A stretch of 64,000 nucleotides of DNA, taken from NCBI GenBank assembly GCA_044377495.1, contig JBILYY010000001.1, positions 24,196-88,195 on the forward strand, given 5' to 3'. The notes beneath the pieces were generated by a model. The model was given only the letters and a program-made list of their open reading frames with translations. It ran no database searches and was not told the DNA's origin. The stretch is from Bacteriovoracaceae bacterium. GTDB lineage: Bacteria; Bdellovibrionota; Bacteriovoracia; Bacteriovoracales; Bacteriovoracaceae. Positions 1 to 64,000 of the stretch are shown here, piece after piece. Made by a program: the position numbers and the translations under genes. The number at the start of each line of letters is the position of its first letter. Position 1 is the stretch's first letter.

Positions 1-686
1 TTTAAGGGGTTTTTGAATACACAGCCACAATTTTTAGTAGCAAGAGGCTGGGTTCTTTTTCGATACTCTAAATAATCGCGGATTTTTTGCGGAATTGTTT
101 CATCTATACCAAGGTGACTGATGGTTGCTGAAATAATAACTTCGCCGGGTCTGACAAAATTATTTTTGCGATAAGAAAAACTGTCTTTTGATATTAACTC
201 TTCTCGCAGTTCCCCATCAGGAGTTATCAGTTGAACATTTTTTACAAGGGATCCGATTTCGCCCAGATTAGTTCCAGCATTCATGAAAATAGCGCCACCC
301 AAAGAAGCCGGGATTCCAGTGAAAACTTCCCACCCCTTAAGCCCAAACTTAACAGCATGAGCGGTTAGATGATTAATTCCAAGCGAAGCAGGAATTAAAT
401 ATTCGTCCTTAACGGTATCGAAAATATTTTGATCAAAAGGTAGTTCTAAGTAAATTATAATATCTTTACATTGGGCAGGCAGAATCTGATTAGCACCCCA
501 ACCAACAATTAAATAAGATTTTTTTTCTTGATTTAAAATAGTAAGAGTCTTTTGCAGACCCTCAATGCTTTTTATTTTTAATAAATCGCCATGAGAATTC
601 AATTTGAATGTTGTATAACTTGTAAGGTTTTCATTTTCAAAAAATTCAACACCAGAAAGAGAGTGTAGCTTCTCTTTTAAATTCAT
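1..686 (-). CDS. murB: UDP-N-acetylenolpyruvoylglucosamine reductase, 3' end runs off the window; not in ORF track
   Basis: Manual translation from ATG at 686 (ATGA overlap with murC stop): MNLKEKLHS...VGWGANQIL...GIPASLGGAIFMNAG...FSYRKN...RKRTQPLATKNCGCVFKNP; MurB motifs and dcw position. Confidence 0.93.
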   Translation of the reverse strand, partial: MNLKEKLHSLSGVEFFENENLTSYTTFKLNSHGDLLKIKSIEGLQKTLTILNQEKKSYLIVGWGANQILPAQCKDIIIYLELPFDQNIFDTVKDEYLIPASLGINHLTAHAVKFGLKGWEVFTGIPASLGGAIFMNAGTNLGEIGSLVKNVQLITPDGELREELISKDSFSYRKNNFVRPGEVIISATISHLGIDETIPQKIRDYLEYRKRTQPLATKNCGCVFKNPL

Positions 687-2059
687 AATTCTTTGACCAT
701 TTCTCGAATATTTTTAGAAATTGAGCCCGCGCCTAAAGTTAAAAATATTTTGCCCGGTTGGTGATGACTTTTAAGCACTGGTCCCATTTCTTTTAGTGAT
801 GGTAAAAAACTGACCTGTTTACCATTTGCCTTCATGGCCAAAACGAGCGCCTCGCTAGAAATTCCATCGATCGGCTTTTCACTTGCGGCATAGATAGGGA
901 GTAAAAATAATTCATCACTTCCCTCAAAACATTCCTGGAATTCCTTCCAGAAATTCTGTGTTCGACTATAACGGTGTGGTTCAAACACAACACAAAGAGA
1001 ACGCTTGTCGACATTTTTAAGCGCCGTTATGGTTGCCCGCACTTCGGTAGGGTGATGGCCATAATCATCAATTACTAAGAAATCATTTTTATCGAACAGT
1101 TTTTCTAATCTTCTGCCCACGCCTTGAAATTTTAAAAGACCACTTTGAATGAAATTCCATTCGAGGCCTGCTTCGCGAGAAATTGAAATGGCAGCAAGAG
1201 TATTTGAAACATTATGAATGCCTAAAAGATGAGTTTTTATTTGTACTATTTTCTCATTCTTATAATAAAGGTCAAATGTCGTTCCACTCGCAGAAAGCTG
1301 AATATTCTTTGCCAGGTAATCAACTTCCTCGTCATTTGTTTCAATTCCATACCAAACCATTGGTCTTTTTATCCGGCTTTTGATCGCCAAAGTTGAGGCG
1401 TCATTGCCGTTAAGTGCAATTCTTCCATAAAAAGGTAGCTTGTTAACAAATTCTACAAAAGCTTCCACAACTTTTTCTTTCGTACCGTAAAAATCCAAAT
1501 GATCATCATCAATATTTGTAATGACGGCCATAATTGGATTTAGAAGAAGAAATGAACCGTCTGATTCATCAGCTTCAGCAATCAGGAATTCACCATCACC
1601 CTTTTGTGCATTTCCCCCAAGGTTACTGACAATCCCGCCAATAATGTGGGTGGCATCAAGTTTTGCTTCTTGAAAAATGGTGGCAATTAAACTCGTAGTT
1701 GTAGTTTTTCCGTGTGAACCTGCGACCGCAATTCCAAATTTAAGCCGCATAAGTTCGGCCAGCATTTCTGCACGTCTAATCATGGGGATTTTTAATTCTT
1801 GGGCACGAGAAAATTCAGGGTTTTTAGTATCAATAGCTGAGCTGTATACAATCAATGTTGCATCTTCAATATTGGATGCTAAGTGACCTAAGAAAATGCT
1901 GGCACCTTTTTTTTGAAGATTTTCAGTAACGGAAGATGAATTTAAATCTGAACCTGAAACTGTGTAGCCCAAATCCAAAAGGACTTCAGCAATACCACTC
2001 ATGCCGATTCCGCCAATACCAATAAAATGCAATTTTGTAGTTTTAAGAAATCCCAACAT
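683..2059 (-). CDS. murC: UDP-N-acetylmuramate--L-alanine ligase
   Basis: GIGGIGMSGIA, GSHGKTTTT, EADESDGSF, DDHLD, DDYGHHPTE, FEPHRYSRT motifs. Confidence 0.97.
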   Translation of the reverse strand: MLGFLKTTKLHFIGIGGIGMSGIAEVLLDLGYTVSGSDLNSSSVTENLQKKGASIFLGHLASNIEDATLIVYSSAIDTKNPEFSRAQELKIPMIRRAEMLAELMRLKFGIAVAGSHGKTTTTSLIATIFQEAKLDATHIIGGIVSNLGGNAQKGDGEFLIAEADESDGSFLLLNPIMAVITNIDDDHLDFYGTKEKVVEAFVEFVNKLPFYGRIALNGNDASTLAIKSRIKRPMVWYGIETNDEEVDYLAKNIQLSASGTTFDLYYKNEKIVQIKTHLLGIHNVSNTLAAISISREAGLEWNFIQSGLLKFQGVGRRLEKLFDKNDFLVIDDYGHHPTEVRATITALKNVDKRSLCVVFEPHRYSRTQNFWKEFQECFEGSDELFLLPIYAASEKPIDGISSEALVLAMKANGKQVSFLPSLKEMGPVLKSHHQPGKIFLTLGAGSISKNIREMVKEL

Positions 2060-3098
2060 GGTCTTGTATCTCTTTTAATATCTCAGAGCAGGTGTGATTA
2101 CCTGCGTGAGGTGCCTGAGAGTACTTTAACGCTTCCATTGAAGCCTTGACTAGGAATTCTTGTGCTTGTTTGAGGCACACATCGTGAGGACTTTTAGGGT
2201 CAAGGACCTCGACCGTGAAGTCGGATTCTTCTTTAAATATTTGTGCATTATATAACTGATGATTATCAGTAGCTTGAGGGTAAGGAAAAATAAGAACCGG
2301 TTTTTTTATGATGGCCAATTCTGATACAGTACTTGCTCCAGCTCGTGCGATAATAACGTCGCACCACTGATATTCGGCTTGGATATTATCGATGTATTCC
2401 ATTGGTTGGTATTCAACAACACTGGAAATTTCTGGAACTTTTTGGCCACTGCCAAGCTGGTGGTGGATACTCATGTTTGTAACAGAAGGGTTTTTTAAAA
2501 TATCAAAAATCACTTTATTTATTTGAGTTGCACCAAGGCTTCCACCAAAGACCAGAACTTTTAAATTTGTATCTATTTTTTTATTAGGTACAGGCTGAAT
2601 TGATTTACGGGTAGGATTTCCCACTACTCGAACTTTGTTGGCCAGACCTGAGGATAGGCCTTTGGTCTTGGTAAAATGCACAAATATTCGAGTAGAAATC
2701 CATCCAAGAATTTTGTTAGTCAGTCCCATAACAGCGTTTTGCTCTATGATAAACACTGGAACCCCTTGTAAAAAACCTGCTAAAAGGGTGGGACCACAAA
2801 CATATCCACCAGCACCAATAATAAATTTAGGTCGCTTGGTAATGTACAAAAATGAAATTGAAAAAAAACCTAAAAAATTTAAAACAATATTTTTAATAAG
2901 CGTGAAAGGGTTATTTGTTCTTAAAGGTTTAGAATTAAGGTGCCGGACATTTTGACCTTTAAACAATTTGTAATCTAGAGGCCTTTTGCCAGTGAGATAA
3001 AGAATTTCATAGCCCTGTTCTTTAAGCGCTTCACCAACTGCCAAAGCTGCATTGATATGTCCGCCGGTTCCACCTGCAACAAGTACTGCGTATTTCAT
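2043..3098 (-). CDS. murG: Undecaprenyl-PP-MurNAc-pentapeptide GlcNAc transferase
   Basis: GGTGGHI, GGYVCGP, EQNAVMG, GNP, GGSLGA, RAGASTVSE motifs. Confidence 0.95.
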   Translation of the reverse strand: MKYAVLVAGGTGGHINAALAVGEALKEQGYEILYLTGKRPLDYKLFKGQNVRHLNSKPLRTNNPFTLIKNIVLNFLGFFSISFLYITKRPKFIIGAGGYVCGPTLLAGFLQGVPVFIIEQNAVMGLTNKILGWISTRIFVHFTKTKGLSSGLANKVRVVGNPTRKSIQPVPNKKIDTNLKVLVFGGSLGATQINKVIFDILKNPSVTNMSIHHQLGSGQKVPEISSVVEYQPMEYIDNIQAEYQWCDVIIARAGASTVSELAIIKKPVLIFPYPQATDNHQLYNAQIFKEESDFTVEVLDPKSPHDVCLKQAQEFLVKASMEALKYSQAPHAGNHTCSEILKEIQDHVGIS

Positions 3099-3101
3099 GG
3101 A

Positions 3102-4268
3102 TTAATTAAATACACTTTTGAGCGCACCAATTGGAGATTGTTTTCCCTTGGCCTTAACATCTTTCACGTCGCTAGGCTGGATTTTAATGCATGCAAAAAC
3201 CAATCCGAGAGCCGCAAGATTGGCCACCATGGATGACCCTCCATAACTGATAAATGGAAGATTTAATCCCTTCGTTGGAAGAACACCTAAGACAACACCC
3301 ATATTCAGAAAAGCTTGAAAACCAATTGAAAAAATAATACTTGAAACCATTATGCTTCCCACACGGGACTTGAGCGAAATTGCCATTTTGAAGCCGATAA
3401 AAATGAAACATACGAACATTATGGCCGTGGTAATTACACCGACAAAACCTAACTCTTCCCCGACCACAGAAAAAATAAAATCATTATAGGCTTCGGGCAG
3501 ATAAAATAATTTCTCGTTACTATTTCCCAGACCTTGTCCAAAAAAAGAACCGTGCGCAAAAGCTAAAAATGATTGAATAACCTGAAAGCCGCTTCCTCTT
3601 GGGTCGGCCCATGGATCTAAAAAGGCAAGCAGACGTTTCACTCGGTATGGTGCAGAGATTAAAATTCCAAAGGCACCAATAAAGCCAACCACCATCGTTC
3701 CATATAGGTACTTACGCGGAAATGAACTTAGAAATGCAATAAACCCAATAATCATGGCGGAAATAAAAAATGTACCAAAGTCGGGTTGAAGAACAAAAAC
3801 TGCCAATGGATAGACCAATCCCGAAGCGTAAAGAACCTTTTGTTTCGAATCGTAGTTATTAAAATTTTCAAAATAACGGATCGCCGCCAACATAAGTGTG
3901 TATTTAATGAACTCACCCGGCTGAAGGTTCATAAAACCTAGGTTTAGCCAGCGTTTTGAACCCTTCATCATGACACCAATTCCAGGTACCAGAGTCAGAG
4001 TGATGACAAAGCTAAAAAGGGCATTAATCTTGTAAGCTTGTTTATAGAGATAAATAATTTTAAATTTTGAAAAGACTAAAGCTAAAGTTAATCCAAGGGC
4101 AACGAAGATTAATTGCTTATATAAAAAGAAGTAGCTGTTGCCCATGTTCTCAGTTGCGTACATATAGCTCGCAGAGAAAACCATAATCACGCCAAAGAGA
4201 GTCAGAAAAAAGACATTGATTAGGAAATAATTAGTTAACTTTTCTAGTCGGTTATTTGCGTCTTGCAT
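3102..4268 (-). CDS. ftsW: SEDS peptidoglycan polymerase FtsW
   Basis: Polytopic; GSKRWL, QPGEF, QPDFG, LPEAYNDFIF, PFISYGGSS; dcw position. Confidence 0.93.
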   Translation of the reverse strand: MQDANNRLEKLTNYFLINVFFLTLFGVIMVFSASYMYATENMGNSYFFLYKQLIFVALGLTLALVFSKFKIIYLYKQAYKINALFSFVITLTLVPGIGVMMKGSKRWLNLGFMNLQPGEFIKYTLMLAAIRYFENFNNYDSKQKVLYASGLVYPLAVFVLQPDFGTFFISAMIIGFIAFLSSFPRKYLYGTMVVGFIGAFGILISAPYRVKRLLAFLDPWADPRGSGFQVIQSFLAFAHGSFFGQGLGNSNEKLFYLPEAYNDFIFSVVGEELGFVGVITTAIMFVCFIFIGFKMAISLKSRVGSIMVSSIIFSIGFQAFLNMGVVLGVLPTKGLNLPFISYGGSSMVANLAALGLVFACIKIQPSDVKDVKAKGKQSPIGALKSVFN

Positions 4269-4269
4269 G

Positions 4270-4309
4270 TGTTACACCGGAAATGAGTTGTTTCATTTCC
4301 AGTGTAACA
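4270..4309 (-). promoter_or_regulatory. 17-bp stem-loop filling the murD-ftsW spacer and containing the putative ftsW RBS
   Basis: mRNA sense: UGUUACACUGGAAAUGA-AACAAC-UCAUUUCCGGUGUAACA, one U-G pair, no U tract; GGUG lies 6 nt before the ftsW AUG. Confidence 0.7.
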
Positions 4310-4316
4310 TAGGACA

Positions 4317-5699
4317 TTAAAGTTGGAAGATGAGTTTTTTGTAGTAGTTACCTTTTTCTTCAAAATCACGAAAAACGTCAGTACTGTCATTTCCTGGGCA
4401 CAATAGAATAGTGTCACCAGTTCGTGACTTTTGATAGGCCAGTAAAACTGACTCATCAAATGAACCAACAAGGTAGGTTTGAGTTGAATCACCAAGAACA
4501 CGGTTCATTGCTTCTTTCACTTCACCAACTAAAACCAGAACCCGAACTTTTTCTTTCATGATTCCGGCATATTTATCGTAGGTAACACCTTCGACTTCTT
4601 TACCACCGGCAATTAAAATGACGGGGTCTTTAAAGGCTTCAAGTGAAACTTTAAGTTCATCCATCGTTTCAGACTTGGAATCGTTATAAAAACGAACACC
4701 GTTCTTTTCAATGACAAATTCAAGTCGGTGAGGAATACCAGGAAACTTCTCAATACAGTGCTGAATTGAAAGATCAGATACTTTAAGCGCCTTACAAGCG
4801 GTTATAGCTGCCATCATGTTTTCACGGTTATTCACACCGACAATTCTCATATCTGTGACTTTAAATTCAGAGTGATAATGAATATTGGAATGAATGCGTT
4901 TATCGTGAAAATGAGTTCCTTGAATTTCAGAAATCACGCCCATCGTAACAAACGATTTTCTTGAATACCAAAATGTTTGAGCTTGAGAAGATCTTAAAAC
5001 AGAATTAGAAGCCAGTTTATCAAAATTAACAACTAGATAACTTTCAGGACCAAGGTTTCTTGCAACCTTTAATGCCGTATCAAGGTATTCAGCTGAAGTT
5101 TTGAAACGACCTTGAAGATTTTTTTCTTCAAGATTTGGATAAATGGCCATAACGGGTTTAAAGTTCTCAACAGTTTGAAGCTGCAAGGGAGAGACCTCAA
5201 TTACACAGTAATCAATTTCTTCTTTATTAGGTAATGAAAGAAAATTGATGAAAGGCTCTTCAGAAGTTCCACCAACAAAAACATTCTTTTTATCAACCTT
5301 AAGGGTGTAACCGATCATGTGTGCCGTAATAGTTCTTCCATGGCTTCCACAGACGGCAACTATTGGTCTTTTGCAGTTTTCATAGGCAAAAGCAAAGTCA
5401 GAAAACACCGCTCTACCGTGCTCACGCGCAACTTTTAATTGTGGAAGTTGTGGATCAACCGATGAAGAGTAAACCACCATATCCGCATCTATAAAATCTT
5501 CATCTTTGTGCTCACCAAGTGTCATTGTGGGCACAGGTGTAATTTTTCTTAAGCGCTTAACCTGTTTATTTAAATCAAAGATCGGCTTGATATCCGTAAC
5601 TTTAATTTCACAACCTAATTGAGTAAAAAGATGAATGAGCGCAAACCCAGTCTTTCCAAGTCCAACGACTAAGACTTTTTTGCCTTTATATTTTTCCAT
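4317..5699 (-). CDS. murD: MurD-family protein with degenerate catalytic motifs (possible pseudo-ligase)
   Basis: GLGKTG, PHRLE, NDSK and C-terminal architecture plus dcw position identify MurD; P-loop reads GSHGRT and the DHLDRY and carbamyl-Lys motifs are absent. Confidence 0.85.
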   Translation of the reverse strand: MEKYKGKKVLVVGLGKTGFALIHLFTQLGCEIKVTDIKPIFDLNKQVKRLRKITPVPTMTLGEHKDEDFIDADMVVYSSSVDPQLPQLKVAREHGRAVFSDFAFAYENCKRPIVAVCGSHGRTITAHMIGYTLKVDKKNVFVGGTSEEPFINFLSLPNKEEIDYCVIEVSPLQLQTVENFKPVMAIYPNLEEKNLQGRFKTSAEYLDTALKVARNLGPESYLVVNFDKLASNSVLRSSQAQTFWYSRKSFVTMGVISEIQGTHFHDKRIHSNIHYHSEFKVTDMRIVGVNNRENMMAAITACKALKVSDLSIQHCIEKFPGIPHRLEFVIEKNGVRFYNDSKSETMDELKVSLEAFKDPVILIAGGKEVEGVTYDKYAGIMKEKVRVLVLVGEVKEAMNRVLGDSTQTYLVGSFDESVLLAYQKSRTGDTILLCPGNDSTDVFRDFEEKGNYYKKLIFQL

Positions 5700-5715
5700 G
5701 AGAACTCCTTAAAAT

Positions 5716-6792
5716 TTATCTTAGTTTCAGTGTTGCAAGTGCAAGAATGGCAAAAACCAGACTCACAATCCAGAAGCGAACAATAACCTTGGTTTCTGGC
5801 CAACCTTTTAATTCAAAATGATGATGAATAGGTGCCATTTTAAAAATTCTTTTTCCTCTTGTTTTAAAAGATGCCACTTGTAAAATCACGGACAGTGCTT
5901 CGATGACAAATATCCCACCGATTAGGACAAACAAGATTTCGTTTTTTGTTAAAACGGCAATCGTTCCGAGACATCCACCAAGAGACAGAGACCCAACGTC
6001 TCCCATGAAAATCTCGGCAGGATAAGCGTTATACCACAAAAATCCCACACTTGCCCCAATTATGGCAGCAACTAAAACAAGTAGCTCTCCCACATCTGGG
6101 ACGTAAGGAATGAGTAGATAGTTTGATAATTCAACGTGCCCGGCCAAATAAGAAAGTAAGCCCAGCGTTGCTGCAGAAGTTATAGTAGGTCCAATCGCTA
6201 ACCCATCTAACCCATCTGTTAAGTTTAAGGCATTTGAGGAGCCCACAATTACGAATGCGGCAAATGGAACGTACCACCATCCAAGATCAACCACCGGATC
6301 TTTTAAAAATGGGACGTAAACTTGCGAGTCAGTTATTCCATATTTAATCATTACAAAAGCTGCCATTAAAGCAGTTAAAAACTGCCAGGCCAACTTTTGG
6401 CGAGCACTAACACCTTTTGTATTTTTCTTGAGTACTTTAAGGTAGTCATCAAGACCCCCCAATAGGAAATAAGAAACTGTTACAAAAAGAGTGATTAAAA
6501 AGGGAAATGACACAAAGTTACCGCAAACGGCACAGGCAATGACGGCACTGCCCAAAATAAACACACCGCCAAAAGTAGGGGTTCCCTGCTTTTTCTTGTG
6601 AGATGCCGGTCCCTCGTCACGAATCGTTTGCCCAAACTGCTTTAATTTCATTAATGCTATAAATCGTTTGCCCCAAACAATTGAAACTACCGTGGCAATG
6701 ATAAACGCAAGAAACGACCTGAAAGTAATGTATTTGAATACATTGAACAAATGACTAGATTGACTTAGTGGGTAAAGCCAATAATAAAGCAT
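5716..6792 (-). CDS. mraY: Phospho-N-acetylmuramoyl-pentapeptide transferase
   Basis: KKQGTPTFGG, DDYLK, NALNLTDGLDGL, FMGDVGSL, MAPIHHHFE. Confidence 0.97.
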   Translation of the reverse strand: MLYYWLYPLSQSSHLFNVFKYITFRSFLAFIIATVVSIVWGKRFIALMKLKQFGQTIRDEGPASHKKKQGTPTFGGVFILGSAVIACAVCGNFVSFPFLITLFVTVSYFLLGGLDDYLKVLKKNTKGVSARQKLAWQFLTALMAAFVMIKYGITDSQVYVPFLKDPVVDLGWWYVPFAAFVIVGSSNALNLTDGLDGLAIGPTITSAATLGLLSYLAGHVELSNYLLIPYVPDVGELLVLVAAIIGASVGFLWYNAYPAEIFMGDVGSLSLGGCLGTIAVLTKNEILFVLIGGIFVIEALSVILQVASFKTRGKRIFKMAPIHHHFELKGWPETKVIVRFWIVSLVFAILALATLKLR

Positions 6793-6817
6793 GTTTATCC
6801 CTTTAAAAAAGATAAAC

Positions 6818-8224
6818 TTAAGTTATATCGAAGAGTGACTCCAATTGTAAAGAGCGAGATCCTTTTATAAAGTGAATTTGATATTTCTTTAAAACGATAC
6901 TACGAAAATCTTCCTTAAATTCAGCAGCACTTGGTCTTCCCGCGGCTTGTGGGTGACCTTTAAGGTAATCGCCGCTGAATCGACCAATAAAATAAACCTG
7001 ATTAAATCCAAGTAATTTAATAAAACCACCTACATCCTTGTGATATTGAGCTGAAGAATCTCCCAACTCGTTCATATCACCCAAAACGACGCAGGCCTGA
7101 TCTAACGTAAAACCTTGGCTTAGAACGCTCTCTTTAAAACCTTCTAACGCTGCTTTCATAGAAGATGGATTAGCATTGTACGCGTCAAGAAAAACAGGGC
7201 GACCATCAAACTCTATCCATTCCGAGCGATTTTTTGTTGGGCGAAAATTTGAAGCGGCAATAAGTATTTGTTCACGTGATTCAGGATAAAAATGACTAGC
7301 AATAAAAACACACGTTATGAGATTTAATTTATTATGGCGTCCAGTAATGTGATTATTCGTTGCAACTAAACTTTGACCTTTGTATTCAATTTGGGCGCCA
7401 TTTTCTAAAAAGGCAACTTTGGCTTCAGCTTCAACCGATGTACCGAAAGTAACAGCACCATCAAAAGAGTTAAAATTCTTCAAAAAATTGTCGTCTTTAT
7501 TTATAAGATAAAAACCTTTGCCTCGAGAAACCTCTTTAACTGCATGGTAAAGATGGCCCTCTTCATCAAATACTTTTTCTTCTGTTTCGAAAAATTCCAG
7601 ATGAGTTGCACCAATATTCGTAGTAAGACCTGCGTTTGGTGAGGCGATATCACAAAGAACTTTAATTTCGCCAGGATGATTACTTCCAAGTTCTAGAACC
7701 ACCATTTCAGTCTGATCATTAACTTGTAAAAGAGTTAAGGGGACACCCAAGTGATTATTGTTGTTTTTTTCTGTTGCAACAATTTTACCAGGCTTAATTG
7801 TCTTTAAAATATGCGACAACATTTCTTTGTGAGTCGTTTTACCATTTGATCCTGAAATTGCAAAAACTGTATTTTTTGGATTAAGATTTTTCCAATTATT
7901 AATGTGATGATGAGAAAGTTCCTGCAAAAATGTAACCGAGTCTGAAACTGGCATAAAAGCAGTTTTAGGAAATTTGAGTTTAAGATCATTTACTTTTGAT
8001 TGATTAATAAGATCATCTTGAAAAACAATGAGCGGACACTTCTGAGAGAGTAAGTTTTCAATTACATCCAACGGGTTTACTTTAATTCCAGGTATAGCTA
8101 CAAAAAATGAAGGGTGATGATATTTCCTTGTATCAGTACAAAAACTCAGACTTAAATTTAAATCAATTTCTTTGGGAATAGATAGAACCGAAGGACATTT
8201 TTTAAAATGTGTTAAAGAAATCAT
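6818..8224 (-). CDS. murF: UDP-MurNAc-tripeptide--D-Ala-D-Ala ligase
   Basis: GSNGKTT, NNHLGVPLTL, ELGSNHPGEI, DAYNANPSSM, LGDMNELG, KGSRS. Confidence 0.95.
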   Translation of the reverse strand: MISLTHFKKCPSVLSIPKEIDLNLSLSFCTDTRKYHHPSFFVAIPGIKVNPLDVIENLLSQKCPLIVFQDDLINQSKVNDLKLKFPKTAFMPVSDSVTFLQELSHHHINNWKNLNPKNTVFAISGSNGKTTHKEMLSHILKTIKPGKIVATEKNNNNHLGVPLTLLQVNDQTEMVVLELGSNHPGEIKVLCDIASPNAGLTTNIGATHLEFFETEEKVFDEEGHLYHAVKEVSRGKGFYLINKDDNFLKNFNSFDGAVTFGTSVEAEAKVAFLENGAQIEYKGQSLVATNNHITGRHNKLNLITCVFIASHFYPESREQILIAASNFRPTKNRSEWIEFDGRPVFLDAYNANPSSMKAALEGFKESVLSQGFTLDQACVVLGDMNELGDSSAQYHKDVGGFIKLLGFNQVYFIGRFSGDYLKGHPQAAGRPSAAEFKEDFRSIVLKKYQIHFIKGSRSLQLESLFDIT

Positions 8225-9582
8225 ATTTTGTTCCTTGAAATAAACTCTTCGACTTCACGTATGTCACTATATGGATGTTTCACCCCATTAATGAGAATAT
8301 AATCTTCGTGACCTTTTCCGGCGAGTAATAGGACCTCATTATCCTTTAATTCAGAAAAAGCAATATTAACAGCTTTGGGACGTTCTGTAATTGATTGAAA
8401 TTTTTTACCTTTAATACCTGACAATATATCTGAAATAATTTGTTCTGGATTTTCTGAACGTGGATTATCACTGGTAACGTAGATTTCATCGGCCCAGTCT
8501 GCAACCACCGAAGCCATTATTGGCCGTTTTAGACGATCACGATCGCCACCACATCCAAAAAGTACTTTCAGTTTATAATTGGGAAATGTTTTTTTTATTC
8601 CCTGACAAATATTTTTTAATGCGTCTGGAGTATGCGCGTAATCTACTACAATATAGCTATTTCTAAAGGCTCGAATATAAAAGCGACCGTCTGGTGGTAA
8701 TAATGAATCATAATTGATTGTTACAGATTCATTAAATGCACTTTCAATTAAGGCCTTCGCTACTTCTAAATTATTTTTATTAAACTGAGTTCTGAAAAAT
8801 AACGGCAACTCACCTGCAATTTCAGGCGCCATATTTGCCTTAGATGATGTCCGCTTTAATTTGTCAAAAAGATCTTTCTGCTCTGAAGGCACAAATAACT
8901 TTTTATTAGGCAACAGCTTGTTTAATATCAAACTTTTGGCATCATAGTATTTATCCATCGTCTGGTGATAATCAAGGTGATCTTGTGAAAAGGACAGCCA
9001 TCCAGCCGCATCAAAACTTATGTCACACAATCGATCCTGAACCAATGCATGAGAACTGACTTCTGTTACACAAAAATCCTTATCCACACCATACTTGTAC
9101 AAATACTTTCTGAAATCTATAAAGCTTGGAGAAGTAAGGCCAAAATCTAAAAGTGTTTTGTTGTATTCACGCACTCCAAGAGTACCAATACTAAACCCTT
9201 TTCTCCCGGCCAGATGTCCAATTTGTAAAACCAAATCCGCCGTAGTCGTTTTTCCATTCGTTCCAGTTATACCAATCATTTTAATTTTTGGCTGAGGATA
9301 AATTCTATCTAGAATTTTTTTCTGAATATGGGTCCAGAGTTCTTCATTGATAATGCTTACATTTCGGGGAATATTTTGCACACTTCTATTTATAACCAAC
9401 CATGCATATTGCGAGTCTTTTATTCTATCTAAAAAAAGTTGCTCACTTTTGGTATCATCTGTCAGTTTATAAAAGAGAATGCTTTGGGGAGTGGAATCCT
9501 GTGTTCGCCAATGAATATCATTTATTAGTACTTGTGGGATTGATTCATTTAAAATTTTTCCAAGCTCATCATTATTCAGCAT
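8221..9582 (-). CDS. murE: UDP-MurNAc-dipeptide--meso-DAP ligase (ATG 9582 preferred over ORF-track 9603)
   Basis: GTNGKTT, EVSSH, QDHLDYH, DYAHTPD, GCGGDRD, DNPR (meso-DAP-type motif). Confidence 0.95.
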   Translation of the reverse strand: MLNNDELGKILNESIPQVLINDIHWRTQDSTPQSILFYKLTDDTKSEQLFLDRIKDSQYAWLVINRSVQNIPRNVSIINEELWTHIQKKILDRIYPQPKIKMIGITGTNGKTTTADLVLQIGHLAGRKGFSIGTLGVREYNKTLLDFGLTSPSFIDFRKYLYKYGVDKDFCVTEVSSHALVQDRLCDISFDAAGWLSFSQDHLDYHQTMDKYYDAKSLILNKLLPNKKLFVPSEQKDLFDKLKRTSSKANMAPEIAGELPLFFRTQFNKNNLEVAKALIESAFNESVTINYDSLLPPDGRFYIRAFRNSYIVVDYAHTPDALKNICQGIKKTFPNYKLKVLFGCGGDRDRLKRPIMASVVADWADEIYVTSDNPRSENPEQIISDILSGIKGKKFQSITERPKAVNIAFSELKDNEVLLLAGKGHEDYILINGVKHPYSDIREVEEFISRNKI

Positions 9583-11491
9583 ATGTCGGTGCTTCAAATT
9601 CAAGACGCAAGTTTATATTGCTCGCAAACGGTGTACCAGATGGAATAGATTGTTTTGTTACAACTCCAAAACCATTAATTTCAATTTGAATTGACCGGTC
9701 TTGAGCTAATTGCATGGCACTTGATTTGTCCAATCCTGTAAAGCTTGGCATAAAGCCTGGGGCAAACACTTTCTGCGCTGATGCCTGTTGTGATTGAACA
9801 GTGTCCATATTCTCTTTGTTGGATTTTTCATCATACTTTGCAAATTGAGCAAAATCTTTTTTCTTATAAAGGATGTATTGGGTAATTTTTTTTACTACAG
9901 GTGCTGCAGTTGCGCCTCCGTAGTATCCGTTTGCCGTTGGATGATCGATATATGCCATAACAACAAATTTTTTATTAACGTTAACAGGAAAACCAATAAA
10001 GCTTCCTATATAACCATCATAACCACCACGTGGAGAAACTCGCTGGGCCGTGCCTGTTTTACCGGCCATATCGTAATGAGGAATGATTGCATCGTTACCA
10101 GTGCCCTCGTTAACTGCATTCACTAGCATTTTAGTAACATTAATAGCCGTCTTCTCAGATAAAATTTTATTCTCAGGTTTTATTTGACTGACTTCATTTT
10201 TTAAAAGAGTTGGCTTAACTAAATATCCACCATTGGCGATGGCAGCGTAAGTCCGAAGCATTTGAATAGCTGTGGTTGCAATTCCTTGTCCAAAACTTAT
10301 ATTACTCAGACTGAGAGGTCGAACTTTATCAGTAGCTTTGTAACTAACAATACCCTTCGATTCTCCACGGATTTCCACTCCCGTTTTTTGTCCGAGCTGA
10401 AATTTATCCATGGTTTGACGTAGCTTGGGATATTTCAAATTGAAGGCTATTTTAGTAATACCTACGTTAGAGCTAAATTTTAAAATATCTCCAACCGTAA
10501 GCCATTCGAATTTCTCGTGCGTTTCTGCTTCTGATATCCAATGATTTTGTACTTTTAATTTTCCACCTTCACAGAAAAATTTTGTCTCCGGTCTAGCGAC
10601 TTTATGCTCAAGGGCAGATGCAACAGTAATTGTTTTAAAAATTGAACCTGGCTCAAATGGATCTGTTACAAAAGCCATTTTTCTTTGTTCTTGTGGATAG
10701 GCCCCGGGTTTGTTTGGATCAAAAGTAGGATAGTTTCCTATTGCTAAAATCTCACCTGTTTCAGCGTCCATAACTGCAGCTCCACCTCGGTGGGCTTTAT
10801 GGTGCACCACTGCTTCCTGCAAATAGCTTTCGAGAGCACCCTGAATATCTTTATCCAGTGAAAGTTGAATATCTGCAGCGTAAGCTTCTGAAGATTTGGA
10901 TTCAAATTTTATGGGACGCCCTTTGGCATCATGAATGTATTTTATAACCTGATGTGTACCCTTGAGCTCTTTATTCATACTGAATTCAATGCCAGCTAAA
11001 CCAGTATTATCAATACCTACAAATCCTAGTGTTTGCGCCATTAATTCACGGTTTGGGTAAACCCTATGAGAATATGATTCTACAAATATTCCTTCTAGTT
11101 TTTTTATTTTCTGTAGTTGAGACTCTGAAAGAAATACTTTTTTTGCCAGCCAAGTATATTTTGTTCTTTTTTGAACAAGTGACTTTAGTTTTGGGTAGGT
11201 AAGTTCAGGGACAACTTGTGAAAGGTTTTTAAGTTTATTATAAAAAGTGGCGTCTTTATTTTTAGGAATCGTGAAAAGATTATAAACGTGAACATTTATG
11301 GCAAGAGGACTTCCGTTGCGATCAAGAATATTTCCACGATTGGGAAAGGCTTTTACTTCTCGTATAAACTGGCTTTTTGCGTACGACAGAAGTCTTTCTT
11401 TATTAATGACCTGAATATAAAAAGCTTTACTGATCACAGCTGCAAAAAGAAAACAAAATACAATAAAACTGAAAAAAATCCTATTTTTCAC
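9572..11491 (-). CDS. ftsI: Class B penicillin-binding protein with C-terminal PASTA-like domain
   Basis: N-terminal TM, RGNILDRNG, SIFK (SxxK), SSN, KTG; tail MPSFTGL...QSIPSG resembles PASTA. Confidence 0.93.
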   Translation of the reverse strand: MKNRIFFSFIVFCFLFAAVISKAFYIQVINKERLLSYAKSQFIREVKAFPNRGNILDRNGSPLAINVHVYNLFTIPKNKDATFYNKLKNLSQVVPELTYPKLKSLVQKRTKYTWLAKKVFLSESQLQKIKKLEGIFVESYSHRVYPNRELMAQTLGFVGIDNTGLAGIEFSMNKELKGTHQVIKYIHDAKGRPIKFESKSSEAYAADIQLSLDKDIQGALESYLQEAVVHHKAHRGGAAVMDAETGEILAIGNYPTFDPNKPGAYPQEQRKMAFVTDPFEPGSIFKTITVASALEHKVARPETKFFCEGGKLKVQNHWISEAETHEKFEWLTVGDILKFSSNVGITKIAFNLKYPKLRQTMDKFQLGQKTGVEIRGESKGIVSYKATDKVRPLSLSNISFGQGIATTAIQMLRTYAAIANGGYLVKPTLLKNEVSQIKPENKILSEKTAINVTKMLVNAVNEGTGNDAIIPHYDMAGKTGTAQRVSPRGGYDGYIGSFIGFPVNVNKKFVVMAYIDHPTANGYYGGATAAPVVKKITQYILYKKKDFAQFAKYDEKSNKENMDTVQSQQASAQKVFAPGFMPSFTGLDKSSAMQLAQDRSIQIEINGFGVVTKQSIPSGTPFASNINLRLEFEAPTYAE

Positions 11492-11502
11492 AGATGTACA
11501 AC

Positions 11503-11817
11503 CTAGGGTATAAGTATTATTTGTTCAGGACCTGGTTCTTTTAAACCATATGTCGCTGCAAATTCGCGCAGCTTTGGTACAGACATTTCACGTGCACGCT
11601 GAGCTTTTAATTCTTTATTATTAATAACTGCTTTATCGATATTAATTTTGAGATTATTTAGTGAATAAGCTTGCTCAATTCCCTTCATTCGAAATGCAAC
11701 AAATAGTACAGCAAGCGTTGTGAAAGTAAGAGTGAAAGGTAGGGCCTGAGGATTAAAGAGAAACTCCATCAAACGATTATTGAATTTAAGTTTTGAACCT
11801 TTTTTTCTTAGTGCCAT
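11503..11817 (-). CDS. ftsL: FtsL-like cell division protein
   Basis: Basic N-terminus, single TM, coiled coil, lies between rsmH and ftsI; AGGGAGG RBS before ATG 11817. Confidence 0.75.
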   Translation of the reverse strand: MALRKKGSKLKFNNRLMEFLFNPQALPFTLTFTTLAVLFVAFRMKGIEQAYSLNNLKINIDKAVINNKELKAQRAREMSVPKLREFAATYGLKEPGPEQIILIP

Positions 11818-12760
11818 CAACCCTCCCTAGTTGAGATTCTCGTTGTAGTATTCGAAGTTTTGCACTTCGTGAACGAGAATTTATAGACAGCTCTTCTTCC
11901 GTAGCTGTGAGTGGCTTCTTAGTTAAAATTGTAACAGGAAAATCTTGTTTCTCCAGTATTTCTTTGAACGTGTGTTTTACAATTCGATCTTCGAGAGAAT
12001 GGAAACTGATAATTGCAAGAACTCCTCCCTCTGATAAATAAGGCAACAGTTTTGGTATAGTACTTTCCAACACTCTTAATTCATCATTTACTGCGATCCT
12101 TAAAGCCTGAAAAGATCGAGTGGCTGGATGAGTTTTCTGATGACGGTCTTTGGCCGGATAAGCATGGAAACATATGTCTTCCAATTCACTCGTTGTTTCA
12201 ATTTTCTTGGTCATGCGGAGTTCACAAATCTTGGCAGCAATTCTCCGGGAAAGCCTCTCCTCACCGTAGGTGAAAAGAAGGTCTGCAATCTCTTTTTCAG
12301 AGAGAGTATTGAGCAAATCGGCAGCAGTGGGTGTGGAATTATCACCATGATTCATGCGCATATCAAGTGGTGCATCAGCACGAAAGCTAAAGCCTCGTTC
12401 CATCTTGTCAAATTGATGGGATGAGACCCCAAGATCCATCAAGATTCCGGCAAATTTTTGCTGCATTTGATTCTGTTCGCACCACTCTGGAAATTCCACA
12501 AAGTTCATCGGAAGAAGTTTTACACTACCAACTTTGCCCCTATGGATAATATTTTCTTCGCCATTTTTTAAAGCATCCGGATCTTGATCTACAGAATAAA
12601 CCGTAGAACCAGCGATATGGTCCGACAGCGCGAAGGTATGTCCACCGGCGCCAAATGTTAGATCGGCAAACGATAACGAGCCTGAAGCTTTAGAACCTAA
12701 TTCTAAAGCTTCAAGACATTCTTTTAACATTACTGAATAGTGCTTAAGATATTCGGTCAT
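11786..12760 (-). CDS. rsmH: 16S rRNA m4C1402 methyltransferase
   Basis: HYSVM, DLTFGAGGH, DLGVSSHQ, RGFSF, PLDMRM, FQALRIAVNDEL, SFHSLEDR, RSRSAKLR. Confidence 0.97.
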   Translation of the reverse strand: MTEYLKHYSVMLKECLEALELGSKASGSLSFADLTFGAGGHTFALSDHIAGSTVYSVDQDPDALKNGEENIIHRGKVGSVKLLPMNFVEFPEWCEQNQMQQKFAGILMDLGVSSHQFDKMERGFSFRADAPLDMRMNHGDNSTPTAADLLNTLSEKEIADLLFTYGEERLSRRIAAKICELRMTKKIETTSELEDICFHAYPAKDRHQKTHPATRSFQALRIAVNDELRVLESTIPKLLPYLSEGGVLAIISFHSLEDRIVKHTFKEILEKQDFPVTILTKKPLTATEEELSINSRSRSAKLRILQRESQLGRVDGTKKKRFKT

Positions 12761-13605
12761 TATTTTAAGATAGTTTCTAAAATTTCTTTATGAGATGGCA
12801 GGTGAAGAGTTGGATCTGTCATTACTGCATATTGATTTTCTGCAGTAAATTTTATCGGATTATTTACTAAGCTCGGGATTGCTTCGAGGACAAATTTTTG
12901 GGCCGAGATATAGTTTGATTTCATGACATCCATTATCTCTTGAACAGTACAATGCTCTTCTTTCCAACAATCGTAATCAGTAACCATGGCAACTGTTGCA
13001 TAGGCTATTCCAGCTTCCTTTGCCAAGAAAGCTTCCGGCACGTTTGTCATTCCTATAACTGAAGCACCAAATCCACGATAAATTTTCGATTCTGCTCGAG
13101 TTGAAAACTGTGGACCTTCAATGCAGATATATGTTCCACCTAAGTGCGAAGTAACTCCCGCTTTTTGGCAAGCTTCGTATAGACGCTTCTGGAGGCCAGC
13201 TTCAATCGGATTAGCAGCTGAAACGTGGCCAACAATACCATCATCAAAGAAAGTTCTCTTACGTAAGCCCTTAGTCCAATCAATAAACTGATCAACTAAG
13301 ACAAAATGCTTAGGGGCGTATTCTTCCTGGAGTGAACCAACAGCAGAGATACTAACGATTGTATTTACACCAAGCTTTTTTAAAGCATAAATATTTGCGC
13401 GGTAATTTACTTCTGAGGGAGTAAATTTGTGGCCAAGACCGTGACGTGGAAGAAAATAGAAGGATGAACCTTCTACTTCGCATTCCATAATGTCTGCACT
13501 TGGATCTCCAAACGGAGTACTAACCTTGATTTGGTTTTTTACTTTAATGGCATCAAGTTTATAAATTCCTGATCCACCAATAACTGCAACCTTAATATTG
13601 GCCAT
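12760..13605 (-). CDS. mtnP: S-methyl-5'-thioadenosine phosphorylase
   Basis: IGGSG, TPFG, PRHG, VNYRANI, EGPQFSTRAES, GMT, VTDYDCW. Confidence 0.92.
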   Translation of the reverse strand: MANIKVAVIGGSGIYKLDAIKVKNQIKVSTPFGDPSADIMECEVEGSSFYFLPRHGLGHKFTPSEVNYRANIYALKKLGVNTIVSISAVGSLQEEYAPKHFVLVDQFIDWTKGLRKRTFFDDGIVGHVSAANPIEAGLQKRLYEACQKAGVTSHLGGTYICIEGPQFSTRAESKIYRGFGASVIGMTNVPEAFLAKEAGIAYATVAMVTDYDCWKEEHCTVQEIMDVMKSNYISAQKFVLEAIPSLVNNPIKFTAENQYAVMTDPTLHLPSHKEILETILK

Positions 13606-13612
13606 AAATTCC

Positions 13613-14050
13613 TTAAGCCATCATTCCAGTTAAATCCGAAACCTTGCCAAGTGATTTGGACTGTCGGCCTATAAAACTGTTGGATTCATCTCTTTCAGAT
13701 TCTTCTTTGCACTGGATACACATTTCTGCTGTTGGTCTTGCCAATAAACGTTCAAAACGAATTCCTTCACCGCAGTCACTGCATAGACCATATTCATCCA
13801 TGTCAAATTTCTTCAAAGCTTTCTCTATTTTTTTAACATAGAAAACTTCACGATTTCTGAAACGAAGTAAATGCGAGTTGATATAGTCTGTAATTGACTG
13901 CTCAACCTCATCACCACCCTCAGGTTTAGATAGTTCAATATTTGATGCATTAACCTGATCACTAAAAACAAGACTATTTTTTTCCTCTATAAGCTTTTGC
14001 TTAAGAGTTTCAATTTGTCTTTTAGTAAGTGCTCTAACTTTTTCAGCCAT
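13613..14050 (-). CDS. DksA/TraR family C4 zinc-finger protein
   Basis: Coiled coil then YGLCSDCGEGI..ERL.ARP...CIQC; tip motif DEVEQS differs from DxxDxA. Confidence 0.88.
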   Translation of the reverse strand: MAEKVRALTKRQIETLKQKLIEEKNSLVFSDQVNASNIELSKPEGGDEVEQSITDYINSHLLRFRNREVFYVKKIEKALKKFDMDEYGLCSDCGEGIRFERLLARPTAEMCIQCKEESERDESNSFIGRQSKSLGKVSDLTGMMA

Positions 14051-14072
14051 GGGGATAACTCCTCTTATTAAA

Positions 14073-14663
14073 CTATTCCAGTCCGCCCTTAATATTAAGC
14101 AAAACTGATTTCGATATCATTTTTAAGGTTTCAAATACACCATGCCCCTGACTTGCGATAGCTTCAAAGGATGGATTTTTTCTTTTATTTAATTGCATCT
14201 GAAGATCTTCAACCGGAACAATATTAGGTAAGTCCCTTTTGTTCCACTGCATAACCATTGGCACTTTAGCTAAATCATACCCTTGATCAATAAGATTTCT
14301 TTCTAGGCCGTGAAACGATTCAAGATTCGCCTCCATTCGTTCTACTTGTGAGTCTGCAACGAATACTAAGCCATCGACACCGCGTAAAATGAGTTTACGG
14401 CTTGCTTCATAAAAAACTTGCCCTGGAACGGTGTAAAGATGAAAACGAGTTTTAAACCCTCGTATCTCACCCAGATCAAGCGGAAGAAAATCAAAAAACA
14501 ACGTACGCTCATTCTCAGTATTAAGCGTAATCATTTGACCTTTGTTTTGGGAACTTGTCTTTTGGTAGATATATTGAATGTTGGTTGTTTTCCCGCCAAG
14601 GCCGGGACCATAATAAACAATCTTACAGTTAATTTCTTTAGTATGATAATTTACAAATGACAT
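14073..14663 (-). CDS. mglA: MglA small Ras-like GTPase
   Basis: [38 protein letters not shown]. Confidence 0.96.
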
Positions 14664-14664
14664 A

Positions 14665-15156
14665 TTACAAACCGCCTAAAGAGAAAAGTCTATCTATCTC
14701 AGCATCTGAGATATCCTGAAAAAGAAAATCTTGACGCTTAGAAACCACGTTCTTTTTAGGTATTGGCTCATTTATAAACAGTCTCTCCATTTCTTCTTTA
14801 ATTAGTGCTATCTGTCTCTTAAGTTGACCAGGATTAAGACATTCATTATAAATTGCCCCGAGGAAATATCTTTTTCCAGACAAGCTAAACGGAAATAAGA
14901 AAATGCCTTGGGACGATGTATCAAAGCCAAGGCGAAAATCCATCACATCACTTTGTTTATATACTAAACCCATTAAGGCTTCCGAAGCTTGCCAGACTCC
15001 ACTTACTAAAGCTGCAACAGAGGTTGTTGTATTGTTTTGAATAGAATCATAAATAGTAATTCCATCTTCTCGAGTTACAAAAAGCCGCGCATTTATCCCA
15101 TCTAGTTTAGGTTCCAGGATTAATTTAACTTTCTCTGTTACAGATAGTGCTTTCAT
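14665..15156 (-). CDS. mglB: Divergent MglB (Roadblock/LC7) protein
   Basis: Directly upstream of mglA; roadblock-like DG/AAL pattern; C-terminal [13 protein letters not shown] resembles the myxobacterial MglB terminal helix. Confidence 0.75.
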
Positions 15157-15752
15157 TAAAACCTTTTACGATTTTCTAATGCTTTCGTTATAGTCATAGG
15201 ATCTAGATATTCTAAGCTTCCACCAATTGGAACGCCAAAACCAATTCTATCCACTTGTACAGATGCAGGAAGAATTGATTTTAAATATGAACAAGTAGCA
15301 TCCCCTTCAACTGAAGGATTCACAGCTAAAATAATTTCTTGTATCTCTTTTTTGATAATTTTGTTGCGAAGATCATCCATTTTCAATTCATCAGGCCCAA
15401 CGCCAAGTAAAGGATTTAAAACTCCGCCTAGAATATGATAAACACCTTTAAAGGTACCACTCTTTTCAATGGCCATTAGGTCAGAGGCATTTTCAACAAC
15501 ACAAAGAGTATGAATACTTACTCGCGAGTCATTAGCACAAATGCTACACTGATTTTCATCAGCAAACATTCCACACTCTAAACAAAGCTTAAGATGCTGA
15601 AGTGAAGCAAGTGCCGAACTTACGCTTGTAAGTTCAACAGATTTCCAATTGGTCATATTCATAACCATCCTGAAGGCAGTTTTCTCGCCAACACCCGGTA
15701 AACGAGTGAGAGCTTCTACGGCATTTTTTATAACTTCAGGTAATTGAATCAC
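15156..15752 (-). CDS. recR: Recombination mediator RecR
   Basis: LPGVGEKTA HhH, C4 finger, YHILGG, NPSVEGDAT Toprim, LEYLD. Confidence 0.96.
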   Translation of the reverse strand: MIQLPEVIKNAVEALTRLPGVGEKTAFRMVMNMTNWKSVELTSVSSALASLQHLKLCLECGMFADENQCSICANDSRVSIHTLCVVENASDLMAIEKSGTFKGVYHILGGVLNPLLGVGPDELKMDDLRNKIIKKEIQEIILAVNPSVEGDATCSYLKSILPASVQVDRIGFGVPIGGSLEYLDPMTITKALENRKRF

Positions 15753-16060
15753 TAGAACATTCCTGGGATATTCATTCCACCTGTAACTTTGGCCATCGCT
15801 TGTTGGACCATATCTTGAGACTGCTTCATAGCTTGATTTACTGCTGTGAAAACTAGTTCTTCAAGAGTTGTAACATCATTAGGATCAACGCACTCTTTAT
15901 TGATTGTGATACTTAGCAATTGTTGTTTTCCATTAACCTTAACTTTAACCATTCCGCCGCCGGCAGCTGCTTCTACTTCTCTATCGTTAAGTTCATTTTG
16001 TAGCATGGCAAGTTTCGCCTGCATTTGTTGTGCTTGTTTCATTAAGTTATTCATGTTCAT
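15752..16060 (-). CDS. ybaB: YbaB/EbfC nucleoid-associated protein
   Basis: MKQAQQMQ, GGGMVKV, LEELVFTAVN; between dnaX and recR. Confidence 0.95.
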   Translation of the reverse strand: MNMNNLMKQAQQMQAKLAMLQNELNDREVEAAAGGGMVKVKVNGKQQLLSITINKECVDPNDVTTLEELVFTAVNQAMKQSQDMVQQAMAKVTGGMNIPGMF

Positions 16061-16068
16061 AAGAACTC

Positions 16069-17673
16069 CTAGTCATTCAATATAATTTTATCAATCTTAC
16101 TGTTAAAAAGTTTTTCGGCTTCTTTAACGTATGGATCGTTTAATATTTTCTGTTTTCTCTCTTCTTCTATGTTCTTTCTAGTTTCATCACCAATTTCAAC
16201 AGTTGTTTTGAAATTTTTATCTTTCTTCTCTTCCGCACTCAAAAGTTGCGTTTTAAAGTGCAACTTCTCAATATCAACTTCAAAGAAGTCGGCCAAGTGA
16301 TTTTTTAACCTGGCGTAAATTTCTTTATCCTCCAAAAACTCCTTGAACACAGATGCGTTTTCAGGGAACGCGACTTGAATTGTAAGCGGTACTATATTGA
16401 TATCAAATTCTTCAATCAAGTTACCATGCTCAAGATTTGCCGCTGTTGCAGGCGCTGCTGCTAGTAGATAACCCAGAAAATCATTCCATGTTTTAGCGAA
16501 TTTAACCGGAGCTTCTATTTTTATTATTGCTCCGGCTTCAGACTTTCCCAGTTGAATAATTTCCTCAACCTTAACGTCCTCGCCTTTCAATATGGTTCTG
16601 CGTAAGCACATTTTCTGGAGCAAAATCAGTACAACCTTTTCAGGGTTCATACTTGTTAATGCCCATTGAAAATCTTTAACTAATGATTCATAAATCCAAA
16701 AGATTTCAGCAATTGAGATTCCTTCAAGCGACTTCTCATTAATCAACTCTTGCGCATAGAGAGATTTTTGATCATCAATTGAATTAATTATTTTGTAAAA
16801 TCCATCTAGAATCTGGTCGCAGAGTTTTTTTAAATCAATATTCTCTTCGATTAGCTGGGTGAAAATAGTGCTACATTTTTTAGGCTGAGACGTTAGGATG
16901 CCTGAAAGAAGTTCTTTCATGGCAGATGTTCCCGCCAGTCCAAGTGCACTTGTTAATAAGTCTTCATTTATATTTTGAGTGGCTGACAGCCCAAGTACCT
17001 GGTCAAAAATTGATAGCGTGTCCCGTACGGAACCCTTACCAAGTTCTGCTAATTTCTCCGCTATTTTTGGCGTTGAGAATTTAATCCCCTCCGCGATAGC
17101 TATTTTCAATACATGCTCTTTAAGAATATCTATAGAAACATTTTTAAAGTCATATCGCTGGCATCGAGAAATTACCGTTCCTAAAAGCTTATGTGGATCG
17201 GTTGTCGCTAAGATAAAAAGAACGTGTGCAGGTGGCTCTTCTAAGGTTTTAAGTAGCGCGTTAAATGCACTAATTGAAAGCATGTGCACTTCATCAATAA
17301 CGTAGACTTTGTATTTTCCTCGAGTTGGTAGGTAGTTAACATTTTCAATCAGTGCTCTAACATCATCAACACTATTATTTGAGGCGCCATCTATTTCAAT
17401 GTAGTCCATAGAATTACTGGCATCAATATCACGGCAAGAAGCACAGACTAGGCATGGATTAAAATCTGCTTTCCGATTTTCACAACGTATGGCTTTTGCA
17501 AATAAACGAGCAATTGATGTTTTTCCTACACCACGAGTTCCGGTGAACAAATAGGCATGCGCAAGCTTCTCCTGCTTGATAGCATTTTGCAGAGTTCTAG
17601 TAACATGAGCTTGCCCAACAACTTCTTCGAATTGTTTAGGTCGCCATTTTCTGGCCAGGACTTGATAGGCCAT
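16069..17673 (-). CDS. dnaX: DNA polymerase III subunit gamma/tau
   Basis: LARKWRP, GTRGVGKT, EIDGAS, DEVHML, KTLEEPP, SRCQ. Confidence 0.97.
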   Translation of the reverse strand: MAYQVLARKWRPKQFEEVVGQAHVTRTLQNAIKQEKLAHAYLFTGTRGVGKTSIARLFAKAIRCENRKADFNPCLVCASCRDIDASNSMDYIEIDGASNNSVDDVRALIENVNYLPTRGKYKVYVIDEVHMLSISAFNALLKTLEEPPAHVLFILATTDPHKLLGTVISRCQRYDFKNVSIDILKEHVLKIAIAEGIKFSTPKIAEKLAELGKGSVRDTLSIFDQVLGLSATQNINEDLLTSALGLAGTSAMKELLSGILTSQPKKCSTIFTQLIEENIDLKKLCDQILDGFYKIINSIDDQKSLYAQELINEKSLEGISIAEIFWIYESLVKDFQWALTSMNPEKVVLILLQKMCLRRTILKGEDVKVEEIIQLGKSEAGAIIKIEAPVKFAKTWNDFLGYLLAAAPATAANLEHGNLIEEFDINIVPLTIQVAFPENASVFKEFLEDKEIYARLKNHLADFFEVDIEKLHFKTQLLSAEEKKDKNFKTTVEIGDETRKNIEEERKQKILNDPYVKEAEKLFNSKIDKIILND

Positions 17674-17914
17674 AACACTCCAGAAATTTTGGTTTTGAAA
17701 GTCGGAAAATAGGGGAGTTACCCCTTGAAGTCATGGCGCAACTGCTTCGAAAAAGTGATAAAAAATCGAGTGTAAGAAGATTTAAGATCAGGTTAACTAT
17801 ATCTGGTTTTCAGAGGGAAAAACAAGGATTTACGCAAGACTCAAATTGATTAAATTTGTTTGATTCAAAGAGTAAATTTGTTTATTGGTTGAAAATTCTA
17901 TGCGGGAAAATTTA

Positions 17915-18017
17915 GCAGCAGCCTGAACTTAAACACAACATTCCAATCCACTACCGTTGCTCCATTCCTGGCCTGGCGGGGTTGGTGGCGAAATGCTCAT
18001 CTAAGACAGACTGCCGT
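17915..18017 (-). ncRNA. ffs: Signal recognition particle RNA (small bacterial 4.5S type), about 100 nt
   Basis: Minus strand has ACCCCGCCAGGCCAGGAATGGAGCAACGGTAG (helix 8, GGAA loop); 5' GGCAGTCTG pairs with 3' CAGGCTGCT; usual position upstream of dnaX; ends approximate. Confidence 0.9.
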
Positions 18018-18022
18018 CGAGC

Positions 18023-18051
18023 ATCCTAATCCTTCATGAAAATTATGTAAA
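18023..18051 (-). promoter_or_regulatory. sigma70-type promoter for ffs
   Basis: TTTACA-N17-TAGGAT ending 6 nt before the predicted ffs 5' end. Confidence 0.65.
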
Positions 18052-18060
18052 GAGTTTGAA

Positions 18061-18089
18061 TTGAAACCAGTTTAAATTGATATTATAAA
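18061..18089 (+). promoter_or_regulatory. sigma70-type promoter divergent from ffs
   Basis: TTGAAA-N17-TATAAA. Confidence 0.6.
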
Positions 18090-18135
18090 AAGTAAAATTG
18101 AAACAGTGAGTAAAACAGTTATGGAGGCTAAATGC

Positions 18136-18309
18136 ATGTCCGATTTTATTCACAAAAGATCAAGTTTAAACATCTGTCTAAACTGGTTAGGTAGGGTCGC
18201 AAGTTTTGGTGCATTTCGTTTATTCTGGATTATTCTCAATCGTTTTTGGCGGAACAAATGTGATAACTTTTCACGTTTTAGAAAAAATAAAAAAATAAGT
18301 CTTAAATAA
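18136..18309 (+). CDS. Putative 57-aa cationic, aromatic-rich small protein
   Basis: GGAGG at 18123-18127, 8 nt before ATG; upstream consensus promoter; MSDFIHKRSSLNICLNWLGRVASFGAFRLFWIILNRFWRNKCDNFSRFRKNKKISLK; no homology recognised. Confidence 0.45.
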   Translation: MSDFIHKRSSLNICLNWLGRVASFGAFRLFWIILNRFWRNKCDNFSRFRKNKKISLK

Positions 18310-18399
18310 TGGCGGAGATGGAGAGATTCGAACTCTCGAATGGCTTTCACCATTACACGCTTTCCAAGCGTGCTCATTCGACCGCTCTGACACATCTCC
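18310..18399 (-). tRNA. tRNA-Ser(GGA)
   Basis: GGAGATG acceptor, CACGC-TTGGAAA-GCGTG anticodon arm, long variable arm, GTTCGAATC, encoded CCA. Confidence 0.97.
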
Positions 18400-18452
18400 G
18401 CATTTAAAACTTGCGAGCAAGTGTTTTAACACATGCATATCGCGTCAAACAA

Positions 18453-18941
18453 CTAGTTCTTGGGTATGTAATTTCCACGACGTTCTTTAAAGAACTGAGA
18501 AAGGATTTTTGAGCACTCGAAATGTTTCATACCGCCCAAAATGGAAAACTGATGATTAAAACGCTTGTCCTTGTGAAAATGATAACCAAGACTAAGTGCA
18601 CCGCCTTTGGCATCGTAGGCACCAAAGATACATCGCTTAATTCGTGACTGGACCATGGCACTTAGGCACATAGGGCAAGGCTCGAGGGTTACATAAAGAG
18701 TGCAATCAGAAAGCCGCCAATTTTTTATTTTTTTTCCAGCGGCCTCCATGCATAAAATCTCAGCATGGCCAGTAGGATTGAAATGAATTTCTTTGGTATT
18801 AAATTTCTTGGATAGAACTTCACCAGTAGGCGAAACCAATACCGCACCAACTGGAACTTCACTTGCCTTATAAGCAAGATCAGCTTGCTCTAAGGCAAGG
18901 TCCATAAACCACATATGGTCTTGAAGTTCAGATTTAAGCAT
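18453..18941 (-). CDS. tadA: tRNA adenosine(34) deaminase
   Basis: EVPVGAV, HAE, LYVTLEPCPMC; its bacterial substrate tRNA-Arg(ACG) is also in the window. Confidence 0.94.
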   Translation of the reverse strand: MLKSELQDHMWFMDLALEQADLAYKASEVPVGAVLVSPTGEVLSKKFNTKEIHFNPTGHAEILCMEAAGKKIKNWRLSDCTLYVTLEPCPMCLSAMVQSRIKRCIFGAYDAKGGALSLGYHFHKDKRFNHQFSILGGMKHFECSKILSQFFKERRGNYIPKN

Positions 18942-18944
18942 AGA

Positions 18945-19673
18945 TTACTTTTGCGCAGCAAACTTGTTACGTATTTTTATCTTTTTACTCTCATGCCAAT
19001 AATTGGTCAACAGGCGAAGGCGTTGCTTTTGTTCAAGATCATTGTTCAAAAACTTAATTCCATAAATAATAGATCGTCCGATAATAGGCTCACGTTTGGA
19101 TCGTATTTCAGCAAAAAGTGTAAAATTCTGGTTTAGGATTTCAAGATTAATCTGAATTGGTTGGCCGACATGAGCGTGATTAAAGAGTTCAAGACAAGCA
19201 GCCCCTCTCCTTAAATCCGATAAACGTCCTTTGTATTGATGTCCATCAATCTCAGCTGAGCACCGTATGTCGGCCCTGAATCTAAAGTCATATTCCCACC
19301 AGTGTACTCTTGGATAATAAAGTGGTGACGAAATGATATAACAGGCGGCAATTAAAAACGTAAGGCAACATAAAAACAATAAACCAATCATATGCTGATC
19401 TAGTACTAAAAAATTCCTTGTTAATGAAACAAGGTAGTAAATAATCAGCACAACTGAAATGTTCCAATAGGAGTAAAAGAGGTGAGATAAAGCGTTGTAA
19501 TAAAAATTATAGGAAGCTAAAAGCAAAATGAACTGAAAAATAAATGAAAAATTTAACACCGACTGAGTGACCAGAGCTTCCGCAACGAAGGCAACTAAAG
19601 CAAAAAGGAATTGTAGAAAAGTTAAAAACTTGACCTTGTCGTATGAGTTTTGAAGATTATATTTGATGAACAT
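18945..19673 (-). CDS. Membrane protein (about 4 TM) with C-terminal PilZ-like domain
   Basis: Hydrophobic N-terminal half; PRVHWWEYDFRFR then SDLRRGA and IYGIKF beta-barrel pattern. Confidence 0.65.
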   Translation of the reverse strand: MFIKYNLQNSYDKVKFLTFLQFLFALVAFVAEALVTQSVLNFSFIFQFILLLASYNFYYNALSHLFYSYWNISVVLIIYYLVSLTRNFLVLDQHMIGLLFLCCLTFLIAACYIISSPLYYPRVHWWEYDFRFRADIRCSAEIDGHQYKGRLSDLRRGAACLELFNHAHVGQPIQINLEILNQNFTLFAEIRSKREPIIGRSIIYGIKFLNNDLEQKQRLRLLTNYWHESKKIKIRNKFAAQK

Positions 19674-19703
19674 GCCTTACTTAACGGCATGTTAGAATCT
19701 TTT

Positions 19704-21020
19704 TCAAGGATTATTATCTTGTAAGTTAGCAGGTATAAAGCCCTGTATGACCTTCAGCTTCTTTCCATCAGGTGTTGATCCTATTTCGCCATCAAATTGT
19801 TTTTTATCTGTTAAATAGCAGACCGTGTTGCTCGTGTAATATTTAGAATCTGGACGCCAGTAATCAAACTGATTTTTCCTAGACCCAATATTCAGCGCGT
19901 GGATTGGTTTATCTAAATAGAAAGAGAGCTTGGAAGCGATTTGGTAGGTATTTGCTAAAATTGGTTTGTCACATTTTTCTTCAATGCTTAAGGCCCAATT
20001 ATCCCAACCATGAAACTCAGTAAGACGTTTGATTTTAATTTCAGTTGGATTTACGGCCAAAAGAAAACGTGCGAGGAAAACAGGAATGATTGAGAACATC
20101 AGAAGAATTTTGACCCATTTTTTGTCCCACGCATCTATTTGTATTGCTAAAATAATAAGTGGTGCCGTTAAAAATATTGTCCAGTTTGCTTCGAATTTCT
20201 TGGAGATTGTCGAAAAGAAAAAAAATAAAACAGTTCCAAGACAAATAAATTTTAACGCCTTCTGAAAATCGGTTTCCGATTTTTTTCTTATGATTTCCCA
20301 CCATAACAATGGACCTACAAAAAGCCCTGCTAAGAAAACTTGAGTTGCAGAATATTCAATTAATCTCTTTATGCTAAAATCAACTTTAGGCCTTTCAAAA
20401 AAATGATAACGAAGCGTTGAGAAATTATGGTCATATTGCCAAATGATATGAGGCAGGAAACACAGCAAAGCTATAAATATAATGACATAGAAGTCTTTTC
20501 TTTTTAGTAGTTTGGGAAGAGCGACGAGTGTAAAGAAAATTACTAATATTCCATGATATTTAGAATAAAGAAGGAGTGCAGTGACTGCGCCCAAACCTAA
20601 AACTGAAAGAGCGTCATATTTTTCTAGATAACGTTTTAACAGCACACAATATAAGGTTGTCATAAATAAGAGCGGCATGTCAGGAAGTGCAAATAAACCT
20701 GAAAAAGAAGCTAGAGGAAAGGCAAAAAATAAAACAAGTGCCAGCCATTGTCGAGGCTTAGGGGCCAGACTCATTAACATGAGTGCTGAAGCCAACTGCA
20801 TAATTATAGAGCCTAATCTTACTGCCACTTCGGAACGTGGAAGAAACGAGAAAGCCTTAATGAAAATACCAACCATAGGTGGGTGGTCGAAAAAGCCCCA
20901 ATCTAATCGTTGAGAATAAAGCCAATAATAAGCTTCATCGTGAGAAAGCTCAAAGCTACTCGCTAACCATAAATGGATAATCATGATTGCGAGAAGTGAT
21001 AAATTTAAGATTTTCGTCAT
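19704..21020 (-). CDS. GT-C fold glycosyltransferase (ArnT/PMT-like, GT39/GT83 type)
   Basis: DEAYYW...LDWGFFDHPPMV, PDMPLLF, LLYSKY motifs; about 11 TM. Confidence 0.88.
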   Translation of the reverse strand: MTKILNLSLLAIMIIHLWLASSFELSHDEAYYWLYSQRLDWGFFDHPPMVGIFIKAFSFLPRSEVAVRLGSIIMQLASALMLMSLAPKPRQWLALVLFFAFPLASFSGLFALPDMPLLFMTTLYCVLLKRYLEKYDALSVLGLGAVTALLLYSKYHGILVIFFTLVALPKLLKRKDFYVIIFIALLCFLPHIIWQYDHNFSTLRYHFFERPKVDFSIKRLIEYSATQVFLAGLFVGPLLWWEIIRKKSETDFQKALKFICLGTVLFFFFSTISKKFEANWTIFLTAPLIILAIQIDAWDKKWVKILLMFSIIPVFLARFLLAVNPTEIKIKRLTEFHGWDNWALSIEEKCDKPILANTYQIASKLSFYLDKPIHALNIGSRKNQFDYWRPDSKYYTSNTVCYLTDKKQFDGEIGSTPDGKKLKVIQGFIPANLQDNNP

Positions 21021-21068
21021 GCAATTTTATGGTATAAAGAATCTATAACATAAGCCAAGGATATTCCG

Positions 21069-21797
21069 TTGATTAGCTTAGATAAAGCTGTCGTTATCAT
21101 ACCGACATACAATGAAATCTCAAATATTGAGAAAATGCTAATTACGCTTCATAATTTGCATCCAAACCTGAACGTTCTCATTATAGATGACGGCTCACCC
21201 GATGGTACCGCACAGGTTGTTAAGTCTTTTCAGTCTAAAAAACAAAACCTTCATATTTTGGAAAGAAAAGGTAAGCTCGGTTTAGGGACTGCCTACATAA
21301 AAGGATTCAAGTGGGCTTTGGAAAATGGGTATGATGCTTTCATAACCATGGATTGCGATTTTTCACACGAGCCAGAAGCTATCCCAACTTTTACGGAAAG
21401 AATTGGTGAATATGACCTAGTTGTTGGGTCACGATATATCGGTGGAATAAGAATCATGAACTGGCCAATGCAGCGACTTCTTCTATCCTATTTTGCTTCA
21501 ATTTACGCACGAACCATAACAGGAATACCCTTTTCAGACTCAACAGGTGGCTTCAATTGTTATAGTCGCAAGGCCCTTACCTCCATTAACCTTGATAAAA
21601 TATTCTCAATTGGATACGCGTTTCAAATAGAGCTGAAGTATAAAATCTGGTCGCTAGGTCTTCCAAGTTTTGAAAATCCAATTACTTTCTTTGAGAGGAC
21701 TGTTGGGAATTCCAAGATGAGTCGAAAAATCATTTTAGAAGCGGTGGTTAATGTTTTCAGATTGCGGATTAAAAAACTATTTGGAACCCTTCACTGA
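21069..21797 (+). CDS. Polyprenol-phosphate glycosyltransferase (DPM1/Ppm1-like GT2)
   Basis: IIPTYNE, IDDGSPDGT, GLGTAY, MDCDFSH, VVGSRY, DSTGGF, GYAFQIE. Confidence 0.9.
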   Translation: MISLDKAVVIIPTYNEISNIEKMLITLHNLHPNLNVLIIDDGSPDGTAQVVKSFQSKKQNLHILERKGKLGLGTAYIKGFKWALENGYDAFITMDCDFSHEPEAIPTFTERIGEYDLVVGSRYIGGIRIMNWPMQRLLLSYFASIYARTITGIPFSDSTGGFNCYSRKALTSINLDKIFSIGYAFQIELKYKIWSLGLPSFENPITFFERTVGNSKMSRKIILEAVVNVFRLRIKKLFGTLH

Positions 21798-22366
21798 TGG
21801 ATAACCTTTCCACGCTTGATCTAGAATTATTTCTAGAGTTAAATTCATGGCATGCTCCATGGCTTAATTCCTTTATGGTTTTTTTCTCAAGTCAGCTCAT
21901 TTGGCTACCGTTGATTGCTATGATTATTTTTATGGCAATAAAACAACTTACCCGACGAGATTTTTTCATATTCGTCCTGTTTTTGTTTTTGGCAATAATA
22001 GCTTCAGACGTAACATCTTCTTATATTTTAAAAAATGTTTTTGAGAGACTGAGACCCTGTAGAGTGCCAGAGATAAAAGACTTTATAAATAATTTTGGAC
22101 AGAAATGTGGAGGACGATTTGGCTTTGTTTCTTCCCATGCAGCCAACTCGCTTTGTATTATTGCGTTTTCTTTTATTTTACTAAAATTCAAATCTAAGAA
22201 ATTTCATTTTCTGTGGATTCTGCCAATCCTTGTAGGCTTTAGCCGCATCTACTTAGGCGTCCATTATCCCGGCGACATTTTAGGAGGATTCATAATTGGA
22301 GCAATGTGGGCTTCAATTTTAGCGGTAATGTTTAAAAGTTACCAATTAAGGAGCAAGACGATTTAG
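21797..22366 (+). CDS. PAP2-family membrane phosphatase
   Basis: KNVFERLRP, GFVSSHAAN, SRIYLGVHYPGD catalytic motifs. Confidence 0.9.
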   Translation: MDNLSTLDLELFLELNSWHAPWLNSFMVFFSSQLIWLPLIAMIIFMAIKQLTRRDFFIFVLFLFLAIIASDVTSSYILKNVFERLRPCRVPEIKDFINNFGQKCGGRFGFVSSHAANSLCIIAFSFILLKFKSKKFHFLWILPILVGFSRIYLGVHYPGDILGGFIIGAMWASILAVMFKSYQLRSKTI

Positions 22367-23011
22367 AGTCCAATCACCTTTATGGTTTTCATAAATGATT
22401 CTGTCATGCATCCTATTTTCTCTGCCTTGCCAAAATTCAAAATAACTTGGAGTAATTAAGTACCCCCCCCAATGTAAGGGTCTCTCCAGCTCAGACTGTC
22501 CCGAATATTTTACTTCTGTGTCGTTGAATAATTTCTCTAATTCTTTTCGCGATGAAACTTTTTCACTTTGAGGTGAGGCAATGGCACCGATTTGATTACC
22601 CCTGGGTCTTTTTTGAAAATATTCATCTGAAAAACTAGACTCTATTTTTCTAAGAGAGCCTTCAATTCTTACCTGACGCTGCAAGGGTAACCACAGAAAA
22701 GTCATTGAGACGTGGCAATTATTAATAACCTCTTTTCCCTTTGAGCTATTGTAATTAGTATAAAAAGCAAAACTTCCCTGATGGATACCCTTTAAAAGGA
22801 CTACTCTTGCACGTGGTTTATTATCTTCTACCGTGGACAATACAAAAGCATTGGGTTCATCACATTTACTGTTAACTGCATCTTTAAACCATTTATCAAA
22901 CTGTATTTCAGGGTTAGGGCTACAAATATTGATATCGAAATCAGCATTTCGATAACTTCCCCTAAGATTTTCTAATGTTTCATTAATATTCATTTTGAGA
23001 CAGTATGTCAT
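22346..23011 (-). CDS. pdxH: Pyridoxamine 5'-phosphate oxidase
   Basis: PRARVVLLK, FYTNYNSSKG, RQVRIEG, YFQKRP, WGGY, EFWQGRENRMHDR. Confidence 0.95.
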   Translation of the reverse strand: MTYCLKMNINETLENLRGSYRNADFDINICSPNPEIQFDKWFKDAVNSKCDEPNAFVLSTVEDNKPRARVVLLKGIHQGSFAFYTNYNSSKGKEVINNCHVSMTFLWLPLQRQVRIEGSLRKIESSFSDEYFQKRPRGNQIGAIASPQSEKVSSRKELEKLFNDTEVKYSGQSELERPLHWGGYLITPSYFEFWQGRENRMHDRIIYENHKGDWTLNRLAP

Positions 23012-23694
23012 TCAGATGCTTCTGTCACCTGCTCGCCGGTTAAAATATATTTTTTTAATTTATCAACAATTACAAAGGCTCGATCATTCGGATCAGTAAC
23101 CCCTAGAAAAAATTTATCAATAGCGTTGGCCGAGTCGTCTAAAATGATATCTTTATAATTTTGTAGGTTTTTCAATTCTTCTAAATCCGTAATTTCTTTT
23201 TCCATCTCCTGAATTAGTCGAACGAGAAATGATTGAATGGTTTTGAACATCAATCTTGAAATTACAATATTTGGGATAACATTTTTATTTTTACCTAAAC
23301 GAAGTATTTGTCCGTCACCAATCCCTACATCATAAGCTGAGGAGACCGCAAATTTACTTAAACCTGCCAGAACCTTCATGCAAAAAACAGTTTTCTGTTT
23401 TGGATCAGAAAACTTATCGATTTCGGCCATAAATTCGTCACTAAAAATTTTAAATCCATCACTAACTCTTAGAGGGATTGCCTTTAATAGTAAAACAGAG
23501 CCCTGGATTGAATCTTTAATATTTATAAAAGATTCTTTTAAGGAAAAGTTTTTATATGTACTTTTAATATTTAAATCTAAGATACCTGAAGCAAAATCTT
23601 TTACAATTCTTGTAAAATCTTCTTTAACGATTAATGCAAATATATTCTGACTTTTATTTTTCAATACATGTTTCATTGAATCAGCAAGGTTCAT
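23008..23694 (-). CDS. Hypothetical 228-aa helical protein
   Basis: Long ORF with AAAGGA RBS; stop overlaps pdxH start (ATGA); no motif recognised. Confidence 0.75.
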   Translation of the reverse strand: MNLADSMKHVLKNKSQNIFALIVKEDFTRIVKDFASGILDLNIKSTYKNFSLKESFINIKDSIQGSVLLLKAIPLRVSDGFKIFSDEFMAEIDKFSDPKQKTVFCMKVLAGLSKFAVSSAYDVGIGDGQILRLGKNKNVIPNIVISRLMFKTIQSFLVRLIQEMEKEITDLEELKNLQNYKDIILDDSANAIDKFFLGVTDPNDRAFVIVDKLKKYILTGEQVTEASE

Positions 23695-23776
23695 TATTTT
23701 CCTTTAGATACTCAATATCTTACAGGACGATTTGTGCCAATTACAAGGAACCTGCCCAAAACAAAAGTTTTAATAT

Positions 23777-23881
23777 TTAAATGCCTTCAAGATTTTCTTC
23801 TTTCGCTTTTAATAGAAGACATGCTGATAGAAAAAAGGAAATATTGGGGATAAAATGAATTGCTCCACTTGATCTAATCAT
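23777..23881 (-). CDS. Putative 34-aa small protein, not in ORF track
   Basis: AAGGAATATT-ATG; MIRSSGAIHFIPNISFFLSACLLLKAKEENLEGI*; directly downstream of a sigma-54 promoter. Confidence 0.5.
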   Translation of the reverse strand: MIRSSGAIHFIPNISFFLSACLLLKAKEENLEGI

Positions 23882-23927
23882 AATATTCCTTAAGTTGTTA
23901 TGTTTGCCTTAGCTTTGAGAGTACAAG

Positions 23928-23944
23928 TGCAGAGAAGGTGCCAA
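23928..23944 (-). promoter_or_regulatory. sigma-54 promoter P1
   Basis: TTGGCACCTTCTCTGCA; GG 23942-41, N10, GC 23930-29. Confidence 0.75.
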
Positions 23945-24049
23945 AGTTGGACTATTATATTTCAAGTATTTATTGCCACACGAGGCTTGTATTCGGGTAA
24001 TTATGCCTCTATATTTCGGCAAAAGTACCCTTCAAAGGATTTTAGCCCC

Positions 24050-25453
24050 GTGAAGCCAAAAAATATTCCAACCATAGCCTTGATAGATGATGACCTGGAC
24101 CTTCTCGATCTTCTTGCTAGTTTTTTTAGACAAAGGGGATACAAGGTATTGGCATTTAGTAATGCCGAGGAAGCGCTGATTGAAATTGAAAATAAAAGAA
24201 TTGAGGCAGATGTAGTAATTTCAGATTTAAAACTTCCTGTAATGTCAGGCATGGATTTCATTAAAAGAATAAACAAACAGAACACTCGATTGCCCATTAT
24301 CCTCATGACTGCAGAGGGAAGTGTTGAAACAGCGGTAGAAGCAATTGAATCTGGCGCTTATGACTTTGTGCTTAAACCACTTCATATTCCACAGCTCATT
24401 ATATCAGTTCAACGCGCTCTACATCTGAATGATGTTCAAGCAGAAAATTCAAATCTAAAAGACATGTTTCAAGGCCAAGATTATATGGGTCTTAAAGGTG
24501 TTATTGGAAAAAGCCAAGGGTTTAGAAAAGCAATGGATTTGGCCAAAAGAGTCTCATCTAGTCAGGCAAATATCCTCATAAGTGGTGAAAGTGGTTCAGG
24601 CAAAGAAGTCATTGCTAAGGCAGTTCATGAATTAGGCGACAAAAATGCAGGCCCATTCATTGCTATTAACTGTTCCGCAATTCCCGAGAACCTTCTTGAA
24701 TCTGAATTATTTGGTCATGCGAAGGGAGCATTTACTGGTGCCAATGATAAGAAAATAGGTTTATTTGAAGAGGCGAATAAAGGTACACTTTTTTTAGACG
24801 AAATAGGTGACTTAACACTATCCCTCCAGGCAAAACTTTTAAGAGTTTTACAGGAAAGAAAAGTTAAACGGATCGGAGAGAATCAATACCGAGATATATC
24901 CGCACGCATTATTTGTGCCACCCATAAAGATCTTCGCAAAGAAGTTTTTGAGGGACGTTTCAGAGAAGATCTATATTTTCGACTAAATGTTATTCCTATT
25001 TTTATGCCACCACTTCGCGAAAGAAGAGATGATATTCTTCCCTTAAGTGATTATTTTTTAAAAAAATTCTCCATAATGAATAATATTCAAATCAAGGGAT
25101 TTTCCAGAGAGGCCATTCAGAAATTAGAAGGCCATGTATGGAAGGGGAATGTCAGGGAACTTGAAAATGCAATTGAAAGGGCAGTAGTACTTTCTAATTC
25201 TGATATCCTTCAACCAGATGATTTACCAATTGAGGATATTATAAAAGATGATTTAGTATTAACTAATAATAATATCAAAAAACCAGGTTTGCATTTTGAA
25301 GATGAAAAACCTGTAACTCTTGATCAACTTTCAAAAAAATATATCCAGCATGTTTTTGAAAAAAATGATGGCGCAAAAGAACAAACGGCAAACGATTTGG
25401 GAATTGATCGGAAAACCCTCTACCGAAAATTGAAAGAAATGAACTTGAATTAA
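24050..25453 (+). CDS. NtrC-family sigma-54 activator (REC-AAA+-Fis HTH); GTG 24050 preferred over 23900
   Basis: IDDD, phospho-Asp in VISDL, GESGSGKE, GAFTGA, FLDEIG, GNVRELEN, LGIDRKTLYRKL; AAGGA upstream of GTG. Confidence 0.95.
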   Translation: MKPKNIPTIALIDDDLDLLDLLASFFRQRGYKVLAFSNAEEALIEIENKRIEADVVISDLKLPVMSGMDFIKRINKQNTRLPIILMTAEGSVETAVEAIESGAYDFVLKPLHIPQLIISVQRALHLNDVQAENSNLKDMFQGQDYMGLKGVIGKSQGFRKAMDLAKRVSSSQANILISGESGSGKEVIAKAVHELGDKNAGPFIAINCSAIPENLLESELFGHAKGAFTGANDKKIGLFEEANKGTLFLDEIGDLTLSLQAKLLRVLQERKVKRIGENQYRDISARIICATHKDLRKEVFEGRFREDLYFRLNVIPIFMPPLRERRDDILPLSDYFLKKFSIMNNIQIKGFSREAIQKLEGHVWKGNVRELENAIERAVVLSNSDILQPDDLPIEDIIKDDLVLTNNNIKKPGLHFEDEKPVTLDQLSKKYIQHVFEKNDGAKEQTANDLGIDRKTLYRKLKEMNLN

Positions 25454-25563
25454 TATACACTGTTTTCTAGTGCTCCAAAAAGGACGCCCCTTTAAAACGG
25501 GGTTAATTTTCCCTTTTTTCAGGAAAAGGATTCATAAGGTGTTAATTTTCTTAATATCTTTTT

Positions 25564-25580
25564 TTGGCACCCGTCGTGCT
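25564..25580 (+). promoter_or_regulatory. sigma-54 promoter P2
   Basis: TTGGCACCCGTCGTGCT; GG 25566-67, N10, GC 25578-79. Confidence 0.65.
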
Positions 25581-25606
25581 TATTGAATCAGGTGCGCCAA
25601 CACCGT

Positions 25607-25756
25607 TTGGTCAAAATTGATCAACGCAGATACAGATATTTGAAATTCATCCTCACCTGCATTTGTAGTTTGGCAATCTCTGTATTATTTTCACTCTTCC
25701 TATGTTTTTTCGCTAGAAATGACCACCCTGCTCAAAGCAAGGTGGTCATCTCTTAA
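25607..25756 (+). CDS. Possible 49-aa single-pass membrane protein (TTG start; GTG 25592 also in frame), or an sRNA
   Basis: MVKIDQRRYRYLKFILTCICSLAISVLFSLFLCFFARNDHPAQSKVVIS*; basic N-terminus plus one TM; no ATG and only a weak RBS. Confidence 0.35.
   Translation: MVKIDQRRYRYLKFILTCICSLAISVLFSLFLCFFARNDHPAQSKVVIS
25715..25753. terminator. 18-bp imperfect stem-loop (terminator or processing site)
   Basis: AGAAATGACCACCCTGCT-CAA-AGCAAGGTGGTCATCTCT, two mismatches, no clear U tract. Confidence 0.5.
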
Positions 25757-25768
25757 GGTTATGCTAGA

Positions 25769-26599
25769 TTGCGGATTATGAACTTAATTCCTGAAATCAA
25801 ACCTGGTCAGTCGCTTGAACTTCTCAAAGAGCTTCACATCCTAACAAGGGATGGGAAGATAAATCAGGATAGTCGAAGAAAATTAAAGCAAGTTTATCAT
25901 TTATACCAATTCATAGAGCCACTTTTGAATGAGCTTAAACTTGAGGGAACTGATTTATCCGTGGTGGATCACGGAGCGGGTAAATCTTATCTTGGATTTA
26001 TCATTTATGATTTATTCTTCAAAAAACTCAGTGAGGGGACGATCTACGGTATTGAAACTAGAGACGAACTGGTTAAAAAATCACAAGATCTTGCTAAAAA
26101 GCTTTCATTTCCACGTATGTCTTTTTTAAATCTATCAGTTGAAGACTCCATTTCTTCACCACTTCTTCCAGAAAAAATTGGAATGGTTACCGCCCTCCAT
26201 GCCTGTAACACTGCAACCGATGATGCTATTGATTTTGGTCTTAAAAAGAATGTTAAATACTTTGTTCTTGTTCCTTGCTGCCAGGCAGAAGTCGCTGCCG
26301 AACTGAGGAAGACAAAATCTAAAATGATTGGAAAGAGTTTTTTTACAGAAATGTGGCGACACCCAATTCACACTCGCGAATTTGGGAGCCATATCACAAA
26401 CGTTCTTCGCTGCCTCAAACTAGAAGCTCATGGATACCAAGTAACTGTAACAGAGCTGGTGGGGTGGGAGCACTCTATGAAAAATGAACTCATTGTAGCC
26501 CAGTATAAAGATCTGCCACGTAAACATGCACAAGACAGACTAACGGCTATAATTGAAGAGCTAGGCCTAAACGAATTAACAAGCAGATTTTTGAACTAA
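25769..26599 (+). CDS. Class I SAM-dependent methyltransferase (Methyltrans_32-like)
   Basis: VVDHGAGKSYLGF, ALHACNTATD, LVPCC, ELVGWEHSMKN. Confidence 0.85.
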   Translation: MRIMNLIPEIKPGQSLELLKELHILTRDGKINQDSRRKLKQVYHLYQFIEPLLNELKLEGTDLSVVDHGAGKSYLGFIIYDLFFKKLSEGTIYGIETRDELVKKSQDLAKKLSFPRMSFLNLSVEDSISSPLLPEKIGMVTALHACNTATDDAIDFGLKKNVKYFVLVPCCQAEVAAELRKTKSKMIGKSFFTEMWRHPIHTREFGSHITNVLRCLKLEAHGYQVTVTELVGWEHSMKNELIVAQYKDLPRKHAQDRLTAIIEELGLNELTSRFLN

Positions 26600-26607
26600 T
26601 AAATAAA

Positions 26608-26814
26608 TCACTGTTCATAGTGTCGATACAAAACGACACTGTTTTTATTAATCCGATAATCCGAATCTCTGTCGTAGCAATCCATTTTGCCTTTCACCAT
26701 TTTACATACATGCTCACCAGCCTTAATTCGTTGATCAAATCCAGGCTTCTTAATTATAAGGCCAAGAGTAACGAGAGCACAAAATGTAACAATATAGTGC
26801 ATCTGAACATTCAT
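26608..26814 (-). CDS. Hypothetical small membrane-anchored or secreted protein with C-x8-C motif
   Basis: Hydrophobic N-terminus then VCKMVKGKMDC; 18 nt downstream of the DUF1328 gene on the same strand. Confidence 0.5.
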   Translation of the reverse strand: MNVQMHYIVTFCALVTLGLIIKKPGFDQRIKAGEHVCKMVKGKMDCYDRDSDYRINKNSVVLYRHYEQ

Positions 26815-26832
26815 AGAGTTCCTGAAGTTACT

Positions 26833-27015
26833 TTAATGTTTATTAATCATTTTTCTTCCAGATACCATACTGGCTATAAAGCTAATTACGGCCAAGATTA
26901 AGAAGACAAACAATAGTGTTTTGCCAATATCAAGGGATAGGCCCCCAACACCATTGGCCCCTAATAAAATTGCAATCAATCCTAATACAAAAAATGCAAT
27001 TGCTGCTCTTAACAT
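26833..27015 (-). CDS. DUF1328 (UPF0391/YtjA-like) small membrane protein
   Basis: MLRAAIAFFVLGLIAILLG..G..G....IGKTLLFVFLILAVIS family pattern; AAGGAG RBS. Confidence 0.88.
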   Translation of the reverse strand: MLRAAIAFFVLGLIAILLGANGVGGLSLDIGKTLLFVFLILAVISFIASMVSGRKMINKH

Positions 27016-27059
27016 GATCTTTCTCCTTGTTTAGCAAAGACAAACTTTCAAAATCATAA

Positions 27060-27076
27060 GGCATTTATGGTGCCAC
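27060..27076 (-). promoter_or_regulatory. sigma-54 promoter P3
   Basis: GTGGCACCATAAATGCC; GG 27074-73, N10, GC 27062-61. Confidence 0.72.
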
Positions 27077-27165
27077 ATAAAAAACAACAAAAATTCATAA
27101 CTTAGAATTTAGTTTATGCCAGTAATGGGGCATTCCTCCGCTTTCTTTTCATTTTATGTCTCATC

Positions 27166-27390
27166 TTATTTAGACTTACTCAGACTTTTTCTACTTATTT
27201 TCGTCTCCACGAGACCTCTCAGTAAGTCATAACCACGCGCAAGATCCTTTCCTAATTTTAGAACATCTTTTCGAATAATTTTATACTGACCATTAAGTGC
27301 CACAGAATTGCCATTTCTTTGGCTCGATAGAATTCCGTTTTTCATAATCTTTGTTTTAGCTTTTTTACTGATTAAATTTGTTGCATTCAT
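27166..27390 (-). CDS. Hypothetical 74-aa Lys/Arg-rich protein (ATG 27390 preferred over 27477)
   Basis: AAGGAG RBS before ATG; MNATNLISKKAKTK...IIRKDVLKLGKDLARGYDLLRGLVE... Confidence 0.65.
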   Translation of the reverse strand: MNATNLISKKAKTKIMKNGILSSQRNGNSVALNGQYKIIRKDVLKLGKDLARGYDLLRGLVETKISRKSLSKSK

Positions 27391-27426
27391 TTCAGAACTC
27401 CTTTTTTTTCGTCCGTTAGAGTTTCG

Positions 27427-27443
27427 TGCAAACTTCAGACCAA
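27427..27443 (-). promoter_or_regulatory. sigma-54 promoter P4
   Basis: TTGGTCTGAAGTTTGCA; GG 27441-40, N10, GC 27429-28. Confidence 0.62.
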
Positions 27444-27470
27444 GAAGCAGACTTAATCTGCAAAAGAATA

Positions 27471-27487
27471 ACGGCATCCTTTATGCA
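27471..27487 (+). promoter_or_regulatory. sigma-54 promoter P5
   Basis: ACGGCATCCTTTATGCA; GG 27473-74, N10, GC 27485-86. Confidence 0.68.
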
Positions 27488-27527
27488 AATTATTTATTGC
27501 TATCTAAATAACGCTAAGGGGGATTTC

Positions 27528-27830
27528 ATGCTTAACAATGAACAATTCCAAGGAAAATGGACGGAAATTAAATCTGGTTTAAAAAATCTTTGGGGTGAAA
27601 TTACTGATGATGAAATTGAGTCGGTTAAAGATAATCTTCAATCTATTGATCGAATTGTGCAAAAAAAATACGGGGAAAGAAAAGAGTCCATTTTTAAAAA
27701 ACTGGAGGCCCTCATGGAAAGTTTTGAAAATGAAACGGATAAAAGCCTTAAATTTAATGATGGAGAAAGTTCTTATAGAAGAAGTCCCTTAATTCCTAGG
27801 GACGAGAACGGTAACCCAGCTAGTATCTAA
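27528..27830 (+). CDS. CsbD/YjbJ-family stress protein with C-terminal extension (ATG 27528 preferred over 27426)
   Basis: QFQGKWTEIKSGLKNLWGEITDDEI...VQKKYG matches the YjbJ pattern; AAGGGGG RBS. Confidence 0.88.
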   Translation: MLNNEQFQGKWTEIKSGLKNLWGEITDDEIESVKDNLQSIDRIVQKKYGERKESIFKKLEALMESFENETDKSLKFNDGESSYRRSPLIPRDENGNPASI

Positions 27831-27884
27831 AATTCTTTTCCAAGAATCTCTTTATTTTCTTTATATGAAAGTCTAAGATGACAC

Positions 27885-28472
27885 ATGCTTCATCCACACA
27901 CAGAGCTTAAGTTTGTTTCACCTGAAATAGGTTATGGGGTTTTCGCCAATTCATTTATTGCAAAGGGTACTATCACGTGGGTAAGAGATGAGTTAGATCG
28001 CGTTATTCCAAAAGATAATTTGAATCAATTGACGAAAGCAAACCTTGAAAACCTTTTAAAGTATTCATATCGTAACTCACTAGGTGATTATGTTTTTTGT
28101 TGGGATCTAACTCGTTATGTAAACCATAGTTACGAACCAAATTCCATGCTTACGGCAATGGGTTTTGAAATTGCCATTAAGGATATATTTCCCGGCGATG
28201 AGATGACTAATGATTATGGAACGTTGAATATTATAGAAGCCTTTGAATGTGCAAACGGGCCTCACCCAGAACGTGAACGGGTGTGCCCTGATGACTTAAG
28301 CCGTTTTCATTTTTTATGGGATAAGCAGATTCACGAAGCTTTTTATTTGATACCTAAAATTACGCAGCCGTTAAATGACTTTTTAACAGACCACCAGTTA
28401 GATGAAATAAACCAGATCCAAACTGATAAAAAAGCCATACCGTCGGTTCTCTTAAACCTATTTAAGTCCTGA
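27885..28472 (+). CDS. Bacterial SET-domain protein
   Basis: IGYGVFA...I.KG, RYVNHSYEPN, AIKDIFPGDEMTNDY. Confidence 0.9.
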   Translation: MLHPHTELKFVSPEIGYGVFANSFIAKGTITWVRDELDRVIPKDNLNQLTKANLENLLKYSYRNSLGDYVFCWDLTRYVNHSYEPNSMLTAMGFEIAIKDIFPGDEMTNDYGTLNIIEAFECANGPHPERERVCPDDLSRFHFLWDKQIHEAFYLIPKITQPLNDFLTDHQLDEINQIQTDKKAIPSVLLNLFKS

Positions 28473-28569
28473 TATTACAAAGACTTAGATTCTGTTCATT
28501 TTCTATACAATACCTGAAAAATTCACCCATCATGTAGATTAAAGAATTAAAGCGCGCTCTAATAGCAAG

Positions 28570-29733
28570 ATGAAATTCATCTTAATGGCCATTTTAGTTC
28601 TTACTCCTTTTTCTGTGTCTGCTGGGCCAGCAACCAAATTCCTTACAATAAATAGTAGAATCTTCCAAAAGATTAAGCATCAGCTGTCATCCAATCCTGT
28701 TTCATTGTCGGCCACAAAAGATGTGACAATAATTAAGCTGCAAGAAAATCAAGTAGAGGAAGTCTCAGCAATAATACATCACCAATTAAAAAGATGTGGT
28801 GGGTTCATGGCTCATGAGAGTTTGGCAATGGCACAGGACCTATTACTGAATAATCCTCAAACTGTTCTGGATCCCTTTATCGAATATGTCATTAACCAAC
28901 AGGATACTGTTCAAAAAATGGTTGATGATGTTAAGGAAACGAAAATCCGGGACATGATTATTAATCTTACAAACTTTGAAACGAGATATTATAAATCAAA
29001 ATCCGGTGTTAAGGCCGCTGAATTCATCAAGCAAGCATGGTCAGACCTTTCTAAGCATCGTTCAGATGTTAAGGTTGAAATTTTTCAGCATAAAAACTTT
29101 CCACAACCGTCAATTATTATGACCATTCTTGGCTCAGAGAAACCAGACGAAATTATCATATTAGGTGGCCATGCCGATTCTATTTCTGACGAAGTATTGG
29201 CGCCAGGAGCTGACGACAATGCTTCAGGAATAGCGAGTATTACGGAGTCCATTCGTATTTTAATGGATCATGATTTTAGACCTAAGCGTACAATTCAATT
29301 TATGGCATATGCGGCTGAAGAGGTAGGTCTTTTTGGCTCTCAAGAAATAGCTCGGTCTTATAAAATTTCTAAATCGAAGGTAATAGGAGTCATGCAATTA
29401 GATATGACTCTTTTTAAGGGTACCGCTGATAAAGATATCGTCCTCATTTCGGATTATACCAATAAGGCCCAAAATATTTTTTTGAGTAAATTAATTGATG
29501 AATACGTTAAAGTACCGTGGGGCTATTCTCAGTGTGGATATGCGTGTTCTGATCATGCTTCATGGTCTGCGAATGGATATCCTGCATCCTTCCCATTTGA
29601 AGCGACTTTTAATGAATATAGTCCCAATATTCATACAGCAGCAGATACATTAGAGAATAATGGAGGGGACGCAAGTCACGCGCTTAAATTTTCTCAGTTG
29701 GCGACTGCTTTCGTCATCGAGATGTCTAACTAA
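28570..29733 (+). CDS. Secreted M28 leucyl aminopeptidase (Vibrio AAP-like) with propeptide
   Basis: Signal peptide; CGGF in the pro-region; GGHADS, GADDNASG, AEEVGL, QLDMT, CGYACSDHASW, IHT. Confidence 0.92.
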   Translation: MKFILMAILVLTPFSVSAGPATKFLTINSRIFQKIKHQLSSNPVSLSATKDVTIIKLQENQVEEVSAIIHHQLKRCGGFMAHESLAMAQDLLLNNPQTVLDPFIEYVINQQDTVQKMVDDVKETKIRDMIINLTNFETRYYKSKSGVKAAEFIKQAWSDLSKHRSDVKVEIFQHKNFPQPSIIMTILGSEKPDEIIILGGHADSISDEVLAPGADDNASGIASITESIRILMDHDFRPKRTIQFMAYAAEEVGLFGSQEIARSYKISKSKVIGVMQLDMTLFKGTADKDIVLISDYTNKAQNIFLSKLIDEYVKVPWGYSQCGYACSDHASWSANGYPASFPFEATFNEYSPNIHTAADTLENNGGDASHALKFSQLATAFVIEMSN

Positions 29734-29792
29734 TATTGATATTCTCTTTTGAGCGACTAGGTTTCTAAAAATTCACGTGTTAACATTACATA

Positions 29793-30479
29793 ATGAAAAA
29801 TTATTTCTGGCTCATTATTTTAATATTCTCCATTCACGCAAACTTATATGCCCAAAATATAACTATATTAGTTGGGGAAATTGACTGCAAAACATCAGAA
29901 GATAGTTACAACAAGGTTATTAATGATCTTTCTACCAATTGTTCTAACCATGATGAATGCCATGTAGATCGGATCGCTTGGAATCCCAACCTTCTAATTG
30001 GTCACAAAGAAACCGAGGAGCAGGTTCTAAGACTTACAAACACTCGCTCCGACCTTCATGAACGCTGTCATTATGTTACCCCTAAAACTGGCGCCTGCTT
30101 GCCTCGAAAAGCTATTTGTTTAAACAGAAAATGCCAAAACTATGCTGATTTGCAACCCCTCTTTAATACGAATATAAAATTTAGATTTACCCATAAAGGT
30201 GAGGTGCTTAAAAATAAAACTATCTCACTGAGTGTCGACACAGGTTTAAGGTGCATCACCACGCCATGTCCTTCAAGAATAGAAGTTGATTCATTAATCA
30301 CAGATGAATTGGGAGAGGTAGCTATAACACTTGGGAAATTTCAACTTATTCTAAATAAAAAAAATGCAACGATTGGACCGGATGGCCTCGCGTTTTCATT
30401 AGAGAATATTGGATATGAACCTGTTGATTTCAACACGCTTTTGATTGATACAAATAAAATTAATGAAATTCAGTTTTAG
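29793..30479 (+). CDS. Hypothetical secreted cysteine-rich protein
   Basis: Signal peptide ending LYA-Q; 9 Cys including RCITTPCP. Confidence 0.75.
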   Translation: MKNYFWLIILIFSIHANLYAQNITILVGEIDCKTSEDSYNKVINDLSTNCSNHDECHVDRIAWNPNLLIGHKETEEQVLRLTNTRSDLHERCHYVTPKTGACLPRKAICLNRKCQNYADLQPLFNTNIKFRFTHKGEVLKNKTISLSVDTGLRCITTPCPSRIEVDSLITDELGEVAITLGKFQLILNKKNATIGPDGLAFSLENIGYEPVDFNTLLIDTNKINEIQF

Positions 30480-30501
30480 AAAAAAATACGAAATCAAAAA
30501 A

Positions 30502-30578
30502 TGGCGCAATCGGGACGATTCGAACGTCCGACCTCTTGATTCGTAGTCAAGTGCTCTATCCAACTAAGCTACGACTGC
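30502..30578 (-). tRNA. tRNA-Arg(ACG)
   Basis: GCAGTCG/CGATTGC acceptor, CTTGA-CTACGAA-TCAAG anticodon arm, GTTCGAATC, CCA. Confidence 0.97.
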
Positions 30579-30944
30579 GCAATGAGTGACTAGTTTTAGA
30601 CGAAGATGAGTCAGTTATCAAGTTTCAAATTTAATATATTTCATAGTGTTATATGGATTACATACCCTAAATAAAATCAATGAGTTAGCACAGGTGTTTG
30701 GTTGTGTTTTCCTTTGGTTATCTTTAATTTCACTACTTCAAGGACCCAATATTGCAGAAAACGGCCAATATATATTTTATTTAAATAGCCTTCTCTCGGC
30801 AGATCTATATACTGTGCACAATTCAGGTTTGCTTTTTTCAGCTTAGACGTTCATTACCTCTTCCCTAAAAACTCCATCCTTAAATTTACATAATTAAAAA
30901 GTTTTCGTTACAACTCACTGTAATGAATTTCATTGGAGATATTA

Positions 30945-31217
30945 ATGAGTACTAAAATTTACGTCGGCAACCTTGGTTACACTGTTGCAGACAATACATT
31001 GTCAGAGAAATTTGCACAATTCGGAACAGTTCAATCAGCAAAAGTCATCATGGACCGTGATACTAATAGAAGTAAAGGATTTGGCTTTGTTGAAATGTCT
31101 ACAAGTGCAGAAGCTGCTCAAGCTATCACTTCACTTAATGGAACAGATTTTGGTGGACGCCAAATGAATGTTACTGAAGCTAAGCCTATGGTTCCGCGTG
31201 ATAACAAGCGTTACTAA
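30945..31217 (+). CDS. Single-RRM RNA-binding protein (ATG 30945)
   Basis: RNP2 IYVGNL, RNP1 KGFGFVEM; GGAG RBS. Confidence 0.95.
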   Translation: MSTKIYVGNLGYTVADNTLSEKFAQFGTVQSAKVIMDRDTNRSKGFGFVEMSTSAEAAQAITSLNGTDFGGRQMNVTEAKPMVPRDNKRY

Positions 31218-31234
31218 GATCTAGTTTTTTTCCG

Positions 31235-31273
31235 AGGGAGAATATTGGTTTACTAATATTCTCCCTTTTTTTT
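31235..31273 (+). terminator. Rho-independent terminator of the RRM gene
   Basis: AGGGAGAATATTGG-TTTA-CTAATATTCTCCCT followed by a T run. Confidence 0.85.
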
Positions 31274-31407
31274 GCCTAATTTTCGGATTTTGGATTCAAA
31301 GTTCTGATTTTTTCAAATACAAATTCAATTTTAATATCAAAAAAAAAGAGCCATAAAAATTCTGAAATAATCAATTCTCTATAGCTCTTAAAAATAATTT
31401 CTTGGAA

Positions 31408-31497
31408 TGGCGGAGACGATGAGATTTGAACTCATGGAAGATTTTACTCTTCGCACCCTTAGCAAGGGTGTGGTTTAAGCCACTCACCCACGTCTCC
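31408..31497 (-). tRNA. tRNA-Ser(GCT)
   Basis: CACCC-TTGCTAA-GGGTG anticodon arm, long variable arm, CCA. Confidence 0.97.
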
Positions 31498-31565
31498 GTA
31501 TTTGGCTTACATCACTTACCAAGATCTGAATTTGTTGTAGCCATATTTTTTGAAATCAAAAAAGA

Positions 31566-31655
31566 TGGCGGAGGACTAGGGATTCGAACCCCAGGAAGGC
31601 GTTAACCCTCGGCAGTTTTCAAAACTGCTGCCTTAAACCGCTCGGCCAGTCCTCC
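31566..31655 (-). tRNA. tRNA-Ser(TGA)
   Basis: GCAGT-TTTGAAA-ACTGC anticodon arm, long variable arm, CCA. Confidence 0.97.
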
Positions 31656-31701
31656 ACTACAGGAGGTTAAATATAAAGAAATTCAGAAAAAAAGACAATC
31701 G

Positions 31702-32976
31702 CTATTTACGTATCTCTTTCATGCCACCCAAATAGGGCCATAAAACTTCGGGGATTTGGACCGATCCATCTTTTTGTTGGTAATTCTCAAGGATTGCAAC
31801 CACTGTACGTCCCACAGCTAGGCCTGAACCATTGAGCGTATGAGCAAACTCTAGCTTTCCTTCCTTATTTCGGAAGCGGATGTTGGCCCTTCTGGACTGA
31901 AATTCGCCACAATTGGAAATCGAGGCAATTTCACGGTATTTGTTCTGACTCGGTACCCAAACTTCTAGATCAATCGTGTTTTGCGATGCGAAACCCATAT
32001 CTCCAGTACATAACCTTAGCGCCCGGTAGGGGAGATTTAATTTCTCGAGTATCTCACAAGAACTGTTGATCATCTTTTGATGAATTTCCTGTGACTGAGA
32101 AGGAGAGCAAATAGAAACCATTTCAACTTTATTAAACTGATGAAGACGAATCAAACCTTTAACGTCTTTTCCACTTGATCCAGCTTCTGATCTAAAACAA
32201 GGCGAATAGGCAGCGTATAATATTGGAAATTCTGATTCCTCAATTATTTGTTCACGCTTTATGTTTGTAAGAGTCACCTCAGAAGTTGGAATAAGATACC
32301 AAGGCTGTTCTGAATTAAGTTTAAAGAGTTGGTCCTCGAACTTTGGCAAGTTGCCCGTTCCAATTAAAGATCTTTCATGAGCAATGAATGGGGTTATCAT
32401 TTCCATAAACCCCTTAGTGCCTTGATGATCAAGCATAAAGTTAATCAAAGCCCTTTCAAGTTTAGCAATTCCGGCCTTATAAACAACAAATCTCGCCCCT
32501 GTTATTCTGGCCCCTGCTTCAAAATCAAGCATACCTAGTTTTTCACCAATATCAGCATGATCGACTGGAGTAAAATCAAAATCTCTTGGTTTGCCCCACC
32601 GTTTATCTTCAACATTTTCTTCTTCTGTTTTTCCCACAGGAACTGAAGAATCAGGCAGGTTTGGAACATTTAATAGAATGTTTGTCTGTTTTAATTGAAC
32701 TTCTTCAAGTTCTTTTGCTTCTTTTTCCATTTCTGTTTTTAAAGAGGCAACTTGATTCATTAGAGAGGCGGCATCTTGCTTGTTTTTTTTAAGCTCACCA
32801 ATCTCCCGTGACAATTTATTAATTTCAGCCTTTTTAGTTTCAGATGCTGTCGTTAACATTTTTCTTTGTTTATTAAGTTCTAGTATCTCGGTCAAAAGTG
32901 AAGTATCGAAATTTCTATTTCCAAGACTTGTTTTAATTGATTCAAAATCGTTTTCAATTTTTTTTATGTCCAACAT
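31702..32976 (-). CDS. serS: Serine--tRNA ligase
   Basis: N-terminal coiled coil; LIPTSEV, FRSEAG, RLHQFNKVE, EIASISNC, HTLNGSGLAVGR. Confidence 0.98.
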   Translation of the reverse strand: MLDIKKIENDFESIKTSLGNRNFDTSLLTEILELNKQRKMLTTASETKKAEINKLSREIGELKKNKQDAASLMNQVASLKTEMEKEAKELEEVQLKQTNILLNVPNLPDSSVPVGKTEEENVEDKRWGKPRDFDFTPVDHADIGEKLGMLDFEAGARITGARFVVYKAGIAKLERALINFMLDHQGTKGFMEMITPFIAHERSLIGTGNLPKFEDQLFKLNSEQPWYLIPTSEVTLTNIKREQIIEESEFPILYAAYSPCFRSEAGSSGKDVKGLIRLHQFNKVEMVSICSPSQSQEIHQKMINSSCEILEKLNLPYRALRLCTGDMGFASQNTIDLEVWVPSQNKYREIASISNCGEFQSRRANIRFRNKEGKLEFAHTLNGSGLAVGRTVVAILENYQQKDGSVQIPEVLWPYLGGMKEIRK

Positions 32977-32984
32977 ATAAGCAC

Positions 32985-35900
32985 CTATTGCATGAGATTA
33001 ATATACTTCTCGATATTGCTTTTATCGGAAGCCTCTGGGTTCATTTCAAGATACAGTTTATAGGATTCCACGGCAAGAACCCCTTGACCAAGCAAGCGGT
33101 AAACATCACCAATTTTTCTATGTATTTCAGATTCATCACTTTTTTCTAACATGGCCCTTTTATATAGATCAAGCGCAAGTTCAAAATTATTTCTCTTAGA
33201 ACTAATGTCAGCAAGACCAACCAGTGAATCGTAAGCTTTGGGATTAATTTTCTGCGATTGTTTAAAAAGGGTTTCTGCCTTAATTAAATCGCCTTTTTCG
33301 GTATAGATCTGCGCCATTAAAGTTAGGTCAGCATCATTGTCGCCGTTTGCTTTAAGATCAGCTTCTACTTCTTTTAGTGCGCCGTCATAATCCTTGCTCA
33401 AATATTTAATCTTGGCGATGTAAAATTGAACCTTGGGATAAGATTCAAGCTTTTCCTGAATACGTTTAAACCACTTGGCTGCTTCAACGAGTTTTCCATT
33501 TTCATATAGAACCCGACCAGCAGTCATCATGGCCTCAATTTCACCAGGTTCGATAGCAAGTAGATTTTCGACCAAAATAGGAATCTCATCGAAGCGTTCA
33601 TCTAAAAGTGCTGCCTTAATTAAAAACTCATAGAGTGACTTATCTTTTACTGGCATTTTTTCTAGTTTTTCTTTGTAGGCAAGAAAATCTTTCGTTTTAC
33701 CAGCACGGTAATAGAAAATAGCTATTTCGGATAGGACTTTGGGATTCTCTCCGAATTCATCAAGAAGTCCCAAAAGGTATCCAATTGCAGACATGTCATC
33801 TTGTTGCTCATATACAATTTTTGCATAGGCAATTCTATAATCTGCATTAACCGGATCTAGTTCCATACATTTATTTAGAAGAAGCCTTGCCGCATCGAAA
33901 TTGGCTCTTTTAATTATTATATCTGCCAACAAATAAATATCATGATCATTTAAAGGATTCATGTTTATCGAGTTTTTTAACCATGAAATGGCCTGCAATG
34001 AATCACCCATCCTAAGATAGAGACGGCCATTAGCGGAGGCGAATTCATAGCTGCCCTTAAGATCTGATGAAGACATAACACCGATACGATTTTTTGCGTC
34101 GTTAAATTTATAGGTATCTATATAACCATCAACTAGAGCTACATTTATACTTTTGTCGTCGGGGTATTTCTTAAGAAGGTCTTCAAGCGTTTTTAATCCC
34201 TGTTTCGCCAAACCCAGGCGTAGTTGAACTTTTGCAAGAAATAATTCTGAAGGTATGTAGTTAGGCATTGCATCCGTCGATCTTGCTGCTGAACTTAAGG
34301 CAAGTTCATAGTTGCGTTTATCTAAAAAATCCTTTCCTTGATTAAGAAGTTTTATCGCCTTTGATTCAGCTATTAGCTTATCAGTTTCATTATTTATTTC
34401 ATCGCCGACACTTAATTCTGCGAGCTTCATGCGCAATTCGTAAGAGTCCTCAAGCTCTAGTGACTTTGTAAAATAAACAGTGGCCTTCTTAACATCGCCT
34501 TTGTGAGCAATTATTAAGCCTTTAAGAAGTAAGTATTTCGCACGATTAATATTGTTATGTTCAGAATTTAAATCGTCCACTTTCTGTAGAAAAGTCCCCG
34601 CTTCATCATACTTTTTTAACTTTATTAAATAATCAGCCTTCTTTAGATAAAAACCCACCAGTTTGGGAAAATTCTTAATTGCATCATTAATATATTCAAT
34701 TGCCTTATCATCTTCCTGGTTTAGGAGTGAATAGTCTATAAGGGCATCATAGACGTAGCGATTCTTTTGGGGCGCTTTTTCTAATGGTATTTTAAATTGT
34801 TTTGCTAGGTCTAATTTTCCAGTTTCTAATAATGTTTTTAAATAAACAGCAAATAAATCTGGTGTTACATTTTGGGGATATAGCTTAAGGTACTTAGATA
34901 CAACATCAGCAGCTGCTTCATATTTATTAATACTCATATAAAACAAATTCAAACCTATGACTCCATCCGGGTTTTTTGCCAAGAAAGGGCGTTTTGCCTG
35001 AATTAGGTTGAAAATAATCTGAGCGTTTGCTTGCTTGTCTTCTTTGGAAAATTTAAGCTGTTCAGCATAATCTCTCACTAACAACGATATCACTTCCTCA
35101 CTTTCAATATTGTTCTCATAACTGCTTTTCAAAAGCATCCCGGCCTTAATGATACTTAAATAATCACCGGCCGCAAAAATGGTTCGTGCCTTATCAAATT
35201 CTATCTTTGATCTTTTAAGGTCAGACTTATCAAATGGAAGAGGGAATTCAACCACGGGTTCTATGTGTTTAAAAGGAGGTTTTTGTGGCTTGTCATTACC
35301 AGGAAACAAAATCACGTAAAGCAGCGCTGCTATTGCGAGCCCTGCTATTATTTTAATCTTTTTCTTTTTTGCAATTTCTTCGTTTTCTAAACTTTCTTCA
35401 CCTTCTTTTATTTCTGCATCATCTAGTATTTTTTTTTGTTTTTTTATTTCTTTTATTTCTTGATCGATTTTTTTTTCTTCATTATCTGCCAAAAGCATTA
35501 ATTCAGAATTTGATCTATCTAAATGAATCATTTGAGTTGATTCATCAGCGTCAATGAGTTTTTGAAGTTCATCTGCTTTTTTCTGTTCTTCTCTTAAAAC
35601 TAGTTGGTGGTTTTCAGATTCTTTATTTCGTGCGTCCTCATCTTTTTGATTTTTTCGTATTCTCTCAATGTCTTTTTGTGCAATAAGATTAATCGTTGTT
35701 TTATCTCCCGCATCTTCAACTGGTGCAGGTTCTGGAATCGGGGCTGGTTTTTTGGCTTCGTTCTTTTCTGGTCTATTTTCTTTTTGATTATCCAATAAAA
35801 TTTCAAATTTCGTGTTTGCCCCAGCTGGCTTACTTTCTTTTGTTTGTATTCTTATTGTTTCAGTTAAGTGGTCAATAGGTTCATGCTTTATGACGTCAAT

Positions 35901-36179
35901 TTTATTTATTTCTAATTCATTTTTTTGATTTCTAAGTTTCGCGAGATCAATAACAAATGTTTCTTCCTTGGACTCATTCGTAATTACAGCAGTATGGTTT
36001 TCATCCATTAATTCTGCATAAAAATCAAAACTCGTAATTGGGGCCCAATCCCCTGTTGGAAATATTTGTGCTTCTTCATCACCCTGAATACGCCCATTGG
36101 ATTTCAACTCATAGAGTTGACTCATAATAAACGGGCCAATGACCCGTGCATTTTTAAGCCGTATTCGGTACTTCGTCAT
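32985..36179 (-). CDS. Large bitopic protein: GYF_2-like N-domain, charged linker, TM (about aa 275-293), long TPR array
   Basis: N-terminal GPF..SQL..L...G.I.GDEE...PTGDW; IIAGLAIAALLYVILF TM; repeated A..Y...L...P TPR patterns. Confidence 0.8.
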   Translation of the reverse strand: MTKYRIRLKNARVIGPFIMSQLYELKSNGRIQGDEEAQIFPTGDWAPITSFDFYAELMDENHTAVITNESKEETFVIDLAKLRNQKNELEINKIDVIKHEPIDHLTETIRIQTKESKPAGANTKFEILLDNQKENRPEKNEAKKPAPIPEPAPVEDAGDKTTINLIAQKDIERIRKNQKDEDARNKESENHQLVLREEQKKADELQKLIDADESTQMIHLDRSNSELMLLADNEEKKIDQEIKEIKKQKKILDDAEIKEGEESLENEEIAKKKKIKIIAGLAIAALLYVILFPGNDKPQKPPFKHIEPVVEFPLPFDKSDLKRSKIEFDKARTIFAAGDYLSIIKAGMLLKSSYENNIESEEVISLLVRDYAEQLKFSKEDKQANAQIIFNLIQAKRPFLAKNPDGVIGLNLFYMSINKYEAAADVVSKYLKLYPQNVTPDLFAVYLKTLLETGKLDLAKQFKIPLEKAPQKNRYVYDALIDYSLLNQEDDKAIEYINDAIKNFPKLVGFYLKKADYLIKLKKYDEAGTFLQKVDDLNSEHNNINRAKYLLLKGLIIAHKGDVKKATVYFTKSLELEDSYELRMKLAELSVGDEINNETDKLIAESKAIKLLNQGKDFLDKRNYELALSSAARSTDAMPNYIPSELFLAKVQLRLGLAKQGLKTLEDLLKKYPDDKSINVALVDGYIDTYKFNDAKNRIGVMSSSDLKGSYEFASANGRLYLRMGDSLQAISWLKNSINMNPLNDHDIYLLADIIIKRANFDAARLLLNKCMELDPVNADYRIAYAKIVYEQQDDMSAIGYLLGLLDEFGENPKVLSEIAIFYYRAGKTKDFLAYKEKLEKMPVKDKSLYEFLIKAALLDERFDEIPILVENLLAIEPGEIEAMMTAGRVLYENGKLVEAAKWFKRIQEKLESYPKVQFYIAKIKYLSKDYDGALKEVEADLKANGDNDADLTLMAQIYTEKGDLIKAETLFKQSQKINPKAYDSLVGLADISSKRNNFELALDLYKRAMLEKSDESEIHRKIGDVYRLLGQGVLAVESYKLYLEMNPEASDKSNIEKYINLMQ

Positions 36180-36221
36180 GCTTCTATTATAAATGATTTT
36201 GAGGATTTAGGTGGGGAAAAC

Positions 36222-36245
36222 AAAAGGGAGCCTTAGCTCCCTTTT
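36222..36245. terminator. Bidirectional terminator after nuoN
   Basis: AAAAGGGAGC-CTTA-GCTCCCTTTT. Confidence 0.85.
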
Positions 36246-36253
36246 AAGAAGTG

Positions 36254-37720
36254 TTACTTGATAAAAAGAACTGCGTTTCCAGACATAATCATTACTTTTT
36301 CCCAGAATATCCCTAGAAATAGAACTGGGATAAATAGGGCAATAATGACTGCTTGGTTAGCTGGGGTGAATCCAAGAACCTTCACATCACCATCTGCTTG
36401 ACCAAAAATCATTGTTTTTGCCAATTTAACATAATAATAAAGTGCAATAACTGAGTTGATTGCTGCAACAATAGCTATCCCATACAATTTTTTTTCAATT
36501 ACAACCGAGAAAATATTAAATTTTGCCACAAATCCACTGAACGGAGGCATACCAGCGAGAGAAAATAGAACCGCTGCCATTATTATGGCCATTGTTGGAT
36601 GCTTATAAATTAAGCCCTTGAAAACGTCATGTGAGTCAGTTCCATACATGTCAGACAAGTGTGACGTTATATAAAAAGCAATTAGTGTCATGAACATGTA
36701 AACTATTCCGTAGAAAAGTATTGCTCTCACCCCTTGCTCGTTTAAAACAACGACACCCAGTATCATTAAGCCCACGTGGCCAATTGAAGAGAAGGCAAGA
36801 AGTCTTTTAACAGAAGTCTGGCCAATAGCAGTTACGTTACCAACGGTCATCGTCATGGCAGAAATAACTAGCATCAATCCTGTCCATGAAATACTTAAGG
36901 CAGAATTATTGTTAAAGAAAATAAAAGAAACACGAATCAATGCTGCAAGACCGGCCATTTTAGGAACAATTGCAAAAAATGAAGTTACTGGAATCGGGGA
37001 GCCTTGGTACACATCCGGTGTCCACATATGAAATGGGAAGACGGAAATCTTGTATCCAATACCAACAAAGAAGAACATAAAAGAAACGAGGACAATAAAT
37101 AGATTTGTTCCTTCTAGTCCCGGTAGTTTATCTACCATATCAACGAACTGAATCGACCCTAAAATGCCGTAAAGATGACTAATTCCATACAGAGCAACTC
37201 CGGCAGAAAGACCTCCGTAAAGTGCATACTTCATACCAGCTTCAGTTGAAGTAGATTCATCTCTTTTAAATGAAGCCATGACATATGAAAGAATAGATAA
37301 AGTTTCGATACCTAAATAAAGGGTTAGCATATTGTTGGCCGACGCCAAGAGCATCCCACCTAGCAATACTCCTACGGCCATAATTGCAAATTCAGATTTG
37401 AGATTCGTATAGATATCTTTCGAGGAATAGCTAAGGAAAATGGCTCCCATCGTTCCAAGAACCATAATAATCTTTATCAGCGTGCTGAAAGGATCGATCG
37501 TAATGGCATTGTGGAAAATAAACCTAGGAGCTTCACCGAGGTTTTGAAATAAAAAGAATAAGCAAATTGAAAGCATTGCCAAGGCATAGGCTATGATTTT
37601 ACCACGACTTCCATGTTCTTCTTTTACTGTAGATTCAGCTACCAATAGTGTCGTCATAAGCACAACGCAAATGATCTCAGGTATGTAATAGCTTAAAAAT
37701 CCAAAAAGCTGCTGTATCAC
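36254..37720 (-). CDS. nuoN: NADH-quinone oxidoreductase subunit N
   Basis: LYLGIETLS, EAGMKY, GYKISVFPFHMWTPDVYQG, KRLLAFSSIGH, LAGMPP. Confidence 0.93.
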   Translation of the reverse strand: MIQQLFGFLSYYIPEIICVVLMTTLLVAESTVKEEHGSRGKIIAYALAMLSICLFFLFQNLGEAPRFIFHNAITIDPFSTLIKIIMVLGTMGAIFLSYSSKDIYTNLKSEFAIMAVGVLLGGMLLASANNMLTLYLGIETLSILSYVMASFKRDESTSTEAGMKYALYGGLSAGVALYGISHLYGILGSIQFVDMVDKLPGLEGTNLFIVLVSFMFFFVGIGYKISVFPFHMWTPDVYQGSPIPVTSFFAIVPKMAGLAALIRVSFIFFNNNSALSISWTGLMLVISAMTMTVGNVTAIGQTSVKRLLAFSSIGHVGLMILGVVVLNEQGVRAILFYGIVYMFMTLIAFYITSHLSDMYGTDSHDVFKGLIYKHPTMAIIMAAVLFSLAGMPPFSGFVAKFNIFSVVIEKKLYGIAIVAAINSVIALYYYVKLAKTMIFGQADGDVKVLGFTPANQAVIIALFIPVLFLGIFWEKVMIMSGNAVLFIK

Positions 37721-37733
37721 AAAAGTACCTCGG

Positions 37734-39251
37734 TTAGAATTTCGCCATTAGGTCAACAAGTTGCCCAACAGAAGCTTTCATTACGTTCAAAAGTGGGCTT
37801 GGAAAAATACCAAACACAACTACACAAATACAAAGAGGAAGCATATAGAACACTTCGCGAGCATTCATATCATCATACTCTTCAGTTTCTGGGTTAACTT
37901 CCCCAAAGAACATCCGTTTGAACATCCAAAGCAAGTAAGCAGCACCGATCAAAAGACCAACAACTGCAATAACAGTAATTGTCGTGAACTTCTGATAAAT
38001 TCCTAAAAAGATCAAGGCTTCAGAGATAAAGCCAGATAAACCAGGAAGGCCTAGAGAGGCGAACATCCCAATAATAAATACGACTGTATACTTAGGAAGC
38101 TTCGTTGATAAACCGCCGTAGCCTTTTGAACCATCTGGCTTAACAATCCAACGGTGATGTGATCTTTCATAAAGAATTCCTACGAGTAAGAACATCATCG
38201 CTGTAGAAGTACCGTGGTTAAACATTTGAAGAACAGCACCATTCATACCCTGAGTTGTCATGGCCGAAAGACCAAGCATAACGAAGCCCATGTGAGAAAC
38301 TGAAGAGTAAGCAATTAATTTCTTCATATCATCCTGGGCCATGGCACAGAACGCTCCGTAAATAACAGAGATCAGACCTAACCAAGCAATGATGCTTGAA
38401 AAGTGAACCGCTGCTTGAGGAAAGATAGGGAATGCAATTCTTAGGAATCCATAAGTTCCCATTTTAAGTAGAACACCTGCGAGGATAACTGAAACCGCAG
38501 TAGGCGCTTGTACGTGTGCATGAGGTAACCATGTATGGAACGGGAAAACTGGAACCTTAATCGCAAAACCTAAAAACATAAACCAGAAGAATAAGTGTTC
38601 GAAAGAGAAGGTGTGTCCAAATATGCTGACTGTTTCGTTAACATATTTACCGCCCTGGTGAGCAAGAATGCTGAAAGAATCAACACCTTTTCCAGAAGCG
38701 TAATAAAGAGCAATGATACCAACCAACATGAAGATCGAACCAAAGAAAGTATAGAGAAAGAATTTGATTGCTGCATATTCTCTGTTTTCTCCCCCCCAAA
38801 TTCCGATAAGGAAAAACATCGGAAGAAGCATAACTTCCCAGTAAACATAGAAAAGGAAAAAATCCAGAGAAAAGAAAACTCCAAACACTGATGATTGAAG
38901 CATCAAGAGAAGAGCAAAATAAGCTTTTACGTTTTTCTCAACTGTCCAAGATGACAGAGTACAGATGAAGAAGAGTAGAGCATTTAGGAAAGTCATCAGC
39001 ATTGTTATGCCGTCAATTCCTAGATGATAGTTGATGTGGAACTGTTCAATCCACGGCACTTTAACAACAAACTGCATTGCAGCCGTTGAAGTGTCAAACT
39101 TCAAATAAAGCACTACTGTTAAAACCAGCACTATTGAAGTTGTACACAATGTAATCCAGCGAATGACATTGTCTTTCGCATTTGGAATAGCAATTGCTAC
39201 TACTGCCCCAATAATCGGTAACCATAAAATCCAATTAAGTATTCCGTTCAC
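37734..39251 (-). CDS. nuoM: NADH-quinone oxidoreductase subunit M
   Basis: FYVYWEVML, AAIKFFLYT, IKVPVFPFHTWLP.AH, LLKMG, KKLIAYSSVSHMG. Confidence 0.95.
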   Translation of the reverse strand: MNGILNWILWLPIIGAVVAIAIPNAKDNVIRWITLCTTSIVLVLTVVLYLKFDTSTAAMQFVVKVPWIEQFHINYHLGIDGITMLMTFLNALLFFICTLSSWTVEKNVKAYFALLLMLQSSVFGVFFSLDFFLFYVYWEVMLLPMFFLIGIWGGENREYAAIKFFLYTFFGSIFMLVGIIALYYASGKGVDSFSILAHQGGKYVNETVSIFGHTFSFEHLFFWFMFLGFAIKVPVFPFHTWLPHAHVQAPTAVSVILAGVLLKMGTYGFLRIAFPIFPQAAVHFSSIIAWLGLISVIYGAFCAMAQDDMKKLIAYSSVSHMGFVMLGLSAMTTQGMNGAVLQMFNHGTSTAMMFLLVGILYERSHHRWIVKPDGSKGYGGLSTKLPKYTVVFIIGMFASLGLPGLSGFISEALIFLGIYQKFTTITVIAVVGLLIGAAYLLWMFKRMFFGEVNPETEEYDDMNAREVFYMLPLCICVVVFGIFPSPLLNVMKASVGQLVDLMAKF

Positions 39252-39279
39252 AACGAACCTCTCTCTATAAAAAAACTAA

Positions 39280-41487
39280 CTAAATATTTAACGTCCAAAT
39301 ATAACTAGCAAGAACCATAATCAACATAATGAAGTAGAACTGGATCTTTCCTGATTGCACGATACGCAAAACCAAGTTAAAAAGATTTACAGCTACACCC
39401 GTACCATCTACACCAATTGCATCAACCACCACGTTATCAAACCATTTCGCAGATTTATAAAGCACGCGGTTTACAAATGCCATTCCATCTACAACGTAGC
39501 GATCGTAAATACCCATATCAATCCAGGCAAGTCCGCGGTTTAAACCAAGTAAGCCTTTTTTAATCAAAATATCTATATAGAATTCATCAAACCCATATTT
39601 ATTTTGAAGAGTTTTGGTAATTCCCGGGAATTTAGATGCCCATGGTTTAACAGAACCTTTGATGTACATAAGGAAGGCCAGAAAGACACCGGCGAAAGCA
39701 ATAAAGATTGAAGCAATTGCACCGATTGTGTGAGCAGAATGCAGCTTGTGCTCATCAGGATTTGGACCTGCATAACCAGTTTGGTGATGGTAATGAGCAT
39801 GCTCAAGATGAGTTTTATCTCTTGTATCTACTCTGCTGAAATCTTCACGTTTATGGTCTACAAATTTTTCAACAACGGGAGCTTCAACCAAAACTTTAAA
39901 CCATTCCGTTTTAGCACCAAAAACTTTACCGAAACTCTGGCCAGTTAAAGTACCGCAGAACCAGAAACCAAGAGTGAAAACGGCAAGGATTAGCAAAGGA
40001 ACGTTTTGACGAACATCAAGGTGCTCGTGATGAATTTCATGCCCATGAGTTTCGTGTCCGTGTGTATCTTTATGGCCACTACCGTGACCATGATCATCAT
40101 GAGTTCTGTTCTCACCATAGAAAGTTAAGAACATCATACGGAACATATAGAAAGCTGTTAGACCTGCAGCTGCGAAGCCAAGAATTGGAACGATCGCAAG
40201 AAGTGGGTTTTGACCAGACATGAAACCGTAATAAAGTGCATCACCTAGAATTCTGTCTTTAGACACAAATCCCGAGAAGAATGGAATACCGGAAATTGCA
40301 AGTGTACAGGCCATCATCGCAAAGTGTGTGTATGGAAGATACTTGCGAAGGCCACCAAGCTTAGGCATTTCCTGTTCGTGAACGGAGTGAATGATAGAGC
40401 CAGCTGACAAGAAAAGGCAGGCCTTGAAACAAGCATGGGTAATAAGATGCATGAAAGCAGCATTGTATGAACCAACACCAACACCCATTATCATATAACC
40501 AAGTTGTGAAAGTGTTGAATAAGCTAGTACTGCCTTAATATCTGTTTGAACTGTTGCAACCGTTGCTGCTCCAAAGGCAGTAATGGCACCAACCACAGCA
40601 ATAAACCAAGTGATGTCACCAAGAACCATTAATGGATACATACGAAGAGAAACCCAGACACCCGCAGTAACCATTGTAGCAGCATGAATCAGGGCAGAAC
40701 CGGGAGTTGGACCCATCATCGCATCCGGAAGCCACACATGAAGTGGGAATTGAGCTGATTTACCCATAGCTCCAAGAAAAATGCAAAGAGCAGTAAAAGT
40801 AGCAAAAGAAATCCCAAGAACTGTTTGACCAGCAAACTTACCTTCAGCGATGGCTGCGTAAATATCGACGTAGTTAACACTTCCAAGGAACATCCAAAGA
40901 GCCACGATACCTAATAGCAGGAATACGTCTCCCACTCGAGTAGTCATGAATGCTTTCAGTGAAGCGTCGCCAGCTTTTTCTTTCTGATTATAGATACCGA
41001 TAAGAGAGTACGAGCAAAAGCCCATGATTTCCCAAAAAATAAAGAGCGAGAAAAGATTGTCTGAAAGGACCAAACCAAGCATGGCAGAAGTAAACAGAGG
41101 AAGAAAGACAAAGAAGCGACCATGCTTCTCATCGTGATCCATATACCAGGTAGAAAATAGGTGGATCAAAAATGCAACACCAGACACCATGAGGAGCATA
41201 ATGGCCGTCATGTTATCTATATAGATACCCATATCTACTTTAAAAATAGTTGAAGCATGGTTAAGGTCAAACCATGTGAATGTTTTGTGAATAAAGAAGT
41301 CTGTCGCAAAATTGCCAAAGACAAAATCACCAAAAATTCTGGCAGAGAAAATAAAAGAGATAAAGATACTTAAAGTCGCTAACCAATCACCCTGACGAGG
41401 GAGTTTTCTTCCCAAAAAAGCATTAATAATAAATGCTATTACGGGAGAAAGAAAAATCGGCGCAATACTTCCAACGGTATATTCCAT
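39280..41487 (-). CDS. nuoL: NADH-quinone oxidoreductase subunit L with His-rich loops
   Basis: WEIMG, GKSAQFPLHVWLPDAM.GPTP.SALIHAATMV, KAVLAYSTLSQLG. Confidence 0.95.
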   Translation of the reverse strand: MEYTVGSIAPIFLSPVIAFIINAFLGRKLPRQGDWLATLSIFISFIFSARIFGDFVFGNFATDFFIHKTFTWFDLNHASTIFKVDMGIYIDNMTAIMLLMVSGVAFLIHLFSTWYMDHDEKHGRFFVFLPLFTSAMLGLVLSDNLFSLFIFWEIMGFCSYSLIGIYNQKEKAGDASLKAFMTTRVGDVFLLLGIVALWMFLGSVNYVDIYAAIAEGKFAGQTVLGISFATFTALCIFLGAMGKSAQFPLHVWLPDAMMGPTPGSALIHAATMVTAGVWVSLRMYPLMVLGDITWFIAVVGAITAFGAATVATVQTDIKAVLAYSTLSQLGYMIMGVGVGSYNAAFMHLITHACFKACLFLSAGSIIHSVHEQEMPKLGGLRKYLPYTHFAMMACTLAISGIPFFSGFVSKDRILGDALYYGFMSGQNPLLAIVPILGFAAAGLTAFYMFRMMFLTFYGENRTHDDHGHGSGHKDTHGHETHGHEIHHEHLDVRQNVPLLILAVFTLGFWFCGTLTGQSFGKVFGAKTEWFKVLVEAPVVEKFVDHKREDFSRVDTRDKTHLEHAHYHHQTGYAGPNPDEHKLHSAHTIGAIASIFIAFAGVFLAFLMYIKGSVKPWASKFPGITKTLQNKYGFDEFYIDILIKKGLLGLNRGLAWIDMGIYDRYVVDGMAFVNRVLYKSAKWFDNVVVDAIGVDGTGVAVNLFNLVLRIVQSGKIQFYFIMLIMVLASYIWTLNI

Positions 41488-41496
41488 TTTCGACCT

Positions 41497-41802
41497 TTAA
41501 TTTCTTAGCTGTGTGGCTTCATCTATATGTATTGTTTCTTTTATTTGGAAGAAACGTATAACTATAGCTAAACCAACAGCAGCTTCAGCAGCGGCTATTA
41601 CAATAATAAAAAGACTAAATATGTGGCCGTCTAAGTTATTTGTCACATAACGAGAGTAAGCGACAAAATTTAGAGCTGCAGCATTAAGTATTAACTCAAT
41701 ACCAAGAAGAATTGCGACGATATTTTTTCGTGCAATCATAACAACTAGTCCTACAACAAAGAGGATTAGAGAGATAATTAAATAAGAGGCAAGGCTCATC
41801 AT
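41497..41802 (-). CDS. nuoK: NADH-quinone oxidoreductase subunit K
   Basis: LLGIELILNAA, AAAEAAVGLAI. Confidence 0.95.
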   Translation of the reverse strand: MMSLASYLIISLILFVVGLVVMIARKNIVAILLGIELILNAAALNFVAYSRYVTNNLDGHIFSLFIIVIAAAEAAVGLAIVIRFFQIKETIHIDEATQLRN

Positions 41803-41814
41803 AGTGTTTCTCGC

Positions 41815-42351
41815 TTAATTTTGCTTACGTGGACGAGCAATTATTGCAGCTCCCACTAAGGCACCTAATAAAAGAACTGAGGACATTTCAAAAGCTAGAA
41901 CATGGTCCTTAACCAATAAATGCCCTATCTGTGTAACAGTTGAAGGAAATTCATTTGTGATTGTTTTTACCGGCAAGGTTTTTGTTAAGCCTCTTATAAG
42001 TTGGATGTTTGTAAGAAGAAAAACAACGCCAACCAGAAGACCTATGGCATATGTCCATTTATTTCCCATAGAGGCTGGAAGACCTAGAAGGTTTTGGGCC
42101 CGAGAAATAAAATCGTTTCCGCCTGTTAACATCACTGCGAAAAGCATAAGAATTACAACTCCACCGACGTAAACCATAATTTGTGTGATCGCAACAAAGT
42201 CAGCACCGAGTGTAGCGTAGAGACCTGCTATTCCCATTAAAGACCCAAGAAGAAAAACACATGAATGCATAATGTTTTTAACCATTAATACGCCCAAGGC
42301 ACATGAAACGGTTAAAACAGCCGAGCTGATAAAAAGAAATTGTAAAAACAT
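41815..42351 (-). CDS. nuoJ: NADH-quinone oxidoreductase subunit J
   Basis: QIMVYVGGVVILMLFAVML, FEMSSVLLL.ALVGA. Confidence 0.93.
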   Translation of the reverse strand: MFLQFLFISSAVLTVSCALGVLMVKNIMHSCVFLLGSLMGIAGLYATLGADFVAITQIMVYVGGVVILMLFAVMLTGGNDFISRAQNLLGLPASMGNKWTYAIGLLVGVVFLLTNIQLIRGLTKTLPVKTITNEFPSTVTQIGHLLVKDHVLAFEMSSVLLLGALVGAAIIARPRKQN

Positions 42352-42364
42352 CAGATACCTCTAG

Positions 42365-43480
42365 TTAGTGACTGCCCAAAACAAGCTCAGCAATAGATTT
42401 TCCATTAAAAACTACCATCCAAATCGCGCAACCCATTAAGTTAAAAATTGCGATTGGGGTAAGGTATTTCCAGCATACTGACATTAACTGATCCACACGA
42501 AGACGTGGAAGAGTCCAGCGAATCCAAATTACTACGTAATAAAGGACCAATGTTTTTGTCATAAAAATTACGAATTGAGCAGCTTGCATAGGAAGGATAT
42601 CAAGTTTAATTCCTGGGACATTATAACCACCAAGAAACAAAGAGGCAGCGACTCCGCAAACAACAAAGACCTCAATATATTCTGCAAGAGCGAAAAAACC
42701 AAATCTCATACCGGTATACTCAGTGTGATAACCTGAAACTAGTTCTGATTCCGCTTCTGGCAAGTCAAATGGGGCTCGGTTTGTTTCTGCTAAAGCACCT
42801 ACACTATAAACAAAGAAGGCAATAAATGCGAAAGGGTTATGAAACATAAACCATTCGTGTGGTAATCCACCCTGTCTACCTACAATTGTCCCGAATCCCA
42901 TTCCACCTGCAAGTAGTACAATTGCAAGAATGGAAATAGTAACAGGAATTTCGTAAGAAATAATTTGAGAAGCTCCTCTCATACCACCAAGCATTGACCA
43001 CTTGGAATTGGATGCATATCCGCCAAGAAACACACCCAGTCCAACTAAAGAAGAAATAGCGACGAGATAAAATATTCCGACGTTAAGGTCGGCCATAATA
43101 AAGCCAGAAGAGAATGGAAGTACAGCCAGAGTTGCAAAAACCCCGGTTAAACATAGAAGGGGAGCAAGATAAAAAAGTTTTTTGTCGGCAGTGAATGGCA
43201 TGATGTCTTCTTTAGTCATCATTTTCACACCATCGGCCAACATTTGAAGTAGGCCATAGGGCCCAACACGGTTAGGTCCAATTCTTGCTTGTAAATCGGC
43301 TGAGATTTTTCTTTCCGCGTATGTTCCCAGGCCACCAATCGTGGCGCACATACCAACGATAATTAGCGCCAATAGAAGATACAAGGTAAAGGCTAGAACT
43401 CCTTGATTGTTTCTAAAAAGAGCAAGAAGGAAATCATAGAATTCATACTGTGAAAGATAACTGACAACTGTTTGATTCAT
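42365..43480 (-). CDS. nuoH: NADH-quinone oxidoreductase subunit H
   Basis: ERK...QARIGPNRVG, ADGVK, ETNRAPFDLPEAESELVSGY, RWTLPR.RVDQ. Confidence 0.96.
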   Translation of the reverse strand: MNQTVVSYLSQYEFYDFLLALFRNNQGVLAFTLYLLLALIIVGMCATIGGLGTYAERKISADLQARIGPNRVGPYGLLQMLADGVKMMTKEDIMPFTADKKLFYLAPLLCLTGVFATLAVLPFSSGFIMADLNVGIFYLVAISSLVGLGVFLGGYASNSKWSMLGGMRGASQIISYEIPVTISILAIVLLAGGMGFGTIVGRQGGLPHEWFMFHNPFAFIAFFVYSVGALAETNRAPFDLPEAESELVSGYHTEYTGMRFGFFALAEYIEVFVVCGVAASLFLGGYNVPGIKLDILPMQAAQFVIFMTKTLVLYYVVIWIRWTLPRLRVDQLMSVCWKYLTPIAIFNLMGCAIWMVVFNGKSIAELVLGSH

Positions 43481-43491
43481 AAATGTGGACC

Positions 43492-43911
43492 TTATTTTGT
43501 TTCTTTTTTATGAGACTGCTGGAAGGATTTAACCCAATCTAAATCACCCTTTTTCCAGCAATAAGCAATGCCTTCAATCAAGACAGAAATGAAACTTAAG
43601 AAAATGATCAAGGCATAGCCACCTTGTCCCATATCATTAAGTTCTCTAAAAATTGAAGCGACAGGAAACATGAGAACCGATTCCACATCGAAAATAATAA
43701 AAATTAAACCGACCACATAAAAACGAACGTTAAACATAGACCAGGCAGAACCAACTGGTAGCTCACCACATTCATAGGGTGTCGATTTTAGATGCGAAGG
43801 CTTTTTAGGTGCCAAGACTACTGAAAGGTAATGTCCGCCAAAAAATAGCAAAACTGCTAATCCCATAAAAATAACAACAGGCATTAAGCCATCGAACTGT
43901 GCTGGTATCAT
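43492..43911 (-). CDS. nuoA: NADH-quinone oxidoreductase subunit A (ATG 43911 preferred over 43962)
   Basis: KSTPYECG, FYVVGLIFIIFDVE, WKKGDLDW; GGAG RBS. Confidence 0.94.
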   Translation of the reverse strand: MIPAQFDGLMPVVIFMGLAVLLFFGGHYLSVVLAPKKPSHLKSTPYECGELPVGSAWSMFNVRFYVVGLIFIIFDVESVLMFPVASIFRELNDMGQGGYALIIFLSFISVLIEGIAYCWKKGDLDWVKSFQQSHKKETK

Positions 43912-44062
43912 GGAAATCTCCACTGCAATACAATCATAAGAAAAAGTAGTTTTAAGATACAAAAGATGTTGAAAATAGGAAAGATGTTATTTCATCTGCT
44001 TGGATGTAAACTCCTAAAATAGAAGTTGGAAAAACAAACTTTTTTAATCGGATTTTAACGAT

Positions 44063-47000
44063 ATGTTATTTAGTGGCATTCATAGCAAACTCAAATATTG
44101 GAACGATCACCAACAACTTCTTCAACTGAAGGGGATTTCCCCCAATCAGTGGTGCCTTTTAGCAGCAAGTTATTTTAGTGATCAAATCTTTTCAACCTCC
44201 CATGTTCTTATTTGTTCAGATCAAGACGAAGCCGAGGAAGTTTATGAAGCGTTGAAGCATTTAAAGACCGTCTTTTTTTACCCAGGGCACAATCATTCTT
44301 TGTATAGCAGCATCTTAACATCTGAAAGTTCACTTTTGGCACGTTGGTCAGTCCTTCAAAGATTAGTGCAAGGTGAAAAGATAATCGTGGTCACTACGTG
44401 GGAAGCAGCTCTCATGCTGGGTCCAGATCCCGTCTTTTTCAAAGAAAAGTCTTTTACCTTTAAAAAAGACGATATTATTTCCCCCCTTGATCTTGCGAGC
44501 CGTTTAACTGAAATGGGTTATTTCCCTGCCTCAACTATTGAGGAGCCTGGAACATTTTCTAAGCGCGGAGAAATTTTTGATATTTATCCCGTTGCTCATC
44601 CTCCGGTAAGGCTCCATTATTTTGACGATTTAATTGAAGAGATATTTGGTATTGATTTGCAAACTCAAAAAACTGATCGTGAAAAATCTTTTCAAGAGGT
44701 TTGTTTAGTACCAGGCCCAGGATATTTATCTAAAGATCCCTTTGCCACAAACCTTCGGTCGAAACTTCCTCAACCCCAACCGCGCTTCAAAAACAGATAT
44801 GAAATCAGGAAACAAGTTTTCCAAAAAATGAGCGAAGGCCAACTTTTTGATAATTATCCATTATTTATTCCACTTTTTTTTGAACAACCTTACACCTTAA
44901 TTGATTACCTACACTCTGATGCCAAACTTACTTTCTTTAATGCCGATAATGGCCAAAAAAACTTCGATCTTTTTCTAGATCAACAGATTGATGATTATGC
45001 AGCTCTTCAAAGTGATGTTGAAAGTTCTTCCATTATTCCCGCGCCCGATTCTTTCTATCACAAAGAATTTAAAAACATCTCGCTCAAAACATTACATGTA
45101 GATCAACTTGATATTACCTTAGACCTGGACCAAAACCTAGATCGTGAATTACATTTAAACCTCGAAAAATTAAAAACCCATTTGCAAATAAAACTTCAGC
45201 GTGCTGGTGAAAACCCTGAAAATAAATTTGAATACATAAAAGGCAGCCTGAAAGTTTTAAAAAATGAACTTAAAAGCTATGGGCACCTGATCGTCACATA
45301 TAAATCAGAGAACGCTCGCCAAGAATTAAGTTACCTTTTGGAAGAAAATGGGCTTAACGCCATCGGTGACAGATTGCATTTTGTTTTTGGCAAGCTGGAT
45401 GAAGGTTTTTATTATAAAAACGAGAATACTTTCGTTTTATCAGAAAGTGATTTTTTTGCGATTAAAAAGAAGAAAACTAAACAGGTATCTTCAAGCAATA
45501 AAGATTTATTTGCGGAACAGCTCGCAACCCTCAAAATTAATGATTATGTAATTCACAGGGATTATGGAGTCGGAATATATAAGGGTCTTGAAACAATTCA
45601 GGCCATGGACCAACAAAACGATTATCTCGTTATCCTCTATGAAGATAACGATAAAGTTTATGTACCTGTTTATAAATTAAATCTGGTTCAAAAGCATGCA
45701 GATTCTTCTTCTGGGCTAAAAGTAGCTTCACTTAAATCGAAAAAATTTAGCGAACTTAAGGCCAAGGCACGCAACTCAGTCAAGAAACTAGCATTTGATT
45801 TAATTAGACTACAGGCTGAAAGAAAACTAGGAGGAGGATTTCCTTATTCACCTCCAGATCATCTGTTTAAAGAGTTTGAACTATCTTTCGCCTTTGAAGA
45901 AACTCCTGATCAATCAAAAGCTATAAATGACGTAATAGAGGATATGCAGCAACAATTCCCTATGGATCGCCTTGTTTGCGGAGATGTGGGATTTGGCAAA
46001 ACAGAAGTTGCGATGAGGGCCGCAATGAAAGCTGTTTTAGATAAAAAACAAGTTGTCATTTTAGTTCCAACGACAGTCTTGGCACTTCAGCATTACCATT
46101 CATTTACCAAGAGGTTTGAAAATTTTCCCGTTATCGTGGATTTTATTTCACGCTTTAAAACACCTAAAGAAAAATTACAAACCGTTCAAAAGGTTAAAGA
46201 AGGCAAGATTGATATTTTAATCGGAACACATGCAGTTCTCTCAGACAAATTGGAATATCATGATCTTGGACTTTTAATCATTGATGAAGAGCATCGATTT
46301 GGTGTGGGCCACAAAGAAAAATTGAAAGTTCTGAAAACTGGAATAGACGTGCTGACCATGACTGCAACACCTATTCCAAGAACCCTTCAGCTCTCATTTC
46401 TTGGTATCAGGGATTTATCTCTAATTCAGACTGCCCCACCAAGACGACAAGCAATTAAAACCTATATTATTAAAGAAGATGATCTCACTTTAAAGGCTGC
46501 TATTGAGAAGGAATTATCCAGAGGTGGGCAGGTTTATTATGTTCACAATAGAGTCCATGACATTGAAGAACATGAGCTCTACTTAAAAAAGCTGGTTCCG
46601 AAAGCAAGAGTTAGCGTTACTCATGGCCAGATGAACGAGCGCGAATTAGAAAAACGTATTAATGATTTTTATGATCATAAATCTGATATTTTACTCGCAA
46701 CAACTATAATTGAATCTGGGCTTGATATTCCTAATGCCAACACGATGATTATTGATCGTGCCGACACTTATGGGTTAGCACAACTGCATCAGTTGCGAGG
46801 AAGAATTGGTCGATCAGATCGTAAGGCCTATGCATACTTTATGGTTCCTGAAAATCGTTTGTTAAGTGAGTCATCCCAAAGAAGACTTCAGGCCTTGCAA
46901 ACTTATGCGGAAATGGGCGGCGGTTTTTCATTGGCATCTTCCGACATGGAAATTCGTGGAGCGGGCGATATTTTAGGTGCAGAACAGTCAGGACATATCG

Positions 47001-47536
47001 AAGGAATTGGTCTCGAGTTTTATATGGACCTTTTACAAGATGCTGTTCATGAAATTAGAGGGGAAAGAAAAGTATCAGCTAAAAACATTGAAATCCAAGC
47101 ACCATTCTCGGCCTATATTCCAGATGCCTATATTTCCGATCATGCGCTTCGCTTAAAATACTACAAGAGGCTTTCAAATTGTAATGATATGAATCGCCTA
47201 GATGACATCGTAACGGAAATGAATGATGCCTTTGGTATTACTCCGCGCGAACTCGAAGCACTTTATTCCATTCTCCGCACCCGGATATATTTTCAAACTT
47301 TGGGCCTCAGATTGGTTAAAGTTTCCTCAACGCAGATCATCTTGTTTTTTGATCAAGAAATACTTAACCATAACACTCAACTAAGAGATAAAATGCTGAG
47401 TTTTTTCATGAACAAGCCCAAATTATATAAGTTAAACCCAGACTCATCAGTTTCCTGCTTCTTTAAGGAATCAGTGAGTCATCATATGCTGCTAGATTTT
47501 GCGAAACATATTGCAGCACAAATCGGTGCATGTTAA
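44063..47536 (+). CDS. mfd: Transcription-repair coupling factor
   Basis: RGEIFDIY, VIHRDYGVG (RID/CarD-like), ETPDQ, GDVGFGKTE, DEEHRFG, TATPIPRT, QLRGRIGR, TRCF tail. Confidence 0.97.
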   Translation: MLFSGIHSKLKYWNDHQQLLQLKGISPNQWCLLAASYFSDQIFSTSHVLICSDQDEAEEVYEALKHLKTVFFYPGHNHSLYSSILTSESSLLARWSVLQRLVQGEKIIVVTTWEAALMLGPDPVFFKEKSFTFKKDDIISPLDLASRLTEMGYFPASTIEEPGTFSKRGEIFDIYPVAHPPVRLHYFDDLIEEIFGIDLQTQKTDREKSFQEVCLVPGPGYLSKDPFATNLRSKLPQPQPRFKNRYEIRKQVFQKMSEGQLFDNYPLFIPLFFEQPYTLIDYLHSDAKLTFFNADNGQKNFDLFLDQQIDDYAALQSDVESSSIIPAPDSFYHKEFKNISLKTLHVDQLDITLDLDQNLDRELHLNLEKLKTHLQIKLQRAGENPENKFEYIKGSLKVLKNELKSYGHLIVTYKSENARQELSYLLEENGLNAIGDRLHFVFGKLDEGFYYKNENTFVLSESDFFAIKKKKTKQVSSSNKDLFAEQLATLKINDYVIHRDYGVGIYKGLETIQAMDQQNDYLVILYEDNDKVYVPVYKLNLVQKHADSSSGLKVASLKSKKFSELKAKARNSVKKLAFDLIRLQAERKLGGGFPYSPPDHLFKEFELSFAFEETPDQSKAINDVIEDMQQQFPMDRLVCGDVGFGKTEVAMRAAMKAVLDKKQVVILVPTTVLALQHYHSFTKRFENFPVIVDFISRFKTPKEKLQTVQKVKEGKIDILIGTHAVLSDKLEYHDLGLLIIDEEHRFGVGHKEKLKVLKTGIDVLTMTATPIPRTLQLSFLGIRDLSLIQTAPPRRQAIKTYIIKEDDLTLKAAIEKELSRGGQVYYVHNRVHDIEEHELYLKKLVPKARVSVTHGQMNERELEKRINDFYDHKSDILLATTIIESGLDIPNANTMIIDRADTYGLAQLHQLRGRIGRSDRKAYAYFMVPENRLLSESSQRRLQALQTYAEMGGGFSLASSDMEIRGAGDILGAEQSGHIEGIGLEFYMDLLQDAVHEIRGERKVSAKNIEIQAPFSAYIPDAYISDHALRLKYYKRLSNCNDMNRLDDIVTEMNDAFGITPRELEALYSILRTRIYFQTLGLRLVKVSSTQIILFFDQEILNHNTQLRDKMLSFFMNKPKLYKLNPDSSVSCFFKESVSHHMLLDFAKHIAAQIGAC

Positions 47537-47574
47537 TGTTTTTATTAGATTCGATTTTCAAACCAGGGATGTGT

Positions 47575-48372
47575 ATGAATAAACTTTTAATCGTAGTTTT
47601 CACGGCTTTTATTGCCCTTCCAGCATTTGCTCAAAAAGAAATTGTTGCAACTGTTAATGGACGCAACATTACTAAAAAACAATTTGAAGAATATCACCTT
47701 CAAAACTTAAAATTTGTTGGTCAAAGAAAAATTACCAAAGAAATTTCTCTTCAAGATTTAATTAATCGTGAACTCGGAATTCAAAAAGCTAAAAAAACAG
47801 GATTAGATAAAGATCCTGTTGTCGTTGCCAAGCAAGAAGACATCCTTTTTCACGCACAAATCTCTAAAGATCTCGAAAATGAATTTAAAAAAATTGTCGT
47901 TTCAGATGATGATGTAAAAGCATATTACGAGGGTAATAAAGAATATCGCACGGCCCATATACTATATCGTCTAAGAGCAGAGCCAACACCGGATGAAGTT
48001 AAGGCTTCATACGAACAGAGTGTTGCAATTTATTCACAACTTCAAAAAAACCCTGAAGATTTTGCCAAAATGGCCAATAAATATTCGCAAACTTCTGCCG
48101 CACCAATTGGTGGTGACCTTGGTTTCCAACCTCCAACTCGCCTTGCTCCTGAATACTATGAAGCCATAAAAAATCAAAAAGTTGGCTTTATTACTAAGCC
48201 AGTTAGAAGCCAAATGGGTTATCACATTATTAAGGTGCTTGGTGTTAAAACTATCGATCAAATTGACAAAAACTTGTACAAGAAAATCATTTACGATACA
48301 AAAAGAGACGCCATTATTGCAGATTATTTCAAAAATCTTGCCAAGGGCGCGGCCATTAAGACGAACCTTTAA
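47575..48372 (+). CDS. Exported parvulin-type (PpiC) peptidyl-prolyl isomerase (ATG 47575 preferred)
   Basis: Signal peptide; AHIL, FAKMANKYS, GGDLG, SQMGYHIIK. Confidence 0.88.
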   Translation: MNKLLIVVFTAFIALPAFAQKEIVATVNGRNITKKQFEEYHLQNLKFVGQRKITKEISLQDLINRELGIQKAKKTGLDKDPVVVAKQEDILFHAQISKDLENEFKKIVVSDDDVKAYYEGNKEYRTAHILYRLRAEPTPDEVKASYEQSVAIYSQLQKNPEDFAKMANKYSQTSAAPIGGDLGFQPPTRLAPEYYEAIKNQKVGFITKPVRSQMGYHIIKVLGVKTIDQIDKNLYKKIIYDTKRDAIIADYFKNLAKGAAIKTNL

Positions 48373-48384
48373 AATTGATGTTTA

Positions 48385-49308
48385 GTGAAAAAATTATTTT
48401 TATTTCTAATCATAAGCTCCGTTTTTCAAAACGGAGCTTATGCTCAGGAAAAACTTCTCGATAAGCTAGTCGCTGTTATCAATACCCGCATTGTGTCCCT
48501 GTCTGAAATTAAGCGAATGGAAGATACTCTACCTGCAAGGCAAGAAGTTTCACCCATGGTGTACAACGAGTCCAAGTACACTCATAAACAACTACTCAAC
48601 ATCATTATAAGATCATTCATTATTCGTGAGAAGATCAATGCCCAAGGTTATGTTATCAATGATGATGCAGTAGAATCACGAATTAAAATGACTGAAGAGC
48701 GTTTAGGGCTAAAGAGGGCAGATCTTTTAAATTTTCTTAAAAGTAAAAATCTTACCTACGAAGAATATTTTGAAATTATTCGAGAAACGATGGAATACAA
48801 CGTATTTGCATCAAAAATTATTGCACCATTAATATCAGTTACGGAACAAGAAATTAAAAACGAATACTATAAGCGAAACACTTCCAATAATGCTTTATCT
48901 TTTAAATACAATTTAGTTGATTTTTATGTCAAAGAATCTACTTTGGTAGATAAAAATGAAGCGAGATTTTTGGCTGTTTTAAAAGATTATCAACTCACAG
49001 GAAAGCTTCCTGAAGAGTATCGAGAACTTGAAACCAATAATCTTGAAAATTTAAACGAAGATGCCCTTTCAAAAGAACTAGGTGCTATTTTAAAAACAAC
49101 TTCAGAGGGTTCTTTTTCTAAAGCTTCTACTATAAATGGGTACATGCATGTTTTTTACGTCCAGAAAAAAGACCTTGTTGAATCTCAGGATTTTGTAAAA
49201 TTTAAAGAACAAATCCAAAATGACATTTTTATGTCTAAGGGAAAATCAGTTACGAATAACTGGTTTGACCGAGAATATTCTAACTACTACATCAATAATT
49301 TATTATAA
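48385..49308 (+). CDS. surA: SurA-like periplasmic chaperone with degenerate parvulin domain
   Basis: Signal peptide; DKLVAVIN..IV..SE N-domain; upstream of pdxA as in surA-pdxA operons. Confidence 0.72.
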   Translation: MKKLFLFLIISSVFQNGAYAQEKLLDKLVAVINTRIVSLSEIKRMEDTLPARQEVSPMVYNESKYTHKQLLNIIIRSFIIREKINAQGYVINDDAVESRIKMTEERLGLKRADLLNFLKSKNLTYEEYFEIIRETMEYNVFASKIIAPLISVTEQEIKNEYYKRNTSNNALSFKYNLVDFYVKESTLVDKNEARFLAVLKDYQLTGKLPEEYRELETNNLENLNEDALSKELGAILKTTSEGSFSKASTINGYMHVFYVQKKDLVESQDFVKFKEQIQNDIFMSKGKSVTNNWFDREYSNYYINNLL

Positions 49309-49311
49309 ATA

Positions 49312-50268
49312 ATGAAAATCTATGTCACACAAGGGCATCAAGAAGGGATCGGTTTAGAGGTCTTCTTAAAAACGTGTTTGTTTCTTAGTTCCCAAGAACT
49401 CAACTTATTAAATCTTTTAGCATACAAAAAAAGTGTAACAGAAACCCTCATTTCTATGCGCTTACCTTTTGCCTTGTATGCTGATCACATACAATTAAAT
49501 CAATCAAAAATTCCAGTGACCTGGCTTGATAAAACCAATCATTCTCAAAGTTTTACTTCATTAGAATTAGGAATGCGCTTGGCCGAAAGTGGTGGGATTC
49601 TTTATACACTCCCGACTTCTAAAGACCAGTTTCCAGGGTTTTCAGGGCACACCGAATATTTCCGTCACTTCTACAGAAAACCAGAATTGGGAATGTTTTT
49701 TTCGTCTCCCACCATGCAAATGCTCCTCGTAACAGACCATGTTCCCATTAATGAGCTGGCAAAGGTCATAACGGAAAAAAGAATTTTAGATAGTCTCATT
49801 AATGCACATAAAGCTTTATTTGAATGGAATTGGCCGACTAAAAAATTTCTTGTTTCAGGTTTAAATCCCCACGCCGGGGAGGGTGGACTTATTGGGTCAG
49901 AAGATAAACGAGTAAGTTCAGTAGTTAAACATATCCAAGACAAATTTAATATTGAGATTGCGGGGCCATTTCCGGGTGATACAATGTTAAACGAAAGAAA
50001 ATCAACCGAGGACGTTTTAGTTTATTTATTTCACGATCAAGGCCTGGGTCTATTTAAAGGACTTCAGGGATTTATCGGATCTAATATCACCCTCGGTTTA
50101 CCATATCCACGGTTCAGTCCAGATCATGGAACTTCATTTCAACTTTTTGGAAAAAATGAAGCCGATTATCGCGGGTGCCAGTTTTCTCTCAACCAGGCAA
50201 TCGTACAACTCAAGAGGCTGATTCATGGACAAAATTCGGGTCACAAAAGCCAAAGTACACAATCTTAA
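49312..50268 (+). CDS. pdxA: 4-hydroxythreonine-4-phosphate dehydrogenase family
   Basis: [33 protein letters not shown]. Confidence 0.88.
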
Positions 50269-53032
50269 AAGTATTGATGTATCAATTCCACGGCATTCAT
50301 TAACTGTTATTACGGGACCTTCTGGTTCCGGAAAATCTTCACTCGCTTTCGACACTATCTATGCTGAAGGCCAAAGAAGATACATGGAATCGCTTTCGAG
50401 TTATGCCAGGCAATTTATAGGGCAAATTGAGGCACCGGAAGTTGAAAGCATAACCGGACTTTCACCTGCAATTGCAATTGATCAGAAATCAACGACAAAA
50501 AATCCACGATCAACAGTTGGTACCATTACTGAAGTTTATGATTATTTAAGACTTCTTTATGCCAGACTAGGCGAAGCCCATTGTCCGGAGACTGGTGAAA
50601 AAGTTGCCAAACAATCCCCACAGCAAATTGTTCAGCAAATTTTAAAATTTAAAAACGGAACAAAACTACAACTTCTAGCACCTGTGATTAGAAACAAAAA
50701 AGGTGAGCATAAAGAAGAGCTTGGTAAGTTTTTAAGCATGGGTTTTTCAAAAATAAGATTAAATGGTGATATTTTAAATCTTGATGACCAAATAGTTATA
50801 CAAAAAACAAAATTTAATAACATAGACATTGTAGTTGACCGTCTTGTCATGAAAGATGGAATTCAAACCAGGTTAACAGATTCAGTAGAACATGCTTTAA
50901 AGTTGTCGGATGGATACTTGGTTGTACTCGCTGACGACAAAGAGCATTTTTACAGCGAAAAAAATTACTCTTTCAAATCCGGAAAAAGTTATCCTGATCT
51001 TGAACCAAGGTTGTTCTCGTTTAATTCTCCGTTGGGGGCCTGTCCAATTTGTAACGGACTCGGTATTTCAAAAACCTTTGACCTCGACAGCCTTTTACTA
51101 GACGAAACAATGAGCCTAGAAGATGGCGCAATTCCCATTCTGAAAAAAAACTCTTTCTTAATGCAAATGGTAAGGTCAGTAGCCGCTGCTGAGAAAGTAG
51201 ATATTGAGAAGCCTTTCAATAAACTCACGGAAAAGTTTCTGCAGCTTCTCTACTACGGAAACGGTGATAAAATTTATAATTATAAATTTGAATCGGAGAA
51301 CTCGTCTTGGAATTTCAAGAAAGAGTTTCCTGGCATTATGGCCTGGCTAGAAAAAAAACATAAAGAATCTGAATCTGAAAAAACCAGGCTAGATCTTGAA
51401 GAATACATGATCATTAAAAAATGTCCCGGTTGCAAGGGAAAAAAATTAAATCCATTTGCACTAGCTGCGACTATTAATAATCAATCTATTATTGATGTCT
51501 GTGATCTCTCAATAAATGAAGCTGCTGATTTTTTTGAGAAACTCGAATTTTCTGGCAATCAGGCCATCATTGCCCAAAAAGTTCTTAAAGAAATTAAAGA
51601 TCGCTTGAAGTTTCTTTTAAATGTTGGATTGAATTATTTGACCTTAAATCGCGATGCCATGTCTCTTTCTGGAGGAGAATCACAGCGGATTCGCCTCGCT
51701 ACCCAAATTGGGTCAGCACTTTCAGGAGTCTTGTACGTATTAGACGAACCCAGCATTGGACTCCATCAGCGAGATAACGAAAAGCTTATCCAAACATTAA
51801 TTAATCTTAGAGACATCGGAAATACTGTATTGGTTGTCGAACATGACGAAGAAACAATGCTTGCTTCAGATTATTTAATTGATATGGGTCCTCATGCTGG
51901 ACTTCATGGTGGAGAGGTTGTTGCTGCAGGCACTCCTGAAGAAGTCATGAAAAATAAAAACTCTCTCACAGGTAAGTATCTTTCTGGTGTTAACAAGATC
52001 CATATTCCAAACGAGAGAAGAGAACTTACAAATAAAATAATATTAAACAAGGCCCGTGAGAACAATTTAAACGATGTTACGTTGCATCTTCCGCTTGGAG
52101 GACTCACTTGCATTACAGGGGTTTCTGGCTCTGGGAAGTCTACGCTGGTGCACAAGGTATTAATTCCTGCGGTTAAAAACTACCTTTCGCGTGGACGAAG
52201 GGGGAGTTCGGCCAATTACCAATCTGTTACAGGGGTAGATAAAATTCAAGGAGTCATTGAGCTAGATCAATCTCCTATCGGAAGGACTCCACATTCAAAT
52301 CCTGCCACTTATACTGGGCTTTTTGACGACATCCGAAATATTTATTCAATGACTAATGAATCTAAAATCCGCGGGTATAAACCTGGCCGATTTTCATTCA
52401 ATGTAAAGGGTGGTCGATGTGAAAGCTGTGAGGGCAATGGACTTCTGAAAATTGAAATGCATTTTCTACCAGATGTTTATGTTACCTGCTCCGAGTGTGG
52501 TGGTTCACGTTATAATAATGAAACGTTATCAATTCTTTATCGCGGTAAAAATATCGCGGATGTTTTAGCGATGAGTATTGAAGAAGCAGCTCCTTTTTTT
52601 GAAAATCATCCCAAGGTTAATCGTGCCCTTAGAGTTATGAATGAAGTTGGTTTGGGTTATATTAAACTTGGCCAGCCTGCAACCACCTTGTCGGGTGGTG
52701 AAGCGCAGAGATTAAAACTTTCTCGCGAGCTTGCGAAATCAACGAAAGGTTCCACGCTTTATGTTTTGGATGAGCCTACAACAGGTCTTCACTTTGAAGA
52801 TATTAACATCTTACTCAAATCACTTAATAAACTCGTTGATCAAGGCCATTCACTTTTAATTATCGAGCACAATCTTGACGTGATTAAAACTGCCGACTGG
52901 GTAATTGATCTGGGACCGGATGGTGGAAAATTTGGTGGACAGATAATTGCGGAAGGTACACCGGAGACCGTGGCCAAGATCAAAGGCTCTTACACAGGTC
53001 ATTACTTAGCAAAGGCACTGAAACCGAAATAA
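50225..53032 (+). CDS. uvrA: Excinuclease ABC subunit A
   Basis: Two ABC cassettes: [36 protein letters not shown]; zinc fingers. Confidence 0.98.
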
Positions 53033-53041
53033 TCCATAAAA

Positions 53042-53063
53042 AAAGCCCTCTTGCGAGGGCTTT
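53042..53063. terminator. Bidirectional terminator between convergent uvrA and atpE
   Basis: AAAGCCCTC-TTGC-GAGGGCTTT; minus strand has a GCAA loop and U7 tail. Confidence 0.88.
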
Positions 53064-53089
53064 CTATTTCTAGATTTTAAAGTCTAAAA

Positions 53090-53344
53090 TTATGCAGCAA
53101 ATTTCTGAAGGATAAGGAATGCAATACCAAATCCGAAAAGAACTAGAGACTCGATTAATGCAAGTGCAAGAATCATTGGAGTCTGAAGTTTATCAGCAGC
53201 AGCTGGGTTACGAGCAATACCTTCAAGAGCTACAGAAGCAGCTTTACCTTGAGCGTATGTTCCACCAATAACAGCTGAAGCGAAGGCAATCGCAGCTGAA
53301 AGAACTACCCATGAATTTACTGCCATTACACCTGTGTTTTCCAT
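53090..53344 (-). CDS. atpE: ATP synthase Fo subunit c
   Basis: AQGKAA, GIARNP loop, ALIES carboxylate. Confidence 0.96.
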   Translation of the reverse strand: MENTGVMAVNSWVVLSAAIAFASAVIGGTYAQGKAASVALEGIARNPAAADKLQTPMILALALIESLVLFGFGIAFLILQKFAA

Positions 53345-53376
53345 TTTATTTTCCTTTGTGAAAAAATTTGATCTTG

Positions 53377-54147
53377 TTAGTGGTGTGCCTCGTGCTCATC
53401 ATGATCGTGATGCGCAGTCGCCATACCAATATAGATCATTGTTAAAAGAGTAAATACGAACGCTTGAAGAAAACCAACAAAAATTCCCATAGCGTAGAAG
53501 GGAATTGGAACGATATAAGGAACAAGTTCCGAAAAAATTCCCAAAATCAAATGATCCCCATCCATGTTCCCACGTAAACGCAGGGCAAGTGAAATAGGTC
53601 TAACTGAGATAGAAATGATTTCAATAGGGAAAATAAGGATCGCAAGAGCAGGCATAGGCCCAGCAAAATGCTTCATATAATTAACAAATCCTACAGCTCT
53701 GATACCTTGGAAGTTAAAATAAATAAATGTGAATATCCCAAGTGCCAAAGTTGTATTCAAGTTTTGGTTTGGTGACATTGAACCAGGAAAAACACCCATT
53801 ACGTTAGTAATTAAAATGAAGCAAAAGACAAAAATTACATACGGGAAATATCGCTTAGTACTTTCTTCACCCATTACTGATCTGGCAGTGTTCATCATCA
53901 TTTGAGCTAACGATTCTACAATATTTCTAACCGAGATACCTTTATCAGGAATAACAACGTTCGCTACGGTTGATACTTTGGCGCGATAATAGATTCCAAT
54001 TGCTAGAAATACTAATGAACCAAAAGTTAACGCTATTGTATGAGCTGGAATATGAAAAACATGTGAAGCGTTGGTAAAAAAGTTATACCCACCGCTTGCC
54101 CATAAAGAGCTACTGAAAAATAGAACTAATAAACCTAATAGTTTCAT
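53377..54147 (-). CDS. atpB: ATP synthase Fo subunit a
   Basis: RPISLALRLRGNM, LQAFVFTLLTMIY. Confidence 0.95.
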   Translation of the reverse strand: MKLLGLLVLFFSSSLWASGGYNFFTNASHVFHIPAHTIALTFGSLVFLAIGIYYRAKVSTVANVVIPDKGISVRNIVESLAQMMMNTARSVMGEESTKRYFPYVIFVFCFILITNVMGVFPGSMSPNQNLNTTLALGIFTFIYFNFQGIRAVGFVNYMKHFAGPMPALAILIFPIEIISISVRPISLALRLRGNMDGDHLILGIFSELVPYIVPIPFYAMGIFVGFLQAFVFTLLTMIYIGMATAHHDHDEHEAHH

Positions 54148-54164
54148 GTTTATCCTGAGAATTT

Positions 54165-54530
54165 TTAATAGTTGTTTTTAATACTAACGACTTGAATTAT
54201 CAATTGGAAAATCATTAACACGAGGAGTTTTGGAATTAAATTTACGTTATAAAAGTAGACTCCAAGTACAATAGTAACAAGGAGCGCCATTTTAAAAACA
54301 ATAAGTAATAACGCTTTTCTAAGCGCGTCTTTCGCATCTTTTTCGCTAAGAGTCATAGATTGCGTTGCCGCATATATCATTTTAACCATGGTGGTATGGT
54401 TTAAGACCAATATGGCGAGAGAAACAATCAGGGCGAGTGTATCCCTGGTTAAGCCATTACCAAGCCAAATAGATGTCAGAATATTAAGGGAAGAGAAGAG
54501 ATAAAATTTCTTAGTTATTTTTTTTTCCAT
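54165..54530 (-). CDS. AtpI-like membrane protein
   Basis: About 4 TM, immediately upstream of atpB; assignment mainly positional. Confidence 0.55.
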   Translation of the reverse strand: MEKKITKKFYLFSSLNILTSIWLGNGLTRDTLALIVSLAILVLNHTTMVKMIYAATQSMTLSEKDAKDALRKALLLIVFKMALLVTIVLGVYFYNVNLIPKLLVLMIFQLIIQVVSIKNNY

Positions 54531-54703
54531 GAGACCTGTATCATTTTAATTAATATTACACACACAGCCAAAATTAGAATCACCTGGGCCCAACCTTGAG
54601 TTATATATCCAAGCTTAACTAATTGCTGAAATGCGAAAAATATTCCAAGTATAGTTGATGGAAGACCTAGTGCGAGCGCCAGTGCTTTTTGCCAGCTATT
54701 CAT
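54515..54703 (-). CDS. AtpZ-like small 2-TM protein
   Basis: Two TM helices, overlaps the next gene, heads the Fo cluster; positional. Confidence 0.5.
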   Translation of the reverse strand: MNSWQKALALALGLPSTILGIFFAFQQLVKLGYITQGWAQVILILAVCVILIKMIQVSWKKK

Positions 54704-54740
54704 TTGAAACCATTTCGTTATTTCTCATAAGATAAATAAA

Positions 54741-55553
54741 CTACCGCTTTCTGGCAACTCTTCGAGCATATAAAGACTTAAGTCTAGCACGTAATACGTC
54801 TGGATTTGGGTAAGTCGGAAGCAAGGAATAATAAATATTATAAGCTTCTTTAAGTTTCTCATTTGATTCATAAGCATTTGCTATAAGAAATTTTACTTTT
54901 GTGATTTGTTCTTTTCGACGTTCTCTTTTTAAATACTCAAGCCAATACTCGACAGCTTTGTCCCAGTTTTTATTATAAAACTCTATTAGACCCATCTGGT
55001 TATACGCTTCAACATAGTAGGGATTTGTAGGCTGACTTATGATCTGGTTAAAAATTTCACGGGCCTTGTTGTATTTAGCCATTTCAAAATATGATTCGCC
55101 GACACGAAGAAAGTAGTAATCATAATTTTTAAGTCTTGGTTTCACGTTCATCAAGATCATATATGCCCGTATGGCCTCGATAAAGTTTTTAGAGAAACTA
55201 AAATTAATATCTGCAATTTTTTCAAGGGACTTAACTTGCCAGAGAGGATCATCAACATTTTCAACGATAAATTGGTAGTACTTAAGAGCCTTTACCTGCT
55301 CATCCATATAAAGATAATAAATTTCAGCTAATTGATAATTGATCTTTGTTTTTATTATTTTGGATGGATTTTTTTTAAGAACCCGCTCATAAAGCTCAAC
55401 GGCTTTAGGAAATTTTTGCTGATCAACATATTTTTGGGCGGAGAGAATGTCTTGATTGAGTCCTGAGGTAAAGTCACATGAACTTAACCCCAGGATTATC
55501 ATAATAAAAAATAATTTACTGAACAGGTGGTGTTTCAGAAGGCTCACCTTCAT
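54741..55553 (-). CDS. TPR lipoprotein; start uncertain (ATG 55553 or CTG 55526, both inside the gyrA 3' end)
   Basis: [14 protein letters not shown] lipobox; several TPR repeats. Confidence 0.78.
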   Translation of the reverse strand: MKVSLLKHHLFSKLFFIMIILGLSSCDFTSGLNQDILSAQKYVDQQKFPKAVELYERVLKKNPSKIIKTKINYQLAEIYYLYMDEQVKALKYYQFIVENVDDPLWQVKSLEKIADINFSFSKNFIEAIRAYMILMNVKPRLKNYDYYFLRVGESYFEMAKYNKAREIFNQIISQPTNPYYVEAYNQMGLIEFYNKNWDKAVEYWLEYLKRERRKEQITKVKFLIANAYESNEKLKEAYNIYYSLLPTYPNPDVLRARLKSLYARRVARKR

Positions 55554-58005
55554 TGGTCTCTTCATCTGGATCAATGATTTTCTCAATTGCGATAACTTTT
55601 TCATCAGGCTTAACATTAATTAGGCGAACACCCTGAGTGTTACGTCCAAGAAGTGAAATTCCAGAAATTTTCGTTCTGATAACCTGACCTTTATCCGTAA
55701 TAATCATGAGGTCATCTTTATCAGTAACTGGAAGAATACACATAATCTCACCTGTTTTTTCAGTGAGCTTCATAGCAAGAATACCTTTACCGCCTCGTGA
55801 CTGTTTACGGTATTCATCAGCAGAAGAACGCTTACCATAACCACGAGAAGTAACTGTAAGAATTTCAGATTTATCATCAATCACTTCCATACCGATTACA
55901 ACTTCATCATCAGTAAGGCTCATACCTTTTACACCCTGAGATACACGGCCTTGTGGACGACAATCATCTTCAAAGAATCTTATTGATTTACCACCAGAAG
56001 ATGCAAGAAGAACGTCTTTCTTACCATCAGTGATCCTGACCGAAAGAACAGAGTCCCCATCAACTATTTTAATCGCCTTCAATCCATTCTGACGCATATT
56101 TTTATATTCAGAGAGTTCAGATTTTTTCACTATTCCGTGCTTAGTTGCAAAAATCAAAAAGTGACCTTCAGTTTCTTTGGGAACTGTAATAATCTCTTGC
56201 ACTTTTTCATCAGCAGGAACGTTAATGATATTTACAACATTTCTACCTTTGGCCGTTCTTAGACCTTCAGGAATCTGATAAACCTTAATCGAGAAAACAG
56301 TTCCCTTATCAGTGAAAATCATCAATGTATCGTGTGTATCTGCAGTGAAAATAGATGTGTAGAAATCGTCATCTAGATCAGCGCCTTTAACACCTTTGCC
56401 GCCACGTTTTTGTGAACGGAAAGTGTCCATCGCCATACGCTTCAAGTAACCTTTCTGCGTAATAGTAACAATAACTTCTTCATTTTTAATCAAGTCTTCC
56501 ATCTGAATTTCATCTGCTTGAGCTATGATTTCAGTTCTACGCTCATCACCGTAGTTTTCGCGAATTTCTGTGAATTCACCCTGGATGATAGCCTTAATTT
56601 CTTCTTCAGAGCCTAAGATGCTTTCCAAACGGTGGATTTCTTTCATGATCAATTCGTAATCAGCAATAATCTTATCTCTTTCAAGACCAGTTAAACGCTG
56701 GAGGCGCATGTCCAAGATTGCCTGAGCTTGAATCGTTGAAAGCGCATAAGCACTCATCAACTTTTCTTTTGCTTGAGCAGGACCTTCAGATTTCTTAATC
56801 ATTTCAACAATTGCATCGATATTCTCAACAGCAACTTTTAGACCTTCTAAGATGTGAGCACGCTCTTTAGCTTTCTTTAATTCATAAGTCGTACGACGAA
56901 TAATAATTTCACGACGGTGTTCAATGAAACACTCAAGCTGTTGCTTAAGGTCAAAAACTCTCGGCTGACCGTTATAAATCGAAAGGAAAATAATCCCGAA
57001 CGAAACTTGCATCTGAGTTTGTTTAAATAAACGATTCAGAATAACAGAACCTTGTTCACCGCGCTTAACATCAATAACAACACGAATACCTTCACGAGAA
57101 GATTCGTCTCGAATATCTGAAATACCTTCGATAGCCTTTTCAGTTACAAGTTCAGCGATTTTTTCAATCAAACGAGCTTTATTCACCTGGTAAGGAAGCT
57201 CAGTAATAATTATTTTTTCACGATCGTTTTTACCTACTTCAATGTCCGCTTTTGCACGAACTTGAATGACACCTTTACCAGTGTGATAAGCAGATTGAAT
57301 TCCTGCCGTTCCAATAATAGAACCAGAAGTAGGGAAGTCAGGACCAGGAATTATTTTTATCAATTCATGAACAGTAATTAATGGGTTTGCAAGAACGGCT
57401 AATAAACCGTTCATCACTTCCGTTAAGTTGTGAGGCGGAATATTAGTCGCCATACCTACGGCAATACCAGCAGAACCGTTAATTAAAAGATTTGGAATTT
57501 TAGTTGGAAGAACAGTTGGCTCTTGTAATGAACCATCATAGTTGTCCTGCCAGTCGACAGTTTCTTTATCAATATCACCCATCATATCATTGGTGAGTTT
57601 CTCCATACGAACTTCTGTATATCGCATAGCCGCAGCGTTATCTCCATCAATCGAACCGAAGTTCCCTTGACCGTCGATAATTGGGTATCTCATAGAAAAA
57701 TCTTGAGCAAGTCGAACCATCGCTCCGTAAACAGCAGAGTCACCATGTGGGTGATACTTACCGATAACGTCACCAACAACACGTGCTGATTTTAAATAAG
57801 GACGGTTGTGATAGTTGTTAAGCATATGCATCGCAAATAATACACGTCTGTGCACGGGTTTAAATCCGTCTCGAACGTCAGGAAGTGCGCGGCCCACAAT
57901 AACCGACATGGCATAATCCAAATAACAGCTCTTCATCTCGTCTTGAATTAAAAGAGGAGTGATATTTCCGTGATTGTGATTAGCATTGTTGTTTTCATCG
58001 CTCAT
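55516..58005 (-). CDS. gyrA: DNA gyrase subunit A
   Basis: [23 protein letters not shown] (catalytic Tyr), GyrA-box QKRGGKG. Confidence 0.98.
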
Positions 58006-58022
58006 AAATCTGATCCTTCAAA

Positions 58023-60470
<2,448 letters not shown>

Positions 60471-60480
60471 TCAGAATCTC

Positions 60481-61581
60481 CTATTCGTGGTTAATGAGCG
60501 TTCCATGTTCAATTAAAAACTTCTTTGAATTAGGTATTTTTTCTAACTCTTTTCCAAAATTCTCATTGGCAGTTGTAATCAATACTTGAAAGCTTTTTGT
60601 TTCCAAATATTGGATCAAATTTTTCCATCTCTGGCTATCCAATTCGCCAGAAACGTCGTCAATAAGTACAATAGGATAAGAGGTAAATTTATACCTAAAA
60701 AGCTCAATATAGGCAAATATAAGGCTCAGAAAAGCCATTTTTTGCTGACCTAAAGAACAGAATTCAAACGCATTGAGTCCATCAAAGCTAAAAATGAAGT
60801 CATCACGGTGAATTCCCACTTGAGTAATATGAGTTTTAATATCATTCGCTTCCTGGTGACGATAGAAGTCAAATATCTTTTTTGCATCCCAATGAACAAA
60901 CATACTGTCTAAATCAAGTTGTAAGCGGTGTTCTTCTGAAAATATCGCCTTAAAAGTCGGAGTTATGTGTTGATTGAGTTCTTGTAAAAATTCGTAACGT
61001 TTTTGAGTTAAATAACTTGAATATTCTGCTACCTGTTCATCAATCGCTCTTAGTTGCGTGGGGGCATTTTTTCCGCCAATACCCAGCACAGAATTCCTGA
61101 ATTTTATGGCCTTTTGAAAACGTCCAAGAACTTGTTTAAATTCTTTGTTTATGAGAGATAAATGGGAGTCAAACCACTGTCTCCGAAAGGTGGAACTAGT
61201 ATGAAATAAGTACGAATCAAAAGGATTTATAAAAACAGATGTAGAAATAGTTTTTGATTTTTCAAAAGCATTATTCAAATAACGCTCTTCTAATCCATCT
61301 GTCATCCTGAGTGAATAGGAAACCTGCTTATCCTGATTTTCAAACACTGACTGAAGAATCATTTCAGGACTTCCACCCTCAATGTTAATCATTTGTGAAT
61401 AACTAGTATTTTTACGAAAAGATTTCTTATTTGTTAAAAGGTACACGGCTTCTAAAAGATTGGTTTTGCCGTTTCCATTTTGACCAAAGATGCAATTAAT
61501 TCCAGGAGAAAAATCAAAAATGTCTTTCTTGAGGTTTCTGAAGTTTTGGGCCTGTAATTTTTTAACTTTCCAACAATCCAT
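60481..61581 (-). CDS. recF: DNA replication/repair protein RecF
   Basis: GQNGNGKTN, SLGQQK, LIDDVSGELD; between dnaN and gyrB. Confidence 0.93.
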   Translation of the reverse strand: MDCWKVKKLQAQNFRNLKKDIFDFSPGINCIFGQNGNGKTNLLEAVYLLTNKKSFRKNTSYSQMINIEGGSPEMILQSVFENQDKQVSYSLRMTDGLEERYLNNAFEKSKTISTSVFINPFDSYLFHTSSTFRRQWFDSHLSLINKEFKQVLGRFQKAIKFRNSVLGIGGKNAPTQLRAIDEQVAEYSSYLTQKRYEFLQELNQHITPTFKAIFSEEHRLQLDLDSMFVHWDAKKIFDFYRHQEANDIKTHITQVGIHRDDFIFSFDGLNAFEFCSLGQQKMAFLSLIFAYIELFRYKFTSYPIVLIDDVSGELDSQRWKNLIQYLETKSFQVLITTANENFGKELEKIPNSKKFLIEHGTLINHE

Positions 61582-61587
61582 CCACTA

Positions 61588-62700
61588 TTAGAGTTTAAGC
61601 GGCATAATTATGCCTAAAAACTCAGGAAGGTCATCAGCTTTTATAACTACTGGGCTCAATTCATTATTAAACTCAAAAGTCACATCCGTTTCATTTAAAA
61701 CTGAAAGACTCTCAATCAAATATTTCGCATTAAATCCAATTTCAGTTGCTTTACCTTCATAGACAATAGGAAGTGTTTCATTTGCCTGACCTAAAGCTGG
61801 ATGGTTAGTGGAGATAGTAAGTTGTCCAGGGGCAATATTTAACTTAATCCCATTTGTCTTCTCGTTAGAAAGGATCTTCACACGTTTAACTGCATTTAAA
61901 ATTGAATTACGATCAATATGAAAGCGGTTAGTTGTTTTTGAGGGAATTACAGTTTGATATTTTGGGTATTCACGAGCAATAAGTCGAATTGAAAGATAGT
62001 ACTCATTTCGTGCATTAACGAACATAAATGAATCGTCTAATGAGATTGAGACATCATCCTCTGGATAAGTATCAGCAATTTTTTTAAGCTCGTTTATTCC
62101 CTTACGAGGAATAATTACGCCATCAACTAAAAACTTATTTTCTCCGATGAATTCATGGGTGTCTAAAAGTGCAAGTCTATGTCCATCAATTGCAACAGAT
62201 CTTAATTTTGAATCGTTTAACTGCAGATAAATACCATTTAAGTACAATCTCGTTTCATCGGTAGAAATGGCATGTTGAGTTTTATTGATTATATGTGAAA
62301 TCTGTTTTGTTTTTAAACGGAATTCAGAGCTTTGATTTTGGAAATTTAATTGAGGGAACTCATCTGCACTTGTAATGAGAAGTGAATAATTAATACTTTT
62401 ACAATTTAAATTTAAAAGATTGTTGTTATCAACATTCAATAACAGTTCTTCGTTTGGTAGTTCTCTCAAGATATCAGAAATATTCTTGCTGTTTATACAG
62501 AAGCTTCCTTCTTTTTCTATTTTTGCCTTTAAAATTATTTTTGCTGATACTTCTAAATCAGTAGCAATCAATTCTAAATTCTGACCTTGTGATCTGATTA
62601 GGCAGTTCGTAAGTATCGGTCGTGAGTTTTTCTTATCAACTACTGATAGTACTTTATTGATTGCATCACGTAGAACATTTGTCTGTATCGACAGTTTCAT
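61588..62700 (-). CDS. dnaN: DNA polymerase III beta clamp
   Basis: ATDLE, STDETRLYLNG, AIDGHRLA, IGFNAKYL, IMPLKL. Confidence 0.97.
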   Translation of the reverse strand: MKLSIQTNVLRDAINKVLSVVDKKNSRPILTNCLIRSQGQNLELIATDLEVSAKIILKAKIEKEGSFCINSKNISDILRELPNEELLLNVDNNNLLNLNCKSINYSLLITSADEFPQLNFQNQSSEFRLKTKQISHIINKTQHAISTDETRLYLNGIYLQLNDSKLRSVAIDGHRLALLDTHEFIGENKFLVDGVIIPRKGINELKKIADTYPEDDVSISLDDSFMFVNARNEYYLSIRLIAREYPKYQTVIPSKTTNRFHIDRNSILNAVKRVKILSNEKTNGIKLNIAPGQLTISTNHPALGQANETLPIVYEGKATEIGFNAKYLIESLSVLNETDVTFEFNNELSPVVIKADDLPEFLGIIMPLKL

Positions 62701-62829
62701 TTTTAATCCTTAGAAGCGGTCTTAAGGTTTTAACTTCTAGAGTTCGTTTTATCAAGTCTCAGGATTGTTCCCCATTTCTCTCCTCTCTTATTATATTCTT
62801 TATATTTCTTAATACTAATAAGCGCGGAC

Positions 62830-63130
62830 AGTGTGGACCATATTCAAGTGATGTAATAATTTAGGGTGTTTAGGGTTCATTTTTGCTTATTTTATCCACT
62901 TGCCCTTATTTTTCTCATAATTTAACGTTCGTATATCTATTAAAAATATTGGGTTTCCTGTTCGTTATCCACATGAAAAATAAATTCTTTTTGAACGGTG
63001 CCTTGAGTCACTAATTTTTTGATTAATAACCCATCTTGTTATCCAGTTTTGGCCAACATTTCCTCCACATTGTTGATAACTTTAATGTGGATTTGAACTT
63101 TTCAACATTTTGTTGTGTTGAATTGTTCAT
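62830..63130. other. Putative oriC: DnaA-box cluster in the dnaA-dnaN spacer
   Basis: TTATCCACA 62965-73 (perfect); TTATCCACT 62891-99, TTATCCAGT 63039-47, TCCTCCACA 63061-69, TGTTGATAA 63071-79, TGTGGATTT 63086-94, TTTTCAACA 63099-107; AT-rich flanks. Confidence 0.8.
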
Positions 63131-63155
63131 GCACGCAAATTTGTAAATGAATAAT

Positions 63156-63205
63156 TAAGAATACTCACCAGTATCAGCAATTCTGATATTAGTGAGTACT
63201 CTTAG
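63156..63205 (-). terminator. Long imperfect hairpin just downstream of dnaA
   Basis: TAAGAATACTCACCAGTATCAG-CAATT-CTGATATTAGTGAGTACTCTTA, about 22 bp with few mismatches. Confidence 0.55.
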
Positions 63206-63233
63206 ATATGGATGAAAATTAGAGAAATTGTAT

Positions 63234-64000
63234 TTAGAGCTGTTTTTCGATATCTAAAACATGTTGTGCAAGTAGTGAATCTGCTTTTATCCGGTCTCGA
63301 ACAGTATTAATTGCATGAAGAACCGTCGAATGGTCGCGACCACCGAAGTATTGCCCATTCTCTTTTAAAGTAGGTTTTATGAGCTTATTAATAAGATACA
63401 TAGACACCTGACGAGGCAGTGCTACTTCCTTAGTCTTTGCCTTTCCACGAAGGTCACCAAGGGGTATTTTGAAATGATTACAAACTGTTTTAGTAATTGT
63501 CTCAATAGTTATGAGTTTTTGGTTTTCTAGCTCTTCGTTTAGATTCAGATGCTCTTTTGCTACTTCAAGGTCGATATCAATTTTAAGTATTGATGTCACT
63601 GCACCAAGTTTTATTAAACAACCCTCTAATTCACGAATATTACTTTTCACACATTTAGCAATCAGATTAACAACATCATCACTTAGGTAGATGTCTTTTT
63701 CCACTGCTTTTTTCTTAAGAATAGCGATACGAGTTTCAAGGTCAGGTTGCTGTACTTCAACTGGCAAAGCTGAAGAAAGCCTGGTTCTTATCCTGTCTTC
63801 AATTCCATCAATTTCTTTAGGTGGTTTATCAGAGGTAAAAACTAATTGTTTTCCTCTTTCTATGAGTTCATTAAAAATATGAAAAAATTGGTCTTGTGTT
63901 CCTGTTCGATTCTTTAATTCATGAATATCGTCAATAATTAAGAGATCAGTCTTTTCCACGTACTTTTGCCTAAATTCTGGAAATTTTTGACTCTGCATGG
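63234..64000 (-). CDS. dnaA: Chromosomal replication initiator, C-terminal part (5' end outside window)
   Basis: LLIIDDI, FFHIFN, SDKPP, NIRELEG, PRQVSMYL, GGRDHSTVLHA. Confidence 0.98.
   Translation of the reverse strand, partial: MQSQKFPEFRQKYVEKTDLLIIDDIHELKNRTGTQDQFFHIFNELIERGKQLVFTSDKPPKEIDGIEDRIRTRLSSALPVEVQQPDLETRIAILKKKAVEKDIYLSDDVVNLIAKCVKSNIRELEGCLIKLGAVTSILKIDIDLEVAKEHLNLNEELENQKLITIETITKTVCNHFKIPLGDLRGKAKTKEVALPRQVSMYLINKLIKPTLKENGQYFGGRDHSTVLHAINTVRDRIKADSLLAQHVLDIEKQL

Follow-up and report, generated by a model that had tools for sequence, protein, structure and literature searches.

A MurD orthologue with a degenerate active site in the dcw cluster of Bacteriovoracaceae, a candidate pseudo-ligase

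The murD-like gene of the dcw cluster

The window, which is the whole analysed stretch of 64,000 nucleotides from a Bacteriovoracaceae bacterium, contains a dcw cluster with a murD-like gene that is flanked by mraY and ftsW (Table 1). A first reading made from the sequence only had claimed a full-length MurD with neither stop codon nor frameshift, and indeed the reading frame is open over 460 aa and encodes a full-length MurD homologue. The Pfam domains MurD-like_N, Mur_ligase_M and Mur_ligase_C are all found in the protein, and with 265.6 bits it passes the curated cut-off of TIGR01087 (murD; 211.95), whereas canonical dcw MurDs from the same phylum score far higher, at 410-457 bits. The statement of the sequence-only reading that MurC and MurE are canonical agrees with our data, as the P-loop Lys and the hallmark motifs are intact in MurC, MurE and MurF of the same cluster. 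Structure prediction, which had been proposed as a check, gave the three-domain MurD fold with a pLDDT of 93 when AF2 was supplied with an alignment of 100 sequences; the prediction from the single sequence was unusable (pLDDT 41.7). The top Foldseek matches of the alignment-based model are MurD structures (E = 8e-32), and its only low-confidence part is the K193-N194 loop (Mg2+/substrate).

Table 1. Positions of the genes and sequence features in the window
Feature	Position	Strand	Basis or remark
murD-like gene, 460 aa, dcw-cluster MurD orthologue with degenerate active site	4317..5699	-	Pfam, TIGR01087, alignments, AF2
AAGGAG ribosome-binding site (strong Shine-Dalgarno)	5705..5710	-	ATG 5 nt further on
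mraY, upstream neighbour	5716..6792	-	Pfam Glycos_transf_4; stop codon at 5716-5718
ftsW, downstream neighbour	3102..4268	-	Pfam FTSW_RODA_SPOVE
murF	6818..8224	-	P-loop canonical GSNGKTT
murE	8221..9603	-	P-loop canonical GTNGKTT
murC, canonical	683..2059	-	TIGR01082 519.5 bits
murG	2043..3098	-	
AGA codon, Arg122 for P-loop Lys115 (invariant in Mur ligases)	5334..5336	-	
T145 for Asn138 (UDP-MurNAc-L-Ala contact)	5265..5267	-	alignments
K193-N194 for D182-H183 (Mg2+/substrate loop)	5118..5123	-	alignments
A209 for carbamylated Lys198	5073..5075	-	alignments
Altered D-Glu pocket: E344 in place of T321 and, invariant in the family, E370 in place of K348	4590..4670	-	alignments
His-rich beta-hairpin, clade-specific, very conserved, W244-F279: WYSRKSF...GTHFHDKRIHSNIHYHSEF	4860..4970	-	invariant alignment columns

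By position and phylogeny the gene is orthologous to that of MurD (EC 6.3.2.9; TIGR01087; E. coli structures 1UAG, 2UAG and 4UAG): it lies between mraY and ftsW, and in the tree the degenerate proteins form a clade (support 100) with a long stem (0.78) and short later branches, which is nested inside the dcw-MurD clade of the Bdellovibrionota (support 95). It is therefore a vertically inherited dcw-cluster orthologue of murD. Orthologues were found in 149 of 151 genomes and in 56 of the 57 genera of the order that were sampled, Peredibacter, Halobacteriovorax and Bacteriovorax among them, with the reading frame uninterrupted in more than 150 genomes. In public records (NCBI, UniRef, JGI) these proteins are labelled “UDP-N-acetylmuramoyl-L-alanine--D-glutamate ligase”.

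Replaced and retained residues of the active site

Residues were mapped with a MAFFT alignment of 64 sequences including E. coli MurD and with HMMER alignments to solved MurDs; E. coli MurD is given in crystal numbering, which is the translated position minus 1. The catalytic residues had been described as lost, and the alignments put every substitution where it had been placed before, and none of the lost residues has an equivalent in the active site. The P-loop reads GSHGRT and not GxxGK(S/T), with R122 for K115 and H120 for N113; P72/G73 are replaced by S79/S80, T321/N322 by E344/T345, K348 by E370, and R425 by K449. Retained are G15/T17 of the GLGKTG motif, D36, Q173, H324/R325 and S439, and moreover the superfamily invariants E157 (E168), N268 (N291), N271 (N294), R302 (R325) and D317 (D340), and likewise K319 (K342), so that the earlier statement on the kept GLGKTG motif, the Mg-binding Glu, NxxN and further motifs agrees with the alignment.

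The substitution pattern is fixed in 21 of 21 orthologues of the genus, and its core (R115, T138 and no His at 183) holds across 25 genomes from about 24 genera with two single-genome exceptions, one having Met at 138 and the other His at 183. Judged from the alignments, this pattern is not due to chance. Arg122 of the P-loop is invariant in the 25 genomes and is encoded by AGA, AGG, CGT, CGC, CGA and CGG, whereas position 183 drifts in the family among N, T, V, F, Y, K, R, and H. Lys198 is lost in the subclade with the source genus and present in the family's second subclade; since K198 is kept there and one genome has His183, the family is not uniform in how far the site has degenerated. The charge of the D-Glu pocket is reversed to acidic, as E370 is invariant and E344 is found in most genomes of the family. 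The columns of the His-rich hairpin, a segment that is absent from canonical MurDs, have an entropy of 0.3-0.6 bits versus 2.1-2.6 in the canonical paralog described below.

In P-loop proteins of families other than the Mur ligases, an exchange of the Walker-A Lys for Arg typically leaves nucleotide binding possible while phosphoryl transfer is lost. Going by its residues, the dcw MurD-like protein has presumably lost catalytic activity, while the kept E157, N268, N271, R302, D317, and K319 would also fit an enzyme that still uses nucleotide.

A canonical murD outside the cluster and the selection on both copies

As a consequence of the lost residues, the sequence-only reading had predicted a paralog elsewhere for the addition of D-Glu. 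A search of the genome revealed one second canonical murD outside the cluster with all catalytic residues intact, which means that the dcw copy is not the only murD. In the source assembly this gene is split across two contig ends (C167 and C72) with two mismatches within their overlap. The source assembly is a metagenome-assembled genome (MAG) of 300 contigs with 2.2% contamination. In 24 of 24 relatives from the genus, including the single-contig genome G011, the outside murD is intact, and its catalytic residues are all invariant. Both murD genes are located on one single-contig chromosome in G011 as well as in G163, and the closest relative, G003, has both copies at 97-99.6% identity. Within the family the outside gene is present in 96 of the 104 genomes that are at least 95% complete, and it was not detected in a few fragmented ones. 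The source genus has a glutamate racemase MurI (225 bits), and because of this a canonical D-Glu ligase is to be expected. Based on its residues, the outside canonical MurD probably performs the D-Glu addition.

The outside copy resembles to some extent MurD2 of the alternative MurD2/MurL pathway, known from XOO_1320/XOO_1319 of Xanthomonas oryzae (PMC8788868, PMC5808125), in being a second MurD-type ligase away from the dcw cluster that adjoins a conserved partner gene. The L-Glu ligase MurD2 has the signature E(182), R(348), P(414), and F(416) (PMC8788868); at these positions the outside MurD has N/S/T, R, P, and F/Y, respectively, and thus shares R348, P414, and F416, three of the four residues. 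However, MurD2 organisms have no glutamate racemase, in contrast to the source genus. The partner here, with which the outside murD is always paired, encodes a 415-aa protein with a Methyltransf_32 domain; its matches in NCBIfam, Pfam and PDB were weak and confined to methyltransferases, an exact-sequence look-up yielded no names, and no link to MurL was detectable in these searches. Moreover, MurD2 is active, and a degenerate dcw copy beside MurD2 is not described in these two papers (PMC8788868, PMC5808125).

In our first tree the outside paralog falls outside the dcw clade of the phylum. As an AU test did not reject a sister grouping of paralog and degenerate copy (p = 0.63), and the likelihood of the constrained tree was even higher, we favour neither duplication nor horizontal transfer as its origin. 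Family f4 of the same phylum is an independent parallel: there the dcw copy is degenerate in a different way (E157A/V, K198N, K319Y/C), and a different canonical second copy is present as well.

The dcw MurD-like gene is under very strong purifying selection and does not decay. Its genus-wide dN/dS is about 0.035-0.04, and dN is 0.074 compared with 0.214 for the outside paralog; the check by phylogeny and dN/dS that had been suggested thus gave a fully supported degenerate clade and a ratio of about 0.035. Between genomes G000 and G011 the MurD-like protein is the best conserved of the dcw proteins (90.7%), followed by MraY (89%), FtsW (85%), MurC (76%), MurF (69%), and MurE (61%), and this ranking is unchanged at greater distance. 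Within the same family the mean column entropy is 0.85 bits for the dcw copy versus 1.71 for the paralog, and the paralog is better conserved than the dcw copy in just four regions, the catalytic loops 171-180, 191-200, 341-350, and 431-440. The protein thus combines the Mur-ligase fold with strong selection centred outside the active site, as a Mur-ligase-derived pseudoenzyme would.

The gene is also kept where other Mur ligases are missing. G066 carries six Mur-ligase genes, and two genomes of the same genus, G079 and G097, lack murC, murE and the canonical murD, which reduces their set to the MurD-like gene, MurF and an Mpl-like ligase. In both of them ftsI abuts murF in contiguous sequence, and the MurD-like gene is intact with a dN/dS of about 0.06. 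A clean co-loss profile of the paralog and MurC did not emerge across the family, as MurC was undetected in some genera that keep the paralog, and the co-loss argument is therefore confined to the cases of G079, G097, and G093.

A putative scaffold or switch and its alternatives

Since the normal murD elsewhere probably catalyses, a new function other than catalysis is probable for the cluster copy. We favour, with some reserve, the view that the dcw protein is a MurD-derived pseudo-ligase, which acts as a scaffold or switch that binds nucleotide and/or UDP-MurNAc-peptide, with the paralog as the catalyst. This is due to the invariant P-loop Arg, the free position 183, and the retention of the gene in genomes without murC, murE and canonical murD. 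According to the sequence-only reading, the protein would be either an enzyme with new chemistry or a conserved pseudo-ligase, and this proposal has gained support from the canonical paralog and the very strong purifying selection. With MurD the protein shares the three-domain fold, the N-terminal UDP-binding motif and the six kept residues named above; it differs by the P-loop Arg, the replacement of His183, Lys198 (in the source genus), Asn138, Thr321, Lys348, and Arg425, the relaxed catalytic loops, the new His-rich hairpin, and the separate canonical MurD in the same genomes. With its UDP-binding N-domain residues, the adenine and ribose contacts, the Mg2+ glutamate and the fold all retained, the protein might still take up its ligands, and the invariant Arg in place of Lys would permit nucleotide binding without phosphoryl transfer. 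Without His183 and, in the source genus, carbamyl-Lys198, with an acidic D-Glu pocket and a new conserved His-rich hairpin, it could serve as a scaffold or switch for nucleotide and/or UDP-MurNAc-peptide, and would act alongside the late membrane-linked steps (MurF, MraY, FtsW), but not as a catalyst. Gene order, matched conservation and co-retention point to MraY, FtsW, and MurF as putative partners: the gene is retained together with MurF and Mpl, and its conservation level matches that of MraY and FtsW. For MurD, both binding to a MurE-MurF chimera (KD ~0.8 µM) and natural fusions to FtsW are documented (PMC10214165).

A more specific version, which we put forward only tentatively, is that the dcw MurD is an obligatory non-hydrolysing subunit at the MurF-MraY-FtsW end of the pathway, which would bind ATP and UDP-MurNAc-peptide and couple precursor supply or hand-over to lipid I and septal wall synthesis.

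Precedents exist in other protein families. PAP11 is likewise a Mur-ligase-fold protein that was retained as a structural part of a multiprotein complex once its function in peptidoglycan synthesis was no longer needed, but it is eukaryotic, derived from MurE and recruited to transcription, whereas the dcw MurD-like protein sits in the dcw operon of a peptidoglycan-making bacterium. Catalytically dead enzymes of the cell wall, e.g., CwlM and EnvC, are derived from peptidoglycan enzymes and under selection as regulators or adaptors; these, in contrast to the protein described here, originate from hydrolases. Literature searches for inactive Mur-ligase paralogs gave no example of a bacterial pseudoenzyme derived from a Mur ligase, and those combining MurD with Bdellovibrio, Halobacteriovorax or Peredibacter returned nothing relevant and no paper describing a dcw pseudo-MurD.

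Among the alternatives, new chemistry fares best, although we regard it as rather unlikely. The dcw protein would then still be an enzyme with another reaction on UDP-MurNAc-peptide, for example one that attaches a basic amine at the now acidic acceptor site (E344, E370) or a metal-dependent one via the His-rich hairpin. The strong constraint on the whole protein, the retained Mg2+ Glu and adenine/ribose and UDP contacts, the two glutamates that flip the pocket charge, and the clade-specific conserved His cluster would all suit such an enzyme; but a Lys that is always Arg and a position 183 that is free among eight residue types are the signature of a disused site, and the catalytic loops are the very regions that are less conserved than in the paralog. 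To our knowledge, the acyl-phosphate chemistry of all Mur ligases requires the P-loop Lys and His183, and we know of no enzyme of the family without the P-loop Lys, which counts against new chemistry.

It is improbable that housekeeping D-Glu ligation still falls to the dcw copy, with Arg replacing Lys and the outside copy being employed otherwise, e.g., in MurD2-type L-Glu ligation. The TIGR01087 score of the dcw copy, the canonical mraY-murD-ftsW position of its gene, the three MurD2-distinguishing residues of the outside copy (R348, P414, F416; PMC8788868) and the constant pairing of the latter with a conserved gene speak for this, but K115, H183, K198, N138, T321, and K348 are all replaced, and the pocket for the D-Glu carboxylates is now acidic. 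Furthermore, the gene is kept in G079 and G097, which without MurC cannot make the supposed substrate, and the glutamate racemase of the genus makes a canonical D-Glu ligase expected, for which the outside copy carries all required residues. Decay, an assembly artefact or contamination, with the canonical copy stemming from another organism in the bin, could be suspected from the fragmented MAG with its contamination and from the split canonical copy with its overlap mismatches, but is refuted by the intact frames in more than 150 genomes, the dN/dS of about 0.035, the single-contig chromosomes of G011 and G163 that carry both genes, and the two copies in G003.

MurD, a textbook example of an essential enzyme, is an antibiotic target, and its gene between mraY and ftsW belongs to the most conserved gene orders of bacteria. 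With the preferred reading as a pseudo-ligase, the protein is separated from its chemistry here: the paralog catalyses, and the dcw copy with its dead active site is kept more strictly than the true Mur ligases. This would give direct access to the non-catalytic roles that have long been suspected for Mur proteins, e.g., in complexes with MurE/MurF, MraY, MurG, and FtsW, and it is testable because cultured species (Halobacteriovorax marinus, Peredibacter starrii, Bacteriovorax) carry the gene. Since the public records name a D-glutamate ligase, the D-Glu step may be attributed to the wrong gene when the metabolism of these predators is reconstructed. Some predators may make their wall precursors from prey peptides, as hinted at by the genomes in which MurF and an Mpl-like ligase are the only Mur ligases besides the MurD-like protein. 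If the idea of an obligatory subunit is true, a second function of a structural kind would belong to MurD in general, as the dcw copy has survived after catalysis moved to a paralog, twice independently in the phylum, and also in genomes without murC, murE and canonical murD; this would help to explain the stubborn retention of murD between mraY and ftsW across bacteria.

The MurD-like gene of the dcw cluster

The gene between mraY and ftsW in the dcw cluster of the window starts 16 nt past the mraY stop, is preceded by an AAGGAG ribosome-binding site and encodes a protein in which all three MurD Pfam domains are found. It passes the NCBIfam murD equivalog model only narrowly (265.6 bits vs. 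a cut-off of 211.95); canonical dcw MurDs in other families of the same phylum reach 410-457 bits with this model, and the MurC of the window's cluster scores 519.5 bits with its own model, TIGR01082. In the genes immediately preceding rsmH (11786-14050), mraZ was not found. The MurF of the cluster stays below the TIGR01143 cut-off (254 vs. 288.6 bits), yet it has a canonical P-loop and DAYNANP motif.

Features of the window and of further loci
Feature	Source	Coordinates	Strand	Remark
dcw cluster	window		minus	order: rsmH, short ftsL-like ORF, ftsI, murE, murF, mraY, MurD-like gene, ftsW, murG, murC, start of murB
MurD-like gene	window	4317-5699	minus	open ORF, 460 aa
AGA codon of R122	window	5334-5336	minus	P-loop of the MurD-like protein
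murF	window	6818-8224	minus
PNP_UDP_1 phosphorylase	window	12760-13605		upstream of rsmH
DksA/TraR zinc-finger protein	window	13613-14050		upstream of rsmH
outside murD	locus L028	1025-2350		protein P0122
415-aa Methyltransf_32-domain protein	locus L001, contig C167	233-1480	minus	also in loci L072 and L100-L134
481-aa MurC/Mpl-type ligase	locus L006, contig C59	1378-2820
whole locus L140, genome G079	locus L140, contig C2	1604000-1622000

The protein was aligned with E. coli K-12 MurD, 21 orthologues of the genus, 23 sequences of a second paralog and 19 relatives from the phylum, and the alignment was cross-checked by HMMER alignments to solved MurD structures. In the numbering of the E. coli crystal structure, the P-loop K115 is replaced by arginine (R122 of the window protein) and N113 by H120; P72/G73 are S79/S80, N138 is T145, D182/H183 are K193/N194, K198 is A209, T321/N322 are E344/T345, K348 is E370 and R425 is K449. 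Retained are the GLGKTG motif, D35, E157, Q162, N268, N271, H301, R302, D317, K319 and S415. The sequence-only reading, which had described this loss of catalytic residues, the retention of GLGKTG, the Mg-binding Glu, NxxN, HRLE and NDSK, and the absence of any stop or frameshift, is borne out in every statement, as is its claim of canonical motifs in the neighboring MurC and MurE, since these and MurF retain GxxGKT and the hallmark motifs. Judged from its sequence, the protein is a MurD by descent and not by the defining catalytic features. The structure prediction called for earlier gives a MurD fold: an AlphaFold2 model from a 100-sequence alignment has a pLDDT of 93 and a pTM of 0.90, is uncertain only at the former His183 loop, and retrieves MurD structures first in Foldseek (3LK7, E = 8e-32). 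TM-scores are higher for apo/open MurDs (0.73-0.77) than for liganded/closed ones (0.63-0.65), which is weak evidence at best.

A canonical MurD outside the cluster

A canonical murD elsewhere in the genome had been predicted, and a murD model search of the window's own assembly detected it as a gene split by contig ends. The N-terminal 370 aa form the end of contig C167 (L001) and the C-terminal 192 aa the start of C72 (L003); the halves overlap by ~120 aa with two amino-acid mismatches, and the break probably results from strain heterogeneity in the metagenome bin. The motifs GTNGKTT, GGNIG, NHSERY, YAKAKY, HNEAN, HRLE and NDAKSTN make the set of catalytic residues complete. Both genes are present in all 24 genus relatives examined, are separated by ~1 Mb on the same chromosome in G011, a genome of one contig, and are 99.6% (dcw copy) and 97% (paralog) identical to their counterparts in the closest relative, G003; contamination as the source of the paralog is therefore excluded. 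Family-wide, the paralog was found in 96 of 104 genomes that are at least 95% complete, where quality figures are rounded and absences are based on a two-stage search, and its identity between genera is only 37-58%. Named database matches are Peredibacter starrii at genus level and Halobacteriovorax marinus and Bacteriovorax at family level.

Four residues, among them R348, P414 and F416, are reported to distinguish the L-Glu ligase MurD2 (PMC8788868). The MurD2/MurL pathway (PMC8788868, PMC5808125) resembles the outside paralog only, which shares these three; R348, P414 and F/Y416 are invariable in P0122 and its family orthologues, and Asp35 is Asn in most genomes, Ser or Asp in a few. Unlike in MurD2/MurL, however, the glutamate racemase MurI is present in the genus, and the gene adjoining the outside murD encodes a Methyltransf_32-type protein in which no link to MurL was detected. 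This 415-aa neighbor is divergently transcribed from murD in 30 of 31 family loci (27-61% identity) and has the invariant Cys/His motifs LHTCG and CCY. The conservation of the pair suggests a functional link.

Conservation and history of the dcw copy

Of the 151 genomes sampled from the order, which as relatives do not count as independent, 149 have an orthologue of the dcw copy (56-100% identity); 56 of 57 genera are represented. In the window's genus, identities are 84-99% for the dcw copy vs. 54-97% for the canonical paralog, with a Nei-Gojobori dN of 0.074 vs. 0.214, and the dN/dS of the dcw copy is ~0.035 where measurable, dS being saturated; the suspected conservation of the degenerate gene is thereby confirmed. 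Between the window's assembly and G011 it is the most conserved protein of the cluster (90.7%), followed by MraY (89.1), FtsW (85.2), MurG and FtsI (76.6 each), MurC (75.8), MurF (68.7) and MurE (60.6), and at greater distances it is conserved at the level of MraY, far above the true Mur ligases.

Across 25 genomes of ~24 genera, R115, E157, Q162, D35, N271 and D317 are invariant, and for T16, T138, N268, R302 and K319 exceptions are confined to one or two lineages at most. Eight residues occur at position 183 (N, T, V, F, Y, K, R or H), drift is also seen at 113 and 348, and the loss of K198 is restricted to the subclade with the window's genus. The P-loop arginine is written with all six codons (AGA 10, CGT 9, CGC 8, CGA 6, AGG 3, CGG 1), and therefore the arginine itself is selected. 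Mean column entropy is 0.85 bits in the dcw clade vs. 1.71 in the paralog of the same organisms. Only in four catalytic/D-Glu loops (171-180, 191-200, 341-350, 431-440) is the dcw copy less conserved than the paralog, and it is far more conserved at residues 31-50, 241-280, 291-300, 331-340 and 411-430. A clade-specific His-rich hairpin, WYSRKSF...GTHFHDKRIHSNIHYHSEF, which canonical MurDs lack, is part of the high-conservation zone; the AYQKSR.GD segment also occurs in canonical dcw MurDs of the phylum and is so inherited, not new.

In a 92-sequence tree, the degenerate clade unites the window's genus with a representative at 66% identity and with the copy from an order-level relative whose genome measures 0.9 Mb. 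The clade is fully supported, its stem is long (0.78) and its inner branches are short, and it is nested within the dcw-MurD clade of Bdellovibrionota. This pattern fits an in-place orthologue that changed once, fast, and was frozen afterwards. The paralog falls outside the dcw-MurD clade in the free tree; a sister relationship to the degenerate clade is not rejected by an AU test. An independent case is family f4 (G027, G036; L061, L064, with L062, L065, L059), in which the MurD between mraY and ftsW carries E157A/V, K198N and K319Y/C and the genome holds a different, canonical second copy at another place; G032 has an f4-type second copy plus a dcw MurD that is still canonical. In the 1.5-Mb genomes of family f3 (G035, G026; L060, L063), the dcw MurD has H183K, K198Y, N138H, K319R and S415P and keeps the P-loop Lys; no second MurD homologue was found there at E <= 1e-30. 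G025 (0.9 Mb, same order; L066, L067) has a dcw MurD with K115Q, H183Y and K198L plus a divergent second copy; glutamate racemase gave no match in this genome, and murF is missing between murE and mraY.

Function of the MurD-like protein

The simplest account of these sequences is that the dcw copy is a MurD-derived pseudo-ligase, one of the two options proposed at first reading; the replaced catalytic residues, the strong selection and the canonical paralog all argue for it. In other P-loop proteins a Lys-to-Arg exchange is the classic change that keeps nucleotide binding and abolishes transfer. Because this exchange is invariant and the protein retains its adenine/ribose contacts, Mg2+ Glu and UDP-binding residues, it may be a ligand-binding switch or scaffold. 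It would work at the MurF-MraY-FtsW end of the pathway, given its position between mraY and ftsW, its conservation matching MraY and FtsW, its co-retention with MurF and Mpl, and the published binding of MurD to MurE-MurF and natural MurD-FtsW fusions (PMC10214165). An enzyme with altered chemistry is possible as well, for which the clustered His residues and an acceptor pocket made acidic by E344 and E370 speak. That the protein is still a normal D-Glu ligase is unlikely. A literature search turned up no paper describing a degenerate MurD from these bacteria; the nearest precedent is plant PAP11, in which the Mur-ligase fold is kept for a structural role (PMC11561172).

Genomes without MurC or MurE bear on the pseudo-ligase reading. 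Genome G066 of genus g32 carries six genes with a Mur-ligase domain (MurC, MurE, MurF, MurD-like, paralog and Mpl-like ligase), and its congeners G079 and G097, each in two contigs, have just three of these, for MurF, the Mpl-like ligase and the MurD-like protein. In G079 murF directly follows ftsI on contiguous sequence without Ns, no murG or murC was found after ftsW, and the MurD-like gene, which shares 81.5% identity with its G066 counterpart (dN/dS ~0.06), is intact. A genome without MurC would not produce the supposed MurD substrate, and Mpl-type ligases join a ready-made peptide to UDP-MurNAc; thus the MurD-like protein is kept alongside the late steps where its ancestral reaction would be pointless. 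G093 lacks MurC and the paralog and keeps MurE. Elsewhere the pattern is uneven, as several genera without detectable MurC still have the paralog: G050, G149, G055, G070, G119, G074 and G077 have no MurC match at E <= 1e-90, with outside MurD and Mpl-like ligase present. A closer look at four of them found no other MurC-like Mur_ligase_M gene in G050 and G149; G119 has one weak extra Mur_ligase_M match and G055 an 886-aa ORF with this domain. The Mpl-like ligase was found in all family genomes in which it was looked for; the 481-aa protein of the window's assembly has Mpl as its best match, with 271 bits where the equivalog cut-off is 388.7. The gene sets of G079 and G097, set against that of G066, suggest that in some of these predators UDP-MurNAc-peptide comes solely from salvaged prey peptides.

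Follow-up and report, generated by a model that had tools for sequence, protein, structure and literature searches.

In several groups of bacteria, yjbJ/csbD, ytjA (DUF1328), and osmY (BON) belong to the regulons of general-stress sigma factors, namely RpoS (E. coli and Salmonella), SigB (Bacillus), and EcfG (Alphaproteobacteria). Sigma-54 systems of interest here include the small RNAs (sRNAs) CrcZ and NrsZ, whose genes adjoin that of an NtrC-family response regulator, and the phage-shock (Psp) system, in which sigma-54 is known to drive a set of small stress proteins of the membrane. In Salmonella, YjbJ and YtjA are small proteins under tight sigma-S control (PMC5437024). The sigma-54 dependence of GlmY is cited in PMC3162934, and the LuxO system is described in PMC4878744. 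Deltaproteobacteria encode ~33 enhancer-binding activators (bEBPs) on average (PMC3162934), and a greater role of sigma-54 is a reported trait of these bacteria (PMC3526173). Our literature search found no paper, for any lineage, that ties the promoters of CsbD or DUF1328 to sigma-54, and no RpoN regulon study for Bdellovibrio-like organisms.

Here, we describe a locus in a 64-kb window (the whole stretch of 64,000 nucleotides that was analysed) of a 3.56-Mb, 91.6%-complete MAG. Directly visible are its motifs and their conservation, its gene families, the covariation of an RNA, and the sigma-factor inventory of the genome. Judged from sequence, the best explanation for the locus is a conserved island of sigma-54-regulated genes in a Peredibacter-like predator from fresh water (Bacteriovoracaceae), a reading to which we give a probability of about 0.7. 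The stress-gene set run by RpoS or SigB in other bacteria thus appears to be run through sigma-54 in this lineage.

Five GG-N10-GC motifs, which an earlier note on this DNA had read as sigma-54 sites, were all recovered in place, intergenic and correctly oriented. Scored with an approximate PWM, they comprise P1 (TGGCACCTTCTCTGCA, 23928..23943, minus strand, 16.2 bits), divergent from the activator gene; P2 (TGGCACCCGTCGTGCT, 25565..25580, plus strand, 15.3 bits), the putative promoter of an sRNA; P3 (TGGCACCATAAATGCC, 27060..27075, minus strand, 12.8 bits), that of DUF1328 and orf68; P4 (TGGTCTGAAGTTTGCA, 27427..27442, minus strand, 11.9 bits), that of a 74-aa protein; and, back to back with P4, P5 (CGGCATCCTTTATGCA, 27472..27487, plus strand, 10.3 bits), that of CsbD. 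The -12 C lies 48, 46, 38, and 42 nt from the ATG of orf34, DUF1328, the 74-aa protein, and CsbD, respectively, matching the spacing claimed before. Bare GG-N10-GC is frequent (242 occurrences in the window versus 194 expected) and is therefore weak proof alone. In the score range of P1 and P2, 44-63% of the genome's matches are intergenic, as against 13% intergenic DNA, whereas in that of P3-P5 (10-13 bits) intergenic enrichment is absent genome-wide on score alone. All intergenic matches in the window that reach 11.5 bits nevertheless fall inside this locus, and the genome-wide PWM scan that had been proposed made it the densest intergenic cluster at or above 10 bits (five in 3.7 kb). The rpoN gene is present and intact, with its RpoN box. 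It is the clustering, the positional conservation, and the presence of rpoN together that lift P3-P5 above chance.

Conservation was surveyed in 20 genus loci and then in 54 orthologous loci, counting a site at 12 bits or more. In the larger survey, such sites precede CsbD in 89% of the loci, DUF1328 in 70%, and the basic small protein in 68%, and occupy the P2 position in 75%, whereas for five control genes nearby in these loci the figure is 0-6%. The proposed check of motif conservation thus came out clearly (68-89% versus 0-6%). Spacers vary, scores are usually better in the relatives, and -12-to-ATG distances are tightly constrained. At the P1 position, 11 of the 20 genus loci carry a site, there 5' of a second DUF1328 paralog. 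P3 reaches 13-16 bits in relatives, with 42-51 nt between its -12 element and the ATG; P4 reaches 14-18 bits in most of them, a TGGTAY variant being typical of this position; and the -12 element of P5 lies 25-44 nt from the ATG in orthologous loci. The gap between P4 and P5 measures 4-11 nt in 16/22 loci; in this genome it is 29 nt, and the spacer holds a palindrome not conserved among orthologous loci. The locus is also present in the cultured Peredibacter starrii and Peredibacter sp. HCB2-198. Beyond the genus, 7/30 CsbD genes from the rest of the family have sigma-54 sites (controls, 0-1/30).

The products of the island are mostly small. The DUF1328 (YtjA-like) membrane protein (26833..27015, minus strand; Pfam 32.4 bits, cut-off 27) is the sole bona fide copy in this genome, and its downstream partner orf68 (26608..26814, minus strand), a small membrane-anchored Cys-containing protein, is conserved in 16 loci, has its own sigma-54 site in 0/16, and matched nothing in Pfam or NCBIfam. 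The 74-aa basic protein (27166..27390, minus strand) belongs to a lineage-specific family with the motif QYxIIRxDLxKLRxDLxKGYDMAK, whose 137 homologs, every one annotated as hypothetical, come from Peredibacter and Bacteriovoracaceae; it has no Pfam, other family, or PDB match. The single CsbD/YjbJ-like gene of the genome (27528..27830, plus strand) encodes a protein with a C-terminal extension (NCBIfam PRK10428, 28 bits) that scores 19 bits against Pfam CsbD, below the cut-off, whereas its orthologs score above it. The gene identifications made earlier hold, by the domains of the activator, the DUF1328 score, and the CsbD orthologs (41-49 bits), and so does the view of CsbD and DUF1328 as general-stress families, both being in the RpoS regulon elsewhere (PMC5437024). 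The 34-aa ORF (orf34, 23777..23881, minus strand), listed earlier as an ORF with an RBS-supported ATG, is what decay has left of the second DUF1328 paralog. It shares promoter, leader, and RBS context with the intact paralog of relatives (MLRAAI...), of which the first residues alone are kept, and tblastn found it in the closest relative only.

P2 most likely makes a previously undescribed, single-copy, structured sRNA of ~160 nt (25591..25755, plus strand) rather than a protein or the methyltransferase mRNA. This candidate is read from its covariation, its single copy and fixed position, its terminator, and the non-conservation of the overlapping ORF among orthologous loci. The core (25594-25676, plus strand) has a closing helix GCCAAC/TTGGC, a hairpin (25609-25622), and an invariant CCUGCA (25656-25661); the terminator hairpin (25721-25747, plus strand) also shows covariation, with a U-tract that is poor in this genome. 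Covariation is seen in 8/11 and 9/11 pairs, 95% of cells are paired versus 7-40% when slid, and the fold has a z of -3.0. The RNA is present in 27/41 genus genomes, always directly 3' of the activator gene and 5' of the methyltransferase gene, and, under strict filters, in 0/80 genomes of the family's other genera. Neither an Rfam match nor, in a target search, a target was found, and no Hfq was detected in this genome. The neighbouring Methyltransf_32 gene (25762..26599, plus strand; ATG at 25778; Pfam 159 bits) has its own extended -10 promoter (TGCTAGATT, 25762-25770, plus strand) 7 nt 5' of the ATG; in 24/37 loci, TGnTAnnnT ends 6-8 nt from the ATG with no SD, and its mRNA is probably leaderless.

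Amid these promoters lies the gene of an orphan NtrC-type sigma-54 activator (24050..25453, plus strand), with a receiver (Response_reg, 94 bits), an AAA+ domain with GAFTGA (Sigma54_activat, 237 bits), AAA_lid_14, and HTH_8 (38 bits). As had been claimed, it is intact: receiver domain, key residues, and HTH are all in place, and the GTG start at 24050 aligns with the ATG starts of relatives. A sigma-70-type promoter (TTGTAT-N17-TATATT, 23987..24015, plus strand) and a conserved leader precede the gene. This block is strongly conserved in all genus loci (TTGTCA-N17-TATATT in most), 23/53 loci matching a strict regex, and a terminator-like hairpin (25486..25503, plus strand) follows the gene. 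No kinase gene lies nearby, the nearest HATPase_c gene being ~35-40 kb off; the regulator is an orphan that may be controlled by phosphorylation. Upstream of P3, starting at -64, lies a conserved element (GGAGGAATGCCCC, 27127..27139, minus strand), a candidate site for the activator or a co-factor. Its genus consensus, GGAA-N4-5-RCCCC, occurs at -53 to -66 in 14/17 DUF1328 promoters, at ~-87 in 9/27 sRNA promoters, and at -88 in one subclade of CsbD, as against an expected 3%. Three sigma-54 sites of this genome have TGCCCC at -56/-57, and TTGCCCC also stands 5' of BON-array promoters.

It is very improbable that the motifs are chance matches or the sites of another factor (e.g., a dimeric regulator of TGGCA-N7-TGCCA), with ordinary sigma-70 promoters transcribing the genes. 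The frequency of bare GG-N10-GC, the weakness of P3-P5 in this genome, and the operator-like, conserved perfect palindrome TGGCAY-N5-RTGCCA that P3 forms in most relatives fit such an origin. However, P1, P2, P4, and P5 are non-palindromic and keep an asymmetric TGGCAY...TTGCW, orientation and distance to the start codons are fixed in dozens of species while spacers vary, the control genes are without such sites, and in none of the five regions did a consensus scan pick up a sigma-70-type promoter. Real sigma-54 promoters might still be served, some or all, by other activators, their clustering reflecting shared physiology rather than one regulon and the adjacent regulator controlling only a subset (e.g., the sRNA and the divergent DUF1328 paralog); taken jointly, these claims seem rather unlikely. 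The genome encodes 5-8 further bEBPs (~6-9 in total), sigma-54 sites with a TGCCCC element at -56 lie on other contigs, and BON arrays have such sites far from this activator. A palindromic enhancer common to all five promoters was not found either, the sole recurrent upstream element, GGAA-N4-5-RCCCC, being non-palindromic, missing at P4/P5 in most genomes, and degenerate at P2 here. Against this, the activator stays syntenic with all four target units even in species where its identity falls to ~61-66%, a 53%-identical homolog in another family of the phylum again adjoins a CsbD-like gene that is transcribed divergently and bears a -24/-12 motif, and the gene of a cognate bEBP usually lies next to those that it controls. 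In the favoured reading, this activator, rather than another bEBP, would act at all five promoters.

Instead of a trans-acting sRNA, P2 could also yield an attenuator- or riboswitch-like leader that regulates Methyltransf_32 in cis, its hairpin being a conditional terminator. A closing helix with a conserved unpaired CCUGCA, followed by a terminator directly 5' of a gene, is indeed the classical riboswitch layout, but the conserved extended -10 without SD implies that the methyltransferase mRNA is independent and leaderless, inspection by eye showed no complementarity of the terminator to the aptamer-like core that could form an antiterminator, and the methyltransferase gene is retained beside shorter RNA variants and in one genome without the RNA, all of which makes a leader unlikely. 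As to physiology, the module might respond to envelope or osmotic stress, as the sigma-54/PspF phage-shock response does, and not be a switch for starvation, dormancy, or the attack phase; this is possible though doubtful. The mostly small membrane(-associated) products (two DUF1328 copies in relatives, orf68, and the BON-domain arrays) and the Psp precedent point that way, whereas the locus has no PspA, PspB, or PspC homolog, the activator has a receiver domain that PspF lacks, and two of the products, CsbD and the 74-aa basic protein, are predicted soluble proteins.

Since its protein families match those of small osmotic and stationary-phase proteins that depend on RpoS or SigB elsewhere, and the genome is without RpoS and SigB, the module most likely mediates a stress or quiescence response wired to sigma-54, with the sRNA as one of its arms. 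Five sigma-70-family genes were found (RpoD, RpoH, two FliA-like, and one ECF factor), none of them RpoS or SigB, although an RpoS-like gene could have been missed in a 91.6%-complete MAG. Elsewhere in the genome, BON/OsmY-like genes have conserved sigma-54 sites 5' of them, hence the wider picture of a general-stress set wired to sigma-54. In the mechanism that we propose, with sigma-54 dependence of the five promoters, activator-promoter pairing, inducing signal, and sRNA targets all inferred, the orphan regulator would be made constitutively from its own sigma-70 promoter, activated presumably through phosphorylation of the receiver Asp by an unlinked kinase, and would then remodel closed complexes of the sigma-54 holoenzyme at the five flanking -24/-12 promoters. 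The products would be (i) the DUF1328/YtjA membrane protein and its Cys-containing partner, joined in most relatives by the second DUF1328 paralog, here decayed to the 34-aa ORF; (ii) the lineage-specific basic protein, of 66-100 aa; (iii) the CsbD/YjbJ-like protein; and (iv) the structured sRNA directly 3' of the activator gene. Of the earlier proposal that this gene set is wired to RpoN and a phosphorylated activator, the part that stands is that the sites behave, by positional conservation, as real selected sigma-54 promoters and flank an intact NtrC-type activator; phosphorylation and a starvation, dormancy, or attack-phase trigger may apply.

Like the RpoS, SigB, and EcfG regulons, the island has CsbD and DUF1328, with BON elsewhere in the genome. 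Unlike theirs, its promoters are of the -24/-12 class and would need an ATP-dependent activator, so that control would be all-or-none via an enhancer-binding protein rather than by sigma-factor competition. As in CbrB-CrcZ and NtrC-NrsZ (Pseudomonas), LuxO-Qrr (Vibrio), and GlrR-GlmY (Enterobacteria), the gene of an NtrC-family regulator adjoins a putatively sigma-54-driven, terminator-ended sRNA, yet this one matches no Rfam family in sequence or structure, is single-copy and found only in its genus, and exposes CCUGCA rather than the CA-rich motifs of CrcZ or the seed motifs of Qrr. With the PspF/sigma-54 phage-shock system, the island shares sigma-54 with a bEBP, several small membrane-associated stress proteins, and promoters flanking or divergent from the activator gene; PspF, however, has no receiver and is held by PspA, whereas the island has a phospho-receiver domain in its activator, no Psp proteins, and other effector families. 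Finally, the 'Deltaproteobacteria' (Myxococcus, Geobacter, Desulfovibrio) rely heavily on sigma-54 with many bEBPs, and this genome, unlike their average, has only ~6-9.

All five GG-N10-GC sigma-54 motifs that the earlier note had placed around the NtrC-type activator gene (24050-25453, plus strand) are present where it put them, with GG and GC intact and spaced by 10 nt. Measured against the consensus TGGCAC-N5-TTGCW (GG and GC exactly 10 nt apart), P1 (23928-43, minus; TGGCACCTTCTCTGCA; 16.2 bits) and P2 (25565-80, plus; TGGCACCCGTCGTGCT; 15.3 bits) carry one mismatch each, P3 (27060-75, minus; TGGCACCATAAATGCC; 12.8 bits) carries two, and P4 (27427-42, minus; TGGTCTGAAGTTTGCA; 11.9 bits) and P5 (27472-87, plus; CGGCATCCTTTATGCA; 10.3 bits) carry three. 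The statement that four of the -12 C elements lie 38-48 nt upstream of RBS-supported ATGs agrees with our measurements, namely 48 nt for orf34 (the 34-aa ORF behind P1), 46 nt for DUF1328, 38 nt for the basic 74-aa protein behind P4, and 42 nt for CsbD, with an SD before each. A further site upstream of a 228-aa gene (23724-39, minus; TGGCACAAATCGTCCT) was left out of the promoter count because it has no -12 GC.

The bare GG-N10-GC pattern is uninformative by itself, since the window holds 242 matches where 194 are expected. The genome was scanned with an approximate PWM modelled on the published consensus, using crude ORF-based gene calls with RBS-refined starts, which reproduced the expected starts at this locus. 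Intergenic DNA makes up 13% of the genome and holds 44% of the matches of at least 14 bits and 63% of those of at least 16 bits; matches of 10-14 bits show no intergenic enrichment. P1 and P2, being in the enriched range, are thus strong on their own, whereas P3, P4, and P5 are not. Genome-wide, intergenic matches of at least 10 bits cluster most densely at this locus, which has 5 within 3.7 kb where the next best has 4, and within the 64-kb window every intergenic match of at least 11.5 bits falls inside it.

Motif conservation at orthologous loci, proposed in the earlier note as a check, proved clear. Sigma-54-like sites occupy the same five positions in 20 same-genus orthologous loci (activator identity 63-96%), mostly at greater strength (13-18 bits) and with the sequence between GG and GC free to vary. 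For 54 further species-level loci, the best same-strand site up to 200 nt upstream of each gene was taken, with a cut-off of at least 12 bits. Such a site precedes CsbD in 89%, the P2/methyltransferase position in 75%, DUF1328 in 70%, and the basic small protein in 68%, versus 0-6% for control genes from the same loci: pdxH (0/40), SET (0/13), orf68 (a small Cys-containing protein downstream of DUF1328; 0/16), the activator gene (1/54), and the 228-aa gene (2/35). The distance from -12 to ATG is tightly held as well: it spans 25-44 nt at CsbD and 42-51 nt at DUF1328 (25-51 nt overall). Functional promoters should behave in this way and chance motifs should not, and we regard conservation as the decisive evidence for the sites.

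The regulator described as an intact NtrC-type activator with GAFTGA indeed has all its parts. Response_reg, Sigma54_activat, AAA_lid_14, and a C-terminal HTH_8 domain are recognized by Pfam, and the translation, starting at GTG 24050 in register with the relatives' ATG starts, contains the acidic pocket LIDDD, the phospho-acceptor Asp in VVISDLKLP, the Thr in LMTAEGS, the Lys in FVLKP, Walker A (GESGSGKE), and GAFTGA. The gene has its own conserved sigma-70-type promoter (TTGTAT-N17-TATATT, 23987-24015; TTGTCA-N17-TATATT in most relatives). No cognate histidine kinase gene is found nearby, the nearest HATPase_c genes being ~35-40 kb off on the contig, so the activator is an orphan regulator. 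It is one of ~6-9 genuine bEBPs (sigma-54 enhancer-binding activators) in the genome, as judged by a Sigma54_activat model search. An intact rpoN is also present, as a 480-aa ORF that matches Sigma54_DBD at 211 bits and contains ARRTVAKYR. The sigma-70-family genes comprise RpoD, RpoH, two FliA-like, and one ECF; neither RpoS nor SigB was found in the 91.6%-complete genome, which agrees with the Bdellovibrio sigma-factor repertoire as described (PMC3464611).

The window corresponds to positions 24196-88195 of contig C100 in a 3.56-Mb assembly (39% G+C, 300 contigs, 91.6% complete). The activator gene has its nearest public relatives in the complete genome of Peredibacter sp. HCB2-198 and in MAGs labelled Bacteriovorax stolpii, Bacteriovoracaceae, or Halobacteriovoraceae, and the 74-aa protein has homologs in Peredibacter starrii as well. 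By these relatives the organism is a freshwater Bdellovibrio-like predator of the Peredibacter group. Peredibacter starrii and Peredibacter sp. HCB2-198 carry the same locus and are thus usable for experiments; in the latter it lies at about 1,085,659-1,094,050 of NZ_CP174607.

As for the genes behind the promoters, P3 leads to DUF1328 (PF07043), a small two-TM protein above the Pfam gathering threshold (32.4 bits, threshold 27; 34.3 bits in the genome search) and the sole bona fide copy in the genome. It is followed by orf68, a conserved 53-70-aa membrane-anchored Cys-containing protein without a promoter of its own. In most relatives P1 leads to an intact second DUF1328 paralog (MLRAAI...), of which the window and its closest relative retain a 34-aa remnant behind the same leader and RBS. 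Transcription from P1 may read through into the 228-aa gene (23008-23694) and pdxH (22346-23011). The former has no family match, shares a 4-nt frame overlap (ATGA) with pdxH, and in most relatives keeps its synteny with the activator gene; it may be co-transcribed from P1. Behind P4 lies the basic protein with the conserved motif QYxIIRxDLxKLRxDLxKGYDMAK, for which Pfam, NCBIfam, and PDB-profile searches gave no match; its family counts 137 proteins, all 'hypothetical' and confined to Peredibacter and Bacteriovoracaceae. P5 leads to a CsbD-like protein that scores 19.1 bits against a PF05532 gathering threshold of 40 (PRK10428, 28 bits), and its positional orthologs reach 48.9, 45.3, and 41.6 bits.

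P2 has no start codon close by. The stretch from P2 to the methyltransferase gene contains, in the relatives too, a structured element consisting of a closing helix (GCUAAC/GUUAGC; GCCAAC/UUGGC in the window), an inner hairpin whose loop reads GAAU/AAAU, a CCUGCA that is unpaired and invariant, a spacer that varies, and a terminator hairpin rich in G+C. Of these, the inner hairpin and the terminator are recovered by RNAalifold, where 11/14 pairs show compensatory changes. For the closing helix and hairpin, 95% of cells pair versus 7-37% when the partner is slid, and double changes occur in 8/11 pairs. A covariance model seeded with 11 sequences finds exactly one copy in this genome and one each in 27/41 genus genomes; under stricter filters, 80 genomes of other genera in the family yield no copy. 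Among 25 sequences (14 outside the seed), covariation extends to 9/11 pairs, and the paired fraction of cells is 95% versus 12-40% when slid, in a model-fitted alignment that leans towards structure. The element thus has the general marks of a structured RNA, i.e., covarying helices, a terminator, and no conserved ORF.

A 57-aa ORF under P2 was considered as a small membrane protein and rejected, since covariation supports the RNA helices and the ORF lacks conservation; it occurs only in the closest relative, at 54% identity versus 95-96% for the flanking proteins. The Methyltransf_32 gene (ATG 25778), for its part, is preceded by an extended -10 (TGnTAnnnT) ending 6-8 nt upstream in 24/37 loci (region 25762-25780 in the window) and has no SD, so its mRNA is probably independent and leaderless. 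No Rfam family (CrcZ, NrsZ, Qrr, and GlmY/GlmZ included) matches 25591-25760 (plus), even at E up to 10, and a scan of the locus returned only chance matches below threshold. Because the RNA covaries, the ORF is not conserved, the methyltransferase gene has its own promoter, and Rfam offers no match, P2 is read as the promoter of a new sRNA of ~160 nt, beside the gene of its presumed activator. The element lies directly ahead of the methyltransferase gene, and its transcript might instead be a cis-acting leader, which the gene's own putative promoter makes the less likely reading. As to the targets of the proposed sRNA, TGCAGG shows no enrichment at translation-initiation regions (25 observed versus 38 expected), and a duplex-energy ranking gave no convincing candidate, the best match lying inside a coding region. 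No Hfq gene (PF17209) was detected in the 91.6%-complete assembly.

P4 and P5 point away from each other and lie almost end to end: their 5' ends are separated by 4-11 nt in 16/22 loci and by 29 nt in the window. A GCAGA-N5-TCTGC palindrome between them was dismissed as an NtrC-like enhancer, being missing in the closest relative and the spacer measuring 4-11 nt in most genomes. With so small a gap and no conserved palindrome in it, any enhancer for the pair would have to sit within or beyond the flanking genes. For an NtrC-type bEBP we looked for a palindromic UAS 80-150 bp upstream of the target promoters; the sole recurring element is non-palindromic, GGAA-N4-5-RCCCC, at -54, -65, and -87. 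It lies at -53 to -66 of the DUF1328 promoter in 14/17 loci, at about -87 of the sRNA promoter in 9/27 loci, and at -88 of CsbD in one subclade, the chance expectation being 3%. In this genome, three sigma-54 sites have TGCCCC at -56/-57, and TTGCCCC is found upstream of BON-array promoters in relatives. The steps of ~11 nt suggest helical phasing, and we consider the element a candidate activator or co-factor site. Elsewhere in this genome, the element recurs as GGAATTATGCCCC at -63 of a 17.2-bit site (contig C14:12736-12751), in the position that it has at the DUF1328 promoter; the gene behind this site encodes a 69-aa hydrophilic protein of no assigned family, which may belong to the same regulon.

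The DUF1328 promoter (27060-27075; 5766-5782 in, e.g., locus L037) forms a perfect palindrome, TGGCAY-N5-RTGCCA, in most relatives, where each strand scores 13-16 bits. The promoter may fire in both directions, the plus-strand reading then being antisense to the 74-aa gene, or it may double as an operator.

Beyond the locus, intergenic sites that reach 13 bits number 65 in the genome; many stand ahead of small or exported proteins, and two ahead of BON/OsmY-like proteins. Genus-wide, sigma-54 sites precede 14/46 BON genes versus 1/46 on the opposite strand, mostly where the gene opens a tandem array. Among CsbD genes from other genera of the family, 7/30 have an upstream site of at least 12 bits versus 0-1/30 for controls. 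A different family of the phylum has an activator homolog, 53% identical, whose divergent neighbour is a CsbD-like gene; a -24/-12 motif lies 28 nt ahead of that neighbour's ATG. In Salmonella, YjbJ (CsbD) and YtjA (DUF1328) are among the small proteins under tight sigma-S control (PMC5437024). Taken together, the BON and CsbD sites, the activator homolog, and the Salmonella precedent support the central proposal of the earlier note, sigma-54 control in this lineage over effectors of the general-stress type. Judged by comparative sequence evidence, the proposal as a whole is supported in part: the conserved P1-P5 and the sites at BON/OsmY and CsbD genes elsewhere speak for the RpoN wiring, P2 most likely drives an sRNA, and orf34 is a remnant.

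The BON/OsmY-like genes of this genome (contigs C171:10281-10753 and C222:5471-6524) belong to a large paralog family with a GKGPKG(W/Y) motif, numbering up to ~11 per genome and often arranged in tandem (in relatives, e.g., G011:C1:2573945-2576311); the leading gene of such an array usually has a sigma-54 site. In locus L062, from another family of the phylum (G032:C27, 1668-1830), an activator ortholog of ~59% identity is preceded by strong divergent sigma-54 sites (15.8 and 17.3 bits, 131 nt apart) that lead to a 66-aa hydrophilic and a 163-aa protein. A second cluster of strong sites in the window's genome (locus L067, C76:8473-10744), beside the second FliA-like sigma gene, contains TGGCACGCTTCATGCT together with TGGCACGATTCCTGCT, which occurs twice at 18.2 bits; behind the duplicated sites lie genes for near-identical hydrophobic peptides of 32-34 aa (MELMIAAIGLVSMMVVSLAFQRASYKK...) and for signal-peptide proteins.

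A further-reaching reading, to which we give a probability of about 0.3, is that Peredibacter-like Bacteriovoracaceae use sigma-54 and an orphan NtrC-type regulator as a substitute for RpoS/SigB, as master of general stress or quiescence, controlling CsbD, DUF1328, BON/OsmY arrays, lineage-specific small proteins, and a new trans-acting sRNA, with a core promoter pair 4-11 bp apart. The trigger (starvation, osmotic/envelope stress, or attack phase), a phosphorylation input, and a single activator for all are presumed. If this reading is true, two sigma-54 holoenzymes would share or compete for ~40 bp while being activated from sites inside flanking coding regions, an arrangement for which we found no description for sigma-54; literature searches on back-to-back sigma-54 promoters and on sigma-54 with CsbD likewise returned nothing relevant. 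The nearly abutting divergent -24/-12 pair is a natural test case for a closed-complex/activator arrangement without room for an upstream enhancer. To our knowledge, almost nothing is known about stress sensing and entry into or exit from a non-growing phase in Bdellovibrio-like predators, whose sigma-factor set is small and without RpoS. The compact, conserved island, with its activator, five promoters, predicted new sRNA, and few small proteins, offers handles on predator stress and quiescence, and a clean example of regulon rewiring, with the same effector families behind a mechanistically different, enhancer-dependent sigma factor.

In comparison with known systems, the module may resemble the RpoS/SigB/EcfG general stress regulon in its working but be no member of it, as neither RpoS nor SigB was found here. 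An sRNA encoded next to its activator is known from CbrB-CrcZ, NtrC-NrsZ, LuxO-Qrr, and GlrR-GlmY, and the P2 RNA would have the same layout. The locus would thus be a variant of two known kinds, the bEBP-centred sigma-54 regulon and the bEBP-adjacent sigma-54 sRNA, with the predicted sRNA family, the lineage-specific small-protein family, and the unusually tight divergent promoter pair as its new elements.
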